Virus record (IMG/VR): IMGVR_UViG_3300028965_000035
Reading direction: 5' to 3' (one strand)
Origin: a virus
Taxonomy: Duplodnaviria; Heunggongvirae; Uroviricota; Caudoviricetes
Length of the DNA: 4,234 bases
Part shown: positions 1 through 4,234 of the stretch, one piece after another
Numbering within the stretch: the first letter of the stretch is position 1
How the letters are laid out: the number at the start of each line of letters is the position of its first letter
Program-made: the position numbers and the translations under genes
The notes under the pieces: generated by a model
Database searches by the model: none
What the model saw: the letters and a program-made list of their open reading frames with translations, nothing else
What the model was told of the DNA's origin: nothing

Positions 1-284
1 TCAGCCGGGGGCAGGCTGCCGGTCACGGCAGCCACCTTTGCGGCCGCGTCGGACGGGGAGACACCAAACACCTTTTCAACCAGTTTCAGGCCGTCACCGG
101 CACCACACTGATTGCAGTACCAGGTGCCGCGCCCCTCCCTGTCATCAAAACGGAAGCGGTCACTCCCGCCACAGACCGGACAGGGCTGATGACGGTTTTT
201 CAGCACCTGAATCCCCAGCGCCGGGAGAATACGCGGCCAGTGGCCGAGCGCATGGCTGACGGTGGCGGTTACGTTCATTTTCAT
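1..284 (-). CDS. alpha: N-terminal ~94 codons of P4-type alpha primase/helicase; gene continues beyond the window start
   Basis: Minus-strand ATG at 284-282, GAAGGAG Shine-Dalgarno (complement of 294-300) about 10 nt upstream. Open frame to the window edge translates MKMNVTATVSHALGHWPRILPALGIQVLKNRHQPCPVCGGSDRFRFDDREGRGTWYCNQCGAGDG..., i.e. a CxxC...CxxC zinc-ribbon typical of primase N-termini. Position downstream of orf106 matches P4 order. Confidence 0.8.
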   Translation of the reverse strand, partial: MKMNVTATVSHALGHWPRILPALGIQVLKNRHQPCPVCGGSDRFRFDDREGRGTWYCNQCGAGDGLKLVEKVFGVSPSDAAAKVAAVTGSLPPA

Positions 285-298
285 GGTGTTGTTCTCCT

Positions 299-619
299 TC
301 AGTGCAGTACCGGCGCTTTTATGTGACGGGCACAGAGTTCATCCATCACAACCAGCCCGAGAAAGGACAGCGACGGCGCGGCCTTCAGGGGGCCGGATTC
401 CATTAAATCTTCCAGCAGGGCACAGGCTATCTGACGCCCTTTTTCCTCACCGTGCTGGCGCAGATAAAAGCCTTCCAGCTCAGCGGCGATGGCCGCTTCC
501 AGTGACTCAAGGGTGAGATGCGGGTAGCGGTGCTGACGTTCGCACACGGTCAGCCAGGCACAGGCGACAGCGCGACGGTAAAGGGCAGCGCGTAAGACGG
601 GCGGTAAGGGTGTTTTCAT
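299..619 (-). CDS. Hypothetical protein, 106 aa (P4 orf106 equivalent), function unknown
   Basis: Complete ORF in the track. ATG at 619-617 preceded by GGGAGG (complement of 627-632) with 7-nt spacer. TGA stop at 301-299 lies inside the alpha Shine-Dalgarno region. Length and position match P4 orf106. Confidence 0.75.
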
Positions 620-700
620 TTGTTTTCCTCCCTGTGACAGATGACTGCATTCCGTGCCGGTTGCATTAACTGATAAGGCATATCTGCGTCTCCTGAAGAC

Positions 701-726
701 GTGCGTATCCCTGCGCGAATACGCAC
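701..726. other. Intergenic stem-loop between orf151 and orf106 (8-bp stem GTGCGTAT/ATACGCAC, 10-nt loop)
   Basis: Perfect inverted repeat 701-708 / 719-726. On the + strand it is followed by T-rich sequence (727-750), so it looks like an intrinsic terminator for antisense transcription. On the - strand it sits 29 nt after the orf151 stop with no U-run. Confidence 0.4.
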
Positions 727-754
727 ATTTAATTTTTCGGGTGTCGTTTTTTAA

Positions 755-1210
755 TTACAGATAATTGCGGTAACTGTTATCCGGGGTGATTTCCGGGTCA
801 GGCTCCGTGCGGGGAATTTCCCGCCATTCCCGCGCCACCGGTGCCGCCCGGCTGGCCGGAACAGTGTCCTGCGGGTAAATATCCAGATATTTCTCCCGCC
901 ATTTCTGTAATTCCGGGTCTCCGGCCATTTCTTTCAGTACCGCATGCCGGTTTACGGGGCTGCGTTTAAACAGGTCAGGACGGTCACAGGTAAATTCCCG
1001 CAGAAAACGCCCCAGCGGGATGTCTGTGGTGCGCCCGTCAGCGAGGATACGCACAAGGATACTGAATTTACGGCGGTACGGGTTCCAGACAATGTCCGGG
1101 CAGCGGTACGGCATTTCCCACGGAATACCGTCTTCCAGAATGCCGACCACGGCCACATCGGGAAAACCGGCAGAACGGTAAATCTCACCGGGCTGGGGAA
1201 AATCAAACAT
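755..1210 (-). CDS. Hypothetical protein, 151 aa (P4 orf151 equivalent), function unknown
   Basis: Complete ORF in the track. ATG at 1210-1208 overlaps the end of the upstream epsilon frame (ATGTTTGA, 8-nt overlap). TAA stop at 757-755. Length and position match P4 orf151. Confidence 0.75.
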   Translation of the reverse strand: MFDFPQPGEIYRSAGFPDVAVVGILEDGIPWEMPYRCPDIVWNPYRRKFSILVRILADGRTTDIPLGRFLREFTCDRPDLFKRSPVNRHAVLKEMAGDPELQKWREKYLDIYPQDTVPASRAAPVAREWREIPRTEPDPEITPDNSYRNYL

Positions 1211-1490
1211 GCGTCCTGTCTCCCCGGTCTTTCTGCTGGGCGAGAAAATCGCGGCACAGGCCTTTGGCTTTCAGCTCATTCAGCACAAAATCAATATCTT
1301 CATTCAGGTAGCTGAAAATATGCGGAATGTAGAGCTGATGCAGGCCGGAGAGTTCACGGTGAATCAAATCACCCCCAACAAACCGGGATACGGCGCTGGC
1401 GCGGTTGAGCTTATGGTAAGCCTCAATGCTGAGGTGTTCACGGGCGTCATGACGCGCTGAGACGGTCTGAGGGGTTTTTTTATTACGCAC
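1203..1490 (-). CDS. epsilon: Epsilon-like helper-prophage derepression protein, 95 aa if started at the GTG
   Basis: The track shows a 175-aa frame (1203-1730) whose upstream part overlaps kil in another frame. The only start with a ribosome-binding site is GTG at 1490-1488, preceded by GGAGGTG (complement of 1495-1501) with a 4-6 nt spacer. It lies 2 nt past the kil TAA stop (1485-1483). Product ends ...DRGDRTHV. Assignment is by position and size; the start codon is inferred. Confidence 0.55.
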
Positions 1491-1680
1491 GGGACACCTC
1501 CACCACCGGCAGACGGGCAGCAAGGGAGAGCACATAGTCACGGACAAGGGAACGGCGGGCACTGCGTTCATCACCGGCGACGGTGCGAAGCATGCAGATA
1601 CGGGGATGACGGTCTGCGCGACGGACAGCCGCAAACACAAAGACAAATTCAGGGTGTGAAGGGGTAAGGGTTGTAGCCAT
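1483..1680 (-). CDS. kil: Kil, 65 aa; an in-frame internal ATG at 1593-1591 would give a nested 36-aa product (eta-like)
   Basis: ATG at 1680-1678 preceded by AAGGAG (complement of 1689-1694) with 8-nt spacer. This is residue 147 of the 211-aa track ORF 1483-2118, whose upstream part covers the CI RNA/seqA leader and is therefore not coding. Product [65 protein letters not shown]. Confidence 0.6.
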
Positions 1681-1686
1681 AAGGCA

Positions 1687-1699
1687 GTCTCCTTCGAGT
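1687..1699 (-). promoter_or_regulatory. seqC-like target of the CI RNA loop, overlapping the kil ribosome-binding site
   Basis: + strand GTCTCCTTCGAGT (1687-1699) matches 12 of 13 positions of GTCGCCTTCGAGT at 1946-1958. Its transcript ACUCGAAGGAGAC is complementary to the loop AUUCUUCGAG in the 1746-1810 RNA (about 9 bp including one G-U). Confidence 0.55.
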
Positions 1700-1745
1700 A
1701 GCAAATAACTGCTATCGCCGGAGTTCTCACGCTCGATGGCGATAG

Positions 1746-1810
1746 CCCAGACGGGGGTGAGAATACCGGCCTCGAAGAATACCGGCCAGCCCGGAGGCTG
1801 CCCCGCCTGA
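1746..1810 (-). ncRNA. cI: CI-type immunity RNA (antisense regulator carrying seqB in a hairpin loop); ends approximate
   Basis: Minus-strand transcript folds into an outer stem (GGCGGGG 1807-1801 with CCCCGUC 1756-1750) enclosing two hairpins: CAGCC-UCCG-GGCUG, and a CCGG/CCGG stem with 10-nt loop AUUCUUCGAG. The complement of that loop, CTCGAAG (1771-1777), occurs only here in the window. Flanked by the direct repeat GAATACCGGCC (1761-1771, 1777-1787). Confidence 0.5.
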
Positions 1811-1919
1811 GCTACCATTGACTCAGTGGCATAACATGCGATTGCGAACAGGATCATACCTGCACGGCAAACCACACGCCACACCATAATCTGGCGCTCT
1901 GTGGCGTTGATTGCGACAC

Positions 1920-1941
1920 AAAAAAAGACGCATGGCGCGTC
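1920..1941 (-). terminator. Terminator-like hairpin plus U7 in the PLE leader, immediately downstream of seqA
   Basis: Minus-strand RNA GACGC-GCCAU-GCGUC (5-bp GC-rich stem, 1941-1927) followed directly by UUUUUUU (1926-1920). The stem is short, so this is more likely a weak or conditional terminator than a constitutive one. Confidence 0.4.
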
Positions 1942-1945
1942 ATAT

Positions 1946-1958
1946 GTCGCCTTCGAGT
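1946..1958 (-). promoter_or_regulatory. seqA-like target of the CI RNA loop in the 5' leader
   Basis: GTCGCCTTCGAGT, direct repeat of the seqC box, about 40-50 nt downstream of the predicted PLE start; complementary to the seqB loop (about 8 bp). Confidence 0.5.
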
Positions 1959-1996
1959 TACACGGGTTCTCACGCCCGGCTGCCGATTTTGCGGCA

Positions 1997-2034
1997 GCGG
2001 AAAAACTATATCCGCAAATGCCGGAAAAAGGCAA
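1997..2034 (-). promoter_or_regulatory. PLE-like constitutive sigma70 promoter of the leftward operon
   Basis: Minus strand -35 TTGCCT (complement of 2029-2034), 18-bp spacer, -10 TATAGT (complement of 2005-2010). Predicted start near 1997, between the vis stop and seqA. Confidence 0.5.
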
Positions 2035-2069
2035 GCCAGAAAAAGGGAGTTTTTGCAGAGCGGGCATCA

Positions 2070-2336
2070 TCATGCGTCGTACCCCCGTTTGCGTCCGGCA
2101 ATGCGCCCGGTCATCCATGCGGTGATTTCAGAGTGCAGCCAGGCCACATTTTTACCGCCAAGACTCACCTGCGGCGGAAATTCCCCCTTACGGATGAGTT
2201 CATAGATGGTCGAGCGTGACAGGCCGCACAGGTGCATCACTTCCGGCAGACGTAAAAAACGCTCCTGCGTGATGTCCGGCAGCGGCATCAGTGGCGTCAC
2301 TGGGGCGGGAGACGGGGAAGAAAAAACAGCTTGCAT
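2070..2336 (-). CDS. vis: Vis, AlpA/excisionase-family helix-turn-helix regulator, 88 aa
   Basis: Complete ORF. ATG at 2336-2334 preceded by GAGGT (complement of 2344-2348) with 7-nt spacer. Product contains [27 protein letters not shown], a typical AlpA/Xis-type HTH. First gene downstream of the PLL-like promoter. Confidence 0.8.
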
Positions 2337-2384
2337 CGGGCTACCTCGTTAATGTCCATACAGCACCGGATAAGTCCGTCCGGC

Positions 2385-2456
2385 TTCGGGTAGCGCTTTA
2401 TTTTGTGAATATTTTCGGCAGACGCAACAGGGGGGATTTGTTCAGGCAGCCTTACA
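2385..2456 (-). promoter_or_regulatory. PLL-like late promoter with Delta/Ogr-type activator dyad TGT-N12-ACA
   Basis: Dyad TGTTCAGGCAGCCTTACA at 2439-2456 (centre 2447.5). Weak AT-rich -10 candidate around 2399-2407 on the minus strand, predicted start near 2390, reading into vis. Confidence 0.5.
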
Positions 2457-2520
2457 ATGGCTGTGTGTTTTTTATCCATCCGGACTGGAAGGGTCTCAAA
2501 GGGTTCTGAAGGACCTGGAA

Positions 2521-2740
2521 TTTTTTATAGTGAAATACAAATTGTTTTTTCTTATTTATTTCAGTGAATTAATAAAAATAAAAAGTAATAAACAGCACAA
2601 AAAGTCCATGAACGGGTGAACAGTGGTGAACAGACGGTGAACAGTCATTACTGCGATTGTTCACCCTTTAACTTACTGTATTACTTATCTTTTTTATTAA
2701 GGTGAACAGAGGTGAACAGTAAAACATAAAAAAAAACAGT
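2521..2740. other. Replication origin region: AT-rich tract with six copies of the octamer TGTTCACC (alpha-binding iteron type)
   Basis: Complement-strand copies GGTGAACA at 2615-2622, 2625-2632, 2636-2643, 2701-2708, 2711-2718 (each as GGTGAACAG); one opposite-orientation copy TGTTCACC at 2658-2665. Flanked by AT-rich DNA (2521-2600, 2666-2700) and an A9 run at 2728-2736. Confidence 0.7.
2615..2719. repeat. Iteron cluster (GGTGAACAG, five direct copies plus one inverted copy)
   Basis: Exact 8-9 bp repeats at about 10-11 bp (one helical turn) spacing in two blocks, separated by an inverted copy. Confidence 0.8.
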
Positions 2741-2795
2741 AAGCAGGTTTTTCCTGCGACCTTTTCCTGGCTTGCCGGTCTGAGGATGAGTCTCC

Positions 2796-2860
2796 TGTGT
2801 CAGGGCTGGCACATCTGCAATGCGTCGTGTTGTTGTCCGGTGTACGTCACAATTTTCTTA
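2796..2860 (+). promoter_or_regulatory. Psid-like late promoter with Delta/Ogr-type activator dyad TGT-N12-ACA
   Basis: Dyad TGTGTCAGGGCTGGCACA at 2796-2813 (centre 2804.5). Weak -10 candidate CACAAT at 2848-2853, predicted start near 2860, leader of about 25 nt to the sid ATG. Confidence 0.5.
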
Positions 2861-2885
2861 ACCTGAAGTGACGAGGAGCCGGAAA

Positions 2886-3620
2886 ATGTCTGACAACACC
2901 ATCCCTGAATATCTGCAACCCGCGCTGGCACAACTGGAAAAGGCCAGAGCCGCCCATCTTGAGAACGCCCGCCTGATGGATGAGACCGTCACGGCCATTG
3001 AACGGGCAGAGCAGGAAAAAAATGCGCTGGCGCAGGCCGACGGAAACGACGCTGACGACTGGCGCACGGCCTTTCGTGCAGCCGGTGGTGTCCTGAGCGA
3101 CGAGCTGAAACAGCGCCACATTGAGCGCGTGGCACGCCGGGAGCTGGTACAGGAATATGACAATCTGGCCGTGGTGCTGAATTTCGAACGTGAACGCCTG
3201 AAAGGGGCGTGTGACAGCACGGCCACCGCCTACCGGAAGGCACATCATCACCTTCTGAGTCTGTATGCAGAGCATGAGCTGGAACACGCCCTGAATGAAA
3301 CCTGTGAGGCGCTTGTCCGGGCAATGCATCTGAGTATCCTGGTACAGGAAAATCCGCTCGCCAACACCACCGGCCATCAGGGCTACGTCGCACCCGATAA
3401 GGCTGTCATGCAGCAGGTGAAATCATCGCTGGAACAGAAAATTAAACAGATGCAAATCAGCCTCACCGGCGAGCCGGTTCTCCGGCTGGCCGGACTGTCA
3501 GCGGCAACACTCCCGCACATGGATTATGAGGTGGCAGGCACACCGGCACAGCGCAAGGTGTGGCAGGACAAAATAGACCAGCAGGGAGCAGAGCTTAAGG
3601 CCAGAGGACTGCTGTCATGA
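2886..3620 (+). CDS. sid: Sid, external scaffold that redirects helper capsid assembly to the small size, 244 aa
   Basis: ATG at 2886 preceded by GAGGAG (2873-2878) with 7-nt spacer. The track's 2868 start is an in-frame GTG without a ribosome-binding site. TGA stop at 3618-3620 overlaps the delta ATG. Assigned by size and position directly before delta. Confidence 0.85.
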   Translation: MSDNTIPEYLQPALAQLEKARAAHLENARLMDETVTAIERAEQEKNALAQADGNDADDWRTAFRAAGGVLSDELKQRHIERVARRELVQEYDNLAVVLNFERERLKGACDSTATAYRKAHHHLLSLYAEHELEHALNETCEALVRAMHLSILVQENPLANTTGHQGYVAPDKAVMQQVKSSLEQKIKQMQISLTGEPVLRLAGLSAATLPHMDYEVAGTPAQRKVWQDKIDQQGAELKARGLLS

Positions 3621-4117
3621 TTTACTGCCCGTCGTGTGGACATGTTGCTCACACCCGTCGCGCACATTTCATGGACGATGGCACCAAGATAATGATTGCA
3701 CAGTGCCGGAATATTTATTGCTCTGCGACATTTGAAGCGAGTGAAAGCTTTTTCTCTGACAGTAAAGATTCAGGAATGGAATACATTTCAGGCAAACAGA
3801 GATACCGCGATTCACTGACGTCGGCCTCCGGCAGTATGAAACGCCCGAAAAGAATGCTTGTTACCGGATATTGTTGTCGGAGATGTAAAGGCCTTGCGCT
3901 GTCAAGAACATCGCGGCGTCTGTCTCAGGAAGTCACCGAGCGTTTTTATGTGTGCACGGATCCGGGCTGTGGTCTGGTGTTTAAAACGCTTCAGACCATC
4001 ACCCGCTTCATTGTCCGCCCGGTCACGCCGGACGAACTGGCAGAACGCCTGCATGAAAAACAGGAACTGCCGCCAGTACGGTTAAAAACACAATCATATT
4101 CGCTGCGTCTGGAATGA
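3617..4117 (+). CDS. delta: Delta, late-gene transcriptional activator made of two Ogr-like zinc-finger modules, 166 aa
   Basis: ATG at 3617 overlaps the sid stop (ATGA); GAGGA at 3604-3608. N-terminal module MIYCPSCGH...CRNIYCSATF and second module CCRRCKG...CTDPGCGLVF each have CxxC...Cx4C spacing like Ogr-family activators. Confidence 0.85.
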   Translation: MIYCPSCGHVAHTRRAHFMDDGTKIMIAQCRNIYCSATFEASESFFSDSKDSGMEYISGKQRYRDSLTSASGSMKRPKRMLVTGYCCRRCKGLALSRTSRRLSQEVTERFYVCTDPGCGLVFKTLQTITRFIVRPVTPDELAERLHEKQELPPVRLKTQSYSLRLE

Positions 4118-4178
4118 GGGCTGCCGGTTAACCCCGGCCGTTGCGTATTACCGTGAAGGAGATCGGTGAGTAACATCG

Positions 4179-4234
4179 ATGGAGATCGGTTCGTGTCACT
4201 TTCACAGAACCGTTTTTAAATTACCTTCACTGAT
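4179..4234 (+). CDS. 5' end of the next late-operon ORF (psu position in P4), truncated by the window end; product not assignable from 18 codons
   Basis: Only frame open to the window end after delta. First ATG at 4179 (MEIGSCHFHRTVFKLPSL...). The nearest strong Shine-Dalgarno, AAGGAGA at 4156-4162, is 16 nt upstream, which is too far for a good site. Identity uncertain. Confidence 0.3.
   Translation, partial: MEIGSCHFHRTVFKLPSL

What the first reader, a model, noticed from the sequence alone, without database searches (positions are those of the whole stretch)
1..4234. Window is the helper-exploitation core of a P4-type satellite phage, not a novel system
One compact locus combines helper derepression (epsilon), capsid-size redirection (sid), helper late-gene activation (delta), immunity RNA (cI), a vis regulator and an iteron origin, with the gene lengths (88, 65, 95, 151, 106, 244, 166 aa) and order known for P4. 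If this sits in a bacterial chromosome it marks an integrated P4-like satellite. The known anti-phage defence hotspot of such elements lies downstream of psu towards int, outside this window.
Basis: partly seen in the sequence, partly recalled or inferred. Interest (0 to 1): 0.55.

Follow-up and report, generated by a model that had tools for sequence, protein, structure and literature searches.

The report
P4-type satellite phage core, IS-interrupted
Its last 93 bases belong to an insertion sequence, and it carries non-P4 alleles at two small regulatory sites: the immunity RNA and the helper-sensing repeats.

Summary
Confirmed. Bases 1-4141 are colinear with phage P4 (NC_001609 6686-10838) at 97% identity and up to 99.6% identical to prophages in complete E. 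coli genomes. All predicted genes are intact at the stated lengths and in P4 order: alpha N-terminus, cnr/orf106, orf151, epsilon 95 aa, kil 65 aa, CI RNA, vis 88 aa, six ori iterons, sid 244 aa, delta 166 aa. Each protein differs from P4 by 0-3 residues.

- Bases 4142-4234 are the istB-proximal end of an IS21-family element (ISEc12). It sits 24 nt after the delta stop and cuts delta off from psu.
- The immunity determinant differs from P4. The CI RNA loop and both of its targets (seqA and seqC, the latter over the kil ribosome-binding site) carry matched compensatory changes, so I predict heteroimmunity to P4.
- P4's three 10-bp "type 2" repeats upstream of PLL, which are P2 Cox boxes, are replaced by a different 51-bp block with the same 10-bp phasing. 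It is one of three discrete alleles in E. coli. Each allele resembles the Pc/Cox-operator region of a different class of P2-like helpers.

The element itself is already known and of low interest. The Cox-box allele idea is an untested lead.

The parts
3..284 (-). N-terminal 94 codons of alpha (primase-helicase); the gene runs off the left end of the window
   Evidence: Identical in protein to P4 alpha residues 1-94. Pfam Zn_Ribbon_Prim, E=1.2e-19.
299..619 (-). orf106 = cnr (copy-number regulation), 106 aa
   Evidence: Protein 100% identical to P4. Pfam DUF5375, E=2.9e-63. The name cnr comes from PMC8628076 and my own knowledge.
755..1210 (-). orf151, 151 aa, function unknown
   Evidence: 2 residue differences from P4. 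PHROG 10748.
1203..1490 (-). epsilon, the helper derepression protein, 95 aa
   Evidence: 1 residue difference from P4. Pfam Derepression, E=7e-51.
1483..1680 (-). kil, 65 aa, the first translated gene of the PLE operon
   Evidence: Identical to the P4 translation. ATG at 1680, preceded by a GAAGGAG Shine-Dalgarno sequence.
1690..1698 (-). seqC b-module (CUCGAAGGA), the CI RNA target over the kil Shine-Dalgarno sequence
   Evidence: 9-bp complementarity to the CI loop. All aligned sequences keep every pair, with compensatory changes.
1724..1730 (-). seqC a-module (GUGAGAA), the second CI RNA target element downstream of cI
   Evidence: Pairs with CI 1757-1763. 3 of 7 pairs covary across elements.
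1735..1822 (-). CI immunity RNA (C4 antisense RNA family). Recognition modules: b = 1771-1779 (UUCUUCGAG), a = 1757-1763 (UUCUCAC)
   Evidence: Rfam RF01695, 74.3 bits. Fold energy -48 kcal/mol, z=-5.35. Covariation.
1921..1998 (-). PLE leader: short transcript unit ending in an intrinsic terminator (stem 1927-1941 plus a T run)
   Evidence: Rfam isrK, 70.7 bits. Terminator scan.
1950..1973 (-). seqA: upstream CI RNA targets (b-module 1950-1957 CUCGAAGG; a-module 1967-1973 GUGAGAA)
   Evidence: Rfam c4-a1b1, 50.4 bits at 1959-2011. Complementarity. 315/315 cells paired, 9 pairs with compensatory change.
2005..2034 (-). PLE promoter (TTGCCT, 18-nt spacer, TATAGT)
   Evidence: The only sigma-70-like match in the window. 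Invariant across 22 elements. Calling it PLE rests on its position and on my own knowledge.
2070..2336 (-). vis (orf88), AlpA-family regulator and excisionase, 88 aa
   Evidence: 3 residue differences from P4. Pfam Phage_AlpA, E=3.9e-21.
2439..2456 (+). TGT-N12-ACA site upstream of PLL; probable Ogr/Delta activator site
   Evidence: Pattern search: 5 matches against 1.04 expected. The function is inferred from my own knowledge of P2/P4 late promoters.
2474..2524 (+). 51-bp cassette that replaces P4's 'type 2 repeats' (the P2 Cox boxes). AAGG occurs at 2489, 2499 and 2509, and GGAA at 2518, so the units are 10 bp apart
   Evidence: Alignments. Three discrete alleles. No consensus Cox box here. 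Resembles the helper Pc region.
2615..2718 (.). ori: six type I iterons (TGTTCACC), identical in sequence and position to those of P4
   Evidence: 6 matches against 0.17 expected. P4 annotation. Alignment.
2796..2851 (+). Psid control region with two TGT-N12-ACA sites (2796-2813 and 2834-2851)
   Evidence: Identical to P4. Activator binding is inferred from my own knowledge.
2886..3620 (+). sid, the capsid size determination protein, 244 aa
   Evidence: 3 residue differences from P4. PDB 7jw1 Sid, E=8.8e-156.
3617..4117 (+). delta, Ogr/Delta-type late-gene activator, 166 aa
   Evidence: Pfam Ogr_Delta, two stretches. This exact protein sequence is indexed in 8224 blocks of the public collection.
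4142..4234 (-). Terminal 93 bp (the istB-proximal end) of an IS21-family ISEc12 element, inserted 24 nt after the delta stop. The last ~7 bases are the 3' end of istB
   Evidence: 99% identical to ISEc12 copies. Identical to the IS end in L003, whose two ends begin TGCGTATT. P4 homology stops at 4141.

Best explanation
The window is the regulatory, replication-origin and late-operon segment of a P4-family satellite prophage of E. coli or a close relative. How it works follows from P4 biology and was not tested here. PLE drives a leader from which the CI RNA is cut. The CI RNA pairs through two short modules with seqA and seqC. Pairing with seqC covers the kil ribosome-binding site, which blocks translation and causes early termination, so the replication genes (epsilon, orf151, cnr, alpha) stay off in the lysogen. 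A helper phage wakes the element through the PLL and Psid promoters. Epsilon derepresses a resident helper. Delta turns on helper and satellite late genes. Sid shrinks the helper capsid. Alpha fires the iteron origin. In this particular copy an ISEc12 (IS21-family) element has landed 24 nt after delta. It cuts psu off from Psid and, if full length (about 2.5 kb), pushes the genome above the ~12 kb small-capsid limit. The copy also carries a non-P4 CI/seqA/seqC specificity and a non-P2 Cox-type repeat array upstream of PLL.
For: The window is 97% identical and colinear with P4, and up to 99.6% identical to chromosomal prophages flanked by int, a tRNA gene and a psu-int defence cargo. All ORFs are intact and nearly identical to P4. 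Rfam finds C4, c4-a1b1 and isrK. The iterons are confirmed. The IS end is shown. CI-target pairing holds in 315/315 cells for both targets, with 9 and 8 compensatory pairs; slid-partner controls pair in only 39-55% of cells. sid, delta and psu form one operon and the small capsid fits 11.6 kb (PMC7552001). The capsid limit of about 12 kb is from PMC9122126.
Against: Int, psu, cos and the attachment site lie outside the window, so integration and completeness of this copy are not shown. Only 93 bp of the IS are visible, so it could be a fragment. No public complete E. coli genome, and no GTDB species-representative genome, has this exact junction, so the source context cannot be inspected. All functional statements are transferred from P4; nothing was measured here.
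Confidence: 0.96

Rival explanations
1. The window is phage P4 itself or a laboratory P4 derivative or cosmid, not a natural P4-like prophage.
For: The best phage-database hit is P4 at 97%.
Against: There are 129 differing alignment columns, concentrated in the immunity leader (11.8%) and the PLL/ori-left region. Natural chromosomal prophages are closer, up to 99.6%. An ISEc12 end follows delta.
Confidence: 0.01
2. The element is a decaying, non-mobilisable remnant. The IS insertion is one step in its domestication, and the window genes are no longer used as a satellite.
For: The IS separates delta from psu. ISEc12 hits P4-like elements repeatedly at other sites: vis in L003, psu in L012, orf151 in L015, the vis-sid intergenic region in L023. 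A full IS would take the genome above the ~12 kb capsid limit.
Against: Every ORF in the window is intact with 0-3 residue changes, so any inactivation is recent. [quoted passage not shown]
Confidence: 0.35
3. The variable 51-bp block upstream of PLL belongs to the replication origin (the 'type 2 ori repeats' of the GenBank record), or is a site for the satellite's own Vis protein. On this reading it is not a helper Cox sensor.
For: The P4 record annotates these repeats inside rep_origin. Vis is a recombination directionality factor, and such factors bind phased direct repeats (general statement in PMC7498355).
Against: Vis, alpha N-terminus and cnr are nearly invariant across elements that carry different cassette alleles, so no satellite protein tracks the allele. 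The P4 repeats match the P2 Cox-box consensus TTAAA(G/C)NC(A/C), and Cox is reported to bind upstream of PLL (PMC3936717). Each allele's best match is in the C-cox intergenic region of a P2-like phage (shown to be Pc itself for P2), in the same orientation.
Confidence: 0.3

Closest known systems
Enterobacteria phage P4 (NC_001609 / X51522), coordinates 6686-10838
   Same: Gene content, order, lengths and overlaps. Six type I iterons. The PLE leader architecture and the Psid region. Proteins differ by 0-3 residues.
   Different: The CI loop and both targets differ at 3-4 matched positions. An 11-bp deletion in the leader spacer. The three Cox-box 'type 2' repeats are replaced. An IS follows delta where P4 has the 70-nt delta-psu spacer.
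Chromosomal P4-like prophages of E. coli, e.g. strain 2017.18.02CC (NZ_AP027844.1) at tRNA-Sec
   Same: 99.6% identity over 1-4141, with the same immunity allele and the same PLL cassette allele.
   Different: Those copies have psu directly after delta, then a helicase + DUF2290 cargo, then int. None has an IS at this junction.
P1/P7 c4 antisense RNA immunity (Rfam C4 and c4-a1b1)
   Same: A processed antisense RNA with two recognition elements. Each is matched by one upstream and one downstream target, and the downstream target covers the ribosome-binding site of the first gene.
   Different: Here the system controls a satellite's replication operon (kil ... alpha). The b-module allele is CUCGAAGG. 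At least 6 b-alleles and 3 a-alleles reassort among E. coli P4-like elements.
P2 Cox boxes at P2 Pc and upstream of P4 PLL (PMC3936717)
   Same: Position upstream of PLL and 10-bp phasing of 3-4 direct units.
   Different: The consensus TTAAA(G/C)NC(A/C) is absent. The unit here is (G/A)AAGG-centred. The block aligns best with the equivalent region of a non-P2 class of helpers whose Cox is 78-79% identical to WPhi Cox (31/45 identical, family-wise p about 0.003), and scores only 6 against the P2 Pc region.
ISEc12 (IS21 family)
   Same: The 93 terminal bases are identical to ISEc12 copies annotated by PGAP, including the repeated GGAGATCGGT motifs and the istB stop.
   Different: Only one end is visible. 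The insertion site between delta and psu was not found in any complete E. coli genome.

Membership tests
P4-like satellite (seven core components; Moura de Sousa & Rocha, PMC8628076) | delta (Ogr/Delta zinc-finger activator) | tested here: met
   166 aa. Pfam Ogr_Delta with two stretches. 98% identical to P4.
P4-like satellite (seven core components; Moura de Sousa & Rocha, PMC8628076) | sid (capsid size determination) | tested here: met
   244 aa. Matches PDB 7jw1 Sid at E=9e-156.
P4-like satellite (seven core components; Moura de Sousa & Rocha, PMC8628076) | alpA/vis | tested here: met
   88 aa. Pfam Phage_AlpA, 75 bits.
P4-like satellite (seven core components; Moura de Sousa & Rocha, PMC8628076) | epsilon | tested here: met
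   95 aa. Pfam Derepression, 170 bits.
P4-like satellite (seven core components; Moura de Sousa & Rocha, PMC8628076) | alpha (primase-helicase) | tested here: inconclusive
   Only the first 94 codons are in the window. They are identical to P4 and carry Zn_Ribbon_Prim.
P4-like satellite (seven core components; Moura de Sousa & Rocha, PMC8628076) | psu | not testable with these tools
   psu lies outside the window. An IS end sits where psu follows delta in P4.
P4-like satellite (seven core components; Moura de Sousa & Rocha, PMC8628076) | integrase and attachment site | not testable with these tools
   Outside the window. The source contig was not found.
P4-like satellite (seven core components; Moura de Sousa & Rocha, PMC8628076) | P4 gene order | tested here: met
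   Single colinear alignment to P4.
C4 antisense RNA immunity (Rfam RF01695 / RF03163) | RNA reaches the family gathering score | tested here: met
   C4 scores 74.3 against 45; c4-a1b1 scores 50.4 against 46.7.
C4 antisense RNA immunity (Rfam RF01695 / RF03163) | Complementarity to an upstream target and to a downstream target at the first gene's ribosome-binding site, kept by compensatory change | tested here: met
   8-9 bp (b-module) plus 7 bp (a-module) duplexes. 100% of cells paired, 9 and 8 covarying pairs, slid controls 39-55%.
P4 immunity specificity (same immunity as P4 itself) | seqB identical to that of P4 | tested here: not met
   UAUUCUUCGAGG here against UAUCCUGUGAAG in P4, with 3 compensated positions in both targets.
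P2 Cox-responsive PLL (as in P4) | Cox boxes TTAAA(G/C)NC(A/C) upstream of PLL | tested here: not met
   None in 2337-2890; the only two matches in the window are at 961 and 3976. P4 has two exact boxes plus one near-match at this position.
P4 origin of replication | Six type I iterons TGTTCACC in the P4 arrangement | tested here: met
   alignment.
IS21 family / ISEc12 | Terminal sequence identical to known copies | tested here: met
IS21 family / ISEc12 | istA and istB genes, second end, target-site duplication | not testable with these tools
   These lie beyond the right end of the window.

The most novel reading that the evidence does not exclude
The 51-bp block upstream of PLL (2474-2524) is a swappable copy of the helper's Cox operator. 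Its allele would decide which class of P2-like helper can wake the satellite through its Cox protein. The P4 allele copies the P2 Pc operator. The window allele and a third allele copy the operator of helpers with WPhi-related Cox proteins. Together with the two-module CI RNA specificity, this would mean that helper recognition and satellite-satellite immunity evolve by exchange of tiny non-coding cassettes, on a protein-coding backbone that stays 96% identical or more.
Probability: 0.35. Interest if true: 0.55.

Novelty: already known. Interest (0 to 1): 0.2.

Why it matters
The main finding does not matter much. P4-like satellites occur in roughly a quarter to a third of E. coli genomes (PMC9122126, PMC8628076), and this copy is nearly identical to many deposited ones. 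It is useful as an annotation. It marks a satellite prophage whose defence cargo should lie just beyond the IS. It also flags that gene callers mis-annotate the CI RNA region as a 184-199 aa 'Icd-like/Phage_ASH' protein.

The side observations could matter more. If the PLL cassette alleles set helper specificity, they give a simple sequence marker for which satellite can parasitise which P2-like phage. That question was left open by the published censuses, which do not mention Cox boxes.

Tried and rejected
- **Source contig.** Two exact-junction patterns found nothing in the GTDB species-representative genomes. No complete E. coli genome has the delta-IS junction; the nearest case has the IS inside psu.
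- **Cassette versus phage records.** blastn of the PLL cassette against 50,697 phage records gave only chance hits, so there is no sign of recent direct capture from a phage.
- **WPhi motif.** The WPhi 12-nt repeat CTAGAARGGAC is not enriched in the window: 2 matches at up to 2 mismatches, against 1.23 expected. I therefore dropped the specific claim 'WPhi Cox site' and kept only the broader alignment result.
- **More helpers.** Extra helpers of the ev239 Cox class gave no better match.
- **Literature.** The Lindqvist/Deho/Calendar 1993 review could not be read. Details of PLE/PLL/Psid start sites, eta and RNA processing therefore rest on my own knowledge.
- **Readings rejected.** P4 itself or a vector, because of the divergence and the IS. 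A plasmid copy: all cassette hits are chromosomal, though this does not decide the case for this window. The long antisense or overlapping ORFs, such as 2847-3377(-) and 1483-2118(-), are not real genes; they lie opposite to, or across, known P4 features.
Full report
**1. The observation**

The window matches phage P4 (NC_001609 / X51522) from base 1 to 4141 in one colinear piece at 97.0% identity. A direct blastn gives 113 mismatches and 6 gap openings. Against 5,426 complete E. coli genomes, 949 hold at least 80% of the window, and the best hit is 99.6% identical (NZ_AP027844.1).

The P4 annotation maps onto the window as follows:

| Feature | Coordinates (strand) | Size |
|---|---|---|
| alpha, N-terminus | 284..3 (-) | first 94 codons |
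| orf106 / cnr | 299-619 (-) | 106 aa |
| orf151 | 755-1210 (-) | 151 aa |
| epsilon | 1203-1490 (-) | 95 aa |
| kil | 1483-1680 (-) | 65 aa |
| vis | 2070-2336 (-) | 88 aa |
| sid | 2886-3620 (+) | 244 aa |
| delta | 3617-4117 (+) | 166 aa |

Translations show no frameshift or stop and only 0-3 residue differences from P4 per protein. Family searches agree: Zn_Ribbon_Prim, DUF5375, Derepression, Phage_AlpA and Ogr_Delta with two stretches. Sid matches the solved P4 Sid structure 7jw1 at E=9e-156.

Rfam finds the CI RNA (C4, 74.3 bits, 1735-1822 minus strand), its upstream target (c4-a1b1, 1959-2011) and the leader transcript (isrK model, 1921-1998). The origin iteron TGTTCACC occurs six times at 2615-2718, against 0.17 expected by chance.

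**2. Where the window is not P4**

*(a) The right end is an insertion sequence.* P4 homology ends at 4141. Bases 4142-4234 are 99-100% identical to the istB-proximal end of ISEc12, an IS21-family element. In another genome both ends of this IS begin TGCGTATT, which fixes the junction at T4142. That is 24 nt after the delta stop codon and upstream of where psu starts in P4.

sid, delta and psu form one operon (PMC7552001). The insertion therefore cuts psu off from Psid; this is an inference. A full-length copy (about 2.5 kb, as seen) would take an 11.6-kb-type genome above the ~12 kb that a small capsid holds (PMC9122126). No complete E. coli genome and no GTDB species-representative genome has this junction. 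The same IS has hit P4-like elements elsewhere: vis in L003, psu in L012, orf151 in L015 and the vis-sid intergenic region in L023.

*(b) Divergence from P4 is not spread evenly.* Coding regions differ by 0.3-1.9%. The immunity leader (1681-2069) differs by 11.8% and the PLL/ori-left region (2337-2885) by 7.8%.

**3. The immunity region**

The second hairpin loop of the CI RNA reads UAUUCUUCGAGG here and UAUCCUGUGAAG in P4. Both targets carry the matching changes. These are seqA at 1950-1957 and seqC at 1690-1698; seqC overlaps the kil Shine-Dalgarno sequence GAAGGAG.

I aligned 22 P4-like leaders (A1) and counted two intermolecular helices for each target: the b-module, and a second a-module (UUCUCAC pairing with GUGAGAA).

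| Interaction | Cells paired | Pairs with compensatory change | Controls with the 3' partner slid 1-3 columns |
|---|---|---|---|
| seqA-CI | 315/315 | 9 | 40-55% paired |
| CI-seqC | 315/315 | 8 | 39-54% paired |

At least six b-alleles and three a-alleles exist, and they combine freely. The window shares its a-module with P4 but not its b-module. I therefore predict that it is heteroimmune to P4.

The principle is known from P1/P7 c4 and, to my knowledge, from P4 versus retronphage phiR73; I could not read that paper. The window's exact leader occurs in other genomes at 100% identity. This is a new allele description at most.

**4. The cassette upstream of PLL**

The P4 record annotates three 10-bp 'ori type 2 repeats' at 9176-9205. 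They contain TTAAAGTCA and TTAAAGCCA plus TTAAAGCAA (seen). This is the P2 Cox-box consensus TTAAA(G/C)NC(A/C). P2 Cox is reported to bind upstream of PLL and to activate P4, whereas WPhi Cox does not activate P4 and recognises a different repeat (PMC3936717 and PMC5009727).

In the window this block (2474-2524) is replaced by unrelated sequence between perfectly conserved flanks. AAGG occurs at 2489, 2499 and 2509, and GGAA at 2518, so the 10-bp phasing is kept. No consensus Cox box is present between vis and sid.

Among 28 elements with conserved flanks there are exactly three alleles and no intermediates. Counts in 5,426 complete E. coli genomes:

| Allele | Places | Genomes |
|---|---|---|
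| Window type | 254 | 238 |
| P4 type | 479 | 439 |
| Third type | 395 | 373 |

The alleles reassort with the CI alleles while all proteins stay at least 96% identical (some genes are truncated or missing in a few loci). No satellite protein tracks the cassette allele.

I then aligned each allele against 59 distinct C-cox intergenic regions of P2-like phages:

- The P4 allele aligns best with the stretch of P2 between the annotated Pc -10 and -35 signals: 26/34 identical, score 18.
- The window allele aligns best with a class whose Cox is 78-79% identical to WPhi Cox (L092, L084): 31/45 identical, score 17.5.
- The third allele aligns best with the same class (L084, score 17.5) and also with SW3 (19/22 identical, score 16).

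All matches are in the same orientation. Family-wise p values from dinucleotide shuffles are 0.003-0.007. The window and third alleles score only 6-7 against the P2 Pc region.

There are caveats. The targets are related to one another. The identities are modest. The WPhi 12-mer itself is not enriched in the window. A blastn search found no phage carrying the block.

My reading, at about 35% probability, is that the block is a copy of the helper's Cox operator and that its allele sets which helper's Cox can wake the satellite. The rival reading is an origin or Vis function. I found no paper containing both 'cox-box' and 'P4-like', and the two census papers I searched (PMC8628076, PMC13586616) do not mention Cox.

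**5. Mechanism**

All of the following is transferred from P4, not measured here.

- PLE (2005-2034) drives the leader.
- The CI RNA is processed from the leader and pairs with seqA and seqC.
- Occlusion of the kil ribosome-binding site leads to premature termination, which keeps epsilon, orf151, cnr and alpha silent.
- Helper signals act at PLL and Psid. These are Ogr/Delta at the TGT-N12-ACA sites 2439-2456, 2796-2813 and 2834-2851, and Cox at the cassette.
- Vis, Epsilon, Delta, Sid and Alpha then act as they do in P4.

**6. Comparison and membership**

Of the seven core components that define P4-like satellites (PMC8628076):

- Four are present and intact: delta, sid, alpA/vis and epsilon.
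- One is present but cut by the window edge: alpha.
- Two are out of view: psu and int.

Gene order matches P4. Close relatives sit at tRNA-Sec, tRNA-Leu or next to smpB and carry varied cargo between psu and int.

**7. Verdict**

The finding is correct and describes something already known, so interest is low. The IS junction is ordinary. The immunity allele fits a known principle. The three-allele Cox-type cassette is the only part that might be new, and it needs the experiments listed under next steps.

Noticed in passing
window 4142-4234: The last 93 bases are the istB-proximal end of an IS21-family ISEc12 element. It is inserted 24 nt after the delta stop, between delta and psu. This exact junction is absent from all complete E. 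coli genomes searched.
   Followed up: yes
window 1690-1698, 1724-1730, 1757-1779, 1950-1973 (minus strand); alignment A1: The CI RNA and its two targets carry matched non-P4 bases. Across 22 elements, two recognition modules (at least 6 b-alleles and 3 a-alleles) covary perfectly with both targets and recombine freely with each other.
   Followed up: yes
window 2474-2524: P4's 'type 2 ori repeats' (P2 Cox boxes) are replaced by a different block with the same 10-bp phasing. There are three discrete alleles in E. coli (254, 479 and 395 places). Each resembles the C-cox (Pc) intergenic region of a different class of P2-like phage.
   Followed up: partly
window 1839-1875 (leader spacer between the terminator and cI): The spacer has two haplotypes, one with an 11-bp deletion relative to P4 (net 9 bases shorter). 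They do not track the seqB allele: L004 has the window's seqB with P4's spacer, and L009 the reverse. This suggests recombination within about 100 bp.
   Followed up: no
window 1483-2118 (minus strand); L003, L012-L023: PGAP and other gene callers annotate a 184-199 aa 'host cell division inhibitor Icd-like / Phage_ASH' protein across the CI RNA and leader. In P4 biology only the last 65 codons (kil) are a gene, so the long ORF is probably an over-call.
   Followed up: partly
L003 (vis), L012 (psu), L015 (orf151), L023 (vis-sid intergenic region), L017 (outside alpha): ISEc12-type IS21 elements have inserted independently at several different positions in or next to closely related P4-like elements.
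   Followed up: partly
window 3830-3835 (delta codons 72-73): Delta reads GS where the P4 reference reads CG, in the linker between the two zinc-finger halves. The window's exact Delta sequence is very common (indexed in 8224 blocks of the public collection), so the 1990 P4 reference is the odd one out.
   Followed up: partly
window 1921-1998 (minus strand): The PLE leader, up to its intrinsic terminator, matches the Rfam isrK model (Gifsy-1 prophage sRNA) at 70.7 bits. The same leader design is therefore shared with Salmonella prophage immunity regions.
   Followed up: no
L129 (IMG/VR P2-like phage), about 30-80 nt upstream of cox; also L029: Other P2-like phages have their own 10-bp phased repeat arrays just upstream of cox, for example four tandem 10-bp units beginning GTCCT/GTCTG (GTCCTGAACA and variants) in L129 and CCATTAGRAG in 720R8. 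This suggests many Cox specificities exist.
   Followed up: no

What the first reader, a model, noticed from the sequence alone, without database searches (positions are those of the whole stretch)
284..3620. Chain of overlapping stops and starts indicating translational coupling
kil stop TAA (1485-1483) lies 2 nt before the proposed epsilon GTG (1490-1488). Epsilon and orf151 overlap by 8 nt (ATGTTTGA). The orf106 stop TGA (301-299) sits in the alpha Shine-Dalgarno. sid and delta overlap as ATGA (3617-3620). Such packing suggests fixed expression ratios and polarity-sensitive expression along both operons.
Basis: seen in the sequence. Interest (0 to 1): 0.35.

Follow-up and report, generated by a model that had tools for sequence, protein, structure and literature searches.

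The report
Overlapping gene junctions in satellite P4
The window is a near-copy of the well-studied satellite phage P4, and its overlapping stop and start codons are real and conserved across the P4 family, but they are the ordinary, already annotated kind of tight gene junction found in bacterial operons.

Summary
The window is a P4-type prophage of E. coli, 97% identical to phage P4. All four junctions are at the stated coordinates:
- kil/epsilon: GTGCGTAA, 1490-1483. This is an 8-nt overlap in the direction of translation, not a gap.
- epsilon/orf151: ATGTTTGA, 1210-1203.
- orf106(cnr)/alpha: TGA-AGGAG-9 nt-ATG, 301-282.
- sid/delta: ATGA, 3617-3620.

P4's GenBank record has had the same geometry since 1984/1990.

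In 28 divergent P4-like loci the junctions stay tight even where the stop codon moves or the neighbouring gene differs.

Coupling of eta to the alpA homolog, and the dependence of read-through on eta translation, are already published for P4. For the four listed junctions coupling is plausible but untested. Every downstream gene has its own Shine-Dalgarno sequence, and I found no conserved hairpin hiding a ribosome-binding site.

Against the E. coli background (24% of co-directional pairs at -8..+6) the enrichment is modest (p = 0.03).

Verdict: real, conserved, ordinary and already known. Interest is low.

The parts
2070..2336 (-). orf88 (vis, AlpA family), first cistron of the late (PLL) form of the left operon.
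   Evidence: translation. Pfam Phage_AlpA, E = 3.9e-21. P4 ORF88 annotation.
2070..2073 (-). ATGA overlap: the orf88 stop TGA (2072-2070) and the eta start ATG (2073-2071).
   Evidence: the ATG opens a 196-codon frame that ends at the kil stop. It is kept in 13 of 13 further loci there and 7 of 7. RefSeq annotates the same 4-nt overlap. [quoted passage not shown]
1483..2073 (-). eta reading frame (196 codons). It contains the PLE promoter, the seqA/isrK-like leader, the CI RNA gene and the nested kil gene.
   Evidence: Gene callers assign Pfam Phage_ASH to the homologous ORF. PLE-like promoter at 2034-2005 and t1-like terminator at 1941-1927.
1735..1822 (-). CI immunity RNA (Rfam C4 family).
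   Evidence: RF01695, 74.3 bits, E = 8e-14. The isrK-like/seqA element is at 1998-1921 and the c4-a1b1 targets at 2011-1959.
1483..1680 (-). kil (65 codons), nested in eta; stop TAA at 1485-1483.
   Evidence: 100% identical to the P4 kil region by tblastn. SD GAAGGAG upstream, -8.8 kcal/mol.
1483..1490 (-). Junction 1: GTGCGTAA, the 8-nt overlap of the epsilon start and the kil/eta stop. SD GGAGGT lies at 1501-1496.
   Evidence: In the 80 close metagenomic relatives the start is GTG in the great majority and ATG in 4. It is ATG in all 8 divergent epsilon loci. The overlap there is 8, 11 or 14 nt and 8 nt in L018.
1203..1490 (-). epsilon (95 codons, helper derepression protein).
   Evidence: Pfam Derepression PF25738, E = 7e-51. 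P4 annotation.
1203..1210 (-). Junction 2: ATGTTTGA, the 8-nt overlap of the orf151 start and the epsilon stop.
   Evidence: Identical in 80 of 80 close relatives and in 7 of 7 divergent loci. Buttiauxella L018 has a 3-nt spacer instead.
755..1210 (-). orf151, function unknown.
701..726 (-). Conserved 8-bp hairpin, GTGCGTAT-N10-ATACGCAC, in the only long untranslated spacer of the operon.
   Evidence: present in all epsilon-bearing loci. It shows no compensatory changes. Already listed as a dyad symmetry in X02534.
616..681 (-). 21-codon mini-ORF ([21 protein letters not shown]) with SD AGGAG at 694-690. It is an in-frame remnant of the family's 75-86-aa gene.
   Evidence: The alignment shows a 195-nt in-frame deletion relative to L105. 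The frame is intact in 69 of 69 close relatives. PMC8628076 notes that the 75-aa family is absent from P4.
616..619 (-). ATGA overlap of the mini-ORF stop and the orf106 (cnr) start.
   Evidence: The homologous orf75/cnr ATGA is present in 18 of 18 loci that carry the full gene.
299..619 (-). orf106 (cnr, DUF5375); own SD GGGAGG at 632-627.
   Evidence: Pfam DUF5375, E = 3e-63. SD -11.1 kcal/mol and a weakly paired ribosome-binding site.
282..301 (-). Junction 3: orf106 stop TGA (301-299), SD AGGAG (298-294), 9 nt, alpha ATG (284-282).
   Evidence: The stop directly followed by GGGAG or a similar motif, with a 10-14 nt spacer, is kept in 13 of 13 loci and 7 of 8. L109 has ATGA.
1..284 (-). 5' end of alpha (primase-helicase), first 94 codons.
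   Evidence: 100% identical to P4 alpha residues 1-94.
2886..3620 (+). sid (244 codons, capsid size determination).
   Evidence: Homologs of 55-66% identity.
3617..3620 (+). Junction 4: ATGA overlap of the delta start and the sid stop. A weak SD, GAGGA, lies at 3604-3608.
   Evidence: ATGA in 21 of 21 loci and 6 of 7 (L108 has TAA-GC-ATG). SD -5.8 kcal/mol, the weakest in the chain.
3617..4117 (+). delta (166 codons, two Ogr/Delta zinc-finger repeats).
   Evidence: Pfam Ogr_Delta, two stretches.
4143..4234 (.). Terminus of an IS21-family element (ISEc12), inserted 26-29 nt after the delta stop. It separates psu from sid-delta.
   Evidence: 100% match to the istB-proximal end of ISEc12 in L113. 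P4 homology ends at about 4144.

Best explanation
**What it is.** These are the standard tight cistron junctions of the two essential operons of satellite phage P4.

**Left operon.** On the late (PLL) transcript, ribosomes can run almost without a break through this chain:
- vis -(ATGA)- eta/kil -(8 nt)- epsilon -(8 nt)- orf151
- then a 72-nt spacer with a hairpin
- then mini-ORF -(ATGA)- cnr -(14 nt, stop abutting the SD)- alpha

**Right operon.** sid -(ATGA)- delta.

**How it most likely works.**
- At the -4 and -8 overlaps, a ribosome terminating the upstream gene reinitiates at the overlapping start, or melts local structure so that a new ribosome can initiate. Downstream output is then tied to upstream translation.
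- Near-continuous ribosome cover also leaves little naked RNA for Rho. This matters especially in P4, whose immunity works by premature termination in the leader of this same operon.

**Status of each step.**
- Shown here: the junctions exist and are under purifying selection across the family, with the stop position turning over but staying close to the next start.
- Shown in the literature: vis-to-eta coupling, and read-through that depends on eta translation.
- Inferred: coupling at kil/epsilon, epsilon/orf151 and sid/delta.
- Inferred: cnr/alpha, and probably cnr itself, initiate largely on their own strong, unstructured ribosome-binding sites.
For: **Identity.** 97% identical to P4 over 4141 nt. 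P4's annotation gives the same junction distances.

**Junction sequences.**

**Family conservation.**
- sid/delta: ATGA in 27 of 28 non-P4 loci.
- eta/kil to the next gene: always overlapping. ATGA or GTGA where the next gene is orf75; 8, 11 or 14 nt where it is epsilon.
- epsilon/orf151: ATGTTTGA in 7 of 8 divergent loci.
- orf75/cnr: ATGA in 18 of 18.
- vis/eta: ATGA in 20 of 20 divergent loci, and also in P4 itself.
- cnr stop abutting the SD of alpha: 20 of 21.

**Start codon of epsilon.** GTG/ATG polymorphism at the same position.

**Literature.**
- eta is coupled to the alpA homolog, and eta translation prevents termination (PMC10111431).
- 13 of 14 overlapping pairs were strictly coupled (PMC6728339).
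- Reinitiation falls steeply with distance (PMC10666635).
- Rho loads on untranslated RNA, which causes polarity (PMC12548453).

**Ribosome-binding sites.** Delta has the weakest SD, -5.8 kcal/mol. The epsilon and orf151 sites are more paired (0.75, 0.66) than those of cnr and alpha (0.34, 0.35).
Against: - I found no experiment on the four listed junctions. The original P4 papers are not in the held library.
- Every downstream gene has a usable SD, so independent initiation is possible everywhere.
- No conserved structure with compensatory changes hides a ribosome-binding site.
- Part of the conservation follows from dual coding. The downstream start codon and both protein ends are constrained anyway.
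- Two lineages tolerate short spacers: L018 at +3 and L108 at +2.
- Enrichment over the E. coli background is modest, p = 0.03.
Confidence: 0.7

Rival explanations
1. The overlaps are a by-product of genome compaction. They arose by neutral loss and replacement of stop codons in a small, size-limited replicon. Each cistron is initiated independently at its own Shine-Dalgarno sequence. The overlaps have no regulatory role beyond saving space.
For: - All downstream starts have SD duplex energies from -5.8 to -11.1 kcal/mol.
- The ribosome-binding sites of cnr and alpha are largely unpaired.
- -4 and -8 are among the commonest overlap lengths in E. coli.
- No covarying hairpin hides a ribosome-binding site.
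- L018 and L108 tolerate +3 and +2 spacers.
Against: - The stop position turns over (8, 11, 14 nt; ATGA versus TAA-GC-ATG), yet it always stays within a few nt of the next start.
- The junction stays overlapping even when a different gene follows kil.
- Overlapping pairs tested in E. coli were almost always coupled.
- vis-to-eta coupling is published for P4.
Confidence: 0.2
2. The coupling is negative, by occlusion. Because the downstream SD and start lie inside the upstream coding sequence, elongating and terminating ribosomes mask them. This holds epsilon, orf151 and delta to a low level relative to kil/eta and sid.
For: - The downstream SDs all lie within the last 20 nt of the upstream gene.
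- Delta (a regulator) follows sid (a structural protein needed in bulk) and has the weakest SD.
- Ribosome-mediated RBS occlusion is named as a mechanism in the title of a paper listed by the search (PMC13285730). I did not read that paper.
Against: - Experiments on native overlapping pairs found positive, not negative, dependence on upstream translation.
- Nothing in the sequence supports occlusion specifically.
Confidence: 0.1

Closest known systems
Satellite bacteriophage P4 (X51522 / NC_001609), left (PLE/PLL) and right (Psid) operons
   Same: - 97% nucleotide identity over window 1-4141.
- Same genes in the same order.
- Same junction distances: -4 vis/eta, -8 kil/epsilon, -8 epsilon/orf151, +14 orf106/alpha, -4 sid/delta.
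- Same CI RNA and leader elements.
   Different: - About 3% point differences.
- eta is 196 rather than 199 codons.
- An ISEc12 (IS21-family) end replaces the delta-psu intergenic region from about 4143 onward.
P4 vis(alpA)-eta coupling and translation-dependent read-through of the immunity terminator (Forti et al. 1999, as summarised in PMC10111431)
   Same: - Same locus and same ATGA junction (2073-2070).
- Same principle: translation of an upstream frame permits expression of the downstream left-operon genes.
   Different: As far as I could read, the published work concerns vis/eta/kil and the terminator within them. It does not cover kil/epsilon, epsilon/orf151, cnr/alpha or sid/delta. I could not open the original paper.
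Termination-reinitiation at overlapping gene pairs in E. coli (Huber et al. 2019, 2023)
   Same: - Co-directional pairs with -4 or -8 overlaps and an SD inside the upstream gene.
- These are among the commonest overlap lengths in E. coli.
   Different: - The tested E. coli pairs were mostly enzyme or complex subunits. Overlaps are reported as enriched for heteromeric complexes, which does not obviously apply to kil/epsilon/orf151 or sid/delta.
- The three pairs in the 2023 distance experiment had native -1 overlaps. I saw no experiment on a -8 overlap.
Gifsy-1 isrK-orf45-anrP locus of Salmonella
   Same: An IsrK/seqA-type leader RNA is followed by cistrons whose translation is coupled. A stop codon early in orf45 reduces anrP translation (PMC4825925). 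The window has an isrK-family match at 1998-1921.
   Different: The downstream genes and biology differ. There, IsrK acts in trans to activate translation. In P4, CI RNA promotes termination.

Membership tests
P4-like phage satellite (P4 itself) | Near-identity to the P4 reference genome across the essential region. | tested here: met
   97.0% over 4141 nt to X51522 6686-10838.
P4-like phage satellite (P4 itself) | Core components in conserved order: alpha, cnr (DUF5375), epsilon, ASH/eta, AlpA, sid, delta. | tested here: met
   Pfam hits for Derepression, DUF5375, Phage_AlpA and Ogr_Delta. Sid homologs. Alpha N-terminus 100% identical to P4. psu and the integrase lie outside the window.
P4-like phage satellite (P4 itself) | CI (C4-family) immunity RNA with a seqA/isrK-like leader downstream of PLE. 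| tested here: met
   RF01695 at 74.3 bits, RF01394 at 70.7 bits and RF03163 at 50.4 bits, all above their gathering scores. PLE-like promoter at 2034-2005.
Termination-reinitiation (translationally coupled) overlapping gene pairs | Co-directional genes whose stop and start codons overlap or lie within a few nt (-8 to about +6). | tested here: met
   vis/eta -4, kil/epsilon -8, epsilon/orf151 -8, mini-ORF/cnr -4, sid/delta -4. cnr/alpha at +14 falls outside this range.
Termination-reinitiation (translationally coupled) overlapping gene pairs | Shine-Dalgarno motif for the downstream gene embedded in the 3' end of the upstream gene. | tested here: met
   GGAGGT (epsilon), GGGGAG/AGGA (orf151), GAGGA (delta), GGGAGG (cnr). 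Duplex energies -5.8 to -11.1 kcal/mol.
Termination-reinitiation (translationally coupled) overlapping gene pairs | Downstream translation depends on translation of the upstream gene up to its native stop. | not testable with these tools
   This needs reporter fusions with premature stops. It is reported in the literature only for vis-to-eta.
Termination-reinitiation (translationally coupled) overlapping gene pairs | The junction geometry is conserved in relatives beyond what sequence identity alone gives. | tested here: met
   Overlaps are kept while the stop position and type change: 8, 11 or 14 nt, TAA or TGA. They are also kept while the downstream gene is swapped. There are two short-spacer exceptions, L018 and L108.
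Coupling by unmasking of a structured ribosome-binding site | A conserved hairpin, supported by covariation, that sequesters the downstream SD or start. | tested here: not met
   RNAalifold on 9 sequences found 3 pairs downstream of the start at epsilon/orf151. At kil/epsilon it found an 8-pair stem touching the SD. There were no compensatory changes at either.
Rho-dependent polarity relieved by translation (P4 immunity terminator) | A Rho-dependent terminator inside the translated eta/kil region, with read-through dependent on translation. | not testable with these tools
   Taken from PMC10111431 and from my own recollection of Forti et al. 1999. Rho sites cannot be predicted here.

The most novel reading that the evidence does not exclude
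The P4 family may be under selection to keep ribosomes continuous from vis to alpha, as a shield against Rho. On this reading the 21-codon mini-ORF (681-616) is not junk. It would be a retained translational relay, with its own AGGAG SD and an ATGA overlap with cnr. It would shorten the only long untranslated gap of the operon from 135 to 72 nt and feed ribosomes into cnr-alpha, so helping to set replication gene dosage. Three independent losses of the 75-86-aa gene (P4 type, L106, L112) all preserved a translated path into cnr.
Probability: 0.2. Interest if true: 0.35.

Novelty: already known. Interest (0 to 1): 0.12.

Why it matters
It matters little beyond P4 biology. The overlaps are in the P4 GenBank records, and both translational coupling and translation-dependent anti-termination at the head of the left operon are published.

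The comparison across relatives adds one small point. Tight junctions are a conserved design feature of the whole P4-like family and survive swaps of gene modules. This fits an element whose lysogeny/lytic switch rests on Rho-dependent and RNA-mediated termination in the same transcript.

There is practical value for people engineering P4 cosmids or transducing particles. Insertions or stop codons in kil, epsilon, orf151 or sid should be expected to affect downstream genes.

Tried and rejected
1. **Hidden ribosome-binding sites.** Single-sequence folds suggested partial pairing at epsilon and orf151. Alignment folds of 9 divergent sequences gave no covariation. I dropped this as a demonstrated mechanism.
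2. **orf75 as a paralog of epsilon.** The profile-profile comparison gave probability 0.5%. Rejected.
3. **Metagenome scan for divergent epsilon loci.** It returned only copies 96-98% identical. These were useful only for checking polymorphism. I obtained divergent loci with the look-up of encoding contigs instead.
4. **Original P4 papers.** Forti 1999, Sabbattini 1995 and Christie & Dokland 2012 are not held in the library. Statements about them rest on secondary citations and on my own knowledge.
5. **The 36-codon GTG-started version of the mini-ORF (726-616).** Its GTG is the first base triplet of the conserved hairpin and has no SD. The ATG at 681 with AGGAG is the plausible start.
6. **E. 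coli strain 4114 as the source of the window.** It appeared to cover 100% of the window, but its IS copy sits inside orf88, not after delta. It is not the same insertion.

Full report
**Identity of the window**

Megablast places window 1-4141 on satellite phage P4 (X51522 / NC_001609, positions 6686-10838) at 97.0% identity. In 949 complete E. coli genomes a single matching place covers at least 80% of the window. The window is therefore a P4-type prophage. It covers:
- the start of alpha;
- the whole leftward regulatory/replication operon up to orf88;
- the origin repeats;
- the rightward sid and delta genes.

Translations and family searches agree with this:
- orf106 is DUF5375 (cnr);
- the 95-codon gene is the Derepression family (epsilon);
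- orf88 is AlpA-type;
- delta has two Ogr/Delta fingers.

Rfam finds the CI immunity RNA (C4 family) at 1822-1735. It also finds the seqA/isrK-like leader at 1998-1921 and the C4 target motif at 2011-1959, all on the minus strand. The consensus scan finds a PLE-like promoter at 2034-2005 and a t1-like terminator at 1941-1927.

**The observation**

All four junctions are present at the coordinates given.

| Junction | Sequence | Coordinates | Distance |
|---|---|---|---|
| kil/epsilon | GTGCGTAA | 1490-1483 | -8 |
| epsilon/orf151 | ATGTTTGA | 1210-1203 | -8 |
| orf106/alpha | TGA-AGGAG-9 nt-ATG | 301-282 | +14 |
| sid/delta | ATGA | 3617-3620 | -4 |

- At kil/epsilon the minus strand reads GGAGGTGTCCC-GTG-CG-TAA. 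In the direction of translation the epsilon GTG precedes the kil TAA, so the two genes overlap by 8 nt. This is the same geometry as epsilon/orf151.
- At orf106/alpha the A of the stop extends the Shine-Dalgarno motif to AAGGAG.
- The same four distances can be read from the CDS coordinates deposited for P4 in 1984 and 1990.

- *vis/eta.* The orf88 (vis) stop TGA at 2072-2070 overlaps an ATG at 2073-2071. That ATG opens a 196-codon frame ending at the kil stop. This frame is eta, in which kil is nested. RefSeq annotates the same 4-nt overlap in a related prophage.
- *mini-ORF/cnr.* The 135-nt 'gap' between orf151 and orf106 is not empty.
  - After a conserved hairpin (726-701) comes an AGGAG (694-690) and an ATG (681).
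  - This opens a 21-codon frame whose TGA overlaps the orf106 ATG as ATGA (619-616).
  - Alignment with relatives shows that this is an in-frame remnant of a 75-86-codon gene, with 195 nt deleted.
  - Most P4-like elements carry that gene. Moura de Sousa and Rocha reported it as absent from P4 (PMC8628076).

**Is it more than chance?**

In E. coli 707 of 2987 co-directional pairs (24%) lie between -8 and +6 nt. -4 is the commonest class, followed by -1 and -8. A further 7% lie at +9 to +12 (PMC10666635).

Four of the six annotated co-directional pairs in the window fall in the tight class. This gives binomial p = 0.031, or 0.010 if the mini-ORF is counted. That is a modest enrichment, unsurprising for an 11.6-kb replicon limited by capsid size.

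**Conservation**

I collected 20 divergent P4-like loci through Sid (58-66% identity, many enterobacterial genera). I collected 8 more through epsilon (55-70% identity). I also used 80 near-identical metagenomic copies.

| Junction | Result in divergent loci |
|---|---|
| sid/delta | ATGA in 27 of 28; L108 has TAA-GC-ATG |
| vis/eta | ATGA in 20 of 20, plus P4 itself |
| kil to next gene | always overlapping |
| epsilon/orf151 | ATGTTTGA in 7 of 8; Buttiauxella has a 3-nt spacer |
| orf75/cnr | ATGA in 18 of 18 |
| cnr/alpha | stop directly followed by GGGAG-like SD, 10-14 nt spacer, in 20 of 21; ATGA in L109 |

Three points stand out.
- Most Sid-selected loci lack epsilon and orf151 altogether. 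In them kil overlaps the 75-codon gene by ATGA (GTGA in one locus).
- Where epsilon is present the overlap is 8, 11 or 14 nt, with different stop codons. The stop has moved several times and the neighbouring gene has been exchanged, yet the junction has stayed overlapping. This turnover with retention is the best evidence that proximity itself is selected.
- The epsilon start is GTG in most close copies, ATG in 4 of 80, and ATG in all divergent loci. This confirms the proposed start.

**Mechanism**

The literature I could read supports the general idea and part of the specific one.
- PMC10111431 summarises Forti et al. 1999. It makes four points:
  - A constitutive promoter inside eta gives a transcript that is quickly terminated.
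  - Full-length Eta is translated only from the upstream late promoter.
[quoted passage not shown] - Overlapping pairs were strictly coupled in 13 of 14 tests (PMC6728339).
- Reinitiation falls steeply with distance (PMC10666635).
- Rho loads on untranslated RNA (PMC12548453).

On this basis the most likely reading has two parts.
- The -4 and -8 junctions act as termination-reinitiation or ribosome-relay points.
- The near-continuous ribosome cover from vis to alpha protects a long transcript in an element whose immunity depends on premature termination.

My own calculations refine this.
- Every downstream gene has its own SD.
- Delta has the weakest (-5.8 kcal/mol).
- The epsilon and orf151 sites are moderately paired (0.75, 0.66).
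- The cnr and alpha sites are strong and open (-11.1 and -8.8 kcal/mol; about 0.35 paired).

So delta, epsilon and orf151 are the best candidates for real dependence on upstream translation. cnr and alpha probably initiate largely independently. The +14 spacing also lies just beyond the +9 to +12 class for which independent initiation is thought likely.

Alignment folding gave no covarying hairpin that hides a ribosome-binding site. Structural unmasking is therefore not shown.

**Rivals**

- *Compaction with independent initiation.* This is not excluded. It is favoured by the universal SDs and by two lineages with +2 and +3 spacers. It explains poorly why overlaps persist while stops move and genes are swapped.
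- *Negative coupling by occlusion.* This is possible for delta but runs against the direction seen in published tests of overlapping pairs.

**Comparison with the known, and verdict**

The window is P4 itself, apart from about 3% point differences and an insertion sequence. The junctions are in the reference annotation. Coupling and translation-dependent read-through are published for the head of the left operon. The overlap types are among the commonest in E. coli.

The finding is therefore real, conserved and ordinary. What is mildly new here:
- the family-wide tabulation of junctions;
- the recognition that P4's orf151-cnr 'gap' holds an in-frame remnant of the family's 75-86-codon gene, which keeps its SD and its ATGA overlap with cnr.

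Whether that mini-ORF is translated or matters is untested. I give it about 0.2.

I could not open the original P4 papers. The statement that the four listed junctions are untested therefore rests on secondary sources and my own knowledge.

Noticed in passing
window 4143-4234 (P4 homology ends at about 4144): The terminus of an IS21-family element (ISEc12, istB-proximal end) is inserted 26-29 nt after the delta stop, just past a small GCCGG...CCGGC hairpin. As a result psu is no longer adjacent to sid-delta, which amounts to a natural polar insertion in the right operon.
   Followed up: partly
window 616-681 (-), SD at 694-690: A 21-codon mini-ORF overlaps the cnr start by ATGA. It is an in-frame remnant (195-nt deletion) of the 75-86-aa gene found in most P4-like elements and reported as absent from P4. 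It is intact in 69 of 69 close relatives. L106 and L112 lost the same gene by different deletions that fuse its start region to cnr.
   Followed up: partly
window 701-726: A conserved 8-bp hairpin, GTGCGTAT-N10-ATACGCAC, lies between orf151 and the mini-ORF/orf75 start. It is present in all epsilon-bearing loci and shows no compensatory changes. On the plus strand it is followed by a T-rich run (ATTTAATTTTT). Its function is unknown.
   Followed up: partly
L005-L024 (e.g. L005 7398-7625) versus window 755-1490: Of the 13 Sid-selected divergent loci that include the left operon, 12 lack epsilon and orf151; L018 is the exception. In those 12, kil is followed directly by the 75-aa gene. In E. coli genomes the epsilon-orf151 module is bimodal: about 976 genomes have it at 95% identity or more, and about 800 match only the kil part at 60-80%.
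   Followed up: partly
PMC8628076 methods versus window 1483-2073 and 1203-1490: The P4-like census used Pfam PF10554 (Phage_ASH) as its 'epsilon' marker. Here PF10554 is assigned to the eta/kil frame, while the 95-aa derepression protein epsilon is PF25738. The 'epsilon' core component of that study may therefore be eta.
   Followed up: no
window 1488-1490: The epsilon start codon is GTG in the window, in P4 and in most close relatives. It is ATG in 4 of 80 metagenomic copies and in all divergent homologs.
   Followed up: yes
L005-L024 and L105-L112, delta genes (e.g. L105 1055-1297): In divergent P4-like elements delta is a single Ogr-like unit of 72-86 aa, and the sid/delta junction often reads ATGATG, which offers both a -4 and a -1 start. 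The 166-aa two-repeat delta is specific to the P4 lineage. L107 instead carries three short Ogr_Delta ORFs.
   Followed up: no
L109 (Logan ERR5727651_306) 67-6900: This is a different satellite type. It carries AlpA, a P2-type capsid gene (Phage_cap_P2), an ASH-family gene, a 79-aa epsilon homolog, a 136-aa DUF5375 protein and an 898-aa DUF927 primase. Its junctions are again -8 and -4.
   Followed up: no
L004 (URND01000141.1): A 6.8-kb contig binned as 'uncultured Clostridiales bacterium UMGS1151' carries a P4 sid-delta region. Its Sid is 99.6-100% identical to that of the window. This is probably an Escherichia contig mis-binned into that MAG.
   Followed up: no

Follow-up and report, generated by a model that had tools for sequence, protein, structure and literature searches.

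The window, that is, the whole stretch of 4,234 nucleotides that was analysed (IMG/VR record IMGVR_UViG_3300028965_000035), matched phage P4 (X51522/NC_001609, positions 6686-10838) over bases 1-4141 with 97% identity in megablast, and judged by its sequence it is a P4-type satellite. In the P4 records ORF88/vis, the immunity region, epsilon, ORF151, ORF106 and the start of alpha are annotated on the minus strand, and sid and delta on the plus strand, which agreed exactly with the genes seen in the window. P4 is the textbook phage satellite, and roughly one in three enterobacterial genomes carries a P4-like element. The last 96 bases (4139-4234) had no P4 match; at 99% identity they matched the edge of an insertion sequence of the IS21 family (transposase and IstB-like helper) in phage PhiR12_1, and this insertion sequence appears to have entered just after delta, at the psu position of P4.

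Two small genes, orf151 and orf106, were located on the minus strand between the helper derepressor epsilon (1203-1490, minus strand; Pfam Derepression PF25738, 7.2e-51, and P4 annotation) and the alpha primase-helicase, whose N-terminus lies in the window (1-284, minus strand; Zn_Ribbon_Prim, 1.2e-19, and P4 annotation). Orf151 (755-1210; ATG 1210-1208, TAA 757-755) encoded 151 amino acids and corresponded to P4 ORF151, while orf106 (299-619; ATG 619-617, TGA 301-299) encoded 106 amino acids and corresponded to P4 ORF106, which is very probably cnr (see below). The names ORF106 and ORF151 date from the P4 sequence records of the 1980s. The interval was already known as a feature, and current understanding of it is not overturned here. 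An earlier note, made from the letters of the window, had placed both reading frames between the derepressor and the primase, and these positions and flanks were borne out exactly.

The good ribosome-binding sites described in that note were present before both genes, GGGAGG (632-627) 7 nt before the ATG of orf106 and GGGGAG (1224-1219) 8 nt before that of orf151. The coupled stops it described existed at the two outer junctions. The epsilon stop and the orf151 start overlapped by 8 nt (ATGTTTGA, 1210-1203), and 14 nt separated the orf106 stop from the alpha ATG, this spacer being filled by the Shine-Dalgarno site of alpha (AGGAG, 298-294), directly after the cnr stop codon. Between orf151 and orf106 the description failed, with a gap of 135 nt (620-754) and no coupling between the two. 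The idea that the stretch from epsilon to alpha has a promoter or terminator of its own was rejected, as no promoter-like site was found there and the single terminator-like match was at chance level; the lack of a promoter-like site fits one long operon. Orf106 and orf151 both belong, as genuine genes, to the left (early/replication) operon of P4, whose transcription runs from right to left here. Both had full-length homologues and low dN/dS, so the view that they are real and placed for expression was upheld, and no P-loop, zinc-finger or HTH family was matched by either in Pfam at E<=1, in line with the reading by eye.

The C4/CI immunity RNA (1735-1822, minus strand) was recognised with Rfam, and its a1b1 target repeats were also found. 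A 137-amino-acid 'cI/ash' protein is still annotated over this RNA region by the P4 records (window 1483-1899, minus strand), and only the C-terminal 66 codons of its frame (1483-1683) were conserved as an ORF in other elements.

orf106 and the copy-number gene cnr

The orf106 protein was 100% identical to P4 ORF106 (UniProt YQ55_BPP4). It matched Pfam DUF5375 (PF17345) above the curated threshold, with an E-value of 2.9e-63 and 210.9 bits against a cut-off of 30, residues 1-106 being aligned on profile positions 1-106. Full-length homologues were found down to about 60% identity, and a dN/dS of 0.09 among close P4 copies pointed to strong constraint. Eighty loci were fetched from species-representative genomes using the orf106 profile, and the homologue lay directly before alpha in the same orientation in 80/80 of them, with a gap of about 15-25 nt, a count which describes the adjacency to alpha and not the prevalence of the gene. 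In more distant islands DUF5375 was also paired with a DUF927-type primase. Structure prediction, which the earlier note had suggested for both proteins, gave a predicted four-helix protein for orf106, with one of five AF2 models confident.

The P4 gene cnr controls the plasmid copy number; it was placed between epsilon and alpha, and its family was present in 90% of elements (PMC8628076). In P4 the interval from epsilon to alpha contains only ORF151 and ORF106. Since the orf106 family occurred in 80/80 loci whereas an orf151 homologue was observed in about 15 of the 80, P4 copies included, orf151 cannot be the 90% family, and orf106 is. Cnr is reportedly a negative regulator of P4 replication, and its over-expression is said to block replication. 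Mutations that give resistance to Cnr reportedly fall in the C-terminal DNA-binding domain of alpha, and Cnr is said to bind alpha and to raise its affinity for the ori/crr repeats. These properties of Cnr are attributed to Terzano et al. 1994 and Ziegelin et al. 1997, and ORF106 is presumably this gene. Triangulated from PMC8628076, the gene-neighbourhood counts and the earlier literature on Cnr, the assignment of orf106 to cnr is held with high confidence.

The opposite reading, that orf106 is a small protein unrelated to Cnr and directed at the helper or the host, could draw on the fact that every sequence database lists it as uncharacterised or as DUF5375. No match was found in NCBIfam or, at E<=1, in PADLOC, only a family of unknown function was hit in PHROGs, and the name Cnr was attached to ORF106 in no database, YQ55_BPP4 being entered in UniProt as 'Uncharacterized protein ORF106'. 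The description in PMC8628076 fits only the orf106 family, a homologue is called 'DNA replication protein' in one source, and the coupling to alpha is invariant, which leaves this reading very improbable. Orf106 shares with P4 Cnr/DUF5375 both the full-length sequence and the site directly upstream of alpha, without any difference at the sequence level; the databases merely do not link ORF106/DUF5375 to Cnr. Orf106 would thus be a gene that has been characterised but has not been given its name, cnr, in any database, and because the entries read 'Uncharacterized protein ORF106' or DUF5375, it was missed in the earlier note. Homology to a characterised family, which the note itself had named as evidence against its view, was found in substance for orf106, so a role in helper interference or host interaction gives way to that of a replication copy-number regulator acting on alpha. 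As bookkeeping, Pfam DUF5375 should carry the function of Cnr.

On the published mechanism, Cnr would be a small helical protein whose synthesis just precedes that of the alpha primase-helicase. It would bind alpha, raise its affinity for ori and crr and restrain the initiation of replication, and through this action on alpha the copy number would be set in the plasmid state.

Among near-identical P4 copies (L088-L247), the dS of cnr was 0.12 against 0.03 for epsilon and orf151, about four times as high, and this synonymous excess suggests that the operon is a recombinational mosaic at its cnr-alpha end. P4 or P4-like DNA was also carried by assemblies labelled Dysgonomonas, Clostridiales, Ferruginibacter, 'bacterium' and Vagococcus (L003-L006, L054), with an ORF106 100% identical to that of P4 in the metagenome-assembled genomes L003-L006, which is probably due to mis-binning or contamination.

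Hairpin and gene remnant in the spacer before cnr

A hairpin was identified in the orf151-cnr spacer (699-728, minus strand) from its fold, its cross-genus conservation and its covariation. It had a 12-bp stem and a 6-nt loop (AUGUGCGUAUUC-GCGCAG-GGAUACGCACGU) and was conserved from E. coli to Yersinia and Serratia. In the alignment 88.7% of cells were paired and both sides were changed in 5 of the 12 pairs; none of 500 shuffles scored as high, and slid controls were much lower. G-U pairs occurred on the transcript strand, and together with the covariation they point to an RNA element, probably one of the left-operon mRNA. The site was labelled only 'region of dyad symmetry' in the 1984 GenBank record X02534.

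A 75-amino-acid gene preceded cnr in about 70 of the 80 loci, and P4 is without it (PMC8628076). Compared with three other loci (L038, L048, L059) in DNA alignment, the P4 spacer had an internal deletion of about 195 nt with both ends kept. P4 retained the ribosome-binding site, the first codons and the last codons of the 75-amino-acid gene, giving, downstream of the hairpin, a 21-codon ORF (681-616, minus strand) which by this alignment is an internal-deletion remnant of that gene. Its TGA overlapped the ATG of cnr (ATGA), and it may still be a coupled leader for cnr. The 75-amino-acid protein was rejected as a distant epsilon homologue (hhalign probability 0.3%).

orf151: family, linkage to epsilon and predicted fold

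The orf151 protein was 99% identical to P4 ORF151 (UniProt YQ54_BPP4; PHROG 10748, function unknown), from which it differed by one or two substitutions, its position and its overlap with epsilon being alike. It was named 'hypothetical protein' in every source, and a full-text literature search gave no mention of it in the context of P4, and nothing that bears on P4 under orf106 or DUF5375 either; the earlier description as uncharacterised stood for orf151, whereas for orf106 it did not. The profile searches proposed in the note, which had led orf106 to DUF5375, gave for orf151 no match in Pfam at E<=1, none in NCBIfam and none in PADLOC at E<=1, and neither protein matched the epsilon family PF25738 in Pfam. 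Against PDB sequences the orf151 profile gave nothing significant, only eL21 SH3-barrel matches below threshold (E 0.08). The family is small, with 104 clusters at 90% identity. An exhaustive HMMER search over 1.84 billion representatives returned 30 hits, nearly all of them fragments of the same family; the sole outlier (P0242, E 2.5e-5) was rejected as a relative, being a low-complexity repeat protein.

At >=95% identity, orf151 was present in 984 of 5,426 complete E. coli genomes (about 18%), always on the chromosome, and among 50,697 phage records it was found in P4 itself only. It was found only in P4-like satellites, and in other species most such elements do not have it. In 63 of the 80 loci the left operon had the backbone vis, CI RNA, 66-amino-acid ORF, 75-amino-acid gene, cnr and alpha, and in a minority epsilon and orf151 formed a joint insert between the 66-amino-acid ORF and the 75-amino-acid gene. 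Most non-E. coli P4-like elements (L007-L082, L248-L254) were without true epsilon (PF25738) and orf151, and carried only the 66-amino-acid ORF and the 75-amino-acid gene before cnr.

In all loci but one orf151 was immediately downstream of epsilon. It was next to epsilon in 153/153 metagenomic and IMG/VR loci, a set defined as epsilon-bearing metagenomic or viral loci with room downstream of epsilon. The 8-nt overlap was kept in seven non-P4 loci, and the adjacency held for the Yersinia, Serratia and Enterobacter homologues at 43-65% identity, with a gap of 57 nt in Yersinia ruckeri and Serratia. The true epsilon of P4 and orf151 are an accessory pair and not a core module, and their adjacency is no proof of a shared function. 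An obligate pair was rejected, since epsilon existed alone in Salmonella, Erwinia and other islands; after the distant epsilon homologues of Salmonella, Erwinia psidii and an environmental contig, the next gene was DUF5375 or an integrase.

Several rearranged forms were observed. In a Cedecea locus (L055:3075-3245) epsilon was replaced by an AT-rich stretch with a small hydrophobic ORF, and orf151 was kept at 50% identity. A natural in-frame epsilon::orf151 fusion of 244 amino acids (P0001, 22 member sequences) gives weak extra support for a functional link. In another protein (P0241) the N-terminus of the 75-amino-acid protein was fused to the C-terminus of orf151.

For orf151 the structure prediction gave an AF2 model with a pLDDT of 74, in which beta strands formed a small SH3/Tudor-like barrel (residues about 10-65), followed by helices in a helical hairpin (66-111), a disordered Arg/Pro-rich segment (121-143) and, at the C-terminus, a short helix that spans the conserved motif PDNSYR-YL. 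In structure comparison the model scored 7.0 with CarD, 6.7 with the UvrD C-terminal domain bound to the RNA polymerase lobe, 6.5 with VapX, 6.3 with DUF1653 and 6.1 with the PcrA Tudor domain, and after these it resembled many further Tudor, SH3 and KOW barrels. Foldseek against viral models (BFVD) gave nothing at E<=0.001. The predicted SH3/Tudor-like fold class is probable, and a specific relationship to Tudor domains that bind polymerase is no more than a lead. The Tudor-like domains of CarD/CdnL, Mfd and UvrD/PcrA were the nearest structures to the model, but sequence identity was merely 6-17%, no profile match was found (Pfam CarD_TRCF, E<=1), and the CarD/UvrD-type scores were no better than those of eukaryotic Tudor domains, VapX or DUF1653. 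These proteins also have no counterpart of the helical part and the tail of orf151. The barrel was similar to DUF1653 (PDB 3be3), a family of small barrel proteins found in bacteria and phages, without a Pfam match at E<=1; the resemblance is uninformative because DUF1653 itself has no known function.

Possible role of orf151, and the Ash marker

Constraint on orf151 was evident. For close alleles dN/dS was 0.29, and 0.20 for epsilon. Full-length homologues were found down to 43% identity with 26 invariant columns, including the N-terminal MFDFPQ, two cysteines and the C-terminal tyrosine and leucine, and 143 of the 153 copies (93%) were intact. Orf151 is almost certainly a functional gene. 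If it were instead an ORF without function, or one in decay, that persisted through linkage alone, the disruption of 10/153 copies (about 6.5%), a dN/dS above that of the neighbours and deletion fusions such as P0100, in which orf151(1-42) is joined to cnr, could be accounted for. This is hardly credible against a dN/dS well under 1, the 93% of copies that are intact, and a full frame that the Yersinia and Serratia homologues still share with E. coli at 43-50% identity.

The reading preferred here, with moderate confidence, takes orf106 as cnr and orf151 as a separate accessory adaptor adjoining epsilon. Orf151 would be a separate accessory gene carried immediately downstream of epsilon, and in the E. 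coli clade it would be co-translated with epsilon through the 8-nt overlap. A barrel, helices and a disordered tail with a conserved peptide in the model suggest a protein-binding adaptor, in which the barrel, helical hairpin, disordered linker and conserved C-terminal peptide would act on a protein of the helper or the host, together with epsilon or immediately after it. In its specific form, an epsilon-linked binding adaptor for a helper or host protein during or after derepression, the proposal is tentative. RNA polymerase is the favoured but weak candidate for the target, and quite a doubtful one by itself; it leads because the model comes closest in structure to the Tudor domains with which CarD, UvrD/PcrA and Mfd bind the polymerase. 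As most P4-like elements are without orf151, it should be dispensable for the basic satellite cycle. The role in helper or host interaction suggested in the earlier note is still a reasonable guess, somewhat strengthened by the conserved adjacency to epsilon; its observation was confirmed and its interpretation was half right. For orf151, only the status as an epsilon-linked accessory and the predicted adaptor-like fold are new here.

Two other roles have to be weighed against this one. Orf151 could be a replication accessory working with Cnr and alpha, with the C-terminal peptide docking, for example, onto alpha or onto a protein of the host replisome. Every locus that has the gene places it ahead of cnr-alpha within one operon, and a disordered tail with a conserved terminal motif is typical docking-peptide architecture. 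However, at least 56 P4-like loci keep cnr-alpha and replicate without orf151, and the gene tracks epsilon rather than the alpha type, occurring with both Pox_D5-type and DUF927-type primases. The hairpin, and usually the 75-amino-acid gene as well, stand between orf151 and cnr, so a replication role is considered unlikely. Similarly little credence is given to orf151 as an independent effector of host takeover, anti-defence or exclusion, for which the proximity to epsilon would be the historical linkage of a mobile two-gene cassette. Its small size, accessory and satellite-specific nature, relaxed constraint and occasional loss would suit such an effector, as would the one locus with orf151 without epsilon and the resemblance of the barrel to the antitoxin VapX and phage DUF1653 proteins. 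On the other side, PADLOC gave no match, the gene is outside the variable defence hotspot of P4-like satellites (PMC9122126, PMC8628076), and it is one conserved family at a fixed position instead of a variable slot.

Within the preferred reading, a stronger version would make orf151 an unrecognised satellite effector co-delivered with the anti-repressor epsilon, the barrel docking RNA polymerase or a helper early protein and the C-terminal peptide recruiting a second partner. This version is rather improbable; if it were true, the effector would tune helper gene expression after derepression and would represent a new class of helper-manipulation factor, carried by about 18% of complete E. coli genomes. 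Orf151 is among the last P4 genes without an assigned role, yet it is found in about one fifth of complete E. coli genomes, and knowing its partner would round off the account of how P4 deals with the helper.

A minor observation concerns the annotation of the derepressor in related elements. Satellite surveys use 'Ash (also called epsilon)' as a core marker (PMC10085698), and Pfam Phage_ASH (PF10554) matched the ORF upstream of epsilon. In view of this match and of the absence of true epsilon from most P4-like elements outside E. coli, the 'Ash' of the surveys may not be the functional derepressor.

What the first reader, a model, noticed from the sequence alone, without database searches (positions are those of the whole stretch)
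701..726. Strong hairpin between orf151 and orf106 that looks like a terminator on the non-coding strand
A perfect 8-bp stem with 10-nt loop is followed by a T-rich run only on the + strand, where no gene is annotated. It may terminate antisense transcription entering the alpha operon, or act as a processing or stability element of the leftward mRNA. The 135-bp gap is the largest intergenic space inside the leftward operon.
Basis: seen in the sequence. Interest (0 to 1): 0.4.

Follow-up and report, generated by a model that had tools for sequence, protein, structure and literature searches.

The report
Conserved mRNA stem-loop after P4 orf151
The inverted repeat is real and conserved, but it most likely folds in the leftward (coding-strand) mRNA of a P4-type satellite phage, marking the end of the epsilon-orf151 part of the operon rather than stopping antisense transcription; it is an ordinary element that was already annotated in phage P4 in 1984.

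Summary
The window is a P4-type satellite, 97% identical to phage P4. The 8-bp/10-nt-loop inverted repeat at 701-708/719-726 exists as described. On its own it is not beyond chance, and the + strand fold is weak (-10.7 kcal/mol). In the leftward mRNA the same site forms a 12-bp stem with two G-U pairs and a GCGCAG hexaloop (window 699-728, -17.5 kcal/mol, z -4.1).

Comparison across 16 diverged lineages shows:
- The hairpin is more conserved than the orf151 coding DNA.
- Five pairs carry compensatory changes.
- Five further pairs change on one side only, through G-U, so 90% of cells pair on the mRNA strand against 77% on the + strand.
- The GCRCAG loop never varies.
- The hairpin is single-copy. 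Apart from three divergent loci without it, it always lies 3' of an orf151 homologue and 4-5 nt before the next gene's Shine-Dalgarno sequence. It is absent from P4-like elements that lack epsilon-orf151.

Best reading (0.45): a sense-strand intercistronic stem-loop that defines or protects the 3' end of a short kil-to-orf151 mRNA. The PLE start to the hairpin base is 1300 nt.

The + strand terminator reading keeps about 0.2. The T-rich tail is present in most lineages but not all, and nothing feeds that strand. GenBank X02534 already annotates the dyad.

The parts
699..728 (-). 12-bp stem-loop in the leftward mRNA: 5' arm 728-717, hexaloop GCGCAG 716-711, 3' arm 710-699.
   Evidence: Folds (-17.5 kcal/mol, z -4.07). 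Covariation. Covariance-model hit at window 695-732 on the - strand, 58 bits. GenBank X02534 annotates an 'imp. region of dyad symmetry' equal to window 696-730.
729..754 (-). A-rich, G-poor unstructured spacer between the orf151 stop codon and the hairpin. It reads as the T-rich run on the + strand.
   Evidence: Sequence; unpaired in the fold. The length varies (24-29 nt) and the sequence is less conserved than the hairpin. It is A-rich in most lineages but not in L306 or L312.
755..1210 (-). orf151, the gene whose 3' end the hairpin follows. Its stop codon TAA is at 755-757.
   Evidence: ORF list; P4 annotation. Homologues precede every copy of the hairpin.
690..694 (-). Shine-Dalgarno AGGAG, 4-5 nt 3' of the hairpin. 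It serves whichever cistron comes next.
   Evidence: TCAGGAG is invariant in alignment A1, with no indel between the hairpin and the SD in any lineage.
616..681 (-). 21-codon mini-ORF ([21 protein letters not shown]) whose stop TGA overlaps the cnr ATG (ATGA at 616-619). It is an in-frame remnant of the 75-86-aa gene that lies here in related elements.
   Evidence: PMC8628076 notes a 75-aa family between epsilon and alpha that is absent from P4.
299..619 (-). cnr (orf106, DUF5375), the first replication-control gene downstream of the hairpin.
1998..2034 (-). PLE promoter-like site (TTGCCT-18-TATAGT, 2034-2005) and the inferred transcript start near 1998. From there it is 1300 nt to the 3' base of the hairpin (699).
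   Evidence: Promoter scan; the Rfam isrK hit starts at 1998. The distance is arithmetic.

Best explanation
The inverted repeat acts as RNA in the leftward (- strand) polycistronic mRNA of the P4 left (alpha) operon. It forms a stable 12-bp stem with a conserved GCRCAG hexaloop. The stem sits about 27 nt after the orf151 stop codon and 4-5 nt before the ribosome-binding site of the next cistron.

It has no U-tract on this strand, so it is not a classical intrinsic terminator. The most likely role is an intercistronic 3'-end and stability element. Transcripts that stop or are cleaved downstream, for example by Rho-dependent termination or endonuclease cleavage in cnr-alpha, would be trimmed back by 3' exonucleases to the base of the stem. 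This would leave a stable short mRNA covering kil, cI, epsilon and orf151 (about 1.3 kb from PLE, about 0.4 kb longer from PLL). Read-through RNA would continue to t-alpha. The result would be higher expression of the epsilon-orf151 block than of the replication genes cnr and alpha.

Shown here:
- the structure and its preference for the mRNA strand;
- purifying selection and compensatory changes;
- strict linkage to the epsilon-orf151 block;
- the 1300-nt distance from PLE.

Inferred:
- that RNA 3' ends form at the hairpin;
- that exonuclease blocking, rather than another RNA-level function, is the selected activity.
For: 1. Strand asymmetry in the window. The - strand RNA forms 12 bp at -17.5 kcal/mol (z -4.07). 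The + strand forms 8 bp at -10.7 kcal/mol (z -2.2).

2. Strand asymmetry across lineages. Over 16 lineages the mRNA-strand fold is the more stable in 13. It lies between -13.7 and -20.5 kcal/mol in all but the three decayed copies (L054, L305, L310). The + strand fold ranges from -7.1 to -17.5.

3. Covariation.
- Five pairs carry changes on both sides (U-A to C-G, A-U to U-A, U-A to A-U in L304 and L312).
- Five more vary on one side only, through G-U.
- 90.1% of cells are paired; the covariation score of 0.260 is reached by 0 of 500 shuffles.
- The same structure on the opposite strand gives 76.6% paired and a score of 0.123.
- L309 has U-G and G-U at two adjacent mid-stem pairs. These pair only in the mRNA sense.

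4. Purifying selection. Hairpin nucleotide identity to the window is 88-100% in lineages whose orf151 coding DNA is 60-81% identical.

5. Position.
- The hairpin was found in 172 fetched loci and, in diverged form, in seven more of the ten divergent orf151 loci fetched later.
- In the distinct flank variants and diverged lineages whose flanks were read, it follows an orf151 homologue, whatever gene comes next: an 85-86-aa gene, a mini-ORF, or cnr directly.
- It is absent from P4-like elements without epsilon-orf151.

6. A functional analogue. Rahnella-type elements lack the homologous hairpin but carry an unrelated GC-rich hairpin, flanked by an A-tract and a U-rich tail, at the same place after orf151.

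7. Geometry. The PLE start (about 1998) to the 3' base of the hairpin (699) is 1300 nt, and PLE to the annotated t-alpha is about 4.1 kb. From memory, and not verifiable with the paper tools: Deho et al. 1988, J Virol 62:1697, reported 1.3- and 4.1-kb transcripts from PLE.
Against: No transcript 3'-end data could be consulted, so the key step is inferred.
- The hairpin-to-SD distance is more rigidly conserved than the stop-to-hairpin distance. That fits a role for the downstream cistron equally well.
- The loop and lower stem are conserved in sequence, not only in structure. A simple exonuclease block does not require this.
- One clade (L054, L305, L310) has a weakened stem, and L308 has none, so the element is dispensable in some lineages.
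- The compensatory Watson-Crick changes are uninformative about strand. The strand call rests on G-U pairs from a limited number of independent events.
- The A-rich upstream flank, which gives a U-tract on the other strand, recurs in most lineages. This model does not explain it.
Confidence: 0.45

Rival explanations
1. Intrinsic (Rho-independent) terminator on the + strand. The 8-9-bp stem followed by AUUUAAUUUUU stops antisense or read-in transcription before it runs into orf151, epsilon and the cI immunity region.
For: - The U-rich tail directly follows the + strand stem in the window (8 U of 12) and in 11 of the 13 lineages whose central hairpin is intact (6-10 U).
- In L038 the consensus scan calls it terminator-like on that strand: 9 pairs, loop 8, tail ATTTTATTTT.
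- The unrelated hairpin of Rahnella-type elements also has its better U-tract (UUUUUUAUUG) on that strand.
Against: - The + strand stem is weak in the window (-10.7 kcal/mol, 10-nt loop; 23rd percentile of windows). It falls to about -7 to -8 in L005 and L309 while the mRNA-sense stem stays strong.
- Wobble changes are tolerated only on the other strand.
- The tail is not U-rich in L306 (AAAAUGUUUAAA) or L312 (UAAUAACAAAAU).
- No + strand gene lies between P4 1746 and 9030, and no + strand promoter-like site lies upstream in the window or in L038.
- Elements without epsilon-orf151 have the same operon and immunity region but no such hairpin.
Confidence: 0.2
2. A 5' element of the downstream cistron. 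The hairpin plus the adjacent SD form a unit. After cleavage in the AU-rich spacer, or as an insulator within the polycistronic RNA, the unit protects the 5' end of the cnr-alpha mRNA and keeps the ribosome-binding site free. Translation of the next gene then starts de novo at the one junction in the operon that is not translationally coupled.
For: - The hairpin and TCAGGAG are 4-5 nt apart with no indel in any lineage, while the upstream spacer varies in length.
- The hairpin-SD unit is kept whatever gene follows: an 85-86-aa gene, a 21-24-codon mini-ORF, or cnr.
- All other junctions in the operon overlap.
- The SD is unpaired, or only weakly paired, in the predicted folds.
Against: - The hairpin co-occurs with orf151, not with the downstream gene family. 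The same 75-aa gene and cnr occur without it in most P4-like elements.
- RNase E-like RN|WUU motifs in the spacer are not conserved (read from the sequences).
- From memory only: no stable 2.8-kb cnr-alpha RNA is described for P4.
Confidence: 0.2
3. A DNA-level site. The palindrome, with its invariant centre GCRCAGG and invariant TGC/GCA arms, would be bound by a protein of the phage, the helper or the host.
For: - The loop and lower stem are sequence-invariant across 16 lineages.
- A third exact GTGCGTAT lies inside orf151 at 1047-1054.
Against: - Half-site counts are at chance: 5 observed against 2.8 +/- 1.6 expected.
- An 18-bp centre-to-centre spacing is atypical for a dimer.
- It does not fit TGT-N12-ACA (delta/Ogr boxes), the CRP site, or the P4 Int arm sites (inspection).
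- Changes through G-U that preserve RNA pairing are unexpected for a DNA palindrome.
Confidence: 0.05
4. A relic with no current function: a leftover of the recombination seam that joined the epsilon-orf151 block to the rest of the operon.
For: - It lies exactly at the boundary of a block that is present or absent among P4-like elements.
- It is decayed in L054, L305 and L310 and lost in L308.
- IS66-family elements have inserted into the gap, one of them into the loop.
Against: - It is more conserved than the adjacent coding DNA.
- It carries compensatory changes.
- It is restructured but still stable in L306 and L312.
Confidence: 0.1

Closest known systems
The 'imp. region of dyad symmetry' annotated in phage P4 record X02534 (essential region; from memory, Lin 1984)
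   Same: It is the same sequence at the same place: X02534 3656-3690, equal to window 696-730, between ORF151 and the next gene. The window is 97% identical to P4.
   Different: The record gives no function. The complete-genome records X51522 and NC_001609 annotate t-alpha and the cII terminator but nothing here.
Intercistronic or 3' stem-loops that block 3' exonucleases and set differential mRNA stability within operons, such as the REP hairpins in malE-malF and the hairpins to which Rho-terminated transcripts are trimmed (established knowledge, not re-read here)
   Same: A stable sense-strand hairpin without a U-tract. It sits just 3' of a stop codon, far enough (27 nt) to fold behind a terminating ribosome, between a promoter-proximal block and promoter-distal genes.
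   Different: It is single-copy and specific to this element, not a dispersed REP. The loop sequence is invariant. It sits unusually close (4-5 nt) to the next SD. The RNA ends were not measured.
P4's own intrinsic terminators, t-alpha (P4 4604-4628) and the cII terminator (1720-1749)
   Same: A stem-loop next to a T-run within the same element.
   Different: Those have GC-rich stems with short loops and T6-T7 directly 3' on the coding strand. Here the T-run is on the non-coding strand only, the core stem is half A-T, and the loop is 6-10 nt.

Membership tests
Rho-independent terminator, leftward (mRNA) strand | U-rich tract immediately 3' of the stem on the transcribed strand | tested here: not met
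   The sense tail is CUUCAGGAGACG, with 2 U of 12. All 16 lineages have 1-3 U.
Rho-independent terminator, + (non-coding) strand | Stable G+C-rich stem with a short loop | tested here: inconclusive
   In the window the stem is 8 bp (4 G-C) with a 10-nt loop, -10.7 kcal/mol, z -2.2. It was missed by the loop 3-8 consensus scan. In L038-type lineages it is 9 bp with an 8-nt loop, -14 kcal/mol, and is called terminator-like. In L005 and L309 it is about -7 to -8.
Rho-independent terminator, + (non-coding) strand | U-tract directly after the stem | tested here: met
   The window has AUUUAAUUUUUC. Eleven of the 13 intact lineages have 6-10 U of 12. It fails in L306 and L312.
Rho-independent terminator, + (non-coding) strand | A transcription unit or promoter on that strand that it would terminate | tested here: not met
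   No + strand gene lies between P4 1746 and 9030. No promoter-like site lies on that strand upstream in the window or in L038. Pervasive or read-in transcription cannot be excluded.
Rho-independent terminator (either strand) | Measured termination or RNA 3' ends at the site | not testable with these tools
   No transcript data were available, and the P4 transcript papers are not held.
mRNA 3'-end protective or intercistronic stability stem-loop | Stable hairpin on the coding strand just 3' of a stop codon, outside the footprint of a terminating ribosome | tested here: met
   12 bp, -17.5 kcal/mol. It starts 27 nt after the orf151 stop (UAA), which is nt 1-3 of the fold.
mRNA 3'-end protective or intercistronic stability stem-loop | Structure maintained by selection in the RNA sense | tested here: met
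   Five pairs carry double changes and five carry one-sided wobble changes. 90.1% of cells pair in the sense strand against 76.6% in the antisense. The hairpin is more conserved than orf151 coding DNA.
mRNA 3'-end protective or intercistronic stability stem-loop | Transcript 3' ends at the base of the stem, and a longer half-life for the upstream segment | not testable with these tools
   Only indirect evidence: PLE to the hairpin is 1300 nt, and a 1.3-kb PLE transcript is recalled from memory.
RNase III processing site | About two helical turns (20 bp or more) of double-stranded RNA | tested here: not met
   12 bp in the window and at most 14-17 bp in other lineages.
REP/BIME-type dispersed palindromes | Many copies per genome or element | tested here: not met
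   The covariance model R1 finds one copy per element in the window and in whole P4, and none in 26 elements of the type without epsilon-orf151.
Any curated Rfam family | Match to a covariance model | tested here: not met
   At E up to 1 only C4, isrK and c4-a1b1 match, at 1735-2011. Nothing matches at 620-760.

The most novel reading that the evidence does not exclude
The hairpin, with its invariant GCRCAG loop and invariant lower stem, could be a sequence-specific RNA operator rather than a passive exonuclease block. A phage, helper or host factor would bind it to set how much transcription or translation passes from the epsilon-orf151 block into the replication genes cnr-alpha. It would then be a regulated gate for P4 copy-number and replication control.

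A variant of this reading: it is a true antisense terminator that becomes important when Psu inhibits Rho late in infection.
Probability: 0.1. Interest if true: 0.45.

Novelty: already known. Interest (0 to 1): 0.2.

Why it matters
The element probably explains how one promoter in P4-type satellites gives more of the early genes (kil, cI, epsilon, orf151) than of the replication genes (cnr, alpha). It also marks the boundary of the epsilon-orf151 block that distinguishes P4 proper from most P4-like elements. This refines the map of a classical system. It opens no new question.

Tried and rejected
- **P4 transcript literature.** The 1.3/4.1-kb transcript sizes are therefore from memory only.
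- **Rfam.** No family matches the gap.
- **Pairing with CI RNA.** The duplex energy of CI RNA with the gap (-50 kcal/mol) is weaker than the window average (-63.7 +/- 10.8). The method is uninformative at these lengths.
- **DNA half-site search.** GTGCGTAT with up to 1 mismatch is at chance level.
- **Known DNA sites, by inspection.** The Int arm repeats (T/A)GGGGGCAT are unrelated. TGT-N12-ACA (delta/Ogr), CRP (TGTGA-N6-TCACA), the Cox box and the IHF consensus do not fit.
- **CsrA.** CAGGGAU in the loop and 3' arm, plus the SD AGGAG 17 nt away, resemble a two-site CsrA target. But GGA is lost in 5 of 16 lineages (GGGCUU, GGGUUU, GGGUUG).
- **Lin's '-10 consensus'.** TGTAAT at window 754-759, on the - strand, has G at the critical -11 position and no usable -35. 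The promoter scan does not call it, and it becomes TGTAGT in L055.
- **Second small hairpin.** GUCUU-CAG-GAGAC, which would cover the SD, is not conserved.
- **GTG-started 36-aa ORF through the hairpin (616-726).** It has no SD. The real start is the internal ATG.
- **Second viral-contig scan with an orf151 profile.** It added no new diversity.

Full report
**What the window is.** The 4234 bases are 97% identical to phage P4 (X51522/NC_001609, positions 6686-10838; window coordinate = P4 coordinate minus 6685).

On the - strand lie:
- the start of alpha (1-283);
- cnr/orf106 (299-619);
- a 135-bp gap (620-754);
- orf151 (755-1210);
- epsilon (1203-1490);
- the cI/immunity region, with Rfam C4, isrK and c4-a1b1 hits at 1735-2011;
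- the PLE promoter-like site (2034-2005);
- vis/orf88 (2070-2336).

The ori repeats, sid and delta follow on the + strand.

**Checking the observation.** The arms 701-708 and 719-726 are perfectly complementary with 10 nt between them. A T-rich run follows on the + strand only. The gap is 135 bp. The description is correct.

Taken alone it is not remarkable. Perfect 8-bp inverted repeats with short loops are expected 0.7 times in such a window, and 2 are seen. The + strand fold is only -10.7 kcal/mol (z -2.2, or -0.83 with its tail) and sits at the 23rd percentile of all 40-nt windows.

The same site folded as the leftward RNA is different. Two G-U pairs and two more Watson-Crick pairs extend the stem to 12 bp with a GCGCAG hexaloop (window 699-728). 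It gives -17.5 kcal/mol, z -4.07, in the top 2.7% of windows.

The feature is not new. GenBank X02534 (P4 essential region) already annotates an 'imp. region of dyad symmetry' equal to window 696-730, without a function. The whole-genome records annotate t-alpha and the cII terminator but nothing here.

**Where the hairpin occurs.**
- 56 loci encoding Cnr relatives were fetched from one genome per species.
- 160 loci encoding orf151 relatives were fetched from viral and metagenome contigs.
- 10 more divergent orf151 loci were fetched by exact-protein look-up.

Most P4-like elements have the order vis, eta-type ORF, a 75-aa gene, cnr, alpha. All their junctions overlap, and they have no epsilon, no orf151 and no hairpin. 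A covariance model of the hairpin finds nothing in 26 such loci.

Elements that carry epsilon-orf151 have the hairpin directly after orf151. The spacer is 24-29 nt in the P4-like lineages and longer in L304 and L312. The sequence TCAGGAG and an ATG follow 4-5 nt later, with no indel in that interval.

What follows varies:
- an 85-86-aa relative of the 75-aa gene (L038, L046, L051, L305, L306, L310);
- a 21-24-codon in-frame remnant of that gene (this window, P4, L137);
- cnr itself (L055, L309, L311).

It is still an ORF with its own SD and an ATGA overlap with cnr. The hairpin is single-copy in the element.

**Selection.** In lineages whose orf151 DNA is 60-81% identical to the window, the hairpin is 88-100% identical; it is 75% in the Cedecea locus L054.

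An ungapped alignment of 16 lineages gives these counts for the 12-bp structure:
- 90.1% of cells paired;
- five pairs with changes on both sides (in Yersinia ruckeri L304: U-A to C-G, A-U to U-A, U-A to A-U; in Serratia fonticola L312: U-A to C-G);
- five more pairs that vary on one side only, through G-U;
- a covariation score of 0.260, reached by none of 500 shuffles and well above every slid register.

The number of independent events is small, so this is good but not overwhelming evidence.

The loop GCRCAG and the lower stem UGC/GCA never vary.

The element is not indispensable. One clade (L054, L305, L310) has a weakened middle stem. Hafnia L306 has rebuilt the upper stem (CCCU/AGGG). 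Serratia marcescens L308 has no hairpin in a 44-nt gap.

**Which strand.** Watson-Crick compensation says nothing about strand, but wobble pairs do.
- Counted on the + strand, the same structure has 76.6% of cells paired and a score of 0.123.
- The Edwardsiella locus L309 carries U-G and G-U at two adjacent mid-stem positions. Its mRNA-sense fold is -13.7 kcal/mol and its antisense fold -7.9.
- The C-to-U variant found in four E. coli-type loci turns G-C into G-U in the mRNA and into A-C on the other strand: -15.0 against -7.1.
- The mRNA-sense energy is -13.7 to -20.5 kcal/mol in the 13 lineages whose hairpin is intact. The antisense energy there wanders from -7.1 to -17.5.

This favours function as RNA in the leftward transcript.

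**The terminator look.** On the mRNA strand there is never a U-tract (1-3 U of 12), so it is not an intrinsic terminator for the operon. P4's real terminators look quite different.

On the + strand, 11 of the 13 intact lineages have 6-10 U of 12 after the stem, and the scan calls L038's copy terminator-like. Against it:
- the tail fails in L306 and L312;
- the stem is weakest on that strand;
- all P4 genes from 1746 to 9030 are leftward;
- no + strand promoter-like site lies upstream;
- elements without epsilon-orf151, which would need the same protection, lack it.

I keep this reading at about 0.2.

**Most likely mechanism.** The hairpin closes the epsilon-orf151 block in the mRNA.

It starts 27 nt after the stop codon, so it can fold behind a terminating ribosome. 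It is stable and has no U-tract. It is the only uncoupled junction in the operon.

Such stem-loops are known to halt 3' exonucleases and to mark the mature 3' ends of transcripts terminated or cleaved further downstream. This is established knowledge that was not re-read here.

The PLE -10 hexamer ends at 2005 and the isrK-type leader hit starts at 1998. From there to the 3' base of the stem (699) is 1300 nt, and to the annotated t-alpha about 4.1 kb. I recall 1.3- and 4.1-kb PLE transcripts from Deho et al. 1988. I could not open that paper, so this is a lead, not evidence.

Rahnella-type elements carry an unrelated GC-rich, terminator-like hairpin at the same position after orf151. This suggests that ending or punctuating transcripts here is the conserved function.

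I put 0.45 on this model. A role for the downstream cistron (5' protection, or insulation of the ribosome-binding site) gets 0.2, because the hairpin-SD spacing is so rigid. A DNA-binding site gets 0.05 and a functionless relic 0.1.

**Verdict.** The finding is a real, selected, but ordinary RNA stem-loop in a very well-studied phage, and it was already annotated as a dyad symmetry. Its headline interpretation (antisense terminator) is the weaker of the two it offered. Interest is low (0.2). The only mildly unusual point is the invariant loop, which would suit a specific ligand.

Noticed in passing
window 616-681 (- strand): A 21-codon mini-ORF ([21 protein letters not shown]) has its own SD (AGGAG, 690-694) and a stop that overlaps the cnr start (ATGA). 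It keeps the start and the C-terminal frame of the 75-86-aa gene found here in other P4-like elements. L137 has an independent 24-codon remnant with the same ends. This suggests that translational coupling into cnr is being preserved (PMC8628076).
   Followed up: partly
window about 714 and about 749; loci L059 (E. coli 98E11) and L060 (E. coli RM9387): Two independent IS66-family insertions interrupt the orf151-cnr gap. One breakpoint falls inside the hairpin loop and the other just after the orf151 stop.
   Followed up: partly
L303 1962-2121 and L307 1910-2069 (Rahnella-type P4-like elements): These elements lack the homologous hairpin. Instead an unrelated GC-rich 9-bp hairpin (GCGCCG...CGGCGC), flanked by AAAAAA and a U-rich tail, follows orf151, and the primase gene comes next without cnr.
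   Followed up: partly
alignment A3 (window 711-716 and homologues): The hexaloop GCRCAG is invariant in all 16 lineages, including those whose stem has changed. This is more than a passive structural element needs.
   Followed up: partly
window 4139-4234: Homology to P4 ends just after delta. The last 96 bases are 99% identical to Escherichia phages PhiR12_1, PhiR12_2 and PhiR12_4 rather than to the P4 delta-psu spacer.
   Followed up: no
window 1927-1941 (- strand): A terminator-like hairpin, GACGCGCCATGCGTC followed by T7, lies in the PLE leader inside the isrK and c4-a1b1 Rfam hits. It is presumably the known early terminator of the P4 immunity circuit.
   Followed up: no
L007-L053 (most Cnr-encoding loci): Most P4-like elements in other Enterobacterales lack both epsilon and orf151. 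In them the eta-type ORF, a 75-aa gene, cnr and alpha are joined by overlapping stop/start codons. The epsilon-orf151-hairpin block therefore behaves as an optional module.
   Followed up: partly

What the first reader, a model, noticed from the sequence alone, without database searches (positions are those of the whole stretch)
1488..1501. Epsilon appears to start at GTG rather than ATG
In-frame ATGs further upstream (1571, 1535) lack ribosome-binding sites and would overlap kil by 50-90 nt. The GTG at 1490 has a strong GGAGGTG site and gives a 95-aa product. A non-ATG start placed directly at the kil stop could keep the helper-derepressor level low and dependent on kil translation.
Basis: inference. 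Interest (0 to 1): 0.35.

Follow-up and report, generated by a model that had tools for sequence, protein, structure and literature searches.

The report
Known GTG start of P4 epsilon gene

Summary
The window is 97% identical to satellite phage P4. On the minus strand a GTG (1490-1488) follows GGAGGTG (1501-1495) after a 4-nt spacer. It opens a 95-codon frame ending at 1203 and overlaps the kil/eta stop (TAA 1485-1483) by 8 nt. All three P4 GenBank/RefSeq records, and PGAP in E. coli prophages, already start epsilon at this GTG.

Comparative data confirm the start. In 174 homologous loci the codon is GTG (158) or ATG (16), never a non-start. Thirteen loci carry an in-frame TGA five codons upstream yet keep an intact 95-codon frame. 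The upstream ATGs (1571, 1535) have no Shine-Dalgarno site and are often lost through kil-synonymous changes. Third-position substitution bias switches from the kil frame to the epsilon frame at the GTG. The 95-position Pfam profile PF25738 begins there.

The regulatory idea is plausible but untested. The start/stop overlap is conserved, which fits coupling to kil translation. However, GTG is specific to the E. coli P4 clade. The 12 divergent homologues in the junction set plus two more distant ones, and 13 E. coli genomes with P4-type context, use ATG, so a weak start is not a family requirement.

Verdict: real, already known, low interest.

The parts
1495..1501 (-). Shine-Dalgarno site GGAGGTG (core GGAGG 1501-1497) for epsilon. 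It lies inside the last codons of kil/eta (GTG GAG GTG = V-E-V).
   Evidence: for the sequence; duplex with the 16S 3' end is -10.6 kcal/mol, top 1% of 212 NTG triplets. G at 1500, 1498 and 1497 is invariant in 174 loci, and 1498 is a kil wobble base.
1488..1490 (-). GTG initiation codon of epsilon
   Evidence: annotated start of epsilon (AA 1-95) in X02534, X51522 and NC_001609; the homologous codon is GTG in 158 and ATG in 16 of 174 loci, and the T and G are invariant. GTG in 960 and ATG in 13 complete E. coli genomes.
1203..1490 (-). epsilon coding sequence: 95 aa, predicted 10,994 Da, pI 9.25, and the only Met is the initiator. It is the P4 E anti-repressor of the helper P2 C repressor.
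   Evidence: for the translation. Pfam PF25738 'Derepression', 170 bits, profile 1-95 on residues 1-95; 89 homologues, mostly 93-99 aa. ORF intact in 173 of 174 loci. for the mass.
1483..1680 (-). kil (65 codons), the C-terminal part of the eta frame. Its stop TAA 1485-1483 lies 2 nt after the epsilon GTG.
   Evidence: for the translation. NCBIfam Icd-like domain; substitutions fall 48/53/254 on kil codon positions 1/2/3. PMC10111431 summarises Forti et al. 1999.
1483..2073 (-). eta (196 codons, Ash/Icd-like) in the same frame as kil. Its ATG 2073-2071 overlaps the vis stop (ATGA 2073-2070).
   Evidence: for the sequence. PGAP CDS of 591 nt in a 99.7% identical prophage. Pfam Phage_ASH.
1483..1490 (-). 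8-nt start/stop overlap GTGCGTAA (epsilon start, kil/eta stop), the geometry expected for termination-reinitiation coupling
   Evidence: TAA at +5 in 172 of 174 loci; the other two (L011, L014) have the stop at +8. ATGAATAA and ATGCATAA in distant loci L180 and L181.
1533..1535 (-). in-frame ATG that is not used (would give 110 aa)
   Evidence: no Shine-Dalgarno site (+0.6 kcal/mol). ACG in 8 of 12 divergent loci; the change is a kil-synonymous TAT to TAC.
1569..1571 (-). in-frame ATG that is not used (would give 122 aa)
   Evidence: no Shine-Dalgarno site (+1.2 kcal/mol). ACG in 7 of 12 divergent loci.
1203..1210 (-). second 8-nt overlap ATGTTTGA (orf151 start, epsilon stop)
   Evidence: for the sequence; the same context occurs in most homologous loci.
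755..1210 (-). orf151, the next gene of the left operon

Best explanation
The feature is the translation initiation region of epsilon. Epsilon is the gene of a P4-type satellite phage whose 95-aa product (E) binds the helper P2 C repressor and derepresses the helper prophage.

Ribosomes start at GTG 1490-1488, guided by the Shine-Dalgarno site GGAGG(TG) at 1501-1495. That site is written into the last codons of the upstream kil/eta frame. The start lies 2 nt before the kil/eta stop codon (8-nt overlap GTGCGTAA).

Shown here: the position of the start. Inferred: ribosomes finishing kil or eta probably reinitiate at this GTG, in addition to any direct initiation at the strong Shine-Dalgarno site. 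Epsilon output would then follow translation of kil/eta. According to the literature, that translation is also needed to carry transcription past the immunity-controlled terminator into epsilon.

GTG instead of ATG is a clade-specific state of E. coli P4-type elements. It probably lowers initiation somewhat but is not essential to the design.
For: Identity and annotation
- The window is 97% identical to P4.
- X02534, X51522 and NC_001609 annotate 'epsilon gene product (AA 1-95)' starting at the homologous base, and P4 reads GTG there.
- PGAP calls the same 288-nt CDS in E. coli prophages, including the ATG and TGA(-5) variants.

Family boundary
- Pfam PF25738 has 95 positions. It aligns positions 2-95 to residues 82-175 of the maximal ORF, so it starts at the GTG codon.
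- Homologue proteins begin M-[RHPC]-[NT] at this column.

Comparative DNA
- 174 loci carry GTG (158) or ATG (16) and never another codon. The epsilon ORF is intact in 173.
- All 12 divergent loci, with the kil-epsilon query 72-79% identical, have ATG at the site. They include Serratia, Buttiauxella, Scandinavium, Kluyvera and Citrobacter.
- Thirteen loci carry TGA 5 codons upstream with an intact ORF. Forty complete E. coli genomes match that haplotype exactly.
- Upstream ATGs are lost by kil-synonymous changes.
- Upstream of the GTG, substitutions fall 48/53/254 on kil codon positions 1/2/3, and kil position 3 is epsilon-frame position 2. Downstream they fall 216/198/436 on epsilon positions 1/2/3.
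- Only 16 of 65 kil wobble bases are invariant. Two of them are the T of the start codon and a G of GGAGG.

Signals
- The Shine-Dalgarno duplex is -10.6 kcal/mol, against +1.2 and +0.6 for the ATGs.

Coupling geometry
- The stop lies at +5 in 172 of 174 loci. The same overlap occurs in L180, where the upstream gene is a 144-aa ORF with no Pfam hit instead of kil, and in L181.

Function
- E acts as an anti-repressor by binding P2 C (PMC2995052).
- Epsilon expressed from a rhamnose-inducible promoter activates the P2 prophage (PMC12239096, PMC9942202).
- Eta/kil translation prevents termination, so downstream genes are read (PMC10111431 summarising Forti et al. 1999).
Against: - There is no direct protein evidence here. 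The primary papers (Liu et al. 1997, Lin 1984, Forti et al. 1999) are not held, so I could not check whether the N-terminus was ever sequenced.
- The loci are not independent samples. Most are 96-98% identical P4-type prophages.
- For coupling, the strong Shine-Dalgarno site could support fully independent initiation. No significant or covarying RNA structure hides it (z = 0.75, covariation term 0.18).
- For 'GTG keeps the level low', ATG occurs naturally in the same context. The G/A change also alters kil/eta (Arg/His), so selection could act on either gene.
Confidence: 0.93

Rival explanations
1. Epsilon starts at an upstream in-frame ATG (1571 or 1535), giving a 122- or 110-aa protein that overlaps kil in another frame.
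For: The epsilon frame is open 108 codons upstream of the GTG in the window and in most P4-type loci. ATG is the commoner start codon. A few automatic gene calls in metagenomes are longer (P0003 156 aa, P0065 167 aa, P0067 162 aa).
Against: - Neither ATG has a Shine-Dalgarno site.
- Both ATGs are ACG in most divergent homologues.
- Thirteen loci and 40 E. coli genomes have TGA between these ATGs and the GTG, with the ORF intact.
- Substitutions in this stretch hit epsilon-frame position 2, so they follow the kil frame.
- The upstream epsilon-frame peptide is not conserved, and the Pfam profile does not cover it.
- The long gene calls begin with kil's own N-terminus, so they are frame fusions.
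Confidence: 0.02
2. Epsilon starts downstream at TTG 1367, which has a GGGGG site, giving a 54-aa protein.
For:: TTG 1367 has a purine-rich site upstream with -9.0 kcal/mol.
Against: - Residues 16-41 ([18 protein letters not shown]...) are the best-conserved part of the family. They form predicted helices with pLDDT near 90.
- Codons 3-41 show third-position bias of 158 out of 300 substitutions.
- The GGGGG encodes the conserved G39-G40.
- The Pfam profile covers the whole 95 aa.
Confidence: 0.02
3. The GTG is used, but entirely independently of kil/eta translation. The overlap with the kil stop is only genome compaction, and GTG versus ATG is neutral.
For: The Shine-Dalgarno site is strong with good spacing. 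No RNA structure occludes it. ATG and GTG both occur in nature in identical context. Short overlaps are common in phage operons, and this window has three others (ATGA at 2070-2073 and 3617-3620, ATGTTTGA at 1203-1210).
Against: The exact overlap is kept in 172 of 174 loci and in two distant loci, one with a different upstream gene. That is more than compaction alone needs. Transcription of epsilon already depends on kil/eta translation according to the literature summarised.
Confidence: 0.35

Closest known systems
Bacteriophage P4 epsilon gene / E anti-repressor (X51522 complement 7888-8175; NP_042039.1; Pfam PF25738)
   Same: The gene, position in the left operon, Shine-Dalgarno site, GTG start and 8-nt overlap with the upstream frame are all the same, and the length is 95 aa. 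The nucleotide context GGAGGTGTCCCGTGCGTAATAAAAAA is identical.
   Different: One search shows one amino-acid difference near the N-terminus (Thr6 here, Ala6 in P4). Overall the window is a 97% identical variant, with an insertion-sequence end after delta where P4 continues to psu.
Epsilon homologues of P4-like satellites in other Enterobacterales (93-99 aa 'derepression proteins')
   Same: The start position, the Shine-Dalgarno site inside the upstream gene, the overlap NTG-NN-TAA and the helical core are the same.
   Different: They start with ATG and have His or Pro as residue 2. Most carry a 4-residue insertion after residue 15.
Translationally coupled overlapping gene pairs in bacterial and phage operons (termination-reinitiation; general textbook knowledge, not read here)
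   Same: The downstream start codon lies a few nucleotides from the upstream stop, and a Shine-Dalgarno site is embedded in the upstream coding sequence.
   Different: Dependence of epsilon on kil/eta translation has not been shown. The overlap is 8 nt rather than the commoner 4 (ATGA) or 1 nt.

Membership tests
P4 epsilon / Derepression protein family (Pfam PF25738) | Full-length sequence match above the curated threshold | tested here: met
   170.4 bits against a cut-off of 27, with residues 1-95 on profile positions 1-95.
P4 epsilon / Derepression protein family (Pfam PF25738) | Position in the P4 left operon, downstream of kil/eta (Ash/Icd-like) and upstream of orf151, orf106 and the alpha primase | tested here: met
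   Searches show the same gene order in P4 and in E. coli prophages.
P4 epsilon / Derepression protein family (Pfam PF25738) | The product binds the helper P2 C repressor and derepresses the prophage | not testable with these tools
   Known for P4 E from PMC2995052. It is inferred here from 96-97% identity to close relatives (P0001, P0002).
Gene initiated at a non-ATG (GTG) codon | The start codon is fixed by comparative evidence: homologues start at the same column and no usable upstream start exists | tested here: met
Gene initiated at a non-ATG (GTG) codon | The N-terminus of the protein has been determined experimentally | not testable with these tools
   The primary papers are not held. 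No solved structure exists.
Translationally coupled gene pair (termination-reinitiation) | The downstream start lies within a few nucleotides of the upstream stop, with a Shine-Dalgarno site inside the upstream gene | tested here: met
Translationally coupled gene pair (termination-reinitiation) | Downstream translation falls when upstream translation is blocked | not testable with these tools
   This needs reporter fusions. Only the transcriptional dependence is reported in the literature.
Translationally coupled gene pair (termination-reinitiation) | The initiation region is masked by RNA structure that upstream ribosomes open (a frequent but not obligatory feature) | tested here: not met
   fold z-score 0.75; no covariation support.

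The most novel reading that the evidence does not exclude
The switch from ATG (12 divergent homologues plus two more distant ones) to GTG (about 99% of E. coli P4-type elements) is an adaptive attenuation of anti-repressor synthesis, not a neutral or kil-driven change. Under this reading the rare ATG elements (13 genomes) are natural high-epsilon variants that differ in how readily they derepress helper prophages.
Probability: 0.15. Interest if true: 0.3.

Novelty: already known. Interest (0 to 1): 0.08.

Why it matters
The result confirms that automatic and historical annotations of epsilon are right. That matters to anyone cloning epsilon to induce P2 helpers in P4/P2 transduction systems, because the 95-aa frame is the whole gene and its native start is a GTG embedded in kil/eta. 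The comparative picture gives a simple natural experiment on start-codon choice in a helper-hijacking gene, but it does not open a new question. That picture is a conserved start/stop overlap, GTG only in the E. coli P4 clade, and ATG elsewhere.

Tried and rejected
- Primary literature. Liu et al. 1997 (PMC191670, PubMed 9151842), Forti et al. 1999 (PMC94026), Lin 1984 (PMC320406) and Lindqvist et al. 1993 are not held, or the query timed out. A text search for 'P4 epsilon' plus GTG found nothing. Whether the N-terminus was ever sequenced stays unverified.
- Sequencing runs.
- RNA structure hiding the Shine-Dalgarno site. The single-sequence fold is no better than shuffles, and the alignment fold has no covariation. 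The idea is rejected as unsupported.
- Solved structures. There is no relative by sequence. The AlphaFold model (pLDDT 76) has four helices, three of them long, with residues 1-13 at low confidence. It gives no Foldseek match below E = 1 in the PDB.
- Upstream ATG starts, a downstream TTG start and kil-epsilon fusion products were considered and rejected (see rival explanations). A programmed +1 shift from kil into epsilon is not excluded formally, but the TGA(-5) lineage argues against it.
- The genome-contig scan gave only 12 loci. The viral and metagenome scans were dominated by near-identical P4-type elements, so the number of independent lineages is far smaller than 174.

Full report
**What the window is.** The 4234-base window is 97% identical to phage P4 (X51522 / NC_001609, positions 6686-10838).

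The minus strand carries these P4 left-operon features, going down the coordinates:
- vis/alpA: 2336-2070.
- eta: 2073-1483, 196 codons.
- CI immunity RNA: 1822-1735, Rfam C4 family, 74 bits. It lies inside the eta frame.
- kil: 1680-1483, 65 codons, nested in the 3' part of eta.
- epsilon: 1490-1203.
- orf151: 1210-755.
- orf106: 619-299.
- The first codons of the alpha primase, starting at 284.

The plus strand carries sid (2886-3620) and delta (3617-4117).

**Check of the observation.** The minus strand reads GGAGGTG-TCCC-GTG-CGT-AAT-AAA. GGAGGTG lies at 1501-1495 and GTG at 1490-1488. Translation from the GTG gives 95 codons ending at 1203.
- kil ends at TAA 1485-1483, so the genes overlap by the 8 nt GTGCGTAA.
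- The in-frame ATGs at 1571 and 1535 exist.
- I scored pairing of the 15 nt upstream of every ATG/GTG/TTG on this strand with the 3' end of 16S rRNA. GTG1490 scores -10.6 kcal/mol, second best of 212 (top 1%).
- ATG1571 scores +1.2 and ATG1535 scores +0.6. The accepted starts of kil, orf151, orf106 and alpha score -8.1 to -11.1.

**It is the annotated start.** X02534 (1984), X51522 (1990) and RefSeq NC_001609 all list 'epsilon gene product (AA 1-95)' with its first base at the position homologous to window 1490. P4 has the same GGAGGTGTCCCGTG there. NCBI's pipeline calls the same 288-nt CDS, overlapping the upstream Icd-like gene by 8 nt, in E. coli prophages.

**Independent comparative test.** The epsilon frame is open for 108 codons upstream of the GTG, so the ORF itself does not fix the start. 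I collected homologous loci from species-representative genomes, IMG/VR and metagenomes and mapped the junction in 174 of them.
1. The codon homologous to 1490-1488 is GTG in 158 loci and ATG in 16, and never anything else. The epsilon ORF is intact in 173.
2. All 12 divergent loci have ATG at exactly this site, behind GAGG/GGAGG. Their kil-epsilon stretch is 72-79% identical, and they include Serratia, Buttiauxella, Scandinavium, Tenebrionibacter, Intestinirhabdus, Kluyvera and Citrobacter. Two still more distant loci do the same (L180 ATGAATAA, L181 ATGCATAA).
3. Four P4-type loci have ATG in otherwise identical context. Among 5426 complete E. coli genomes, 960 have the GTG form and 13 the ATG form.
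4. Thirteen loci carry a G-to-A change that creates TGA five codons upstream of the GTG in the epsilon frame. It is Val to Met in kil. The 95-codon ORF stays intact in these loci. Forty complete E. coli genomes match this haplotype exactly. In these elements no upstream start is possible.
5. The upstream ATGs are ACG in 8 and 7 of the 12 divergent loci. The changes are synonymous in kil, TAT to TAC and GAT-GAA to GAC-GAG.
6. I compared the window with ten divergent loci. Between the kil ATG and the epsilon start, substitutions fall 48/53/254 on kil codon positions 1/2/3. The favoured position is position 2 of the epsilon frame, so that frame is not protein-coding there.
7. Downstream of the GTG the pattern switches to 216/198/436 on epsilon positions 1/2/3. 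The bias is already present in codons 3-41.
8. Only 16 of 65 kil wobble bases are invariant in this set. Two of them are the T of the start codon (1489) and a G of GGAGG (1498).
9. The 95-position Pfam profile PF25738 aligns to the maximal ORF beginning at the GTG codon. Homologue proteins of 93-99 aa all begin at that column.

Three long gene calls were aligned (P0003, P0065, P0067). All begin with kil's own N-terminus and are frame fusions.

**How it probably works.** According to the literature, E binds the helper's C repressor and turns P2 to lytic growth (PMC2995052). Epsilon expressed from a rhamnose promoter is enough to activate a P2 prophage (PMC12239096, PMC9942202).

The initiation signals are embedded in the end of kil/eta. 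The start lies 2 nt before the kil/eta stop in 172 of 174 loci, and the other two have the stop 3 nt later. The same overlap recurs in L180, where the upstream gene is a 144-aa ORF with no Pfam hit rather than kil. That is the geometry of termination-reinitiation coupling. The same device is used at epsilon/orf151 (ATGTTTGA, 1210-1203), and ATGA overlaps join vis/eta and sid/delta.

A published summary of Forti et al. 1999 says eta/kil translation prevents premature termination, so that downstream genes are transcribed (PMC10111431). Dependence of epsilon on kil/eta translation is therefore already established at the level of transcription polarity.

Direct translational coupling remains an inference. 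The Shine-Dalgarno site is strong enough for independent initiation, and I found no significant or conserved RNA structure masking it (z = 0.75, covariation term 0.18).

**On GTG as a throttle.** From general knowledge, GTG is used by roughly one E. coli gene in seven and usually initiates less well than ATG. Some attenuation is therefore likely.

GTG is confined to the E. coli P4 clade. Every divergent homologue examined has ATG, and ATG occurs in P4-type context in nature. A weak start is therefore not a conserved requirement of the system. The same G/A base also changes kil/eta (Arg versus His, third residue from the C-terminus), so its fixation need not concern epsilon at all.

**Other points about the protein.**
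- The mature protein is predicted at 10,994 Da with pI 9.25. Its only Met is the initiator.
- An AlphaFold model (mean pLDDT 76) has four helices spanning residues 16-90, three of them long.
- Residues 1-13 have low confidence. This fits the indel-rich, variable N-terminal tail seen in the family.
- No similar solved structure was found.

**Verdict.** It repeats what the P4 records have stated since 1984. The regulatory gloss is reasonable but untested, and the ATG variants partly undercut it. Novelty: already known. Interest: low.

Noticed in passing
window 4139-4234: Similarity to P4 stops at 4141, between delta and psu. The last 96 bases are 99% identical to a stretch of Escherichia phages PhiR12_1/2/4. 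In PhiR12_1 that stretch abuts genes noted as 'ATP-binding transposition helper protein' and 'Transposase / Integrase'. This P4-like element therefore seems to carry an insertion sequence (possibly IS21-type) just after delta.
   Followed up: partly
window 1735-1822, 1921-1998 and 1959-2011, minus strand: There are three Rfam hits: C4 antisense RNA (the P4 CI immunity RNA, 74 bits), isrK (71 bits) and the C4 target element c4-a1b1 (50 bits). All lie inside the eta frame upstream of kil. A promoter-like site at 2034-2005 (TTGCCT-18-TATAGT) fits PLE.
   Followed up: partly
L001 (NC_001609) 1983-2399, corresponding to window 1483-1899: RefSeq still annotates a 137-aa 'cI gene product / transcriptional repressor' here (P4p10). 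This ORF is in the kil/eta frame. The Rfam hit, and the literature summary, indicate that the immunity factor is the CI RNA, so the product name looks outdated.
   Followed up: partly
L006 1576-1833 (E. coli 1604D011, NZ_CP149553): An 85-aa 'derepression protein' begins MATTPTKK, using the Shine-Dalgarno site and first four codons of kil (AGGAGGCTGCCGCAATGGCTACAACC). It then continues as an epsilon-like protein. It sits after a truncated Icd-like pseudogene and next to cox-family, 3'-5' exonuclease and RecE genes, which is not a P4-type context. It looks like a kil-to-epsilon deletion or fusion.
   Followed up: no
window 2070-2073, 1483-1490 and 1203-1210 (minus strand), 3617-3620 (plus strand): Start/stop overlaps chain vis-eta (ATGA), kil/eta-epsilon (GTGCGTAA), epsilon-orf151 (ATGTTTGA) and sid-delta (ATGA). 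The two 8-nt overlaps have the same start-NN-stop layout.
   Followed up: partly
window 1491-1814 minus strand (epsilon frame upstream of the GTG); proteins P0003, P0065, P0067: The epsilon reading frame stays open 108 codons upstream of its start, across all of kil. A few metagenomic gene calls are kil-epsilon fusions that start with kil's N-terminus and then switch frame. These are most likely frameshift errors or mutations. A programmed +1 shift was not tested.
   Followed up: partly
L084-L094, L005, L009 (position homologous to window 1503; also 1499): Eight of the 13 TGA(-5) loci also have GGGGG instead of GGAGG in the Shine-Dalgarno site, which may weaken initiation further.
   Followed up: no
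L004 2582-2842: The divergent E. coli element has an extra 86-aa ORF between orf151 and orf106 that is absent from the window and from P4. It may be the small protein family reported as present in 61% of P4-like elements but missing from P4 (PMC8628076).
   Followed up: no
window 1203-1490 minus strand, residues 1-20 of epsilon: The N-terminal tail is variable. Residue 2 is R, H, P or C because its middle base is the wobble base of kil's last Ala codon. There is a 4-residue indel after residue 15, and the whole tail is absent in 79-aa homologues (P0082, P0086). Residues 1-13 are predicted with low confidence.
   Followed up: partly

What the first reader, a model, noticed from the sequence alone, without database searches (positions are those of the whole stretch)
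1687..1958. Antisense RNA immunity circuit: one loop (seqB) with two complementary targets (seqA, seqC), the second overlapping the kil ribosome-binding site
The loop AUUCUUCGAG in the RNA at 1746-1810 is complementary to two direct-repeat boxes on the same transcript, GTCGCCTTCGAGT (1946-1958) and GTCTCCTTCGAGT (1687-1699). The seqC box overlaps the AAGGAG of kil, so RNA pairing could couple transcription termination with translational control of kil. The RNA folds as an outer stem enclosing two hairpins, compatible with an RNase P-processed small RNA.
Basis: partly seen in the sequence, partly recalled or inferred. Interest (0 to 1): 0.6.

Follow-up and report, generated by a model that had tools for sequence, protein, structure and literature searches.

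The report
P4-type antisense RNA immunity switch

Summary
The window is 97% identical to satellite phage P4 (X51522 6686-10838). On the minus strand, an Rfam C4-family RNA (1822-1735, 74 bits) carries a loop core UCUUCGAG. That core pairs with CUCGAAGG in two boxes: seqA (1958-1946) and seqC (1699-1687). SeqC runs into the GGAG Shine-Dalgarno of the 65-aa Icd-like kil gene (AUG 1680-1678). The heptamer CTTCGAG occurs exactly three times in the window (0.34 expected).

Relative to P4, loop and both boxes changed together: three double compensatory changes plus one G-C to G-U in each duplex. This predicts heteroimmunity to P4 (cognate -11.5/-12.9 kcal/mol; against P4 targets -2.2/-3.9). Across 48 distinct relatives both duplexes are 97% paired, against 36-55% in slid controls.

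The RNA junction UUCUCAC (1763-1757) pairs with GUGAGAA in hairpin loops ahead of seqA (1973-1967) and seqC (1730-1724). These match the a1/a2 sites annotated in P1 and co-vary across at least 12 types.

The leader also holds a PLE-like promoter, an isrK-like RNA with an intrinsic terminator, and the homologue of P4's Rho-dependent t_imm inside kil.

Verdict: known mechanism, natural specificity allele, low novelty.

The parts
2005..2034 (-). PLE-like sigma-70 promoter: -35 TTGCCT (2034-2029), 18-nt spacer, -10 TATAGT (2010-2005). The predicted start is near 1998.
   Evidence: Promoter scan. The region is identical to P4 here. The Rfam isrK model starts at 1998.
1921..1998 (-). isrK-like leader RNA, called 'SeqA RNA' in the P4 literature. 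It contains hairpin 1 (1998-1979), the a1 hairpin, seqA and terminator t1.
   Evidence: Rfam RF01394, 70.7 bits against a gathering score of 50; RF03163 c4-a1b1, 50.4 against 46.7. Hairpin 1 has 6 of 7 pairs with compensatory changes. PMC3632133 equates IsrK-like with seqA and C4-like with CI RNA.
1963..1978 (-). a1 hairpin CGGG-CGUGAGAA-CCCG. Its loop box GUGAGAA (1973-1967) is complementary to the CI RNA junction.
   Evidence: GTGAGAA occurs exactly 3 times in the window, in this arrangement. It is invariant in 48 relatives and co-varies with the junction across subfamilies. It corresponds to the a1 site annotated in P1.
1946..1958 (-). seqA (b1-type target) ACUCGAAGGCGAC. The pairing core is CUCGAAGG, 1957-1950.
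   Evidence: Covariation with seqB: 97.4% of cells paired, 6 of 8 pairs compensatory.
1920..1941 (-). Intrinsic terminator (t1 type): GACGCG-CCA-UGCGUC followed by U7 (1926-1920), starting 8 nt after the seqA core.
   Evidence: Terminator scan. It is the 3' hairpin of the isrK model and is 93% paired in relatives.
1735..1822 (-). CI RNA gene (C4 antisense RNA family). The closing stem is 1817-1801 with 1756-1740, followed by CCA at 1739-1737.
   Evidence: Rfam RF01695, 74.3 bits against 45, E = 8e-14. Fold -48 kcal/mol, z = -5.35. The outer stem is 100% paired with 5 compensatory pairs.
1770..1781 (-). seqB (b'), the 12-nt loop UAUUCUUCGAGG of hairpin 2. The pairing core is UCUUCGAG (1778-1771), with U1779 added for seqC.
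   Evidence: It differs from P4 at 1771, 1774, 1775 and 1778.
1757..1763 (-). a' box UUCUCAC, in the unpaired junction between hairpin 2 and the closing stem.
1721..1734 (-). a2 hairpin GAG-CGUGAGAA-CUC, with box GUGAGAA at 1730-1724, 25 nt upstream of the seqC core.
   Evidence: It is invariant in 48 relatives.
1687..1699 (-). seqC (b2-type target) ACUCGAAGGAGAC. The pairing core CUCGAAGGA (1698-1690) overlaps the kil Shine-Dalgarno AAGGAG (1694-1689).
   Evidence: Covariation with seqB: 97.4% paired, 6 of 9 pairs compensatory.
1483..1680 (-). kil: a 65-aa Icd-like cell-division inhibitor and the first translated gene after PLE. It contains the homologue of P4 t_imm (1680-1524).
   Evidence: NCBIfam NF033153, 76 bits against a cutoff of 25. 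The t_imm coordinates X51522 8365-8209 come from PMC3177188 and were mapped through the window/P4 alignment.
1483..2073 (-). eta reading frame. The open frame runs from 2118, with three AUGs at 2073-2065. It reads through the promoter, leader, CI RNA gene and kil in one frame.
   Evidence: ORF list. PGAP annotates a 196-aa Icd-like CDS in the 99.4%-identical copy. The function of eta is recalled from memory of Forti et al. 1999, which I could not read.

Best explanation
The region is the immunity control region of a P4-like satellite prophage, in the leader of its leftward (alpha/replication) operon on the minus strand.

Transcription from a PLE-like promoter (about 1998) yields a leader from which a C4/CI-family small RNA (about 1817-1737) is cut out. 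That RNA pairs with the same leader at two places, each through two short contacts:
- an invariant contact: junction UUCUCAC with loop GUGAGAA;
- a variable, specificity-setting contact: loop UCUUCGAG with CUCGAAGG.

At the upstream site (a1/seqA) pairing lies next to an intrinsic terminator, favouring short isrK-like transcripts. At the downstream site (a2/seqC) pairing covers the kil Shine-Dalgarno. Untranslated kil RNA then exposes the Rho-dependent terminator inside kil. As a result epsilon, orf151, orf106 and alpha are not transcribed and the element stays quiescent and immune.

The variable box differs from P4 at four loop positions, with matching changes in both targets. This element should therefore be immune to itself but not to P4, and P4 not to it.

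Shown here: the parts, their complementarity, covariation, and homology to P4. Inferred from the P4/P1 literature: processing by RNase P, action in trans, and the termination outcomes.
For: - Identity with P4: 97% identical to P4 across alpha', orf106, orf151, epsilon, the cI region, orf88, ori, sid and delta.
- Rfam: C4, isrK and c4-a1b1 are all above gathering score and in the P4/P1 order.
- Chance: the heptamers CTTCGAG and GTGAGAA each occur exactly 3 times, one in the RNA and one complementary copy in each target.
- Window against P4: substitutions cluster in seqA, seqB and seqC and are compensatory.
- Energies: cognate -11.5/-12.9 kcal/mol; cross with P4 -2.2 to -6.4.
- 48 distinct relatives with 13 loop types: seqA-seqB and seqB-seqC are each 97.4% paired, against 36-55% in slid controls, with covariation scores 0.81 and 0.74 against about 0.25-0.28 in shuffles (0 of 500).
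- Wider sample of 132 elements: 41 loop alleles; cognate mean -13.2 against non-cognate -6.6 kcal/mol.
- a box: an exact 7-nt complement up- and downstream in each of at least 12 junction types; a match of 6 nt or more in 99%/98% of cognate cases against 17%/12% of non-cognate ones.
- Strand: G-U pairs (19 of 48 at one position) would be C-A mismatches on the other strand, so the pairing partners are minus-strand RNAs.
- Structure: the RNA helices are supported (99.1% paired, 12 compensatory pairs).
- kil is Icd-like. The SD and AUG are invariant.
- Literature: the P4 mechanism (PMC4825925; PMC3632133), RNase P (PMC5499578), t_imm (PMC3177188).
Against: - Nothing here shows expression, processing or termination in this particular element.
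- The element carries an IS21-family insertion after delta, so it may be partly defective.
- Folding of the nascent leader gives no clear antiterminator-to-terminator switch on masking a1/seqA. The t1 hairpin probability is about 0.8 free and about 0.95 masked, so how pairing stimulates t1 is not explained by my analysis.
- The covariation counts sequences, not independent events, and the samples were drawn with patterns that fix parts of the RNA frame.
- The a box is invariant among P4-type elements, so its support comes only from comparison across subfamilies.
Confidence: 0.9

Rival explanations
1. The RNA acts only on translation of kil (as P1 C4 does on icd). All termination would then be an indirect polarity effect. 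The upstream seqA site and its terminator would not be a regulatory target, but a decoy or an autoregulatory leftover.
For: The homologous P1 system is annotated as repression of icd/ant translation at a2/b2, with a1/b1 only 'putative'. My folding found no structural switch at the terminator next to seqA. Four natural elements tolerate a weak seqA or seqC match (L057, L050, L023, L030).
Against: SeqA co-varies with the loop as tightly as seqC. It sits 8 nt before a conserved intrinsic terminator in all 48 relatives. P4 genetics reported that both sites are targets and that CI RNA causes termination (summarised in PMC4825925; PMC3632133).
Confidence: 0.15
2. The complementarities act only in cis, as alternative folds of one nascent leader (an attenuator). 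No processed, diffusible small RNA would confer immunity in trans.
For: All three boxes lie on one transcript within 270 nt, and nothing in the sequence alone proves action in trans.
Against: The RNA has its own 17-bp closing stem with compensatory changes and a CCA tail typical of RNase P substrates. The minimum-energy fold of the whole leader does not pair seqB with seqA or seqC. Trans-acting immunity and processing are documented for P4 and P1.
Confidence: 0.05
3. The repeats are DNA-level or protein-level features: operator sites for a protein repressor, or a consequence of the overlapping reading frame (the old 'cI protein'/Ash annotation, eta).
For: X51522 annotates a 137-aa 'cI gene product' here, and Pfam has a Phage_ASH family that matches the frame. 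The boxes are a direct repeat plus one inverted copy, as operators can be.
Against: G-U wobble is tolerated in one strand sense only. Each box sits in a hairpin loop or junction of a conserved RNA structure. Variation keeps complementarity, not protein sequence. The RNA nature of the P4 immunity factor is established.
Confidence: 0.02

Closest known systems
Satellite phage P4 immunity (CI RNA with seqA/seqB/seqC, terminators t1 and t_imm, kil/eta)
   Same: The window is 97% identical in DNA and has the same gene order. It shares the promoter, leader hairpins, terminator, RNA frame, kil start and t_imm segment.
   Different: The recognition core differs: CUCGAAGG/UCUUCGAG here against UUCACAGG/CCUGUGAA in P4. 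The spacer between t1 and the RNA is divergent and has an in-frame 9-bp deletion. The predicted result is heteroimmunity.
Retronphage phiR73, the P4-like element reported to have its own immunity specificity (Sabbattini et al. 1996, cited in PMC7567579)
   Same: It illustrates the same principle: a P4-like element whose immunity specificity differs from P4's. A 99.4%-identical copy of the window lies at tRNA-Sec, which from memory is the phiR73 attachment site.
   Different: I could not compare sequences. The phiR73 record is not held, and no retron msr RNA was found in 10 loci carrying this allele. Whether this is the phiR73 allele is unknown.
Phage P1/P7 immI: C4 RNA, a1/b1 and a2/b2 sites, icd, ant
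   Same: They share the Rfam family and the layout a1-b1, RNA, a2-b2, icd-like gene. The a' box is in the junction and b' in the hairpin-2 loop, and b2 runs into the icd Shine-Dalgarno.
   Different: The box sequences differ (P1 a = UUGACAG, b = GUUAGUG). The downstream genes also differ: antirepressor ant in P1, against epsilon/orf151/alpha replication genes here. P4-type control additionally uses an intrinsic terminator after b1.
N15-like linear-plasmid phages (phiKO2, PY54, YDC107_1, MStein-2023a): CB-type RNA controlling icd/antirepressor
   Same: isrK, c4-a1b1 and C4 hits occur in the same order, followed by icd. MStein-2023a even shares the P4-type a box.
   Different: The b boxes differ, and so do most a boxes (GUAGGAA, UCUCAA). 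These are full phages, not satellites.
Salmonella Gifsy-1 IsrK / STnc1160
   Same: The leader 1998-1921 scores 70.7 bits on the isrK model. PMC4825925 calls P4 SeqA RNA a structural homologue of IsrK and suggests that STnc1160 is the CI counterpart.
   Different: IsrK is reported to activate translation of anrP in trans as an Hfq-binding sRNA. No such role is known or testable here.

Membership tests
Rfam RF01695 C4 antisense RNA (includes P4 CI RNA) | Covariance-model score above the gathering threshold over the full model: a long closing stem enclosing two hairpins. | tested here: met
   74.3 bits against 45, model positions 1-87 of 87, at 1822-1735 (-). The fold agrees, and the helices are supported by covariation.
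Rfam RF01695 C4 antisense RNA (includes P4 CI RNA) | 5' end made by RNase P; stable RNA of about 70-80 nt. | not testable with these tools
   The sequence only fits this: a 17-bp stem followed by CCA at 1739-1737, with CC invariant in 48 relatives. Processing is documented for P4 and P1/P7 in PMC5499578.
P4 immunity system | It lies in the leader of the left (alpha) operon of a P4-like element, downstream of PLE and upstream of epsilon, orf151 and alpha. | tested here: met
   97% identity to X51522 with the same annotated genes. The promoter match is at 2034-2005.
P4 immunity system | SeqB in the RNA is complementary to seqA upstream and seqC downstream on the same transcript. | tested here: met
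   Covariation is shown.
P4 immunity system | SeqC overlaps the translation start region of kil, with kil nested in eta and the Rho-dependent t_imm inside kil. | tested here: met
   The SD is at 1694-1689 and the AUG at 1680-1678. kil is 65 aa and Icd-like. The open frame runs from 2118/2073. The t_imm homologue at 1680-1524 was found by coordinate mapping. Rho dependence itself was not tested.
P4 immunity system | Same immunity specificity as P4 (identical seqA/B/C cores). | tested here: not met
   There are four loop substitutions with matching target changes. Cross-pairing is -2.2 to -6.4 kcal/mol against -11.5 to -14.0 for cognate pairs. It is therefore a P4-type system of a different specificity.
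P4 immunity system | CI RNA supplied in trans causes premature termination and superinfection immunity. | not testable with these tools
   This needs experiments. It is reported for P4 (PMC4825925).
P1-type immI (C4-icd-ant) | Bipartite a/b target sites on both sides of the RNA gene, with b2 at the icd ribosome-binding site. | tested here: met
   The a boxes are at 1973-1967 and 1730-1724, and the b boxes are seqA and seqC. The P1 annotation provides the comparison, and the a box co-varies.
P1-type immI (C4-icd-ant) | An antirepressor gene (ant) downstream of icd. | tested here: not met
   Downstream of kil are epsilon (the Derepression family PF25738, 170 bits), orf151, orf106 and alpha. There is no ant homologue in the window.
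Rfam RF01394 isrK / RF03163 c4-a1b1 | Score above gathering: two 5' hairpins, a single-stranded target box and a Rho-independent terminator. | tested here: met
   isrK scores 70.7 against 50 at 1998-1921, and c4-a1b1 scores 50.4 against 46.7 at 2011-1959.

The most novel reading that the evidence does not exclude
Recognition in P4-type elements may be a two-key code. An invariant 7-nt 'a' contact (RNA junction with a hairpin loop) would nucleate binding, and a hypervariable 8-9-nt 'b' contact (seqB with seqA/seqC) would set specificity.

In my sample there are at least 12 a types and 41 b alleles, and they are combined freely. The window's b core also occurs with two other a types, and an N15-like phage shares the P4 a box. 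This would suggest diversifying selection for mutually heteroimmune satellites, and possible partial cross-talk between satellites and unrelated prophages.

As far as I could check, the P4 literature summaries name only seqA/B/C, and a recent survey of P4-like satellites does not discuss immunity RNAs. The a box in P4-type elements and the allele catalogue may therefore be undescribed.
Probability: 0.25. Interest if true: 0.35.

Novelty: already known. Interest (0 to 1): 0.15.

Why it matters
The finding as stated re-discovers a textbook case of antisense-RNA control, the P4 CI RNA, so it changes nothing in principle.

Its use is practical:
- It annotates the window correctly. An RNA gene and its targets lie under what databases call a 'cI protein', 'Ash' or a long Icd-like CDS.
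- It shows that this element carries a different specificity allele from P4.
- The natural variation gives a clean comparative proof of both RNA-RNA contacts, without experiments.

If the allele diversity reflects selection for heteroimmunity, it could explain how several P4-like satellites coexist in one genome (up to 4 copies per E. coli genome). It would also offer a set of orthogonal natural RNA regulators.

Tried and rejected
- **Primary P4 papers.** I tried to read Sabbattini 1995 (PMC176756), Forti 1999 and Hartmann 1995 (PMC41593). None is held. Details on kil/eta, t1 and the exact RNA ends therefore rest on memory or on secondary citations.
- **phiR73.** I tried to fetch M64113 to ask whether the window carries its allele. 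The record is not in the collections. An Rfam scan of 10 loci with the window allele found no retron msr RNA, so the question stays open.
- **Terminator switch.** I tested whether masking a1/seqA switches the nascent leader from an antiterminator to the terminator fold. It does not: t1 forms in both states. I rejected a simple structural switch as the explanation.
- **Protein or DNA operator reading.** I considered reading the repeats as protein-coding or operator features. I rejected this on the strand-specific G-U wobble and the position of the boxes in RNA loops.
- **Literature search.** One search on timm/kil/eta returned only irrelevant papers.
- **First seqA search.** An ungapped search for seqA failed for several loop types because the search region was badly chosen. 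The alignment showed canonical seqA boxes in all of them.
- **Coordinate error.** My first kil coordinate (AUG at 1678) was off by two. The AUG is at 1680-1678.

Full report
**What the window is**

A megablast against phage records shows that window 1-4141 is 97.0% identical to satellite phage P4 (X51522 / NC_001609, 6686-10838).

The P4 annotation places these features:
- Minus strand: the start of alpha, orf106, orf151, epsilon, the old 'cI gene product' ORF and orf88.
- Plus strand: ori, sid and delta.

The finding therefore lies in the leader of the P4 left (replication) operon, which is transcribed on the minus strand. A 99.4%-identical copy in E. coli KS-NP019 is a P4-like prophage next to tRNA-Sec. 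The 421-nt immunity region occurs in 1048 of 5426 complete E. coli genomes. In 64 of them it is at least 99% identical, and there are up to 4 copies per genome.

**Checking the observation**

- The two boxes are at the stated coordinates and are the only matches to their consensus.
- The heptamer CTTCGAG occurs exactly three times in 4234 bases: twice on the plus strand inside the boxes and once on the minus strand in the RNA loop. The expectation is 0.34, and none of 200 shuffles gave three.
- Rfam places a full-length C4 antisense RNA at 1822-1735 on the minus strand (74.3 bits; gathering score 45).
- The single-sequence fold gives the same shape: a 17-bp closing stem enclosing two hairpins, -48 kcal/mol, z = -5.35.
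- The second hairpin carries the 12-nt loop UAUUCUUCGAGG (1781-1770).
- On the transcript, seqA reads ACUCGAAGGCGAC (1958-1946) and seqC reads ACUCGAAGGAGAC (1699-1687).
- The loop core UCUUCGAG pairs with CUCGAAGG by 7 Watson-Crick pairs and one G-U. One more U-A pair forms at seqC.
- SeqC runs into AAGGAG (1694-1689), 8 nt before the AUG at 1680-1678.
- That AUG opens a 65-aa ORF that matches the Icd-like cell-division-inhibitor domain (76 bits; cutoff 25).

**The natural experiment against P4**

The 221 differences from P4 are not spread evenly. In the immunity region they cluster in three places:
- seqC: 1688, 1694, 1695, 1698
- the loop: 1771, 1774, 1775, 1778
- seqA: 1953, 1954, 1957

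P4 has target UUCACAGG and loop CCUGUGAA. The window has target CUCGAAGG and loop UCUUCGAG. That amounts to three double compensatory changes and one G-C to G-U change, made in parallel in both targets.

Computed duplex energies:

| Loop | Targets | seqA (kcal/mol) | seqC (kcal/mol) |
|---|---|---|---|
| Window | Own | -11.5 | -12.9 |
| Window | P4 | -2.2 | -3.9 |
| P4 | Window | -4.2 | -6.4 |
| P4 | Own | -11.8 | -14.0 |

The element should therefore be heteroimmune to P4. A P4-like element with its own immunity specificity, retronphage phiR73, is in the literature (Sabbattini et al. 1996, cited in PMC7567579). I could not obtain its sequence to see whether this is the same allele.

**Covariation across relatives**

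I scanned IMG/VR and one genome per species with the conserved RNA frame, leaving the loop as N. This gave 71 loci, including Kluyvera, Klebsiella, Rahnella, Pantoea and others, with 13 loop types. I aligned 48 distinct 350-nt transcripts.

| Measure | seqA with seqB | seqB with seqC |
|---|---|---|
| Cells forming standard pairs | 97.4% | 97.4% |
| Same, partner slid 1-3 columns | 36-55% | 39-53% |
| Pairs with changes on both sides | 6 of 8 | 6 of 9 |
| Covariation score | 0.81 | 0.74 |
| Shuffle mean (shuffles reaching observed) | 0.28 (0 of 500) | 0.25 (0 of 500) |

At one position 19 of 48 sequences have G-U instead of G-C. On the opposite strand this would be a C-A mismatch, so the pairing partners are minus-strand RNAs and not DNA sites.

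The RNA's own helices and the first leader hairpin are also supported: 99.1% paired, with 12 pairs showing compensatory changes. The hairpin-2 stem and part of hairpin 1 were fixed by my search pattern, so they carry no information.

The unpaired junction of the RNA, UUCUCAC (1763-1757), is complementary to GUGAGAA. That box sits in the 8-nt loops of two small hairpins:
- one is 9 nt before the seqA core (1973-1967);
- the other is 25 nt before the seqC core (1730-1724).

GTGAGAA also occurs exactly three times in the window, in this arrangement (0.41 expected; 1 of 200 shuffles).

The P1 genome record annotates exactly this layout: a1 UUGACAG, b1, the c4 RNA, a2 UUGACAG, b2, then icd. Its a' (CUGUCAA) is in the junction and its b' is in the hairpin-2 loop. 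So seqA and seqC are the b1/b2 sites, seqB is b', and the GUGAGAA boxes are a1/a2.

The box is invariant in P4-type elements but co-varies across subfamilies:
- GUAGGAA with UUCCUAC in phiKO2 and PY54;
- UCUCAA with UUGAGA in YDC107_1.

A looser scan that leaves the junction free gave 132 distinct elements with at least 12 a types. Each has an exact 7-nt complement on both sides of the RNA. A match of 6 nt or more is found in 99%/98% of cognate cases against 17%/12% of non-cognate ones.

The same sample holds 41 loop alleles. Mean cognate pairing is -13.2 kcal/mol against -6.6 for non-cognate. Only four elements have a weak site.

**The rest of the anatomy**

- A sigma-70-like promoter (TTGCCT, 18 nt, TATAGT; 2034-2005) precedes the leader.
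- Rfam's isrK model (70.7 bits) covers 1998-1921 and the c4-a1b1 model (50.4 bits) covers 2011-1959.
- The leader contains hairpin 1, the a1 hairpin, seqA and an intrinsic terminator (GACGCG-CCA-UGCGUC plus U7, 1941-1920).
- PMC3632133 states that the IsrK-like and C4-like RNAs are what the P4 literature calls seqA and CI RNA.
- P4's Rho-dependent terminator t_imm is given as X51522 8365-8209 in PMC3177188. Through the alignment this is window 1680-1524, from the kil AUG into kil, with two substitutions.
- kil is the end of a longer open frame that starts at 2118, with three AUGs at 2073-2065. PGAP annotates it as a 196-aa Icd-like CDS in the near-identical copy.
- From memory of Forti et al. 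1999, which I could not read, this longer frame is eta. It is translated only from the upstream PLL promoter, and its translation carries RNA polymerase through t_imm.

**How it most likely works**

Shown here:
- the parts and their homology to P4;
- the two bipartite complementarities and their covariation;
- the overlap of seqC with the kil ribosome-binding site;
- the position of terminators directly after seqA and inside kil.

Taken from the literature on P4 and P1:
- the RNA is cut from the leader, with RNase P making the 5' end (PMC5499578);
- it acts as an antisense RNA on seqA and seqC and causes premature termination, so the replication genes are not expressed in the lysogen (PMC4825925).

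Inferred:
- pairing at a2/seqC blocks kil translation and so exposes t_imm to Rho;
- pairing at a1/seqA favours termination at the adjacent intrinsic terminator;
- the a contact nucleates binding and the b contact sets specificity.

My folding does not explain the effect at the intrinsic terminator. The hairpin forms with probability about 0.8 without masking of a1/seqA and about 0.95 with it.

**Rivals**

- A purely translational mode with seqA as a bystander is hard to square with seqA co-varying as tightly as seqC and lying next to a conserved terminator.
- A cis-only attenuator does not explain the RNA's own conserved closing stem and CCA tail.
- A protein or DNA reading is contradicted by strand-specific wobble and by the boxes lying in RNA loops.
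- The element may be partly defective, because an IS21-family element is inserted after delta. All parts of the immunity region are nevertheless intact.

**Verdict**

It is the known P4/C4-type RNA immunity system, carried by a common E. coli satellite prophage.

- the different specificity allele;
- the second (a-type) contact;
- the terminator after seqA;
- a comparative proof of both contacts.

Interest is low. The only modestly novel angle is the combinatorial diversity of a and b boxes. It may already be described in papers I could not read.

Noticed in passing
window 4142-4234: Similarity to P4 and to the near-identical E. coli copy stops at 4141, 24 nt after the delta stop. The remaining 93 bases are 99% identical to the end of an IS21-family ISEc12 element (istB side). 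The IS therefore sits between delta and psu.
   Followed up: partly
window 2483-2520: P4's three 'ori type 2' decamer repeats (CCACTTAAAG-like) are replaced by three different decamers (GGACTGGAAG, GGTCTCAAAG, GGTTCTGAAG), while the flanks are nearly identical. This looks like a cassette-like swap of a repeated site of unknown partner.
   Followed up: no
window 1823-1880 (minus strand, between the terminator and the CI RNA): This is a second hot spot of divergence from P4. It includes a 9-bp deletion that keeps the eta frame. The stretch is hypervariable or absent in relatives.
   Followed up: no
L057:3694-4043 (IMG/VR UViG_2671181114_000016): A natural mosaic: it has the window-type loop and seqC but P4-type seqA (-4.3 kcal/mol with its own loop). 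L050 also has a mismatched seqA. In L023 and L030 both targets are degenerate.
   Followed up: partly
L110, L113, L121, L145 (IMG/VR loci): The window's variable core UCUUCGAG also occurs in elements whose invariant box is of another type (GUAGGAA or GUGGAAA). The two boxes therefore assort independently.
   Followed up: no
L079:1-270 (Enterobacter phage MStein-2023a, an N15-like Ravinvirus): This full phage carries a C4-type RNA with the same invariant box pair as P4-type satellites (GUGAGAA/UUCUCAC) but a different variable box. Partial cross-recognition between a phage and satellites is conceivable.
   Followed up: no
window 1483-1899 and 1483-2118 (minus strand): Protein annotations lie over the RNA gene and its targets: the 137-aa 'cI gene product' in X51522, Pfam Phage_ASH (77.9 bits on the eta frame), and PGAP's 196-aa 'Icd-like' CDS. 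Only the last 65 codons (kil) match the Icd domain.
   Followed up: partly
L074:12414-14099 (E. coli KS-NP019): In the near-identical prophage at tRNA-Sec, the variable slot between psu and the integrase holds an AIPR-family (abortive-infection-type) gene. This fits the reported defence hotspot of P4-like satellites.
   Followed up: no

What the first reader, a model, noticed from the sequence alone, without database searches (positions are those of the whole stretch)
1920..1941. Terminator-like hairpin with U7 directly after seqA in the leader
About 55-75 nt downstream of the predicted PLE start, the minus-strand RNA forms GACGC-GCCAU-GCGUC followed by seven U. Its position right after the first CI target suggests pairing-dependent early termination or attenuation, separate from any terminator downstream of cI. 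The short stem argues for a conditional rather than constitutive terminator.
Basis: seen in the sequence. Interest (0 to 1): 0.5.

Follow-up and report, generated by a model that had tools for sequence, protein, structure and literature searches.

The report
Leaky terminator ending P4 seqA/IsrK RNA
The hairpin plus seven U's is real: it is the conserved factor-independent terminator that ends the short IsrK-like "seqA" RNA in the immunity leader of a P4-type satellite prophage, a known element, and whether the CI immunity RNA controls it is untested.

Summary
The window is a P4-like satellite prophage, 97% identical to P4. On the minus strand, GACGC-GCCAU-GCGUC (1941-1927) plus U7 (1926-1920) lies 58-79 nt after the predicted PLE start. 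It begins 5-9 nt after the CI-complementary seqA.

It is the 3' hairpin and U-tail of Rfam isrK (RF01394, 70.7 bits, cut-off 50). Salmonella IsrK is a 77-nt RNA ending at this Rho-independent terminator, with partial read-through (PMC2330248, PMC4825925). P4 seqA has already been equated with IsrK (PMC3632133).

Of 69 distinct homologues, 61 keep a GC hairpin plus U-run at the same distance, and all five stem pairs show compensatory changes. Phage P1 has it too.

Best reading: a constitutive but leaky intrinsic terminator. It is distinct from the Rho-dependent, CI-regulated timm (window ~1524-1680).

CI dependence is not shown. In this element the hairpin is predicted to form with P about 0.8 without CI. 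However, a competing GGCG/CGCC pairing overlaps the CI target b1 and is much stronger in relatives. An antisense-controlled attenuator therefore remains a live minority hypothesis.

The parts
2005..2034 (-). PLE-type sigma-70 promoter (-35 TTGCCT 2034-2029, 18-nt spacer, -10 TATAGT 2010-2005); predicted +1 near 1998
   Evidence: Only promoter-like site in the window. A TTGnnn / TAnnnT pair at the same distance from the RNA start is visible in most of the 61 homologues.
1920..1998 (-). IsrK-like 'seqA RNA' unit: two 5' hairpins, linker with the b1 box, terminator hairpin and U7
   Evidence: Rfam isrK RF01394 at 1998..1921, 70.7 bits (cut-off 50), full-length model 1-77. c4-a1b1 RF03163 at 2011..1959, 50.4 bits. 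MFE fold shows three hairpins.
1946..1978 (-). seqA: stretch complementary to seqB of the CI RNA (a1 box in the loop of hairpin 2; b1 box CUCGAAGG at 1957-1950)
   Evidence: Predicted duplex with CI of -33.6 to -39.5 kcal/mol, pairing RNA nt 21-49 contiguously and nt 52-53 weakly.
1927..1941 (-). Terminator hairpin GACGC-GCCAU-GCGUC
   Evidence: Near-invariant in 14 E. coli elements (the stem differs only in L008, at its outer pair) while seqA diverges. All 5 stem pairs show changes on both sides and 100% pairing in 49 homologues.
1920..1926 (-). U7 tract (read as Phe50-Phe51 and the first base of Cys52 in the eta frame)
   Evidence: All seven T are invariant in the 14 E. coli sequences, including two third-codon positions where the synonymous C never appears.
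1948..1951 (-). GGCG arm of a possible weak anti-terminator, pairing with CGCC at 1937-1934 (top of the terminator 5' arm plus loop); its first two G belong to the b1 box
   Evidence: MFE of the nascent RNA 1-67 contains it (P = 0.30), falling to 0.06 once the 3' arm is made. Family-wide analysis.
1913..1950 (-). Outer helix of read-through RNA: 1950-1943 (GCGACAUA) pairs with 1920-1913 (UGUGUCGC), enclosing the terminator hairpin and six U's
   Evidence: Folds at -18.2 kcal/mol, z = -3.3. Native arm pairs average -9.14 vs -7.31 kcal/mol for swapped partners, 0 of 5000 permutations as good.
1735..1822 (-). CI immunity RNA (C4 family), reached only by read-through of the terminator
   Evidence: Rfam C4 RF01695, 74.3 bits (cut-off 45). 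No promoter-like site between 1920 and 1822.
1483..2073 (-). eta ORF (196 aa). Its AUG overlaps the vis stop as AUGA and it runs through seqA, the terminator and cI. Nested kil (65 aa) starts at 1680. timm lies within about 1524-1680.
   Evidence: Open frame. RefSeq annotates it as an 'Icd-like' CDS overlapping the vis stop in the source genome and 8 relatives. eta/kil biology as summarised in PMC10111431; timm coordinates from PMC3177188.

Best explanation
The hairpin plus U7 is a factor-independent (intrinsic) transcription terminator. It is the homologue of the Rho-independent terminator of the IsrK small RNA. Transcripts from the constitutive PLE promoter that stop here give a 75-79-nt 'seqA RNA' carrying the two target boxes for the CI immunity RNA. 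The stem is weak (5-6 bp, about -6 to -7 kcal/mol), so termination is partial. The polymerases that read through make the precursor of CI RNA and continue toward kil and the replication genes, where the known CI-controlled, Rho-dependent terminator timm acts. The element therefore works as a largely constitutive attenuator and small-RNA 3'-end maker at the head of the immunity leader. In late transcripts from PLL the region is inside the translated eta ORF, and a ribosome following the polymerase is expected to suppress the hairpin. What is shown here: the sequence anatomy, homology to IsrK, conservation with compensatory changes, and position relative to seqA, cI and timm. What is shown for the Salmonella homologue only: a 3' end at the last U and partial read-through. 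What is inferred: that termination occurs in this element, how efficient it is, and that eta translation suppresses it.
For: Rfam isrK matches full length at 70.7 bits with the hairpin and U-tail as its 3' module. IsrK is a 77-nt RNA with its 5' end mapped by primer extension and its length fitted to the last U of the terminator, confirmed by northern blot (PMC2330248). A subset of IsrK transcripts reads through into downstream genes (PMC4825925). P4 seqA and CI are described as the homologues of IsrK and C4 (PMC3632133; PMC10111431). The stem and all seven U's are near-invariant in 14 E. coli elements whose seqA boxes differ, and one has a compensatory C-G outer pair. In 69 distinct homologues from Enterobacterales, Aeromonas, Pseudomonas, Halomonadaceae, Vibrio and Xanthomonas, 61 have a G+C hairpin plus U-run starting 46-62 nt from the RNA start (52-62 in most), with many different stem sequences. 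All 5 stem pairs show both-side changes, with 100% pairing vs 35-40% in slid controls. In 18 of 18 diverse loci isrK is followed by a C4 RNA (15 of them within 8-40 nt), so read-through is needed to make C4. Curated phage P1 has the same hairpin plus U-run between b1 and c4. The hairpin is predicted to form with P about 0.8 in the free nascent RNA.
Against: There is no direct 3'-end or in vitro transcription data for P4 or this element. I could not read the primary P4 transcript-mapping papers, so I do not know whether a 3' end was seen or excluded there. The P4 literature available to me attributes immunity-specific termination to timm only. The hairpin is at the weak end of the family (-6.2 vs a median of -8.3 kcal/mol), so its efficiency could be low. 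The region is also coding (eta), so part of the conservation within E. coli could reflect protein constraint.
Confidence: 0.62

Rival explanations
1. Antisense-controlled attenuator. In the free nascent RNA the GGCG motif just after b1 pairs with the terminator's 5' arm and loop (an anti-terminator) and favours read-through. CI RNA pairing with seqA/b1 occupies that arm, the terminator forms, and transcription stops before cI. This would give CI negative feedback on its own synthesis and a second, Rho-independent arm of immunity.
For: The b1 pairing with CI includes G48 and G49, the first half of the GGCG arm. The nascent RNA 1-67 has the competing hairpin in its MFE. Across 61 homologues, P(terminator stem) has a median of 0.72 free (22 below 0.5) and 0.95 with the seqA region blocked (2 below 0.5). 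53 of 58 distinct homologues have a competing hairpin of -4 kcal/mol or better. In Pseudomonas- and Halomonas-type loci it is as stable as the terminator (GGCGC-ACAA-GCGCC, -9 to -10.7), and P1 has UGCGG-ACAA-CCGCA. There are covarying cases (AGAGAGC/GCUCUC, GGCGG/CCGCC, GGCC/GGCC), and native arms beat swapped partners in 5000 of 5000 permutations. The predicted cognate C4 duplex overlaps the arm in 32 of 32 loci. From my memory of Sabbattini et al. 1995 (not re-read), seqC mutants remain immunity-sensitive through seqA, which needs a mechanism. IsrK supplied in trans raises downstream transcription 8-fold (PMC4825925), as titration of a C4-like termination factor would.
Against: In this window the competitor is weak: -5.4 vs -7.4 kcal/mol, P = 0.06 at equilibrium, and the terminator goes only from 0.81 to 0.97. 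The permutation effect is small (0.64 kcal/mol) because GGCG and CGCC are shared motifs. The duplex predictions ignore C4's own structure. The target ends only 5-9 nt before the stem, so CI would have well under about a second to bind unless the polymerase pauses (inference). Constitutive STnc1160 did not relieve IsrK toxicity in Salmonella (PMC4825925). The 8-fold effect is equally explained by relief of Rho polarity.
Confidence: 0.25
2. The hairpin is a structural or stability element rather than a terminator. It would be the apex of a longer helix (the outer helix) that keeps the untranslated leader compact, which would deny Rho a loading site or limit RNase E access before cI, or that sets up processing. 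The U-run would serve as a protein- or RNase-binding internal loop.
For: The outer helix enclosing the hairpin and U-run is conserved and covaries. The 339-nt leader is unusually structured (z = -6.8). Rfam labels isrK an 'Hfq binding RNA'.
Against: A G+C stem immediately followed by 5-8 U's in 61 of 69 homologues is the signature of intrinsic terminators and is not needed for a mere helix. The Salmonella homologue ends at that U-run (PMC2330248). IsrK acts independently of Hfq (PMC4825925). The outer helix can only form after the polymerase has passed, so it is compatible with termination and does not replace it.
Confidence: 0.08
3. Chance or a coding by-product: the palindrome and U-run merely encode Asp-Ala-Pro-Cys-Val-Phe-Phe of Eta and have no RNA-level role.
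For: The site lies in the open eta frame. One terminator-like match in 4.2 kb is not unusual on its own.
Against: Compensatory stem changes occur together with amino-acid changes (GAC..GUC to CAC..GUG, Asp to His). The Phe codons are never UUC. The module is kept in loci without vis/eta and in P1, where the curated record has no CDS there. Stems of unrelated sequence occupy the same position across orders.
Confidence: 0.03

Closest known systems
IsrK small RNA of Salmonella Gifsy-1 (Rfam RF01394)
   Same: Own promoter. Two 5' hairpins (GCAAAAUC loop; CCGGG...CCCG). A linker, then a G+C hairpin plus U-run used as a Rho-independent terminator. About 77 nt long. Partial read-through into a C4-like RNA (STnc1160) and downstream genes. 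Full-length model match above the curated cut-off (PMC2330248; PMC4825925).
   Different: Here it heads the left operon of a P4-type satellite (cI, kil/eta, epsilon, alpha) rather than orf45-anrP. It is embedded in the translated eta ORF. No function of the short RNA has been shown in P4, whereas IsrK activates orf45/anrP translation in trans.
P4 immunity system: CI RNA with seqA/seqB/seqC and the Rho-dependent terminator timm
   Same: This is that system. The window is 97% identical to P4, with CI (C4 model) at 1822-1735, seqA upstream and seqC over the kil ribosome-binding site.
   Different: The described CI-controlled terminator is timm, which is Rho-dependent, lies at P4 8365-8209 and is relieved by kil/eta translation (PMC3177188; PMC10111431). 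The hairpin is 240-400 nt upstream of timm (P4 8635-8614) and is not among the roughly 20 dyad symmetries annotated in the 1984 P4 record.
P1/P7 immI operon: c4 antisense RNA with a1/b1 and a2/b2 sites (Rfam RF01695, RF03163)
   Same: Same order: promoter, a1, b1, c4, a2, b2, icd-type gene. P1 also has a hairpin CCGCA...UGCGG plus UAUUUUU and an outer helix CGGACA/UGUCCG between b1 and c4.
   Different: P1 regulation is described as c4 blocking icd translation, which causes Rho-dependent polarity on ant (my recollection of Biere et al. 1992; not re-read). No terminator is annotated between b1 and c4 in the curated P1 record.
Antisense-RNA-mediated transcription attenuation of plasmids pT181, pIP501 and pAMbeta1 (from my own knowledge)
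   Same: Works like the rival model: antisense binding to the nascent leader prevents an anti-terminator, so an intrinsic terminator forms.
   Different: Those antisense RNAs are transcribed from the opposite strand of the same leader and have a longer window between target and terminator. Here the antisense RNA is encoded downstream on the same strand, and control of this terminator is unproven. This is analogy only, not membership.
Small RNAs made by early termination in phage leaders, such as StxS from the Shiga-toxin phage PR' transcript (PMC7547250, title and abstract seen)
   Same: A constitutive promoter with a nearby terminator yields a short RNA as a by-product or regulator, and read-through gives the long transcript.
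   Different: Read-through there is governed by the Q antiterminator protein. The RNAs are not related in sequence or structure.

Membership tests
Rfam isrK (RF01394) | Covariance-model score at or above the curated gathering score (50 bits), full-length match | tested here: met
   70.7 bits, E = 2.7e-14, model positions 1-77 of 77 at 1998..1921 minus strand. P4 itself scores 60.8 bits.
Rfam isrK (RF01394) | Two 5' hairpins followed by a linker and a 3' G+C hairpin with a U-tail | tested here: met
   The MFE of the 79-nt RNA shows exactly these hairpins, and they align to the model's structure line.
Rfam isrK (RF01394) | Independent transcription start at the first hairpin | tested here: inconclusive
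   A sigma-70-like -35/-10 pair ends 7 nt upstream of model position 1, and similar hexamers occur at the same distance in most homologues. This is consensus evidence only; no 5'-end data exist for this element.
Rfam isrK (RF01394) | A stable RNA of about 77 nt ending at the last U of the terminator | not testable with these tools
   Shown for Salmonella IsrK by primer extension and northern blot (PMC2330248). No data for this element.
Intrinsic (Rho-independent) terminator | G+C-rich stem-loop immediately followed by a U-rich tract | tested here: met
   5-6 bp stem with 4 G-C pairs, -6.2 to -7.4 kcal/mol, then U7 with no spacer.
Intrinsic (Rho-independent) terminator | Structure, not sequence, conserved among homologues | tested here: met
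   61 of 69 distinct homologues have the module. All 5 stem pairs show changes on both sides, 100% paired (that alignment was fitted to the model, whereas one search is independent of it).
Intrinsic (Rho-independent) terminator | RNA polymerase releases the transcript here without Rho | not testable with these tools
   Requires in vitro transcription or term-seq.
Antisense-RNA-controlled attenuator (pT181/pIP501 type) | A mutually exclusive anti-terminator structure of comparable stability | tested here: inconclusive
   In the window it is -5.4 vs -7.4 kcal/mol, with P = 0.30 before and 0.06 after the 3' arm is made. In many relatives it is comparable or stronger.
Antisense-RNA-controlled attenuator (pT181/pIP501 type) | The antisense target overlaps the anti-terminator arm | tested here: met
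   CI pairs with G48 and G49 of the GGCG arm. Overlap is predicted in 32 of 32 loci with a cognate C4 (a naive duplex prediction).
Antisense-RNA-controlled attenuator (pT181/pIP501 type) | Termination efficiency changes with the antisense RNA | not testable with these tools
   Needs transcription assays with and without CI RNA.
P4 timm (Rho-dependent, CI-regulated terminator) | Location at P4 8365-8209, downstream of cI within kil | tested here: not met
   The hairpin maps to P4 8635-8614 (L002 2130-2150). timm corresponds to about window 1524-1680 (coordinates from PMC3177188).

The most novel reading that the evidence does not exclude
The hairpin is the output of an antisense-controlled attenuator shared by the whole C4/CI immunity family (P4-like satellites, P1, N15-like prophages, Gifsy-1 IsrK and many gammaproteobacterial elements). 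Binding of the immunity RNA to b1 and the adjoining GGCG-type arm would dissolve a small anti-terminator hairpin. The intrinsic terminator would then fire upstream of the immunity RNA's own gene. This would give autoregulation and a Rho-independent layer of immunity, and it would finally explain what the upstream a1/b1 (seqA) sites are for.
Probability: 0.25. Interest if true: 0.6.

Novelty: already known. Interest (0 to 1): 0.3.

Why it matters
As it stands the finding is an ordinary, already catalogued feature: the terminator of the IsrK/seqA RNA. Its value is as a pointer. The upstream target sites of the C4/CI immunity RNAs (a1/b1 in P1, seqA in P4) have, as far as I know, never had a clear mechanistic role. 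The described mechanism works through the downstream site and Rho. An intrinsic terminator sits a few nucleotides after that upstream site in almost every family member. A competing hairpin overlaps the antisense target. Together these make one simple experiment informative: PLE in vitro transcription with and without CI RNA. P4-like elements occur in about half of complete E. coli genomes (matches in 2654 of 5426). Even a modest regulatory role would therefore be widespread. It would also matter for engineered P4 vectors.

Tried and rejected
1. The primary P4 papers (Sabbattini 1995, PMC176756; Forti 1999, PMC94026) are not held. I therefore could not check whether 3' ends near P4 8614-8620 were ever mapped. 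Statements about them rest on citing papers or on my memory and are marked as such.

2. A literature search on timm/kil/eta/PLL returned only noise. Two searches failed on term length.

3. The consensus terminator scan alone does not establish significance: 7 sites vs 4.6 +/- 2.1 expected.

4. Identity with timm was rejected on coordinates.

5. A role on the plus strand was rejected. There the sequence is A7 followed by the hairpin with no following U-run, and only short unsupported ORFs overlap it.

6. A pure coding constraint from Eta was rejected (see rival 3).

7. Co-folding the nascent leader with the 88-nt C4-model span gave pairing with flanking bases that are probably not in mature CI. 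I treated this as an artefact and used hard constraints and local duplexes instead.

8. My first automatic terminator picker chose lowest-energy hairpins and sometimes picked downstream structures. I replaced it with a position-anchored search.

These were filtered out with the covariance model.

Full report
**What the window is.** The 4234-base window aligns over 98% of its length at 97% identity to satellite phage P4 (X51522 6686-10838). It is 100% identical over the leader to a prophage of E. coli KS-NP019.

On the minus strand the order is as follows:
- vis/orf88: 2336-2070
- a sigma-70-type promoter matching PLE: -35 at 2034-2029, -10 at 2010-2005
- an untranslated leader
- the CI immunity RNA: Rfam C4, 1822-1735, 74.3 bits
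- kil, starting at 1680
- epsilon, orf151, orf106 and the start of alpha

The long eta ORF (196 aa) starts with an AUG that overlaps the vis stop codon (AUGA at 2073-2070). It runs through the whole leader, including the site of the finding. Citing literature describes eta as translated only from the upstream late promoter PLL and coupled to the alpA/vis homologue (PMC10111431).

**Checking the observation.** The minus strand reads AUAU-GACGC-GCCAU-GCGUC-UUUUUUU-GUGUCGC.
- The stem is at 1941-1937 and 1931-1927, and the U7 run is at 1926-1920.
- It folds at -6.2 kcal/mol, or -7.4 with flanks (z = -3.2).
- It is one of the terminator-like sites found by the consensus scan.
- With +1 predicted at 1998, the hairpin occupies RNA nt 58-72 and the U-run nt 73-79.
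- The stretch complementary to CI (seqA) covers nt 21-49, with weak pairs to nt 53. The hairpin therefore starts 5-9 nt after seqA.

On its own the motif is not statistically remarkable: 7 terminator-like sites against 4.6 +/- 2.1 in shuffles.

**What it is.** A search of all Rfam families gives a full-length match to isrK (RF01394) at 1998..1921: 70.7 bits, curated cut-off 50. The hairpin and U-run form the 3' module of the model. There is an overlapping match to c4-a1b1 (RF03163), the family of upstream target sites of C4 antisense RNAs.

IsrK of Salmonella Gifsy-1 was found through its predicted Rho-independent terminator. Its 5' end was mapped by primer extension. Its 77-nt length was fitted to the last U of the terminator and confirmed by northern blot (PMC2330248). 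A later study showed that a subset of transcripts reads through the IsrK terminator into downstream genes. [quoted passage not shown] Barquist et al. also state that IsrK and C4 correspond to seqA and CI of P4 (PMC3632133). The feature is therefore catalogued and its homologue is experimentally characterised.

**Comparative evidence.**
- *E. coli elements.* In 14 elements the seqA boxes have diverged, consistent with different immunity specificities, but the stem and all seven U's are almost invariant. One element carries a compensatory outer pair, CACGC...GCGUG.
- *Coding argument.* The U-run is read as Phe-Phe in eta, yet the synonymous UUC is never used. The compensatory change alters Asp to His. 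This argues for an RNA-level constraint rather than a protein constraint.
- *Wider family.* I built a covariance model of the two 5' hairpins plus the terminator. I searched 120 loci retrieved by a pattern scan of one genome per species.
- *Result.* Of 69 distinct elements from Enterobacterales, Aeromonas, Pseudomonas, Halomonadaceae, Vibrio, Xanthomonas and others, 61 have a G+C hairpin directly followed by a U-run. Its 5' arm starts 46-62 nt from the RNA start (52-62 in most). Stems are as different as GACGC, AACACGC, AGCGCC, AAGCUCU, ACCACG and GCCGC.
- *Near misses.* At least two of the eight 'misses' have a five-U run that fell below my threshold.
- *Pair counts.* On the model-fitted alignment all five stem pairs show changes on both sides. 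Pairing is 100%, against 35-40% when partners are slid.
- *Promoter.* A promoter-like hexamer pair sits at a fixed distance upstream in most homologues.
- *Downstream C4.* In 18 of 18 diverse loci an isrK match above cut-off is followed by a C4 RNA. The gap is 8-40 nt in 15 loci and 62-63 nt in three. In this window it is 98 nt.
- *Phage P1.* The curated genome shows the same module between its annotated b1 site and c4: CCGCA-12 nt-UGCGG-UAUUUUU. That region has no CDS.

**How it most likely works.** A G+C stem immediately followed by a conserved U-run, a fixed short distance from a promoter, is the signature of an intrinsic terminator. The Salmonella homologue ends there.
- The stem here is at the weak end of the family: -6.2 against a median of -8.3 kcal/mol.
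- cI lies downstream, and no other promoter-like site was found in the window. The terminator must therefore be leaky. This matches the 'two isoforms' of IsrK.
- I conclude that it is a largely constitutive, partial terminator. It makes a 75-79-nt seqA RNA and meters the flow of polymerase into cI, kil and the replication operon.
- The published CI-controlled terminator, timm, is Rho-dependent and lies at P4 8365-8209, about window 1524-1680 (PMC3177188). The hairpin maps to P4 8635-8614. They are different sites.
- For PLL transcripts the site is inside translated eta. Close ribosome-polymerase coupling is known to suppress intrinsic terminators (established knowledge). Suppression here is my inference.

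**Is it CI-dependent?** This is the interpretive core of the finding, and I tested it as far as sequence allows.

For this element the answer leans to 'not much':
- The terminator stem has a predicted probability of 0.81-0.84 in the free nascent RNA and 0.97 when the seqA region is blocked as if bound by CI.
- The only competitor is a 4-bp GGCG (1951-1948) / CGCC (1937-1934) pairing worth -5.4 against -7.4 kcal/mol. It is in the MFE before the 3' arm is made (P = 0.30) but drops to 0.06 afterwards.
- The CI target ends only 5-9 nt before the stem. That leaves well under a second for binding unless the polymerase pauses (inference).

Three observations keep the idea alive:
- The first two G's of the competing arm are part of the b1 box that pairs with CI.
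- Across 61 homologues the terminator probability has a median of 0.72 free (22 below 0.5) and 0.95 blocked (2 below 0.5). 53 of 58 distinct homologues have a competing hairpin of -4 kcal/mol or better. In Pseudomonas- and Halomonas-type loci and in P1 it is a tetraloop hairpin as stable as the terminator: GGCGC-ACAA-GCGCC and UGCGG-ACAA-CCGCA.
- The arm covaries with the terminator's 5' arm in several lineages and beats swapped partners in every one of 5000 permutations. The effect is small, -7.12 against -6.48 kcal/mol. The predicted cognate C4 duplex overlaps the arm in 32 of 32 loci. That prediction ignores C4's own folding.

The Salmonella authors raised the same possibility for STnc1160 and the IsrK terminator. 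An indirect co-expression test did not support it (PMC4825925). I rate a CI-enhanced attenuator at about 0.25.

**A further conserved feature.** The 8 nt before the hairpin (1950-1943, GCGACAUA) pair with the last U and the 7 nt after the U-run (1920-1913, UGUGUCGC).
- Read-through RNA therefore folds into a longer stem with the terminator at its tip and six U's in an internal loop: -18.2 kcal/mol, z = -3.3.
- This outer helix covaries across the family. Examples are GGUAU/AUACC in Brenneria, GCGCCGAC/GUCGGUGC against GCGCCAAC/GUUGGUGC in two Aeromonas species, GCGCAU/AUGCGC, and CGGAC/GUCCG.
- Native arms average -9.14 kcal/mol against -7.31 for swapped partners, with 0 of 5000 permutations as good.
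- It includes G.U pairs, so it acts at the RNA level on this strand.
- It can only form after the polymerase has passed, so it does not decide termination.
- It may keep the untranslated leader compact. The 339-nt leader folds with z = -6.8.
- It lies outside the Rfam isrK and c4-a1b1 models.

**Verdict.** The element is a known kind and effectively a known instance: the Rho-independent terminator of the IsrK/seqA RNA of a P4-type immunity leader. The proposed dependence on CI pairing is unproven and, for this element, predicted to be modest at best. Interest is low to moderate (0.3). The finding itself is ordinary. The comparative picture does give a concrete, cheap experiment on the unexplained role of the upstream a1/b1 (seqA) sites in C4/CI immunity.

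**Limits.**
- No transcript data exist for this element in the tools available.
- The primary P4 mapping papers could not be read.
- Structure probabilities are equilibrium predictions, not co-transcriptional kinetics.
It samples the family rather than covering it.

Noticed in passing
window 1950-1943 with 1920-1913 (minus strand): An outer helix (GCGACAUA / UGUGUCGC) encloses the terminator hairpin and U-run in read-through RNA. It covaries across the family, including P1 (CGGACA/UGUCCG), and lies outside the Rfam isrK and c4-a1b1 models. Its function is unknown.
   Followed up: partly
L137 (phage P1 NC_005856) 48277-48322: P1 has a hairpin CCGCA...UGCGG plus UAUUUUU between the annotated b1 site and c4. 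A competing UGCGG-ACAA-CCGCA hairpin overlaps b1. No terminator is annotated there in the curated record.
   Followed up: partly
window 1483-2073 (minus); L003 5998-6588 and relatives: RefSeq annotates the whole leader plus cI plus kil as one 'host cell division inhibitor Icd-like protein' CDS. This corresponds to eta. The CI and IsrK-like RNAs are not annotated in these records. In loci without vis the annotated start differs, which suggests uncertain N-termini.
   Followed up: partly
window 1660-1998 (minus): The 339-nt PLE leader is exceptionally structured: MFE -158.7 kcal/mol against -120.7 +/- 5.6 in shuffles, z = -6.8. It includes a long hairpin in the 97-nt spacer between the terminator and CI. 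P4 has 9 extra bases in that spacer relative to this element.
   Followed up: no
window 4139-4234: The alignment to P4 stops at about 4141. The last 96 bases are 99% identical to Escherichia phages PhiR12_1, _2 and _4 (annotated as hypothetical proteins) and not to P4. This suggests a mosaic junction just after delta.
   Followed up: no
L003 1333-3018 (source genome NZ_AP024123, outside the window): An AIPR-family (abortive-infection type) gene sits between psu and the integrase. This is the position known as the P4 defence hotspot.
   Followed up: no
L008 1-241 and 416-505 (E. coli Ecol_AZ161): An IsrK-like leader with the compensatory CACGC...GCGUG terminator lies directly downstream of a P2-family major capsid gene instead of vis. 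This is an unusual context for the module.
   Followed up: no
L072 663-752 and 7396-7466 (Acerihabitans sp.): One contig carries two a1/b1 elements. The first has the terminator. The second has the two 5' hairpins but no hairpin plus U-run. A few other homologues (L052, L044, L034) also lack it.
   Followed up: no
window 1475-1481 (plus strand): A T7 run lies on the plus strand, antisense to the end of kil/eta and the start of epsilon. It is not preceded by a convincing hairpin, and no role is evident.
   Followed up: no

What the first reader, a model, noticed from the sequence alone, without database searches (positions are those of the whole stretch)
2439..2813. Origin iterons sandwiched between two divergent activator-dependent late promoters
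The six TGTTCACC iterons and flanking AT-rich DNA (2521-2740) lie exactly between the PLL-like and Psid-like promoters. Activator binding, divergent transcription and origin unwinding therefore share about 370 bp, which implies possible interplay between late transcription and initiation of replication. Iteron spacing of 10-11 bp places the copies on one helix face.
Basis: partly seen in the sequence, partly recalled or inferred. Interest (0 to 1): 0.5.

Follow-up and report, generated by a model that had tools for sequence, protein, structure and literature searches.

The report
P4-type origin between late promoters
This is the well-known replication origin of a P4-like satellite prophage, lying between its two late promoters as in phage P4; the one non-routine feature is a neighbouring 10-bp repeat block that differs from P4's and looks like a swappable landing pad for a helper phage's Cox/Apl regulator.

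Summary
Observation confirmed; interpretation essentially right, and already known. The window is 97% identical to satellite phage P4 (X51522 6686-10838). The P4 record annotates this stretch as the replication origin, with six "ori type 1 repeats" in the same order and orientation as the six TGTTCACC copies here (6 found, 0.17 expected). They lie in 20-29% GC DNA between vis/PLL and Psid/sid, each marked by a TGT-N12-ACA dyad. The 10-11 bp spacing holds only inside the 3-copy and 2-copy sub-clusters. No evidence was found for or against coupling between late transcription and initiation.

At 2481-2525 lie four ~10-bp direct repeats, P4's "ori type 2 repeats". In P4 these match the P2 Cox operator (27/34 nt, p<=0.0003). 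Across 120 unique related loci with invariant iterons, this block falls into 21 sequence classes. Most resemble Cox/Apl operators of different P2/186-like helpers; three control blocks do not. Vis stays 97-99% identical across three alleles. The window's allele is not P2-type. It is closest to the ev239/SW3 Cox group, but only at borderline significance. The origin is ordinary; the helper-matched cassette is a modest lead.

The parts
1..284 (-). 5' part of the alpha gene (primase-helicase, the origin-binding initiator); first 94 codons only
   Evidence: 98.9% identical to the P4 alpha/ORF106 record X05623; Pfam Zn_Ribbon_Prim, E=1.2e-19. A full-length 777-aa-class gene is present in the nearest genome.
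2070..2336 (-). vis (P4 ORF88), first gene of the PLL transcript
   Evidence: 88-aa ORF; Pfam Phage_AlpA, E=3.9e-21; corresponds to P4 ORF88 8764-9030.
2375..2414 (-). PLL core promoter region. A -10-like CAAAAT lies at 2400-2405 on the - strand; predicted start is about 2392-2393, reading leftward.
   Evidence: Most conserved stretch left of the origin (0.83-0.97 column identity over 50 representatives). No sigma-70 consensus promoter in 2300-2900. The start site is inferred from the dyad centre being at -55 (own knowledge of P2/P4 late promoters).
2439..2456 (.). PLL activator dyad, TGTTCAGGCAGCCTTACA (TGT-N12-ACA)
   Evidence: Two mismatches to P4 lie in the spacer only. A dyad-like sequence is found at the equivalent place in 10 of 16 cross-genus loci, as N11-N13 variants.
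2481..2525 (+). Array of four ~10-bp direct repeats (TGGAAGGGTC / TCAAAGGGTT / CTGAAGGACC / TGGAATTTTT). This is the position of P4's 'ori type 2 repeats', read here as a helper Cox/Apl-box cassette of non-P2 type.
   Evidence: Period-10 autocorrelation. The block is replaced relative to P4 while the flanks are conserved. It is the lowest-conservation block in the region (0.26-0.42). There are 21 allele classes among loci with invariant iterons. Alleles match helper operators whereas control blocks do not.
2521..2614 (.). AT-rich stretch (20% GC), candidate DNA-unwinding region
   Evidence: In 120 related loci the equivalent -85..-5 segment has mean GC 0.26 (range 0.19-0.36) although its sequence is only 0.37-0.64 conserved.
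2615..2622 (-). Type 1 iteron 1 (TGTTCACC)
   Evidence: equals a P4 'ori type 1 repeat'.
2625..2632 (-). Type 1 iteron 2
2636..2643 (-). Type 1 iteron 3
2658..2665 (+). Type 1 iteron 4, inverted; forms an 11-nt inverted repeat with iteron 3
   Evidence: (I14). Exact in 102 of 120 unique related loci, although it was not part of the search pattern.
2666..2700 (.). Conserved AT-rich spacer (CCTTTAACTTACTGTATTACTTATCTTTTTTATTAA, 17% GC)
   Evidence: 0.82-0.98 column identity; ACTGTATT is present in 116 of 120 loci. Function not established.
2701..2708 (-). Type 1 iteron 5
   Evidence: Exact in 110 of 120 related loci.
2711..2718 (-). Type 1 iteron 6
   Evidence: Exact in 55 of 120 and core GTGAAYA in 116 of 120 related loci.
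2719..2775 (.). A-run followed by a conserved block (GGTTTTTCCTGCGACCTTTTCCTGGC; TTTTCCTG occurs twice, 13 bp apart)
   Evidence: 0.75-0.94 conserved; direct repeat D11. Function unknown.
2796..2813 (.). Psid activator dyad, TGTGTCAGGGCTGGCACA (TGT-N12-ACA), centred about -55
   Evidence: Found 178-184 bp after iteron 1 in 119 of 120 unique related loci.
2834..2851 (.). Second TGT-N12-ACA dyad, centred about -18 of Psid and overlapping the -10 region (CACAAT, 2848-2853). Predicted Psid start is about 2860, reading rightward.
   Evidence: identical in P4. Its reading as a second Delta site is from memory of the P4 delta literature, not tested here.
2886..3620 (+). sid (244 aa), first gene of the Psid operon
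3617..4117 (+). delta (166 aa), the satellite's own Ogr-family late-promoter activator
   Evidence: Pfam Ogr_Delta, two stretches, E=5.7e-22; P4 delta 10314-10814.

Best explanation
Window 2439-2813 is the primary replication origin (ori) of a P4-like satellite prophage, in the same place and with the same anatomy as in phage P4.

Origin. The alpha primase-helicase, whose gene starts at the left end of the window, recognises the six TGTTCACC type 1 iterons (3 direct, 1 inverted, 2 direct). It also recognises a second iteron set (crr) beyond the alpha gene. It opens the adjoining 20%-GC DNA and primes theta replication without the host initiator proteins.

Promoters. Two divergent sigma-70 promoters without a -35 box frame the origin. 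PLL reads leftward into vis, and Psid reads rightward into sid-delta. Each depends on an Ogr/Delta-family zinc-finger activator bound to a TGT-N12-ACA dyad about 55 bp upstream. Psid has a second dyad near -18.

Third module. Between the PLL dyad and the AT-rich DNA lies an array of four ~10-bp direct repeats. In P4 this array copies the P2 Cox operator, and it is where P2 Cox binds to switch on PLL in a P4 prophage. In this window the array is a different allele, most like operators of the WPhi/SW3/ev239 group of Cox proteins. This element is therefore predicted to sense a different helper.

Shown here: sequence identity with P4 and its annotation; enrichment, clustering and cross-genus conservation of iterons and geometry; hypervariability of the array and its resemblance to helper operators.

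Inferred from established P4/P2 knowledge: alpha binding, unwinding, activator binding, start sites, Cox binding.
For: Identity with P4:
- 97% identity to P4 over 98% of the window.
- The P4 record annotates rep_origin, six type 1 repeats and three type 2 repeats at the homologous positions.
- The iteron block is 100% identical to P4.

Enrichment:
- 6 exact iterons against 0.17 expected.
- In the nearest complete element the octamer occurs 12 times against 0.47 expected: 6 at ori and 5 just beyond the alpha stop codon, which is the crr position.

Conserved geometry. In 16 loci from 10 other genera and about 100 IMG/VR contigs, iteron cores sit at +1, +11, +22, +43 (inverted), +87 and +97. The Psid dyad is at +178 to +184, and the AT-rich segment has mean GC 0.26.

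Promoters. No sigma-70 consensus promoter occurs in 2300-2900, and Delta is encoded in the window.

Array:
- P4's array matches the P2 Pc/Cox operator at 27/34 nt (p<=0.0003).
- PMC3936717 states that P2 Cox binds upstream of P4 PLL and gives the cox-box consensus TTAAA(G/C)NC(A/C) with 10-11 bp spacing.
- TGGCAA-type arrays match the Apl sites annotated in the phage 186 record.
- 19 of 21 array alleles reach z>=4 against a helper operator, against at most 1 of 21 for each of three control blocks.
- Vis is 97-99% identical across three different alleles.
Against: - Nothing here is biochemical. Alpha, Delta and Cox binding are carried over from P4/P2.
- The primary P4 origin papers could not be retrieved with the paper tool. 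Statements about alpha binding, independence from host initiators and the -55/-18 Delta sites therefore rest on the GenBank annotation and my own knowledge.
- The window's own array allele matches a helper operator only marginally. The best values are z 4.0-4.4, p=0.004 and p=0.016 before correction for about 12-21 comparisons. Control blocks reach z 3.9-4.3.
- The WPhi 12-mer is not enriched in the window.
- The ev239-type cox gene was not found in complete E. coli genomes.
- The related loci were collected by requiring the exact three-iteron cluster. Conservation of iterons 1-3 is therefore by construction; iterons 4-6, the spacer and the distances are independent.
- An IS end at 4139 shows that this copy has been disrupted downstream of delta, so the element may not be fully functional.
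Confidence: 0.88

Rival explanations
1. Functional coupling. Divergent PLL and Psid transcription, or activator or Cox binding, directly controls origin firing. Possible routes are negative supercoiling between the two promoters or a Cox filament spreading into the AT-rich DNA. On this view the promoters are part of the origin mechanism, not just neighbours.
For: - All elements share about 375 bp.
- The distance from iteron 1 to the Psid dyad is fixed at 178-184 bp in 119 of 120 loci.
- The distance from the PLL core to iteron 1 is quantised in steps of about 10.5 bp: 199-203, 209-214, 220-222 and 231-232. Helical phase between the PLL side and the iterons is thus kept.
- PMC3936717 proposes that at PLL the Cox filament grows in one direction, away from the promoter, which is towards the origin.
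Against: - The quantised spacing is explained more simply by arrays built of whole 10-bp boxes.
- The fixed Psid distance is explained by conserved sequence in between (2719-2775).
- From my own knowledge of P4, replication starts early after infection, before the late promoters are activated, and in vitro P4 replication needs alpha, ori and crr but not RNA polymerase. I could not retrieve these papers.
- No experiment or comparative signal here links promoter strength to origin use.
Confidence: 0.15
2. The 10-bp repeat array (P4 'ori type 2 repeats') is a true origin component, bound by alpha or a host architectural protein, rather than a helper Cox/Apl landing site.
For: - The P4 GenBank record labels the homologous repeats 'ori type 2 repeat' inside rep_origin.
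- The array abuts the AT-rich region and keeps a 10-bp period in every locus.
Against: - The array falls into 21 sequence classes while the iterons, and hence presumably alpha's specificity, are invariant.
- P4's array is 27/34 identical to the P2 Cox operator.
- Other alleles match 186 Apl sites, or SW3/ev239 or Shae_phiSM switch regions. Neighbouring control blocks do not.
- P2 Cox is reported to bind upstream of PLL (PMC3936717).
Confidence: 0.08
3. The array is the binding site of the satellite's own Vis protein (an AlpA-type regulator and excisionase that controls PLL and Psid).
For: Vis is encoded immediately downstream of PLL and is a small HTH protein functionally similar to Cox (Pfam Phage_AlpA). 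Directionality factors typically bind phased direct repeats.
Against: Elements carrying the P4 allele, the window allele and the L150 allele encode Vis proteins 97-99% identical to the window's Vis. Array sequence therefore does not co-vary with Vis.
Confidence: 0.05

Closest known systems
Replication origin (ori) of satellite phage P4 (X51522/NC_001609, rep_origin 9086-9809)
   Same: Same position between vis/PLL and Psid/sid. Same six TGTTCACC type 1 repeats in the same order, orientation and spacing. The iteron block is 100% identical, the AT-rich flank is the same, and both Psid dyads are identical.
   Different: The type 2 repeat block and part of the AT-rich DNA (2450-2600) are replaced by a different sequence with the same 10-bp period. 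There are two substitutions in the PLL dyad spacer. This copy also carries an IS end after delta.
P2 Cox operator (cox-boxes at Pe-Pc, at attP and upstream of P4 PLL) and phage 186 Apl operators
   Same: Four to six direct repeats at 10-11 bp spacing, located upstream of PLL. In P4 the array is a near copy of the P2 operator. In many other satellites it matches 186 Apl sites.
   Different: The window's boxes (T-G/C-G/A-A-A-G-G-G-T-type) do not fit the P2 consensus TTAAA(G/C)NC(A/C) or the 186 TGGCAA motif. Their best resemblance is to ev239 and SW3 switch/attP regions, and that is only marginal.
Iteron-controlled plasmid and phage origins (for example pSC101, R6K, P1, lambda ori)
   Same: Clustered short direct repeats for a dedicated initiator next to an AT-rich unwinding region, with phased spacing. 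A second distant iteron set (crr) recalls handcuffing or enhancer sites.
   Different: The initiator is a single primase-helicase polypeptide (alpha) rather than a Rep/O-type protein that recruits host DnaB/DnaG. This is from my own knowledge; the Zn_Ribbon_Prim domain was seen. The octamer iterons are much shorter than typical 17-22 bp plasmid iterons.
Ogr/Delta-dependent late promoters of P2-family phages and P4
   Same: TGT-N12-ACA dyads about 55 bp upstream of weak -10 elements, no -35 consensus, and an Ogr_Delta activator encoded in cis.
   Different: Here two such promoters are arranged back to back around an origin, and Psid carries an extra dyad near -18.

Membership tests
P4-type origin recognised by alpha primase-helicase | Cluster of TGTTCACC type 1 iterons in the 3 direct / 1 inverted / 2 direct arrangement | tested here: met
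   Six exact copies at 2615-2718 against 0.17 expected. The order and orientation are the same as the six annotated P4 repeats, and the block is 100% identical to P4.
P4-type origin recognised by alpha primase-helicase | AT-rich region adjoining the iterons | tested here: met
   2521-2614 is 20% GC and 2521-2740 is 29% GC, against 54% for the window. The same holds in 120 related loci.
P4-type origin recognised by alpha primase-helicase | Location between vis/PLL and Psid/sid in a P4-like gene order | tested here: met
   ORFs and the alignment to P4. The same layout is seen in 10 other genera.
P4-type origin recognised by alpha primase-helicase | Cognate alpha gene in the same element | tested here: met
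   The first 94 codons lie at window 3-284 (-) with Zn_Ribbon_Prim and 98.9% DNA identity to P4 alpha. The rest of the gene lies outside the window. A full gene is present in the nearest genome.
P4-type origin recognised by alpha primase-helicase | Second cis site (crr) carrying the same iterons | tested here: inconclusive
   crr lies outside the window. In the nearest complete element (99.3% identical over the origin region) five TGTTCACC copies lie just beyond the alpha stop codon.
P4-type origin recognised by alpha primase-helicase | Alpha binds the iterons and replication initiates here | not testable with these tools
   Needs footprinting and replication assays. Inferred from the identity with P4.
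Ogr/Delta-dependent late promoters (P2/P4) | TGT-N12-ACA dyad about 55 bp upstream of the start | tested here: met
   Dyads at 2439-2456 and 2796-2813; 5 matches in the window against 0.96 expected. The Psid dyad is conserved in 119 of 120 loci. The -55 register is inferred from -10-like hexamers, not from mapped starts.
Ogr/Delta-dependent late promoters (P2/P4) | No sigma-70 -35 consensus; dependence on a zinc-finger activator | tested here: inconclusive
   No sigma-70-type match in 2300-2900, and Ogr_Delta is encoded at 3617-4117. Dependence on the activator itself is not testable here.
Cox/Apl operator arrays of P2/186-like phages | At least four direct repeats phased at 10-11 bp | tested here: met
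   Four units at 2486-2525. Period-10 autocorrelation is the maximum in the window and in 16 of the 17 other loci tested (period 11 by 0.01 in L017).
Cox/Apl operator arrays of P2/186-like phages | Match to the P2 cox-box consensus TTAAA(G/C)NC(A/C) | tested here: not met
   The window array against the P2 switch gives z -0.7, and against P2 attP z 0.2. The P4 allele does meet this feature (27/34, p<=0.0003).
Cox/Apl operator arrays of P2/186-like phages | Sequence resemblance to the operator of some other Cox/Apl-family helper | tested here: inconclusive
   - The best matches are the ev239 switch (18/21, p=0.004) and the SW3 attP side (p=0.016). WPhi gives p=0.41.
- Control blocks reach similar z values.
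- The related L150 allele matches the SW3 switch strongly (19/22, p=0.0003).
Cox/Apl operator arrays of P2/186-like phages | Bound by a helper Cox/Apl protein, with activation of PLL | not testable with these tools
   Reported for P2 Cox on P4 (PMC3936717). Not known for this allele.

The most novel reading that the evidence does not exclude
The repeats that the P4 record calls 'ori type 2 repeats' are not origin parts. They are a swappable helper-sensing cassette. P4-like satellites keep an invariant origin and promoter scaffold, but exchange this 40-60 bp array for copies of the Cox/Apl operator of whichever P2/186-like helper lineage they exploit: P2-type, 186 Apl-type, SW3/ev239/WPhi-group or Xuanwuvirus-type. 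Arrays change in whole helical turns. The window carries a non-P2 allele that is common in E. coli (291 places in 275 of 5426 complete genomes). It would therefore be woken by a different helper than P4 is. A further, weaker reading is that Cox/Apl wrapping next to the AT-rich DNA also helps to open the origin.
Probability: 0.5. Interest if true: 0.55.

Novelty: already known. Interest (0 to 1): 0.25.

Why it matters
The origin-between-late-promoters layout is textbook P4 biology and has long been annotated in GenBank. Confirming it mainly tells the scan that this window is a P4-like prophage.

The comparative by-product may matter more. One short block inside the 'origin' varies like a specificity determinant and resembles helper Cox/Apl operators. 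If that reading is right:
- it gives a sequence-readable predictor of which helper phage can activate a given P4-like satellite;
- it gives an example of regulatory mimicry evolving by cassette exchange;
- it helps the design of P4-based delivery particles.

P4-like satellites occur in a large share of Enterobacterales genomes (PMC8628076).

Tried and rejected
- **WPhi as cognate helper for the window's array.** By eye the arrays look alike (shared GAAGGNNCTGGA). However, the WPhi 12-mer CCTAGAARGGAC with up to 3 mismatches is not enriched in the window (3 against 4.1 expected). Local alignment gives p=0.41.
- **6-mer sharing between arrays and helper switch regions.** The test is too insensitive: it misses the experimentally known P4/P2 pair.
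- **blastn of the array against 50,697 phage records.** Only chance hits.
- **Search for ev239-type C/cox in complete E. coli genomes.** Only the repressor gene matches, at about 76%. The neighbouring cox is of the Chuche/Xuanwuvirus type, and its operator does not match the window allele.
- **Vis as reader of the array.** Rejected, because Vis does not co-vary with the array.
- **TTTTCCTG motif of the conserved 2745-2775 block.** Scanned across a whole element in the hope of finding attP-linked Vis sites. The hits are scattered and uninformative.
- **Retrieval of primary P4 papers and reviews.** PMC413647, PMC3518693 and PMC4836473 are not held. Three keyword searches failed on term length, and one found nothing.
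- **Rfam.** No RNA family lies inside 2439-2813.
Full report
**What the window is.** Over 98% of its length the 4234-bp window is 97% identical to satellite phage P4 (X51522/NC_001609, positions 6686-10838). The gene order is that of P4.
- Minus strand: the start of alpha (1-284), ORF106 (299-619), ORF151 (755-1210), epsilon (1203-1490), the immunity RNA region and vis/ORF88 (2070-2336).
- Plus strand: sid (2886-3620) and delta (3617-4117).
- Pfam assigns Vis to Phage_AlpA, Delta to Ogr_Delta and the alpha N-terminus to Zn_Ribbon_Prim.
- About 1000 of 5426 complete E. coli genomes carry this intergenic region, always on the chromosome. The source is therefore a P4-like prophage.

**Checking the observation.**
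- Iterons: exact TGTTCACC occurs six times, all between 2615 and 2718. Chance expectation is 0.17, and no shuffle reaches six. With one mismatch allowed the count is not significant, so the signal is the exact clustered copies.
- Composition: GC falls to 20% in 2521-2614 and 29% over 2521-2740, against 54% overall.
- Dyads: TGT-N12-ACA sits exactly at the two ends of the finding, 2439-2456 and 2796-2813. There are five such matches in the window against 0.96 expected.
- Spacing: 10 and 11 bp within the first three copies and 10 bp within the last two. The fourth copy is inverted, and the two groups are 65 bp apart. The 'one helix face' remark therefore holds only within the sub-clusters.

**What it is.** The P4 GenBank record annotates the homologous stretch as 'origin of DNA replication' (9086-9809). 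It lists six 'ori type 1 repeats' in the same 3(-)/1(+)/2(-) pattern and three 'ori type 2 repeats' to their left.
- The alignment shows window 2612-2724 to be identical to P4. The same is true of everything from 2750 to the sid start, including both Psid dyads.
- In the nearest complete element (E. coli MS20677, 99.3% identical over the origin region) the octamer occurs 12 times in 14.5 kb against 0.47 expected. Six copies are at this site and five lie just past the alpha stop codon, the position of P4's cis-required region crr.
- From my own knowledge of the P4 literature (not retrievable here): alpha binds the type 1 iterons of ori and crr through a C-terminal winged-helix domain. PMC2777425 confirms that alpha has that domain, plus helicase and primase domains. 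Replication is theta-type and independent of host DnaA/B/C/G and of RNA polymerase.

**Promoters.** No sigma-70 consensus promoter is found in 2300-2900, as expected for activator-dependent promoters.
- If each dyad centre is placed at -55, PLL should start near 2392 (leftward; -10-like CAAAAT at 2400-2405). Psid should start near 2860 (rightward; CACAAT at 2848-2853).
- A third dyad at 2834-2851 then sits near -18 of Psid. From memory this agrees with a second Delta site described for Psid.

**Comparative anatomy.** I collected loci holding the exact three-iteron cluster. There were 16 from one-genome-per-species contigs (Phytobacter, Kluyvera, Enterobacter, Buttiauxella, Raoultella, Klebsiella, Citrobacter, Tenebrionibacter, Cedecea, Pseudescherichia) and 119 from IMG/VR. 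Together they give 120 unique sequences.
- Iterons 1-3 are conserved by construction. The rest is not, and it is strikingly fixed.
  - Iteron 4 is exact in 102 of 120 loci.
  - Iteron 5 is exact in 110 of 120.
  - The iteron 6 core is present in 116 of 120.
  - The 35-bp spacer between iterons 4 and 5 is 0.82-0.98 conserved.
  - The Psid dyad lies 178-184 bp after iteron 1 in 119 of 120.
- This holds even where Sid is only about 25% identical to the window's Sid.
- The AT-rich segment keeps its composition (mean GC 0.26) but not its sequence.

**The overlooked module.** Differences between the window and P4 concentrate in two patches.
- One is 1650-2000, the immunity RNA region. Rfam finds C4 antisense RNA, isrK and c4-a1b1 there.
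- The other is 2450-2600. There P4's type 2 repeats (CCACTTAAAG TCATTTAAAG CCACTTAAAG) are replaced by GGACTGGAAG GGTCTCAAAG GGTTCTGAAG GACCTGGAAT, which has the same 10-bp period.
- Across the 133 loci collected this block is the least conserved part of the region (0.26-0.42) and falls into 21 classes at 80% identity.
- The distance from the conserved PLL core to iteron 1 is quantised at 199-203, 209-214, 220-222 and 231-232 bp. Arrays therefore differ by whole helical turns.

**What the array is.** P4's repeats fit the P2 cox-box consensus TTAAA(G/C)NC(A/C), spaced 10-11 bp. P2 Cox is reported to bind upstream of P4 PLL and activate it (PMC3936717; the P2 record notes the same).
- P4: the array aligns to the P2 Pc/Cox operator at 27 of 34 positions (p<=0.0003).
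- TGGCAA arrays: those in the non-E. coli satellites match the 'binding sites for Apl' annotated in phage 186 (z 5-10).
- 186-like phages from IMG/VR: a scan for phased TGGCAA found phages in which the array sits just upstream of an Apl 92% identical to that of 186. A second array lies about 1.7 kb away on the attP side of int.
- Other alleles:
  - The common E. coli 'L150' allele matches the SW3 switch (19/22, p=0.0003).
  - TTGGCC arrays match the switch of Citrobacter phage Shae_phiSM (z 5-7).
- Controls: 19 of 21 alleles reach z>=4 against some helper operator. At most 1 of 21 does so for AT-rich, iteron or downstream control blocks from the same loci.
- Vis is 97-99% identical in elements carrying three different alleles, and the iterons never change. 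Neither Vis nor alpha is therefore a likely reader of the array.
- The best reading is that the 'type 2 repeats' are a helper Cox/Apl operator mimic that varies with helper lineage.

**The window's own allele.** It occurs at 291 places in 275 complete E. coli genomes, against 480 places for the P4 allele, out of 1211 places that hold the region.
- It does not fit the P2 or 186 motifs.
- Its best matches are the switch of Escherichia phage ESSI2_ev239 (18/21 with one gap, p=0.004) and the attP side of SW3 (p=0.016). The WPhi comparison is not significant.
- After multiple-test correction, and given control maxima of z about 4, this assignment is only suggestive.
- The ev239-type cox gene was not found in complete E. 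coli genomes, so the true cognate helper was probably not sampled.

**The proposed interplay.** Both promoters fire away from the origin, so twin-domain negative supercoiling could in principle help opening. PMC3936717 also proposes that at PLL the Cox filament grows away from the promoter, which is towards the AT-rich DNA.
- The conserved spacings have simpler explanations: box-sized array units and conserved intervening sequence.
- From my own knowledge, P4 replication precedes late-promoter activation and does not require RNA polymerase in vitro.
- I rate direct coupling at about 0.15. It needs the replication assays listed under next steps.

**Verdict.** The finding is real and correctly interpreted, but it is already known: it is the P4 origin in a P4-like prophage. 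Interest is low for the origin itself. The helper-matched repeat cassette inside the same interval is a modest, testable lead. I could not find it described in the searchable literature, although that library lacks most of the older P2/P4 papers.

Noticed in passing
window 4139-4234: Homology to P4 stops at 4141, 24 bp after the delta stop codon. The last 96 bases are 99% identical to the end of an IS21-family insertion sequence (transposase plus ATP-binding helper genes) seen in Escherichia phages PhiR12_1 to PhiR12_4. In the nearest genome psu follows delta instead. This copy of the satellite therefore seems to carry an IS insertion between delta and psu.
   Followed up: partly
window 1650-2011: This is the second patch of divergence from P4 (about 45 of the mismatches). 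It coincides with three Rfam hits: C4 antisense RNA (1735-1822, -), isrK (1921-1998, -) and c4-a1b1 targets (1959-2011, -). These are the P4 CI immunity RNA and its targets, so this element probably has a different immunity specificity from P4.
   Followed up: partly
window 2834-2851: A third TGT-N12-ACA dyad (TGTCCGGTGTACGTCACA) overlaps the Psid -10 region, centred near -18 and just outside the finding's coordinates. It is identical in P4.
   Followed up: partly
window 2666-2700: The 35-bp AT-rich spacer between the inverted iteron 4 and iteron 5 (CCTTTAACTTACTGTATTACTTATCTTTTT...) is as conserved across genera as the iterons themselves (0.82-0.98; ACTGTATT in 116 of 120 loci). It was not selected for. 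It may be the real unwinding or priming site, or a host-factor site.
   Followed up: partly
window 2745-2775: A conserved block, GGTTTTTCCTGCGACCTTTTCCTGGCTTGCC (0.75-0.94), lies between the origin and the Psid dyad and contains TTTTCCTG twice, 13 bp apart. Its function is unknown. A motif scan of a whole element was uninformative.
   Followed up: partly
window 2636-2665: Iteron 3 and the inverted iteron 4 form an 11-bp inverted repeat with an 8-nt loop, which the terminator scan flagged as a hairpin. The arrangement (+22/+43) is kept in nearly all related loci. It could form a hairpin once the DNA is single-stranded.
   Followed up: no
window 742-759 and 1945-1962: Two further TGT-N12-ACA matches lie outside the origin region. 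One is just downstream of the ORF151 stop codon. The other is in the PLE/immunity region, overlapping the isrK hit. They were not examined.
   Followed up: no
related loci L004-L019 and L143-L254, PLL core to iteron 1: The distance from the conserved PLL core (GTGAATA) to the first iteron is quantised: 199-203 (17 loci), 209-214 (67), 220-222 (10) and 231-232 (2). The array region therefore changes length in whole helical turns.
   Followed up: yes
L043, L048, L050, L062, L064 (IMG/VR 186-like phages): Phased TGGCAA arrays occur twice per phage, about 1.68 kb apart on opposite strands. One is directly upstream of apl. The other is on the far side of int (the attP side). This mirrors the two annotated Apl site clusters of phage 186.
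   Followed up: partly
L149 6445-6474 and 9081-9110: One IMG/VR contig holds two complete three-iteron clusters 2.6 kb apart on the same strand, both with the TTGGCC-type array. This may be a tandem or rearranged pair of satellites.
   Followed up: no

What the first reader, a model, noticed from the sequence alone, without database searches (positions are those of the whole stretch)
3617..4117. Delta is a covalent tandem of two Ogr-like zinc-finger modules
Both halves of the 166-aa product carry CxxC...Cx4C cysteine spacing (CPSC...CRNIYC and CRRC...CTDPGC). The activator is therefore an internally duplicated, built-in dimer. The second module is more diverged, suggesting asymmetric roles for the halves.
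Basis: partly seen in the sequence, partly recalled or inferred. Interest (0 to 1): 0.45.

Follow-up and report, generated by a model that had tools for sequence, protein, structure and literature searches.

The report
P4 Delta: two fused Ogr-type fingers
The gene is the well-known late-gene activator Delta of satellite phage P4, which carries two Ogr-type zinc-finger modules as already described in the P4 literature; they look like a fusion of two old, separate neighbouring genes, not a recent internal duplication.

Summary
Window 3617-4117 (+) encodes a 166-aa protein that is 163/166 identical to phage P4 Delta. It carries two CX2CX22CX4C motifs (Cys 4/7/30/35 and 87/90/113/118). Each half matches Pfam Ogr_Delta on its own, at 44.3 and 43.9 bits.

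- The halves are not detectably similar to each other pairwise (Smith-Waterman z = 0.9; 13% identity). They are linked only through the family (hhalign E = 3e-8).
- The second module is not clearly the more diverged one. It keeps the post-finger RFIVRP motif and the C-terminal tail that the first module lacks.

What I add: other P4-like satellites have, at the same position after sid, two or three separate adjacent Ogr_Delta genes. Their first gene groups with the Delta N module (99.7% bootstrap). In the two-gene arrays the second gene groups with the C module (81%). Delta Met74 aligns with the start codon of that second gene. P4 Delta is therefore best read as an in-frame fusion of two long-diverged paralogues, a built-in heterodimer, confined to a young E. 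coli clade. The fusion origin is an inference.

An IS end lies 24 bp after the stop codon.

The parts
3617..4117 (+). delta CDS (166 aa plus stop). Its ATG overlaps the sid stop (ATGA at 3617-3620).
   Evidence: 98% identical to P4 delta gene product
3617..3835 (+). N module, aa 1-73. Zinc-finger core is aa 4-45 (nt 3626-3751), with ligands C4, C7, C30, C35. Signature H12-x-R14, DDGTK, QCRNxYCSATF. No RFIxxP motif. The tail aa 46-73 is poorly conserved and low-confidence.
   Evidence: Pfam 44.3 bits; groups with the first gene of 2- and 3-gene arrays, bootstrap 99.7%; invariant Cys; pLDDT 87-92 over aa 1-40
3836..3838 (+). Met74 codon. It aligns with the start codon of the separate second gene in split relatives. 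No Shine-Dalgarno sequence lies upstream here.
   Evidence: relatives keep GGGAG 6-8 nt upstream and an ATG(G/A)CTAA overlap in 8/8 loci
3836..4114 (+). C module, aa 74-166. Zinc-finger core is aa 87-132 (nt 3875-4012), with ligands C87, C90, C113, C118. RTSR, ERFYVC, FKT and TRFIVRP (to aa 135) motifs. Predicted helix aa 138-149. Conserved C-terminal SYSLRLE (nt 4094-4114).
   Evidence: Pfam 43.9 bits; 46-48% identical to 88-90 aa stand-alone proteins P0032/P0033 over its length; alignment with RLE tails; pLDDT 90-94 over aa 91-130
2796..2813 (.). Distal TGT-N12-ACA dyad upstream of sid. Likely the Delta/Ogr binding site of Psid, and conserved in the two-gene relatives.
   Evidence: consensus as quoted in PMC3931495
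2834..2851 (.). Proximal TGT-N12-ACA dyad, 38 bp from the distal one. Perfect in P4-type elements only.
2439..2456 (.). TGT-N12-ACA dyad upstream of the leftward alpA/ORF88 gene. Candidate PLL activator site.
   Evidence: position relative to ORF88. Assignment to PLL is from memory of P4 literature.
2886..3620 (+). sid (244 aa from the ATG at 2886), first gene of the sid-delta(-psu) late operon.
4139..4234 (.). End of an insertion sequence, inserted 24 bp after the delta stop in the delta-psu spacer. Similarity to P4 stops at 4141.
   Evidence: 99% identical to a stretch in PhiR12 phages that abuts a gene annotated 'ATP-binding transposition helper protein', next to a transposase gene

Best explanation
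The ORF is delta, the late-gene transcriptional activator of a P4-type satellite prophage. One chain carries two Ogr-family C4 zinc-ribbon-like modules (aa 1-73 and 74-166), joined by a disordered linker. Each module has a complete CX2CX22CX4C zinc site.

Proposed mechanism (established for the family, inferred here): Delta binds the dyad TGT-N12-ACA about 55 bp upstream of P2 late promoters and of P4 Psid/PLL, and recruits RNA polymerase. The two modules would supply the two DNA-binding units that single-module Ogr or B must provide by association.

Origin (new here, inferred): the modules are not a recent internal repeat. They are an in-frame fusion of two adjacent, translationally coupled, long-diverged paralogous genes. 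These genes still exist as separate genes in other P4-like satellites. Delta is therefore a built-in heterodimer.
- The N-type unit is a bare finger.
- The C-type unit keeps the RFIxRP motif, a helix and the SY..RLE tail.

Shown: the two modules, their conservation, the separate-gene arrays and the groupings. Inferred: zinc binding, one module per half-site, heteromer formation in the split relatives, and the direction fusion rather than fission.
For: Identity:
- The window is 97% identical to P4 and Delta is 163/166 identical to P4 delta.

Two modules:
- Pfam gives 2 stretches, and 44.3 and 43.9 bits for the separate halves.
- The spacing is identical in both and the Cys are invariant.
- AlphaFold predicts the same strand topology in both halves, with pLDDT about 87-94 wherever the alignment covers a half. 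The linker (aa 45-76) is below 50.

Old paralogues:
- N vs C is 13% identical, Smith-Waterman z = 0.9, no BLASTP hit.
- Each half vs Ogr or B gives z = 18-22.
- hhalign of the two sub-families gives E = 3.4e-8, in register.

Separate genes elsewhere, directly after sid:
- 81+88 aa (L005), 76+88 aa (L006-L009), 70+88 aa (L012, L013) and 81+88 aa (L014).
- 62+65+84 aa (L015-L017) and 61/62+56/58+84 aa (L018-L020).
- N groups with the first genes at 99.7% bootstrap, and C with the second genes of two-gene arrays at 81%. N and C are sisters in 0/300 replicates.

The junction:
- Met74 aligns with the gene-2 start. 8/8 split loci keep a GGGAG Shine-Dalgarno and an ATG(G/A)CTAA overlap; P4 has none.

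Fused form is narrow and young:
- An exhaustive phmmer search of 1.84 billion representatives found no two-module homologue outside the P4 cluster.
- The fused form is in 925 of 5426 E. coli genomes, all at least 95% identical. The split type is absent from E. coli.

Target sites:
- Dyads are present upstream of sid at 2796-2813 and 2834-2851.
Against: - No experiment here shows zinc binding, DNA binding, or that the split gene products associate.
- The tree rests on about 52 columns and NJ distances. The grouping of C with all last genes, including those of the three-gene arrays, has only 13% bootstrap.
- The direction fusion vs fission rests on outgroup parsimony, the vestigial Met74 without a Shine-Dalgarno, and the low diversity of the fused clade. 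None of these is decisive.
- The inter-module arrangement in the models is not reliable (pTM 0.37-0.61). I could not get coordinates to measure Cys geometry.
- Single-gene delta satellites also exist (L024, L025), so two units are not universally required.
- The sample of split loci is small (about 8 distinct loci, several from metagenomes).
Confidence: 0.85

Rival explanations
1. One reading: Delta arose by tandem duplication inside an ogr-like gene. The second copy then diverged faster, giving a built-in homodimer-like protein.
For: Both halves belong to one family, with identical Cys spacing. The profile-level alignment is in register. Ultimately the two paralogues must trace back to some duplication.
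Against: The halves are 13% identical and never sisters (0/300 bootstraps). Each has closer relatives (43-52% identity) that are stand-alone genes in other satellites. Separate-gene arrays occur in two divergent satellite lineages. The internal Met74 matches a gene start. The second half is not more diverged by Pfam bits or against 186 B.
Confidence: 0.08
2. Fission rather than fusion: the fused two-module gene is ancestral, and the two- and three-gene arrays arose by splitting it through a frameshift plus a new start.
For: A single 1-2 nt indel interconverts the two states. P4-type delta genes are often broken by frameshifts or IS insertions in E. coli (P0022, P0082, P0085, P0080), so splitting events do occur.
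Against: The split state is found in both the sister lineage (two-gene) and the outgroup lineage (three-gene). The latter has true intergenic spacers of 36-38 nt between its first and second genes. Split loci have a conserved Shine-Dalgarno and overlap signals typical of long-standing coupling (8/8). The fused clade is shallow (at least 95% identity), and no diverged fused homologue exists among 1.84 billion representatives.
Confidence: 0.12
3. One module is a degenerate relic, and Delta works through a single functional finger.
For: The N module has lost the RFIxxP motif and tail that are present in Ogr, B and the C module.
Against: Both clusters are complete and invariant, and both score well above the Pfam threshold. 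The N-type gene is retained as an intact, conserved ORF in every two- and three-gene array examined (17 invariant columns in 7 sequences). From memory, not verified here: mutational work by Julien, Lefevre and Calendar (1997) found both domains required.
Confidence: 0.04

Closest known systems
Bacteriophage P4 delta gene product (NP_042043, 166 aa)
   Same: 163/166 residues identical. Same position after sid, in a locus 97% identical to P4, with the same two Cys clusters.
   Different: Three substitutions (C72S, G73S, N129T). Here an IS end follows 24 bp after the stop codon instead of the spacer leading to psu.
P2 Ogr and 186 B (72-aa single-module late activators, Pfam PF04606)
   Same: Same CX2CX22CX4C finger. 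Each Delta half aligns to them with z = 18-22. Same kind of target dyad, TGT-N12-ACA.
   Different: They have one module per chain. Ogr features are split between the Delta halves: N keeps MxxCPxCxHxAHxR...TK...QCxNxxCSATF, and C keeps RTSR...ER...RFIVxP. Delta has its own C-terminal SY..RLE tail instead of the Ogr/B tail.
Separate-gene Ogr_Delta arrays in other P4-like satellites (L005 Buttiauxella noackiae; L006-L009, L012-L014 two genes; L015-L020, including Yersinia ruckeri, three genes)
   Same: Same position directly after the sid-like gene. The first gene is the N-module type. The last gene is the C-module type, with the RLE tail.
   Different: They are separate polypeptides with a coupled or overlapping stop and start. 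The core is 43-52% identical to the Delta modules. No psu follows (defence-type genes instead). Three-gene arrays have an extra middle paralogue. I know of no description of these arrays; the two P4-like survey papers I read treat delta as one component.
Single-gene satellite deltas (phiR73-type; L024 87 aa, L025 81 aa)
   Same: Ogr_Delta gene immediately upstream of psu in P4-like elements; in L024 a 151-aa ORF with no Pfam hit precedes it, and L025 begins at the contig end.
   Different: They have one module and a different tail (KGCYSSPF type). The link to the name phiR73 is from memory.

Membership tests
Ogr/Delta zinc-finger late activators (Pfam PF04606) | Profile match above the curated threshold | tested here: met
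   Whole protein 77.8 bits. N half 44.3 bits and C half 43.9 bits, against a cut-off of 26.3.
Ogr/Delta zinc-finger late activators (Pfam PF04606) | CX2CX22CX4C cysteine motif, conserved in homologues | tested here: met
   Present twice with exact spacing. All 8 Cys are invariant in the alignments.
Ogr/Delta zinc-finger late activators (Pfam PF04606) | One zinc ion bound per C4 module | not testable with these tools
AlphaFold gives the same confident strand topology around both Cys pairs. Needs metal analysis.
Ogr/Delta zinc-finger late activators (Pfam PF04606) | Encoded in a P2-like phage or P4-like satellite, with TGT-N12-ACA sites at late promoters | tested here: met
   P4-type locus. Two dyads upstream of sid and one upstream of alpA; 5 matches in the window against 1.04 expected.
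Ogr/Delta zinc-finger late activators (Pfam PF04606) | Activates late transcription through RNA polymerase alpha subunit contact | not testable with these tools
   Known for Ogr and Delta from genetics (rpoA109), which I recall from memory. Not testable in silico.
P4 Delta proper (fused two-module form) | Both modules in one reading frame, near-identical to P4 delta | tested here: met
   166 aa, 98% identical with no gaps. The same form is in 925 of 5426 E. coli genomes.
   BLASTP gives no hit. Smith-Waterman z = 0.9. 13% identity and 0/300 bootstraps as sisters.
Gene fusion of adjacent paralogues | Each part is orthologous to a separate gene in related genomes, in the same order and position, with a junction matching the stop/start of the split pair | tested here: met
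   arrays; grouping; Met74 and junction. The direction of the event remains inferred.

The most novel reading that the evidence does not exclude
P4-like satellites ancestrally run their late-gene switch with hetero-oligomeric Ogr-family activators encoded by two or three tandem, translationally coupled paralogous genes. P4 Delta would be a recent single-chain fusion of such a pair. If so, the two fingers have long-separated, non-redundant jobs, for example one mainly for half-site binding and the other for binding plus polymerase contact through the RFIxRP motif, helix and RLE tail. The classical 'covalent dimer of Ogr' picture would then be a special case of a wider, undescribed multi-subunit design.
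Probability: 0.5. Interest if true: 0.4.

Novelty: already known. Interest (0 to 1): 0.2.

Why it matters
As stated, the finding re-reads a classic. P4 Delta has been described since 1990 as two Ogr-like zinc-binding domains in one chain, so it changes nothing for a specialist.

The modest added value is evolutionary and practical.
- The halves are ancient paralogues that occur as separate genes in other satellites. This argues for a heteromeric activator.
- It gives a natural split version for testing what each finger does.
- Satellite-detection schemes that count a single 'delta' component may mis-score arrays of two or three Ogr_Delta genes.

Tried and rejected
- Direct self-alignment of the halves gave nothing (BLASTP; Smith-Waterman with 2000 shuffles). 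I rejected 'recent duplication' but kept homology on the basis of Pfam and hhalign.
- Word-indexed protein searches reached only close relatives or a narrow set. The exhaustive representative search was what exposed the single-module relatives of each half.
- The genome-contig scan with a C-module alignment failed once and then returned only 2 loci, so I have no species-wide census of fused vs split forms.
- The split-type DNA has no match in E. coli genomes in near or distant mode.
MAFFT could not place single-module homologues on both halves at once. I therefore ran two models, each informative for one half. The inter-module packing is not trustworthy.
- No solved structure of the family was found by sequence.
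- The primary papers on Delta (Halling 1990; Julien and Calendar 1995; Julien et al. 1997) are not held in the library. The prior-art statement rests on my memory plus reference lists seen.
- I checked whether 81-aa N-only ORFs in E. coli are natural split forms. They are not: they are IS or frameshift disruptions, or a chimera.

Full report
**What is there**

The window is a P4-type satellite prophage segment. Bases 1-4141 are 97% identical to phage P4 6686-10838, covering the end of alpha, ORF106, ORF151, epsilon, cI, ORF88/alpA, ori, sid and delta. The ORF at 3617-4117 (+) encodes 166 aa. Its ATG overlaps the sid stop codon. Its product is 163/166 identical to the P4 delta gene product. The same gene, at 95% identity or more, is present in 925 of 5426 complete E. 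coli genomes.

**Check of the observation**

The cysteines are at 4, 7, 30, 35 and at 86, 87, 90, 113, 118. Both clusters read CX2C-X22-CX4C, which is the spacing quoted for Ogr (PMC3931495). Pfam Ogr_Delta (PF04606) matches twice. Scanned separately, the halves score 44.3 bits (E = 1.7e-11) and 43.9 bits (E = 2.2e-11), against a threshold of 26.3. C4/C7/C30/C35 and C87/C90/C113/C118 are invariant in alignments of 19 and 30 homologues. C86 is not conserved and is not a ligand candidate. The description is correct and not a chance pattern.

**Are the halves a duplication of each other?**

It fails pairwise.
- BLASTP finds no alignment even at E = 100.
- The best Smith-Waterman score is 26. Shuffles give 22.5 ± 4.0, so z = 0.9, and 354 of 2000 shuffles do as well.
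- That optimal path does put all four Cys in register.

Each half, however, aligns strongly with P2 Ogr and 186 B (z = 18-22). A profile-profile comparison of the two sub-families gives 95% probability, E = 3.4e-8, over 48 columns in register at 15% identity. The halves are therefore homologous but very old relatives.

The Ogr features are partitioned between them.
- N keeps MxxCPxCxHxAHxR...TK...QCxNxxCSATF..ES.
- C keeps RTSR...ER...C....C...F.T.....RFIVxP.
- MAFFT even splits Ogr-like proteins: the finger aligns to the N half and the RYIVKP motif plus tail to the C half.

**Is the second module more diverged?**

Not clearly.
- Pfam bits are equal.
- Smith-Waterman scores against 186 B are 114 (N) and 113 (C). 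Against Ogr they are 117 (N) and 97 (C).
- Core identity to Ogr is 40% (N) vs 33% (C), and to B 37% vs 40%.
- tblastn against phage genomes places Ogr and B on residues 63/87-135, which is the C half.

The real asymmetry is qualitative. N is a bare finger with a variable, disordered tail. C has the post-finger RFIVRP motif, a predicted helix (aa 138-149) and a conserved SY..RLE C-terminus.

**Relatives elsewhere**

An exhaustive phmmer search of 1.84 billion cluster representatives found no two-module homologue outside the P4 cluster itself. It found only 56-98 aa single-module proteins matching either residues 1-50 or residues 83-166. Their genomic contexts are informative. In other P4-like satellites, the slot directly after the sid-like gene holds separate, adjacent Ogr_Delta genes.

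| Loci | Gene sizes (aa) | Notes |
|---|---|---|
| L005 | 81 + 88 | Buttiauxella noackiae |
| L006-L009 | 76 + 88 | |
| L012, L013 | 70 + 88 | |
| L014 | 81 + 88 | |
| L015-L017 | 62 + 65 + 84 | |
| L018-L020 | 61/62 + 56/58 + 84 | Includes proteins that sources name as Yersinia ruckeri |

Single-gene versions also exist (L024, L025).

- The first gene of every array has the N-module signature (H-x-R, (E/D)DG(S/T)K, QC.N..CSATF).
- The last gene has the C-module signature and the RLE tail.
- In an NJ analysis of the 52-column core, Delta-N groups with the first genes in 99.7% of 300 bootstraps. Delta-C groups with the second genes of the two-gene arrays in 81%. N and C are never sisters.

**The junction**

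- In all eight two-gene loci, gene 1 ends and gene 2 starts in an 8-nt overlap, ATG(G/A)CTAA. A GGGAG Shine-Dalgarno lies 6-8 nt upstream of that ATG.
- Delta Met74 (MKRPKRMLVTGYCCRRC) aligns with the gene-2 start (MAKVKMGFKCPRC).
- In P4-type DNA this ATG is in frame with the N module and has no Shine-Dalgarno.

Three things favour an in-frame fusion on the P4 branch over repeated fissions:
- the separate state occurs both in the sister (two-gene) lineage and in the more distant (three-gene) lineage;
- the fused clade is shallow;
- diverged fused homologues are absent.

I put fusion at about 0.7 within the overall picture. The tree is short and the sampling is small.

**Structure**

Two AlphaFold runs were needed, because single-module homologues could be aligned to only one half at a time.
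- With N-half coverage: mean pLDDT 74.5, pTM 0.61.
- With C-half coverage: mean pLDDT 68.4, pTM 0.37.

In both runs each module shows the same topology: a short N-terminal strand at the first Cys pair, two long strands, the second Cys pair in the turn, then a third strand. Block means are 87-94 where covered. The linker (aa 45-76) is disordered, and there is a helix at 138-149.

**How it most likely works**

Established for the family (my knowledge of the P2/P4 literature, and partly quoted): Ogr, B and Delta are zinc-binding activators of P2 late promoters and of P4 Psid/PLL. They act at a TGT-N12-ACA dyad centred near -55.

The window has such dyads at 2796-2813 and 2834-2851, 38 bp apart upstream of sid. 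This fits the -55 and about -18 sites I recall for Psid. A further dyad lies at 2439-2456, upstream of the leftward alpA gene. There are 5 matches in the window against 1.04 expected. The distal sid dyad is conserved in the two-gene relatives.

Inference: one Delta chain brings two DNA-binding fingers to the two half-sites. In split relatives, the products of gene 1 and the last gene would do this as a heteromer. The C-type unit, with its extra conserved motifs, is the better candidate for additional contacts such as RNA polymerase.

**Prior knowledge and novelty**

From memory (the papers are not held in the library):
- Halling and co-workers (1990) noted that Delta resembles two Ogr sequences in tandem, each with the Cys motif.
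- Julien and Calendar (1995) purified Delta.
- Julien, Lefevre and Calendar (1997) reported that both Ogr-like domains are required.

The reference lists seen confirm that the 1990 and 1995 papers exist. The finding as stated is therefore already known.

The separate two- and three-gene arrays and the fusion reading are not mentioned in the two P4-like survey papers I read, which treat delta as a single component. I cannot exclude that they are described elsewhere.

**Side observations**

Similarity to P4 ends at 4141. Bases 4139-4234 are 99% identical to a stretch in the PhiR12 phages that abuts an 'ATP-binding transposition helper' gene next to a transposase gene, which looks like an IS21-family end. 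The IS sits 24 bp after the delta stop, in the spacer before psu, so psu is separated from the sid-delta transcript in this element.

The same IS end is joined to delta immediately after codon 73, exactly at the module boundary, in other assemblies (L021, L022; P0080 cluster of 62 sequences).

**Verdict**

The feature itself is already known. The fusion-of-paralogues origin is a modest, testable addition.

Noticed in passing
window 4139-4234: Similarity to P4 stops at 4141. The last ~95 bp are 99% identical to a stretch in the PhiR12 phages that abuts an 'ATP-binding transposition helper' gene next to a transposase gene (IS21-family-like). The IS is inserted 24 bp after the delta stop, in the delta-psu spacer, so psu is cut off from the Psid operon here. 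The window probably ends at an assembly break caused by the IS.
   Followed up: partly
L021 3001-3247 and L022 1422-1668 (P0080): The same IS end (GCGTATTACCGTGAAGGAGATCGGTGAG) is joined to P4-type delta right after codon 73, exactly at the boundary between the two zinc-finger modules. This gives an 81-aa N-only ORF (cluster of 62 sequences). The 93-aa C-only protein P0012, annotated 'transactivation protein' (218 contigs), starts at Met74.
   Followed up: partly
L005, L006-L009, L012-L014 (two genes); L015-L020 (three genes): P4-like satellites with arrays of two or three separate Ogr_Delta genes directly after sid. No psu follows in these loci. The three-gene arrays have a middle paralogue of 56-65 aa that has the RF/LxRVP motif but no RLE tail.
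   Followed up: yes
L006 6549-8048; L007 1888-2805; L012 6435-7676; L018 5680-7125; L005 3597-6188; L014 4029-7496; L025 1047-4256: The slot just downstream of the delta genes carries different defence-type cargo in each relative: reverse transcriptase, TIR or SEFIR-TIR proteins, HD-CE/HATPase, nSTAND plus S8 peptidase, and an OLD-TOPRIM ATPase plus UvrD helicase (Gabija-like). This fits the known P4 defence hotspot.
   Followed up: no
window 2796-2813, 2834-2851 and L006/L012/L014 upstream of sid: Two perfect TGT-N12-ACA dyads, 38 bp apart, precede sid in P4-type DNA. The two-gene relatives keep only the distal one perfectly. At the proximal position they read TGT-N12-ATA.
   Followed up: partly
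L025 11-256 (P0079): A chimeric 81-aa delta. Residues 1-39 are identical to the P4 Delta N module. The rest is of the single-gene satellite type with a KGCYSSPF tail, and psu follows directly. This suggests recombination between delta types inside the finger.
   Followed up: no
window 3830-3835 and 4001-4003: The three differences from P4 Delta are C72S and G73S, in the linker just before Met74, and N129T, in the strand after the second finger.
   Followed up: no
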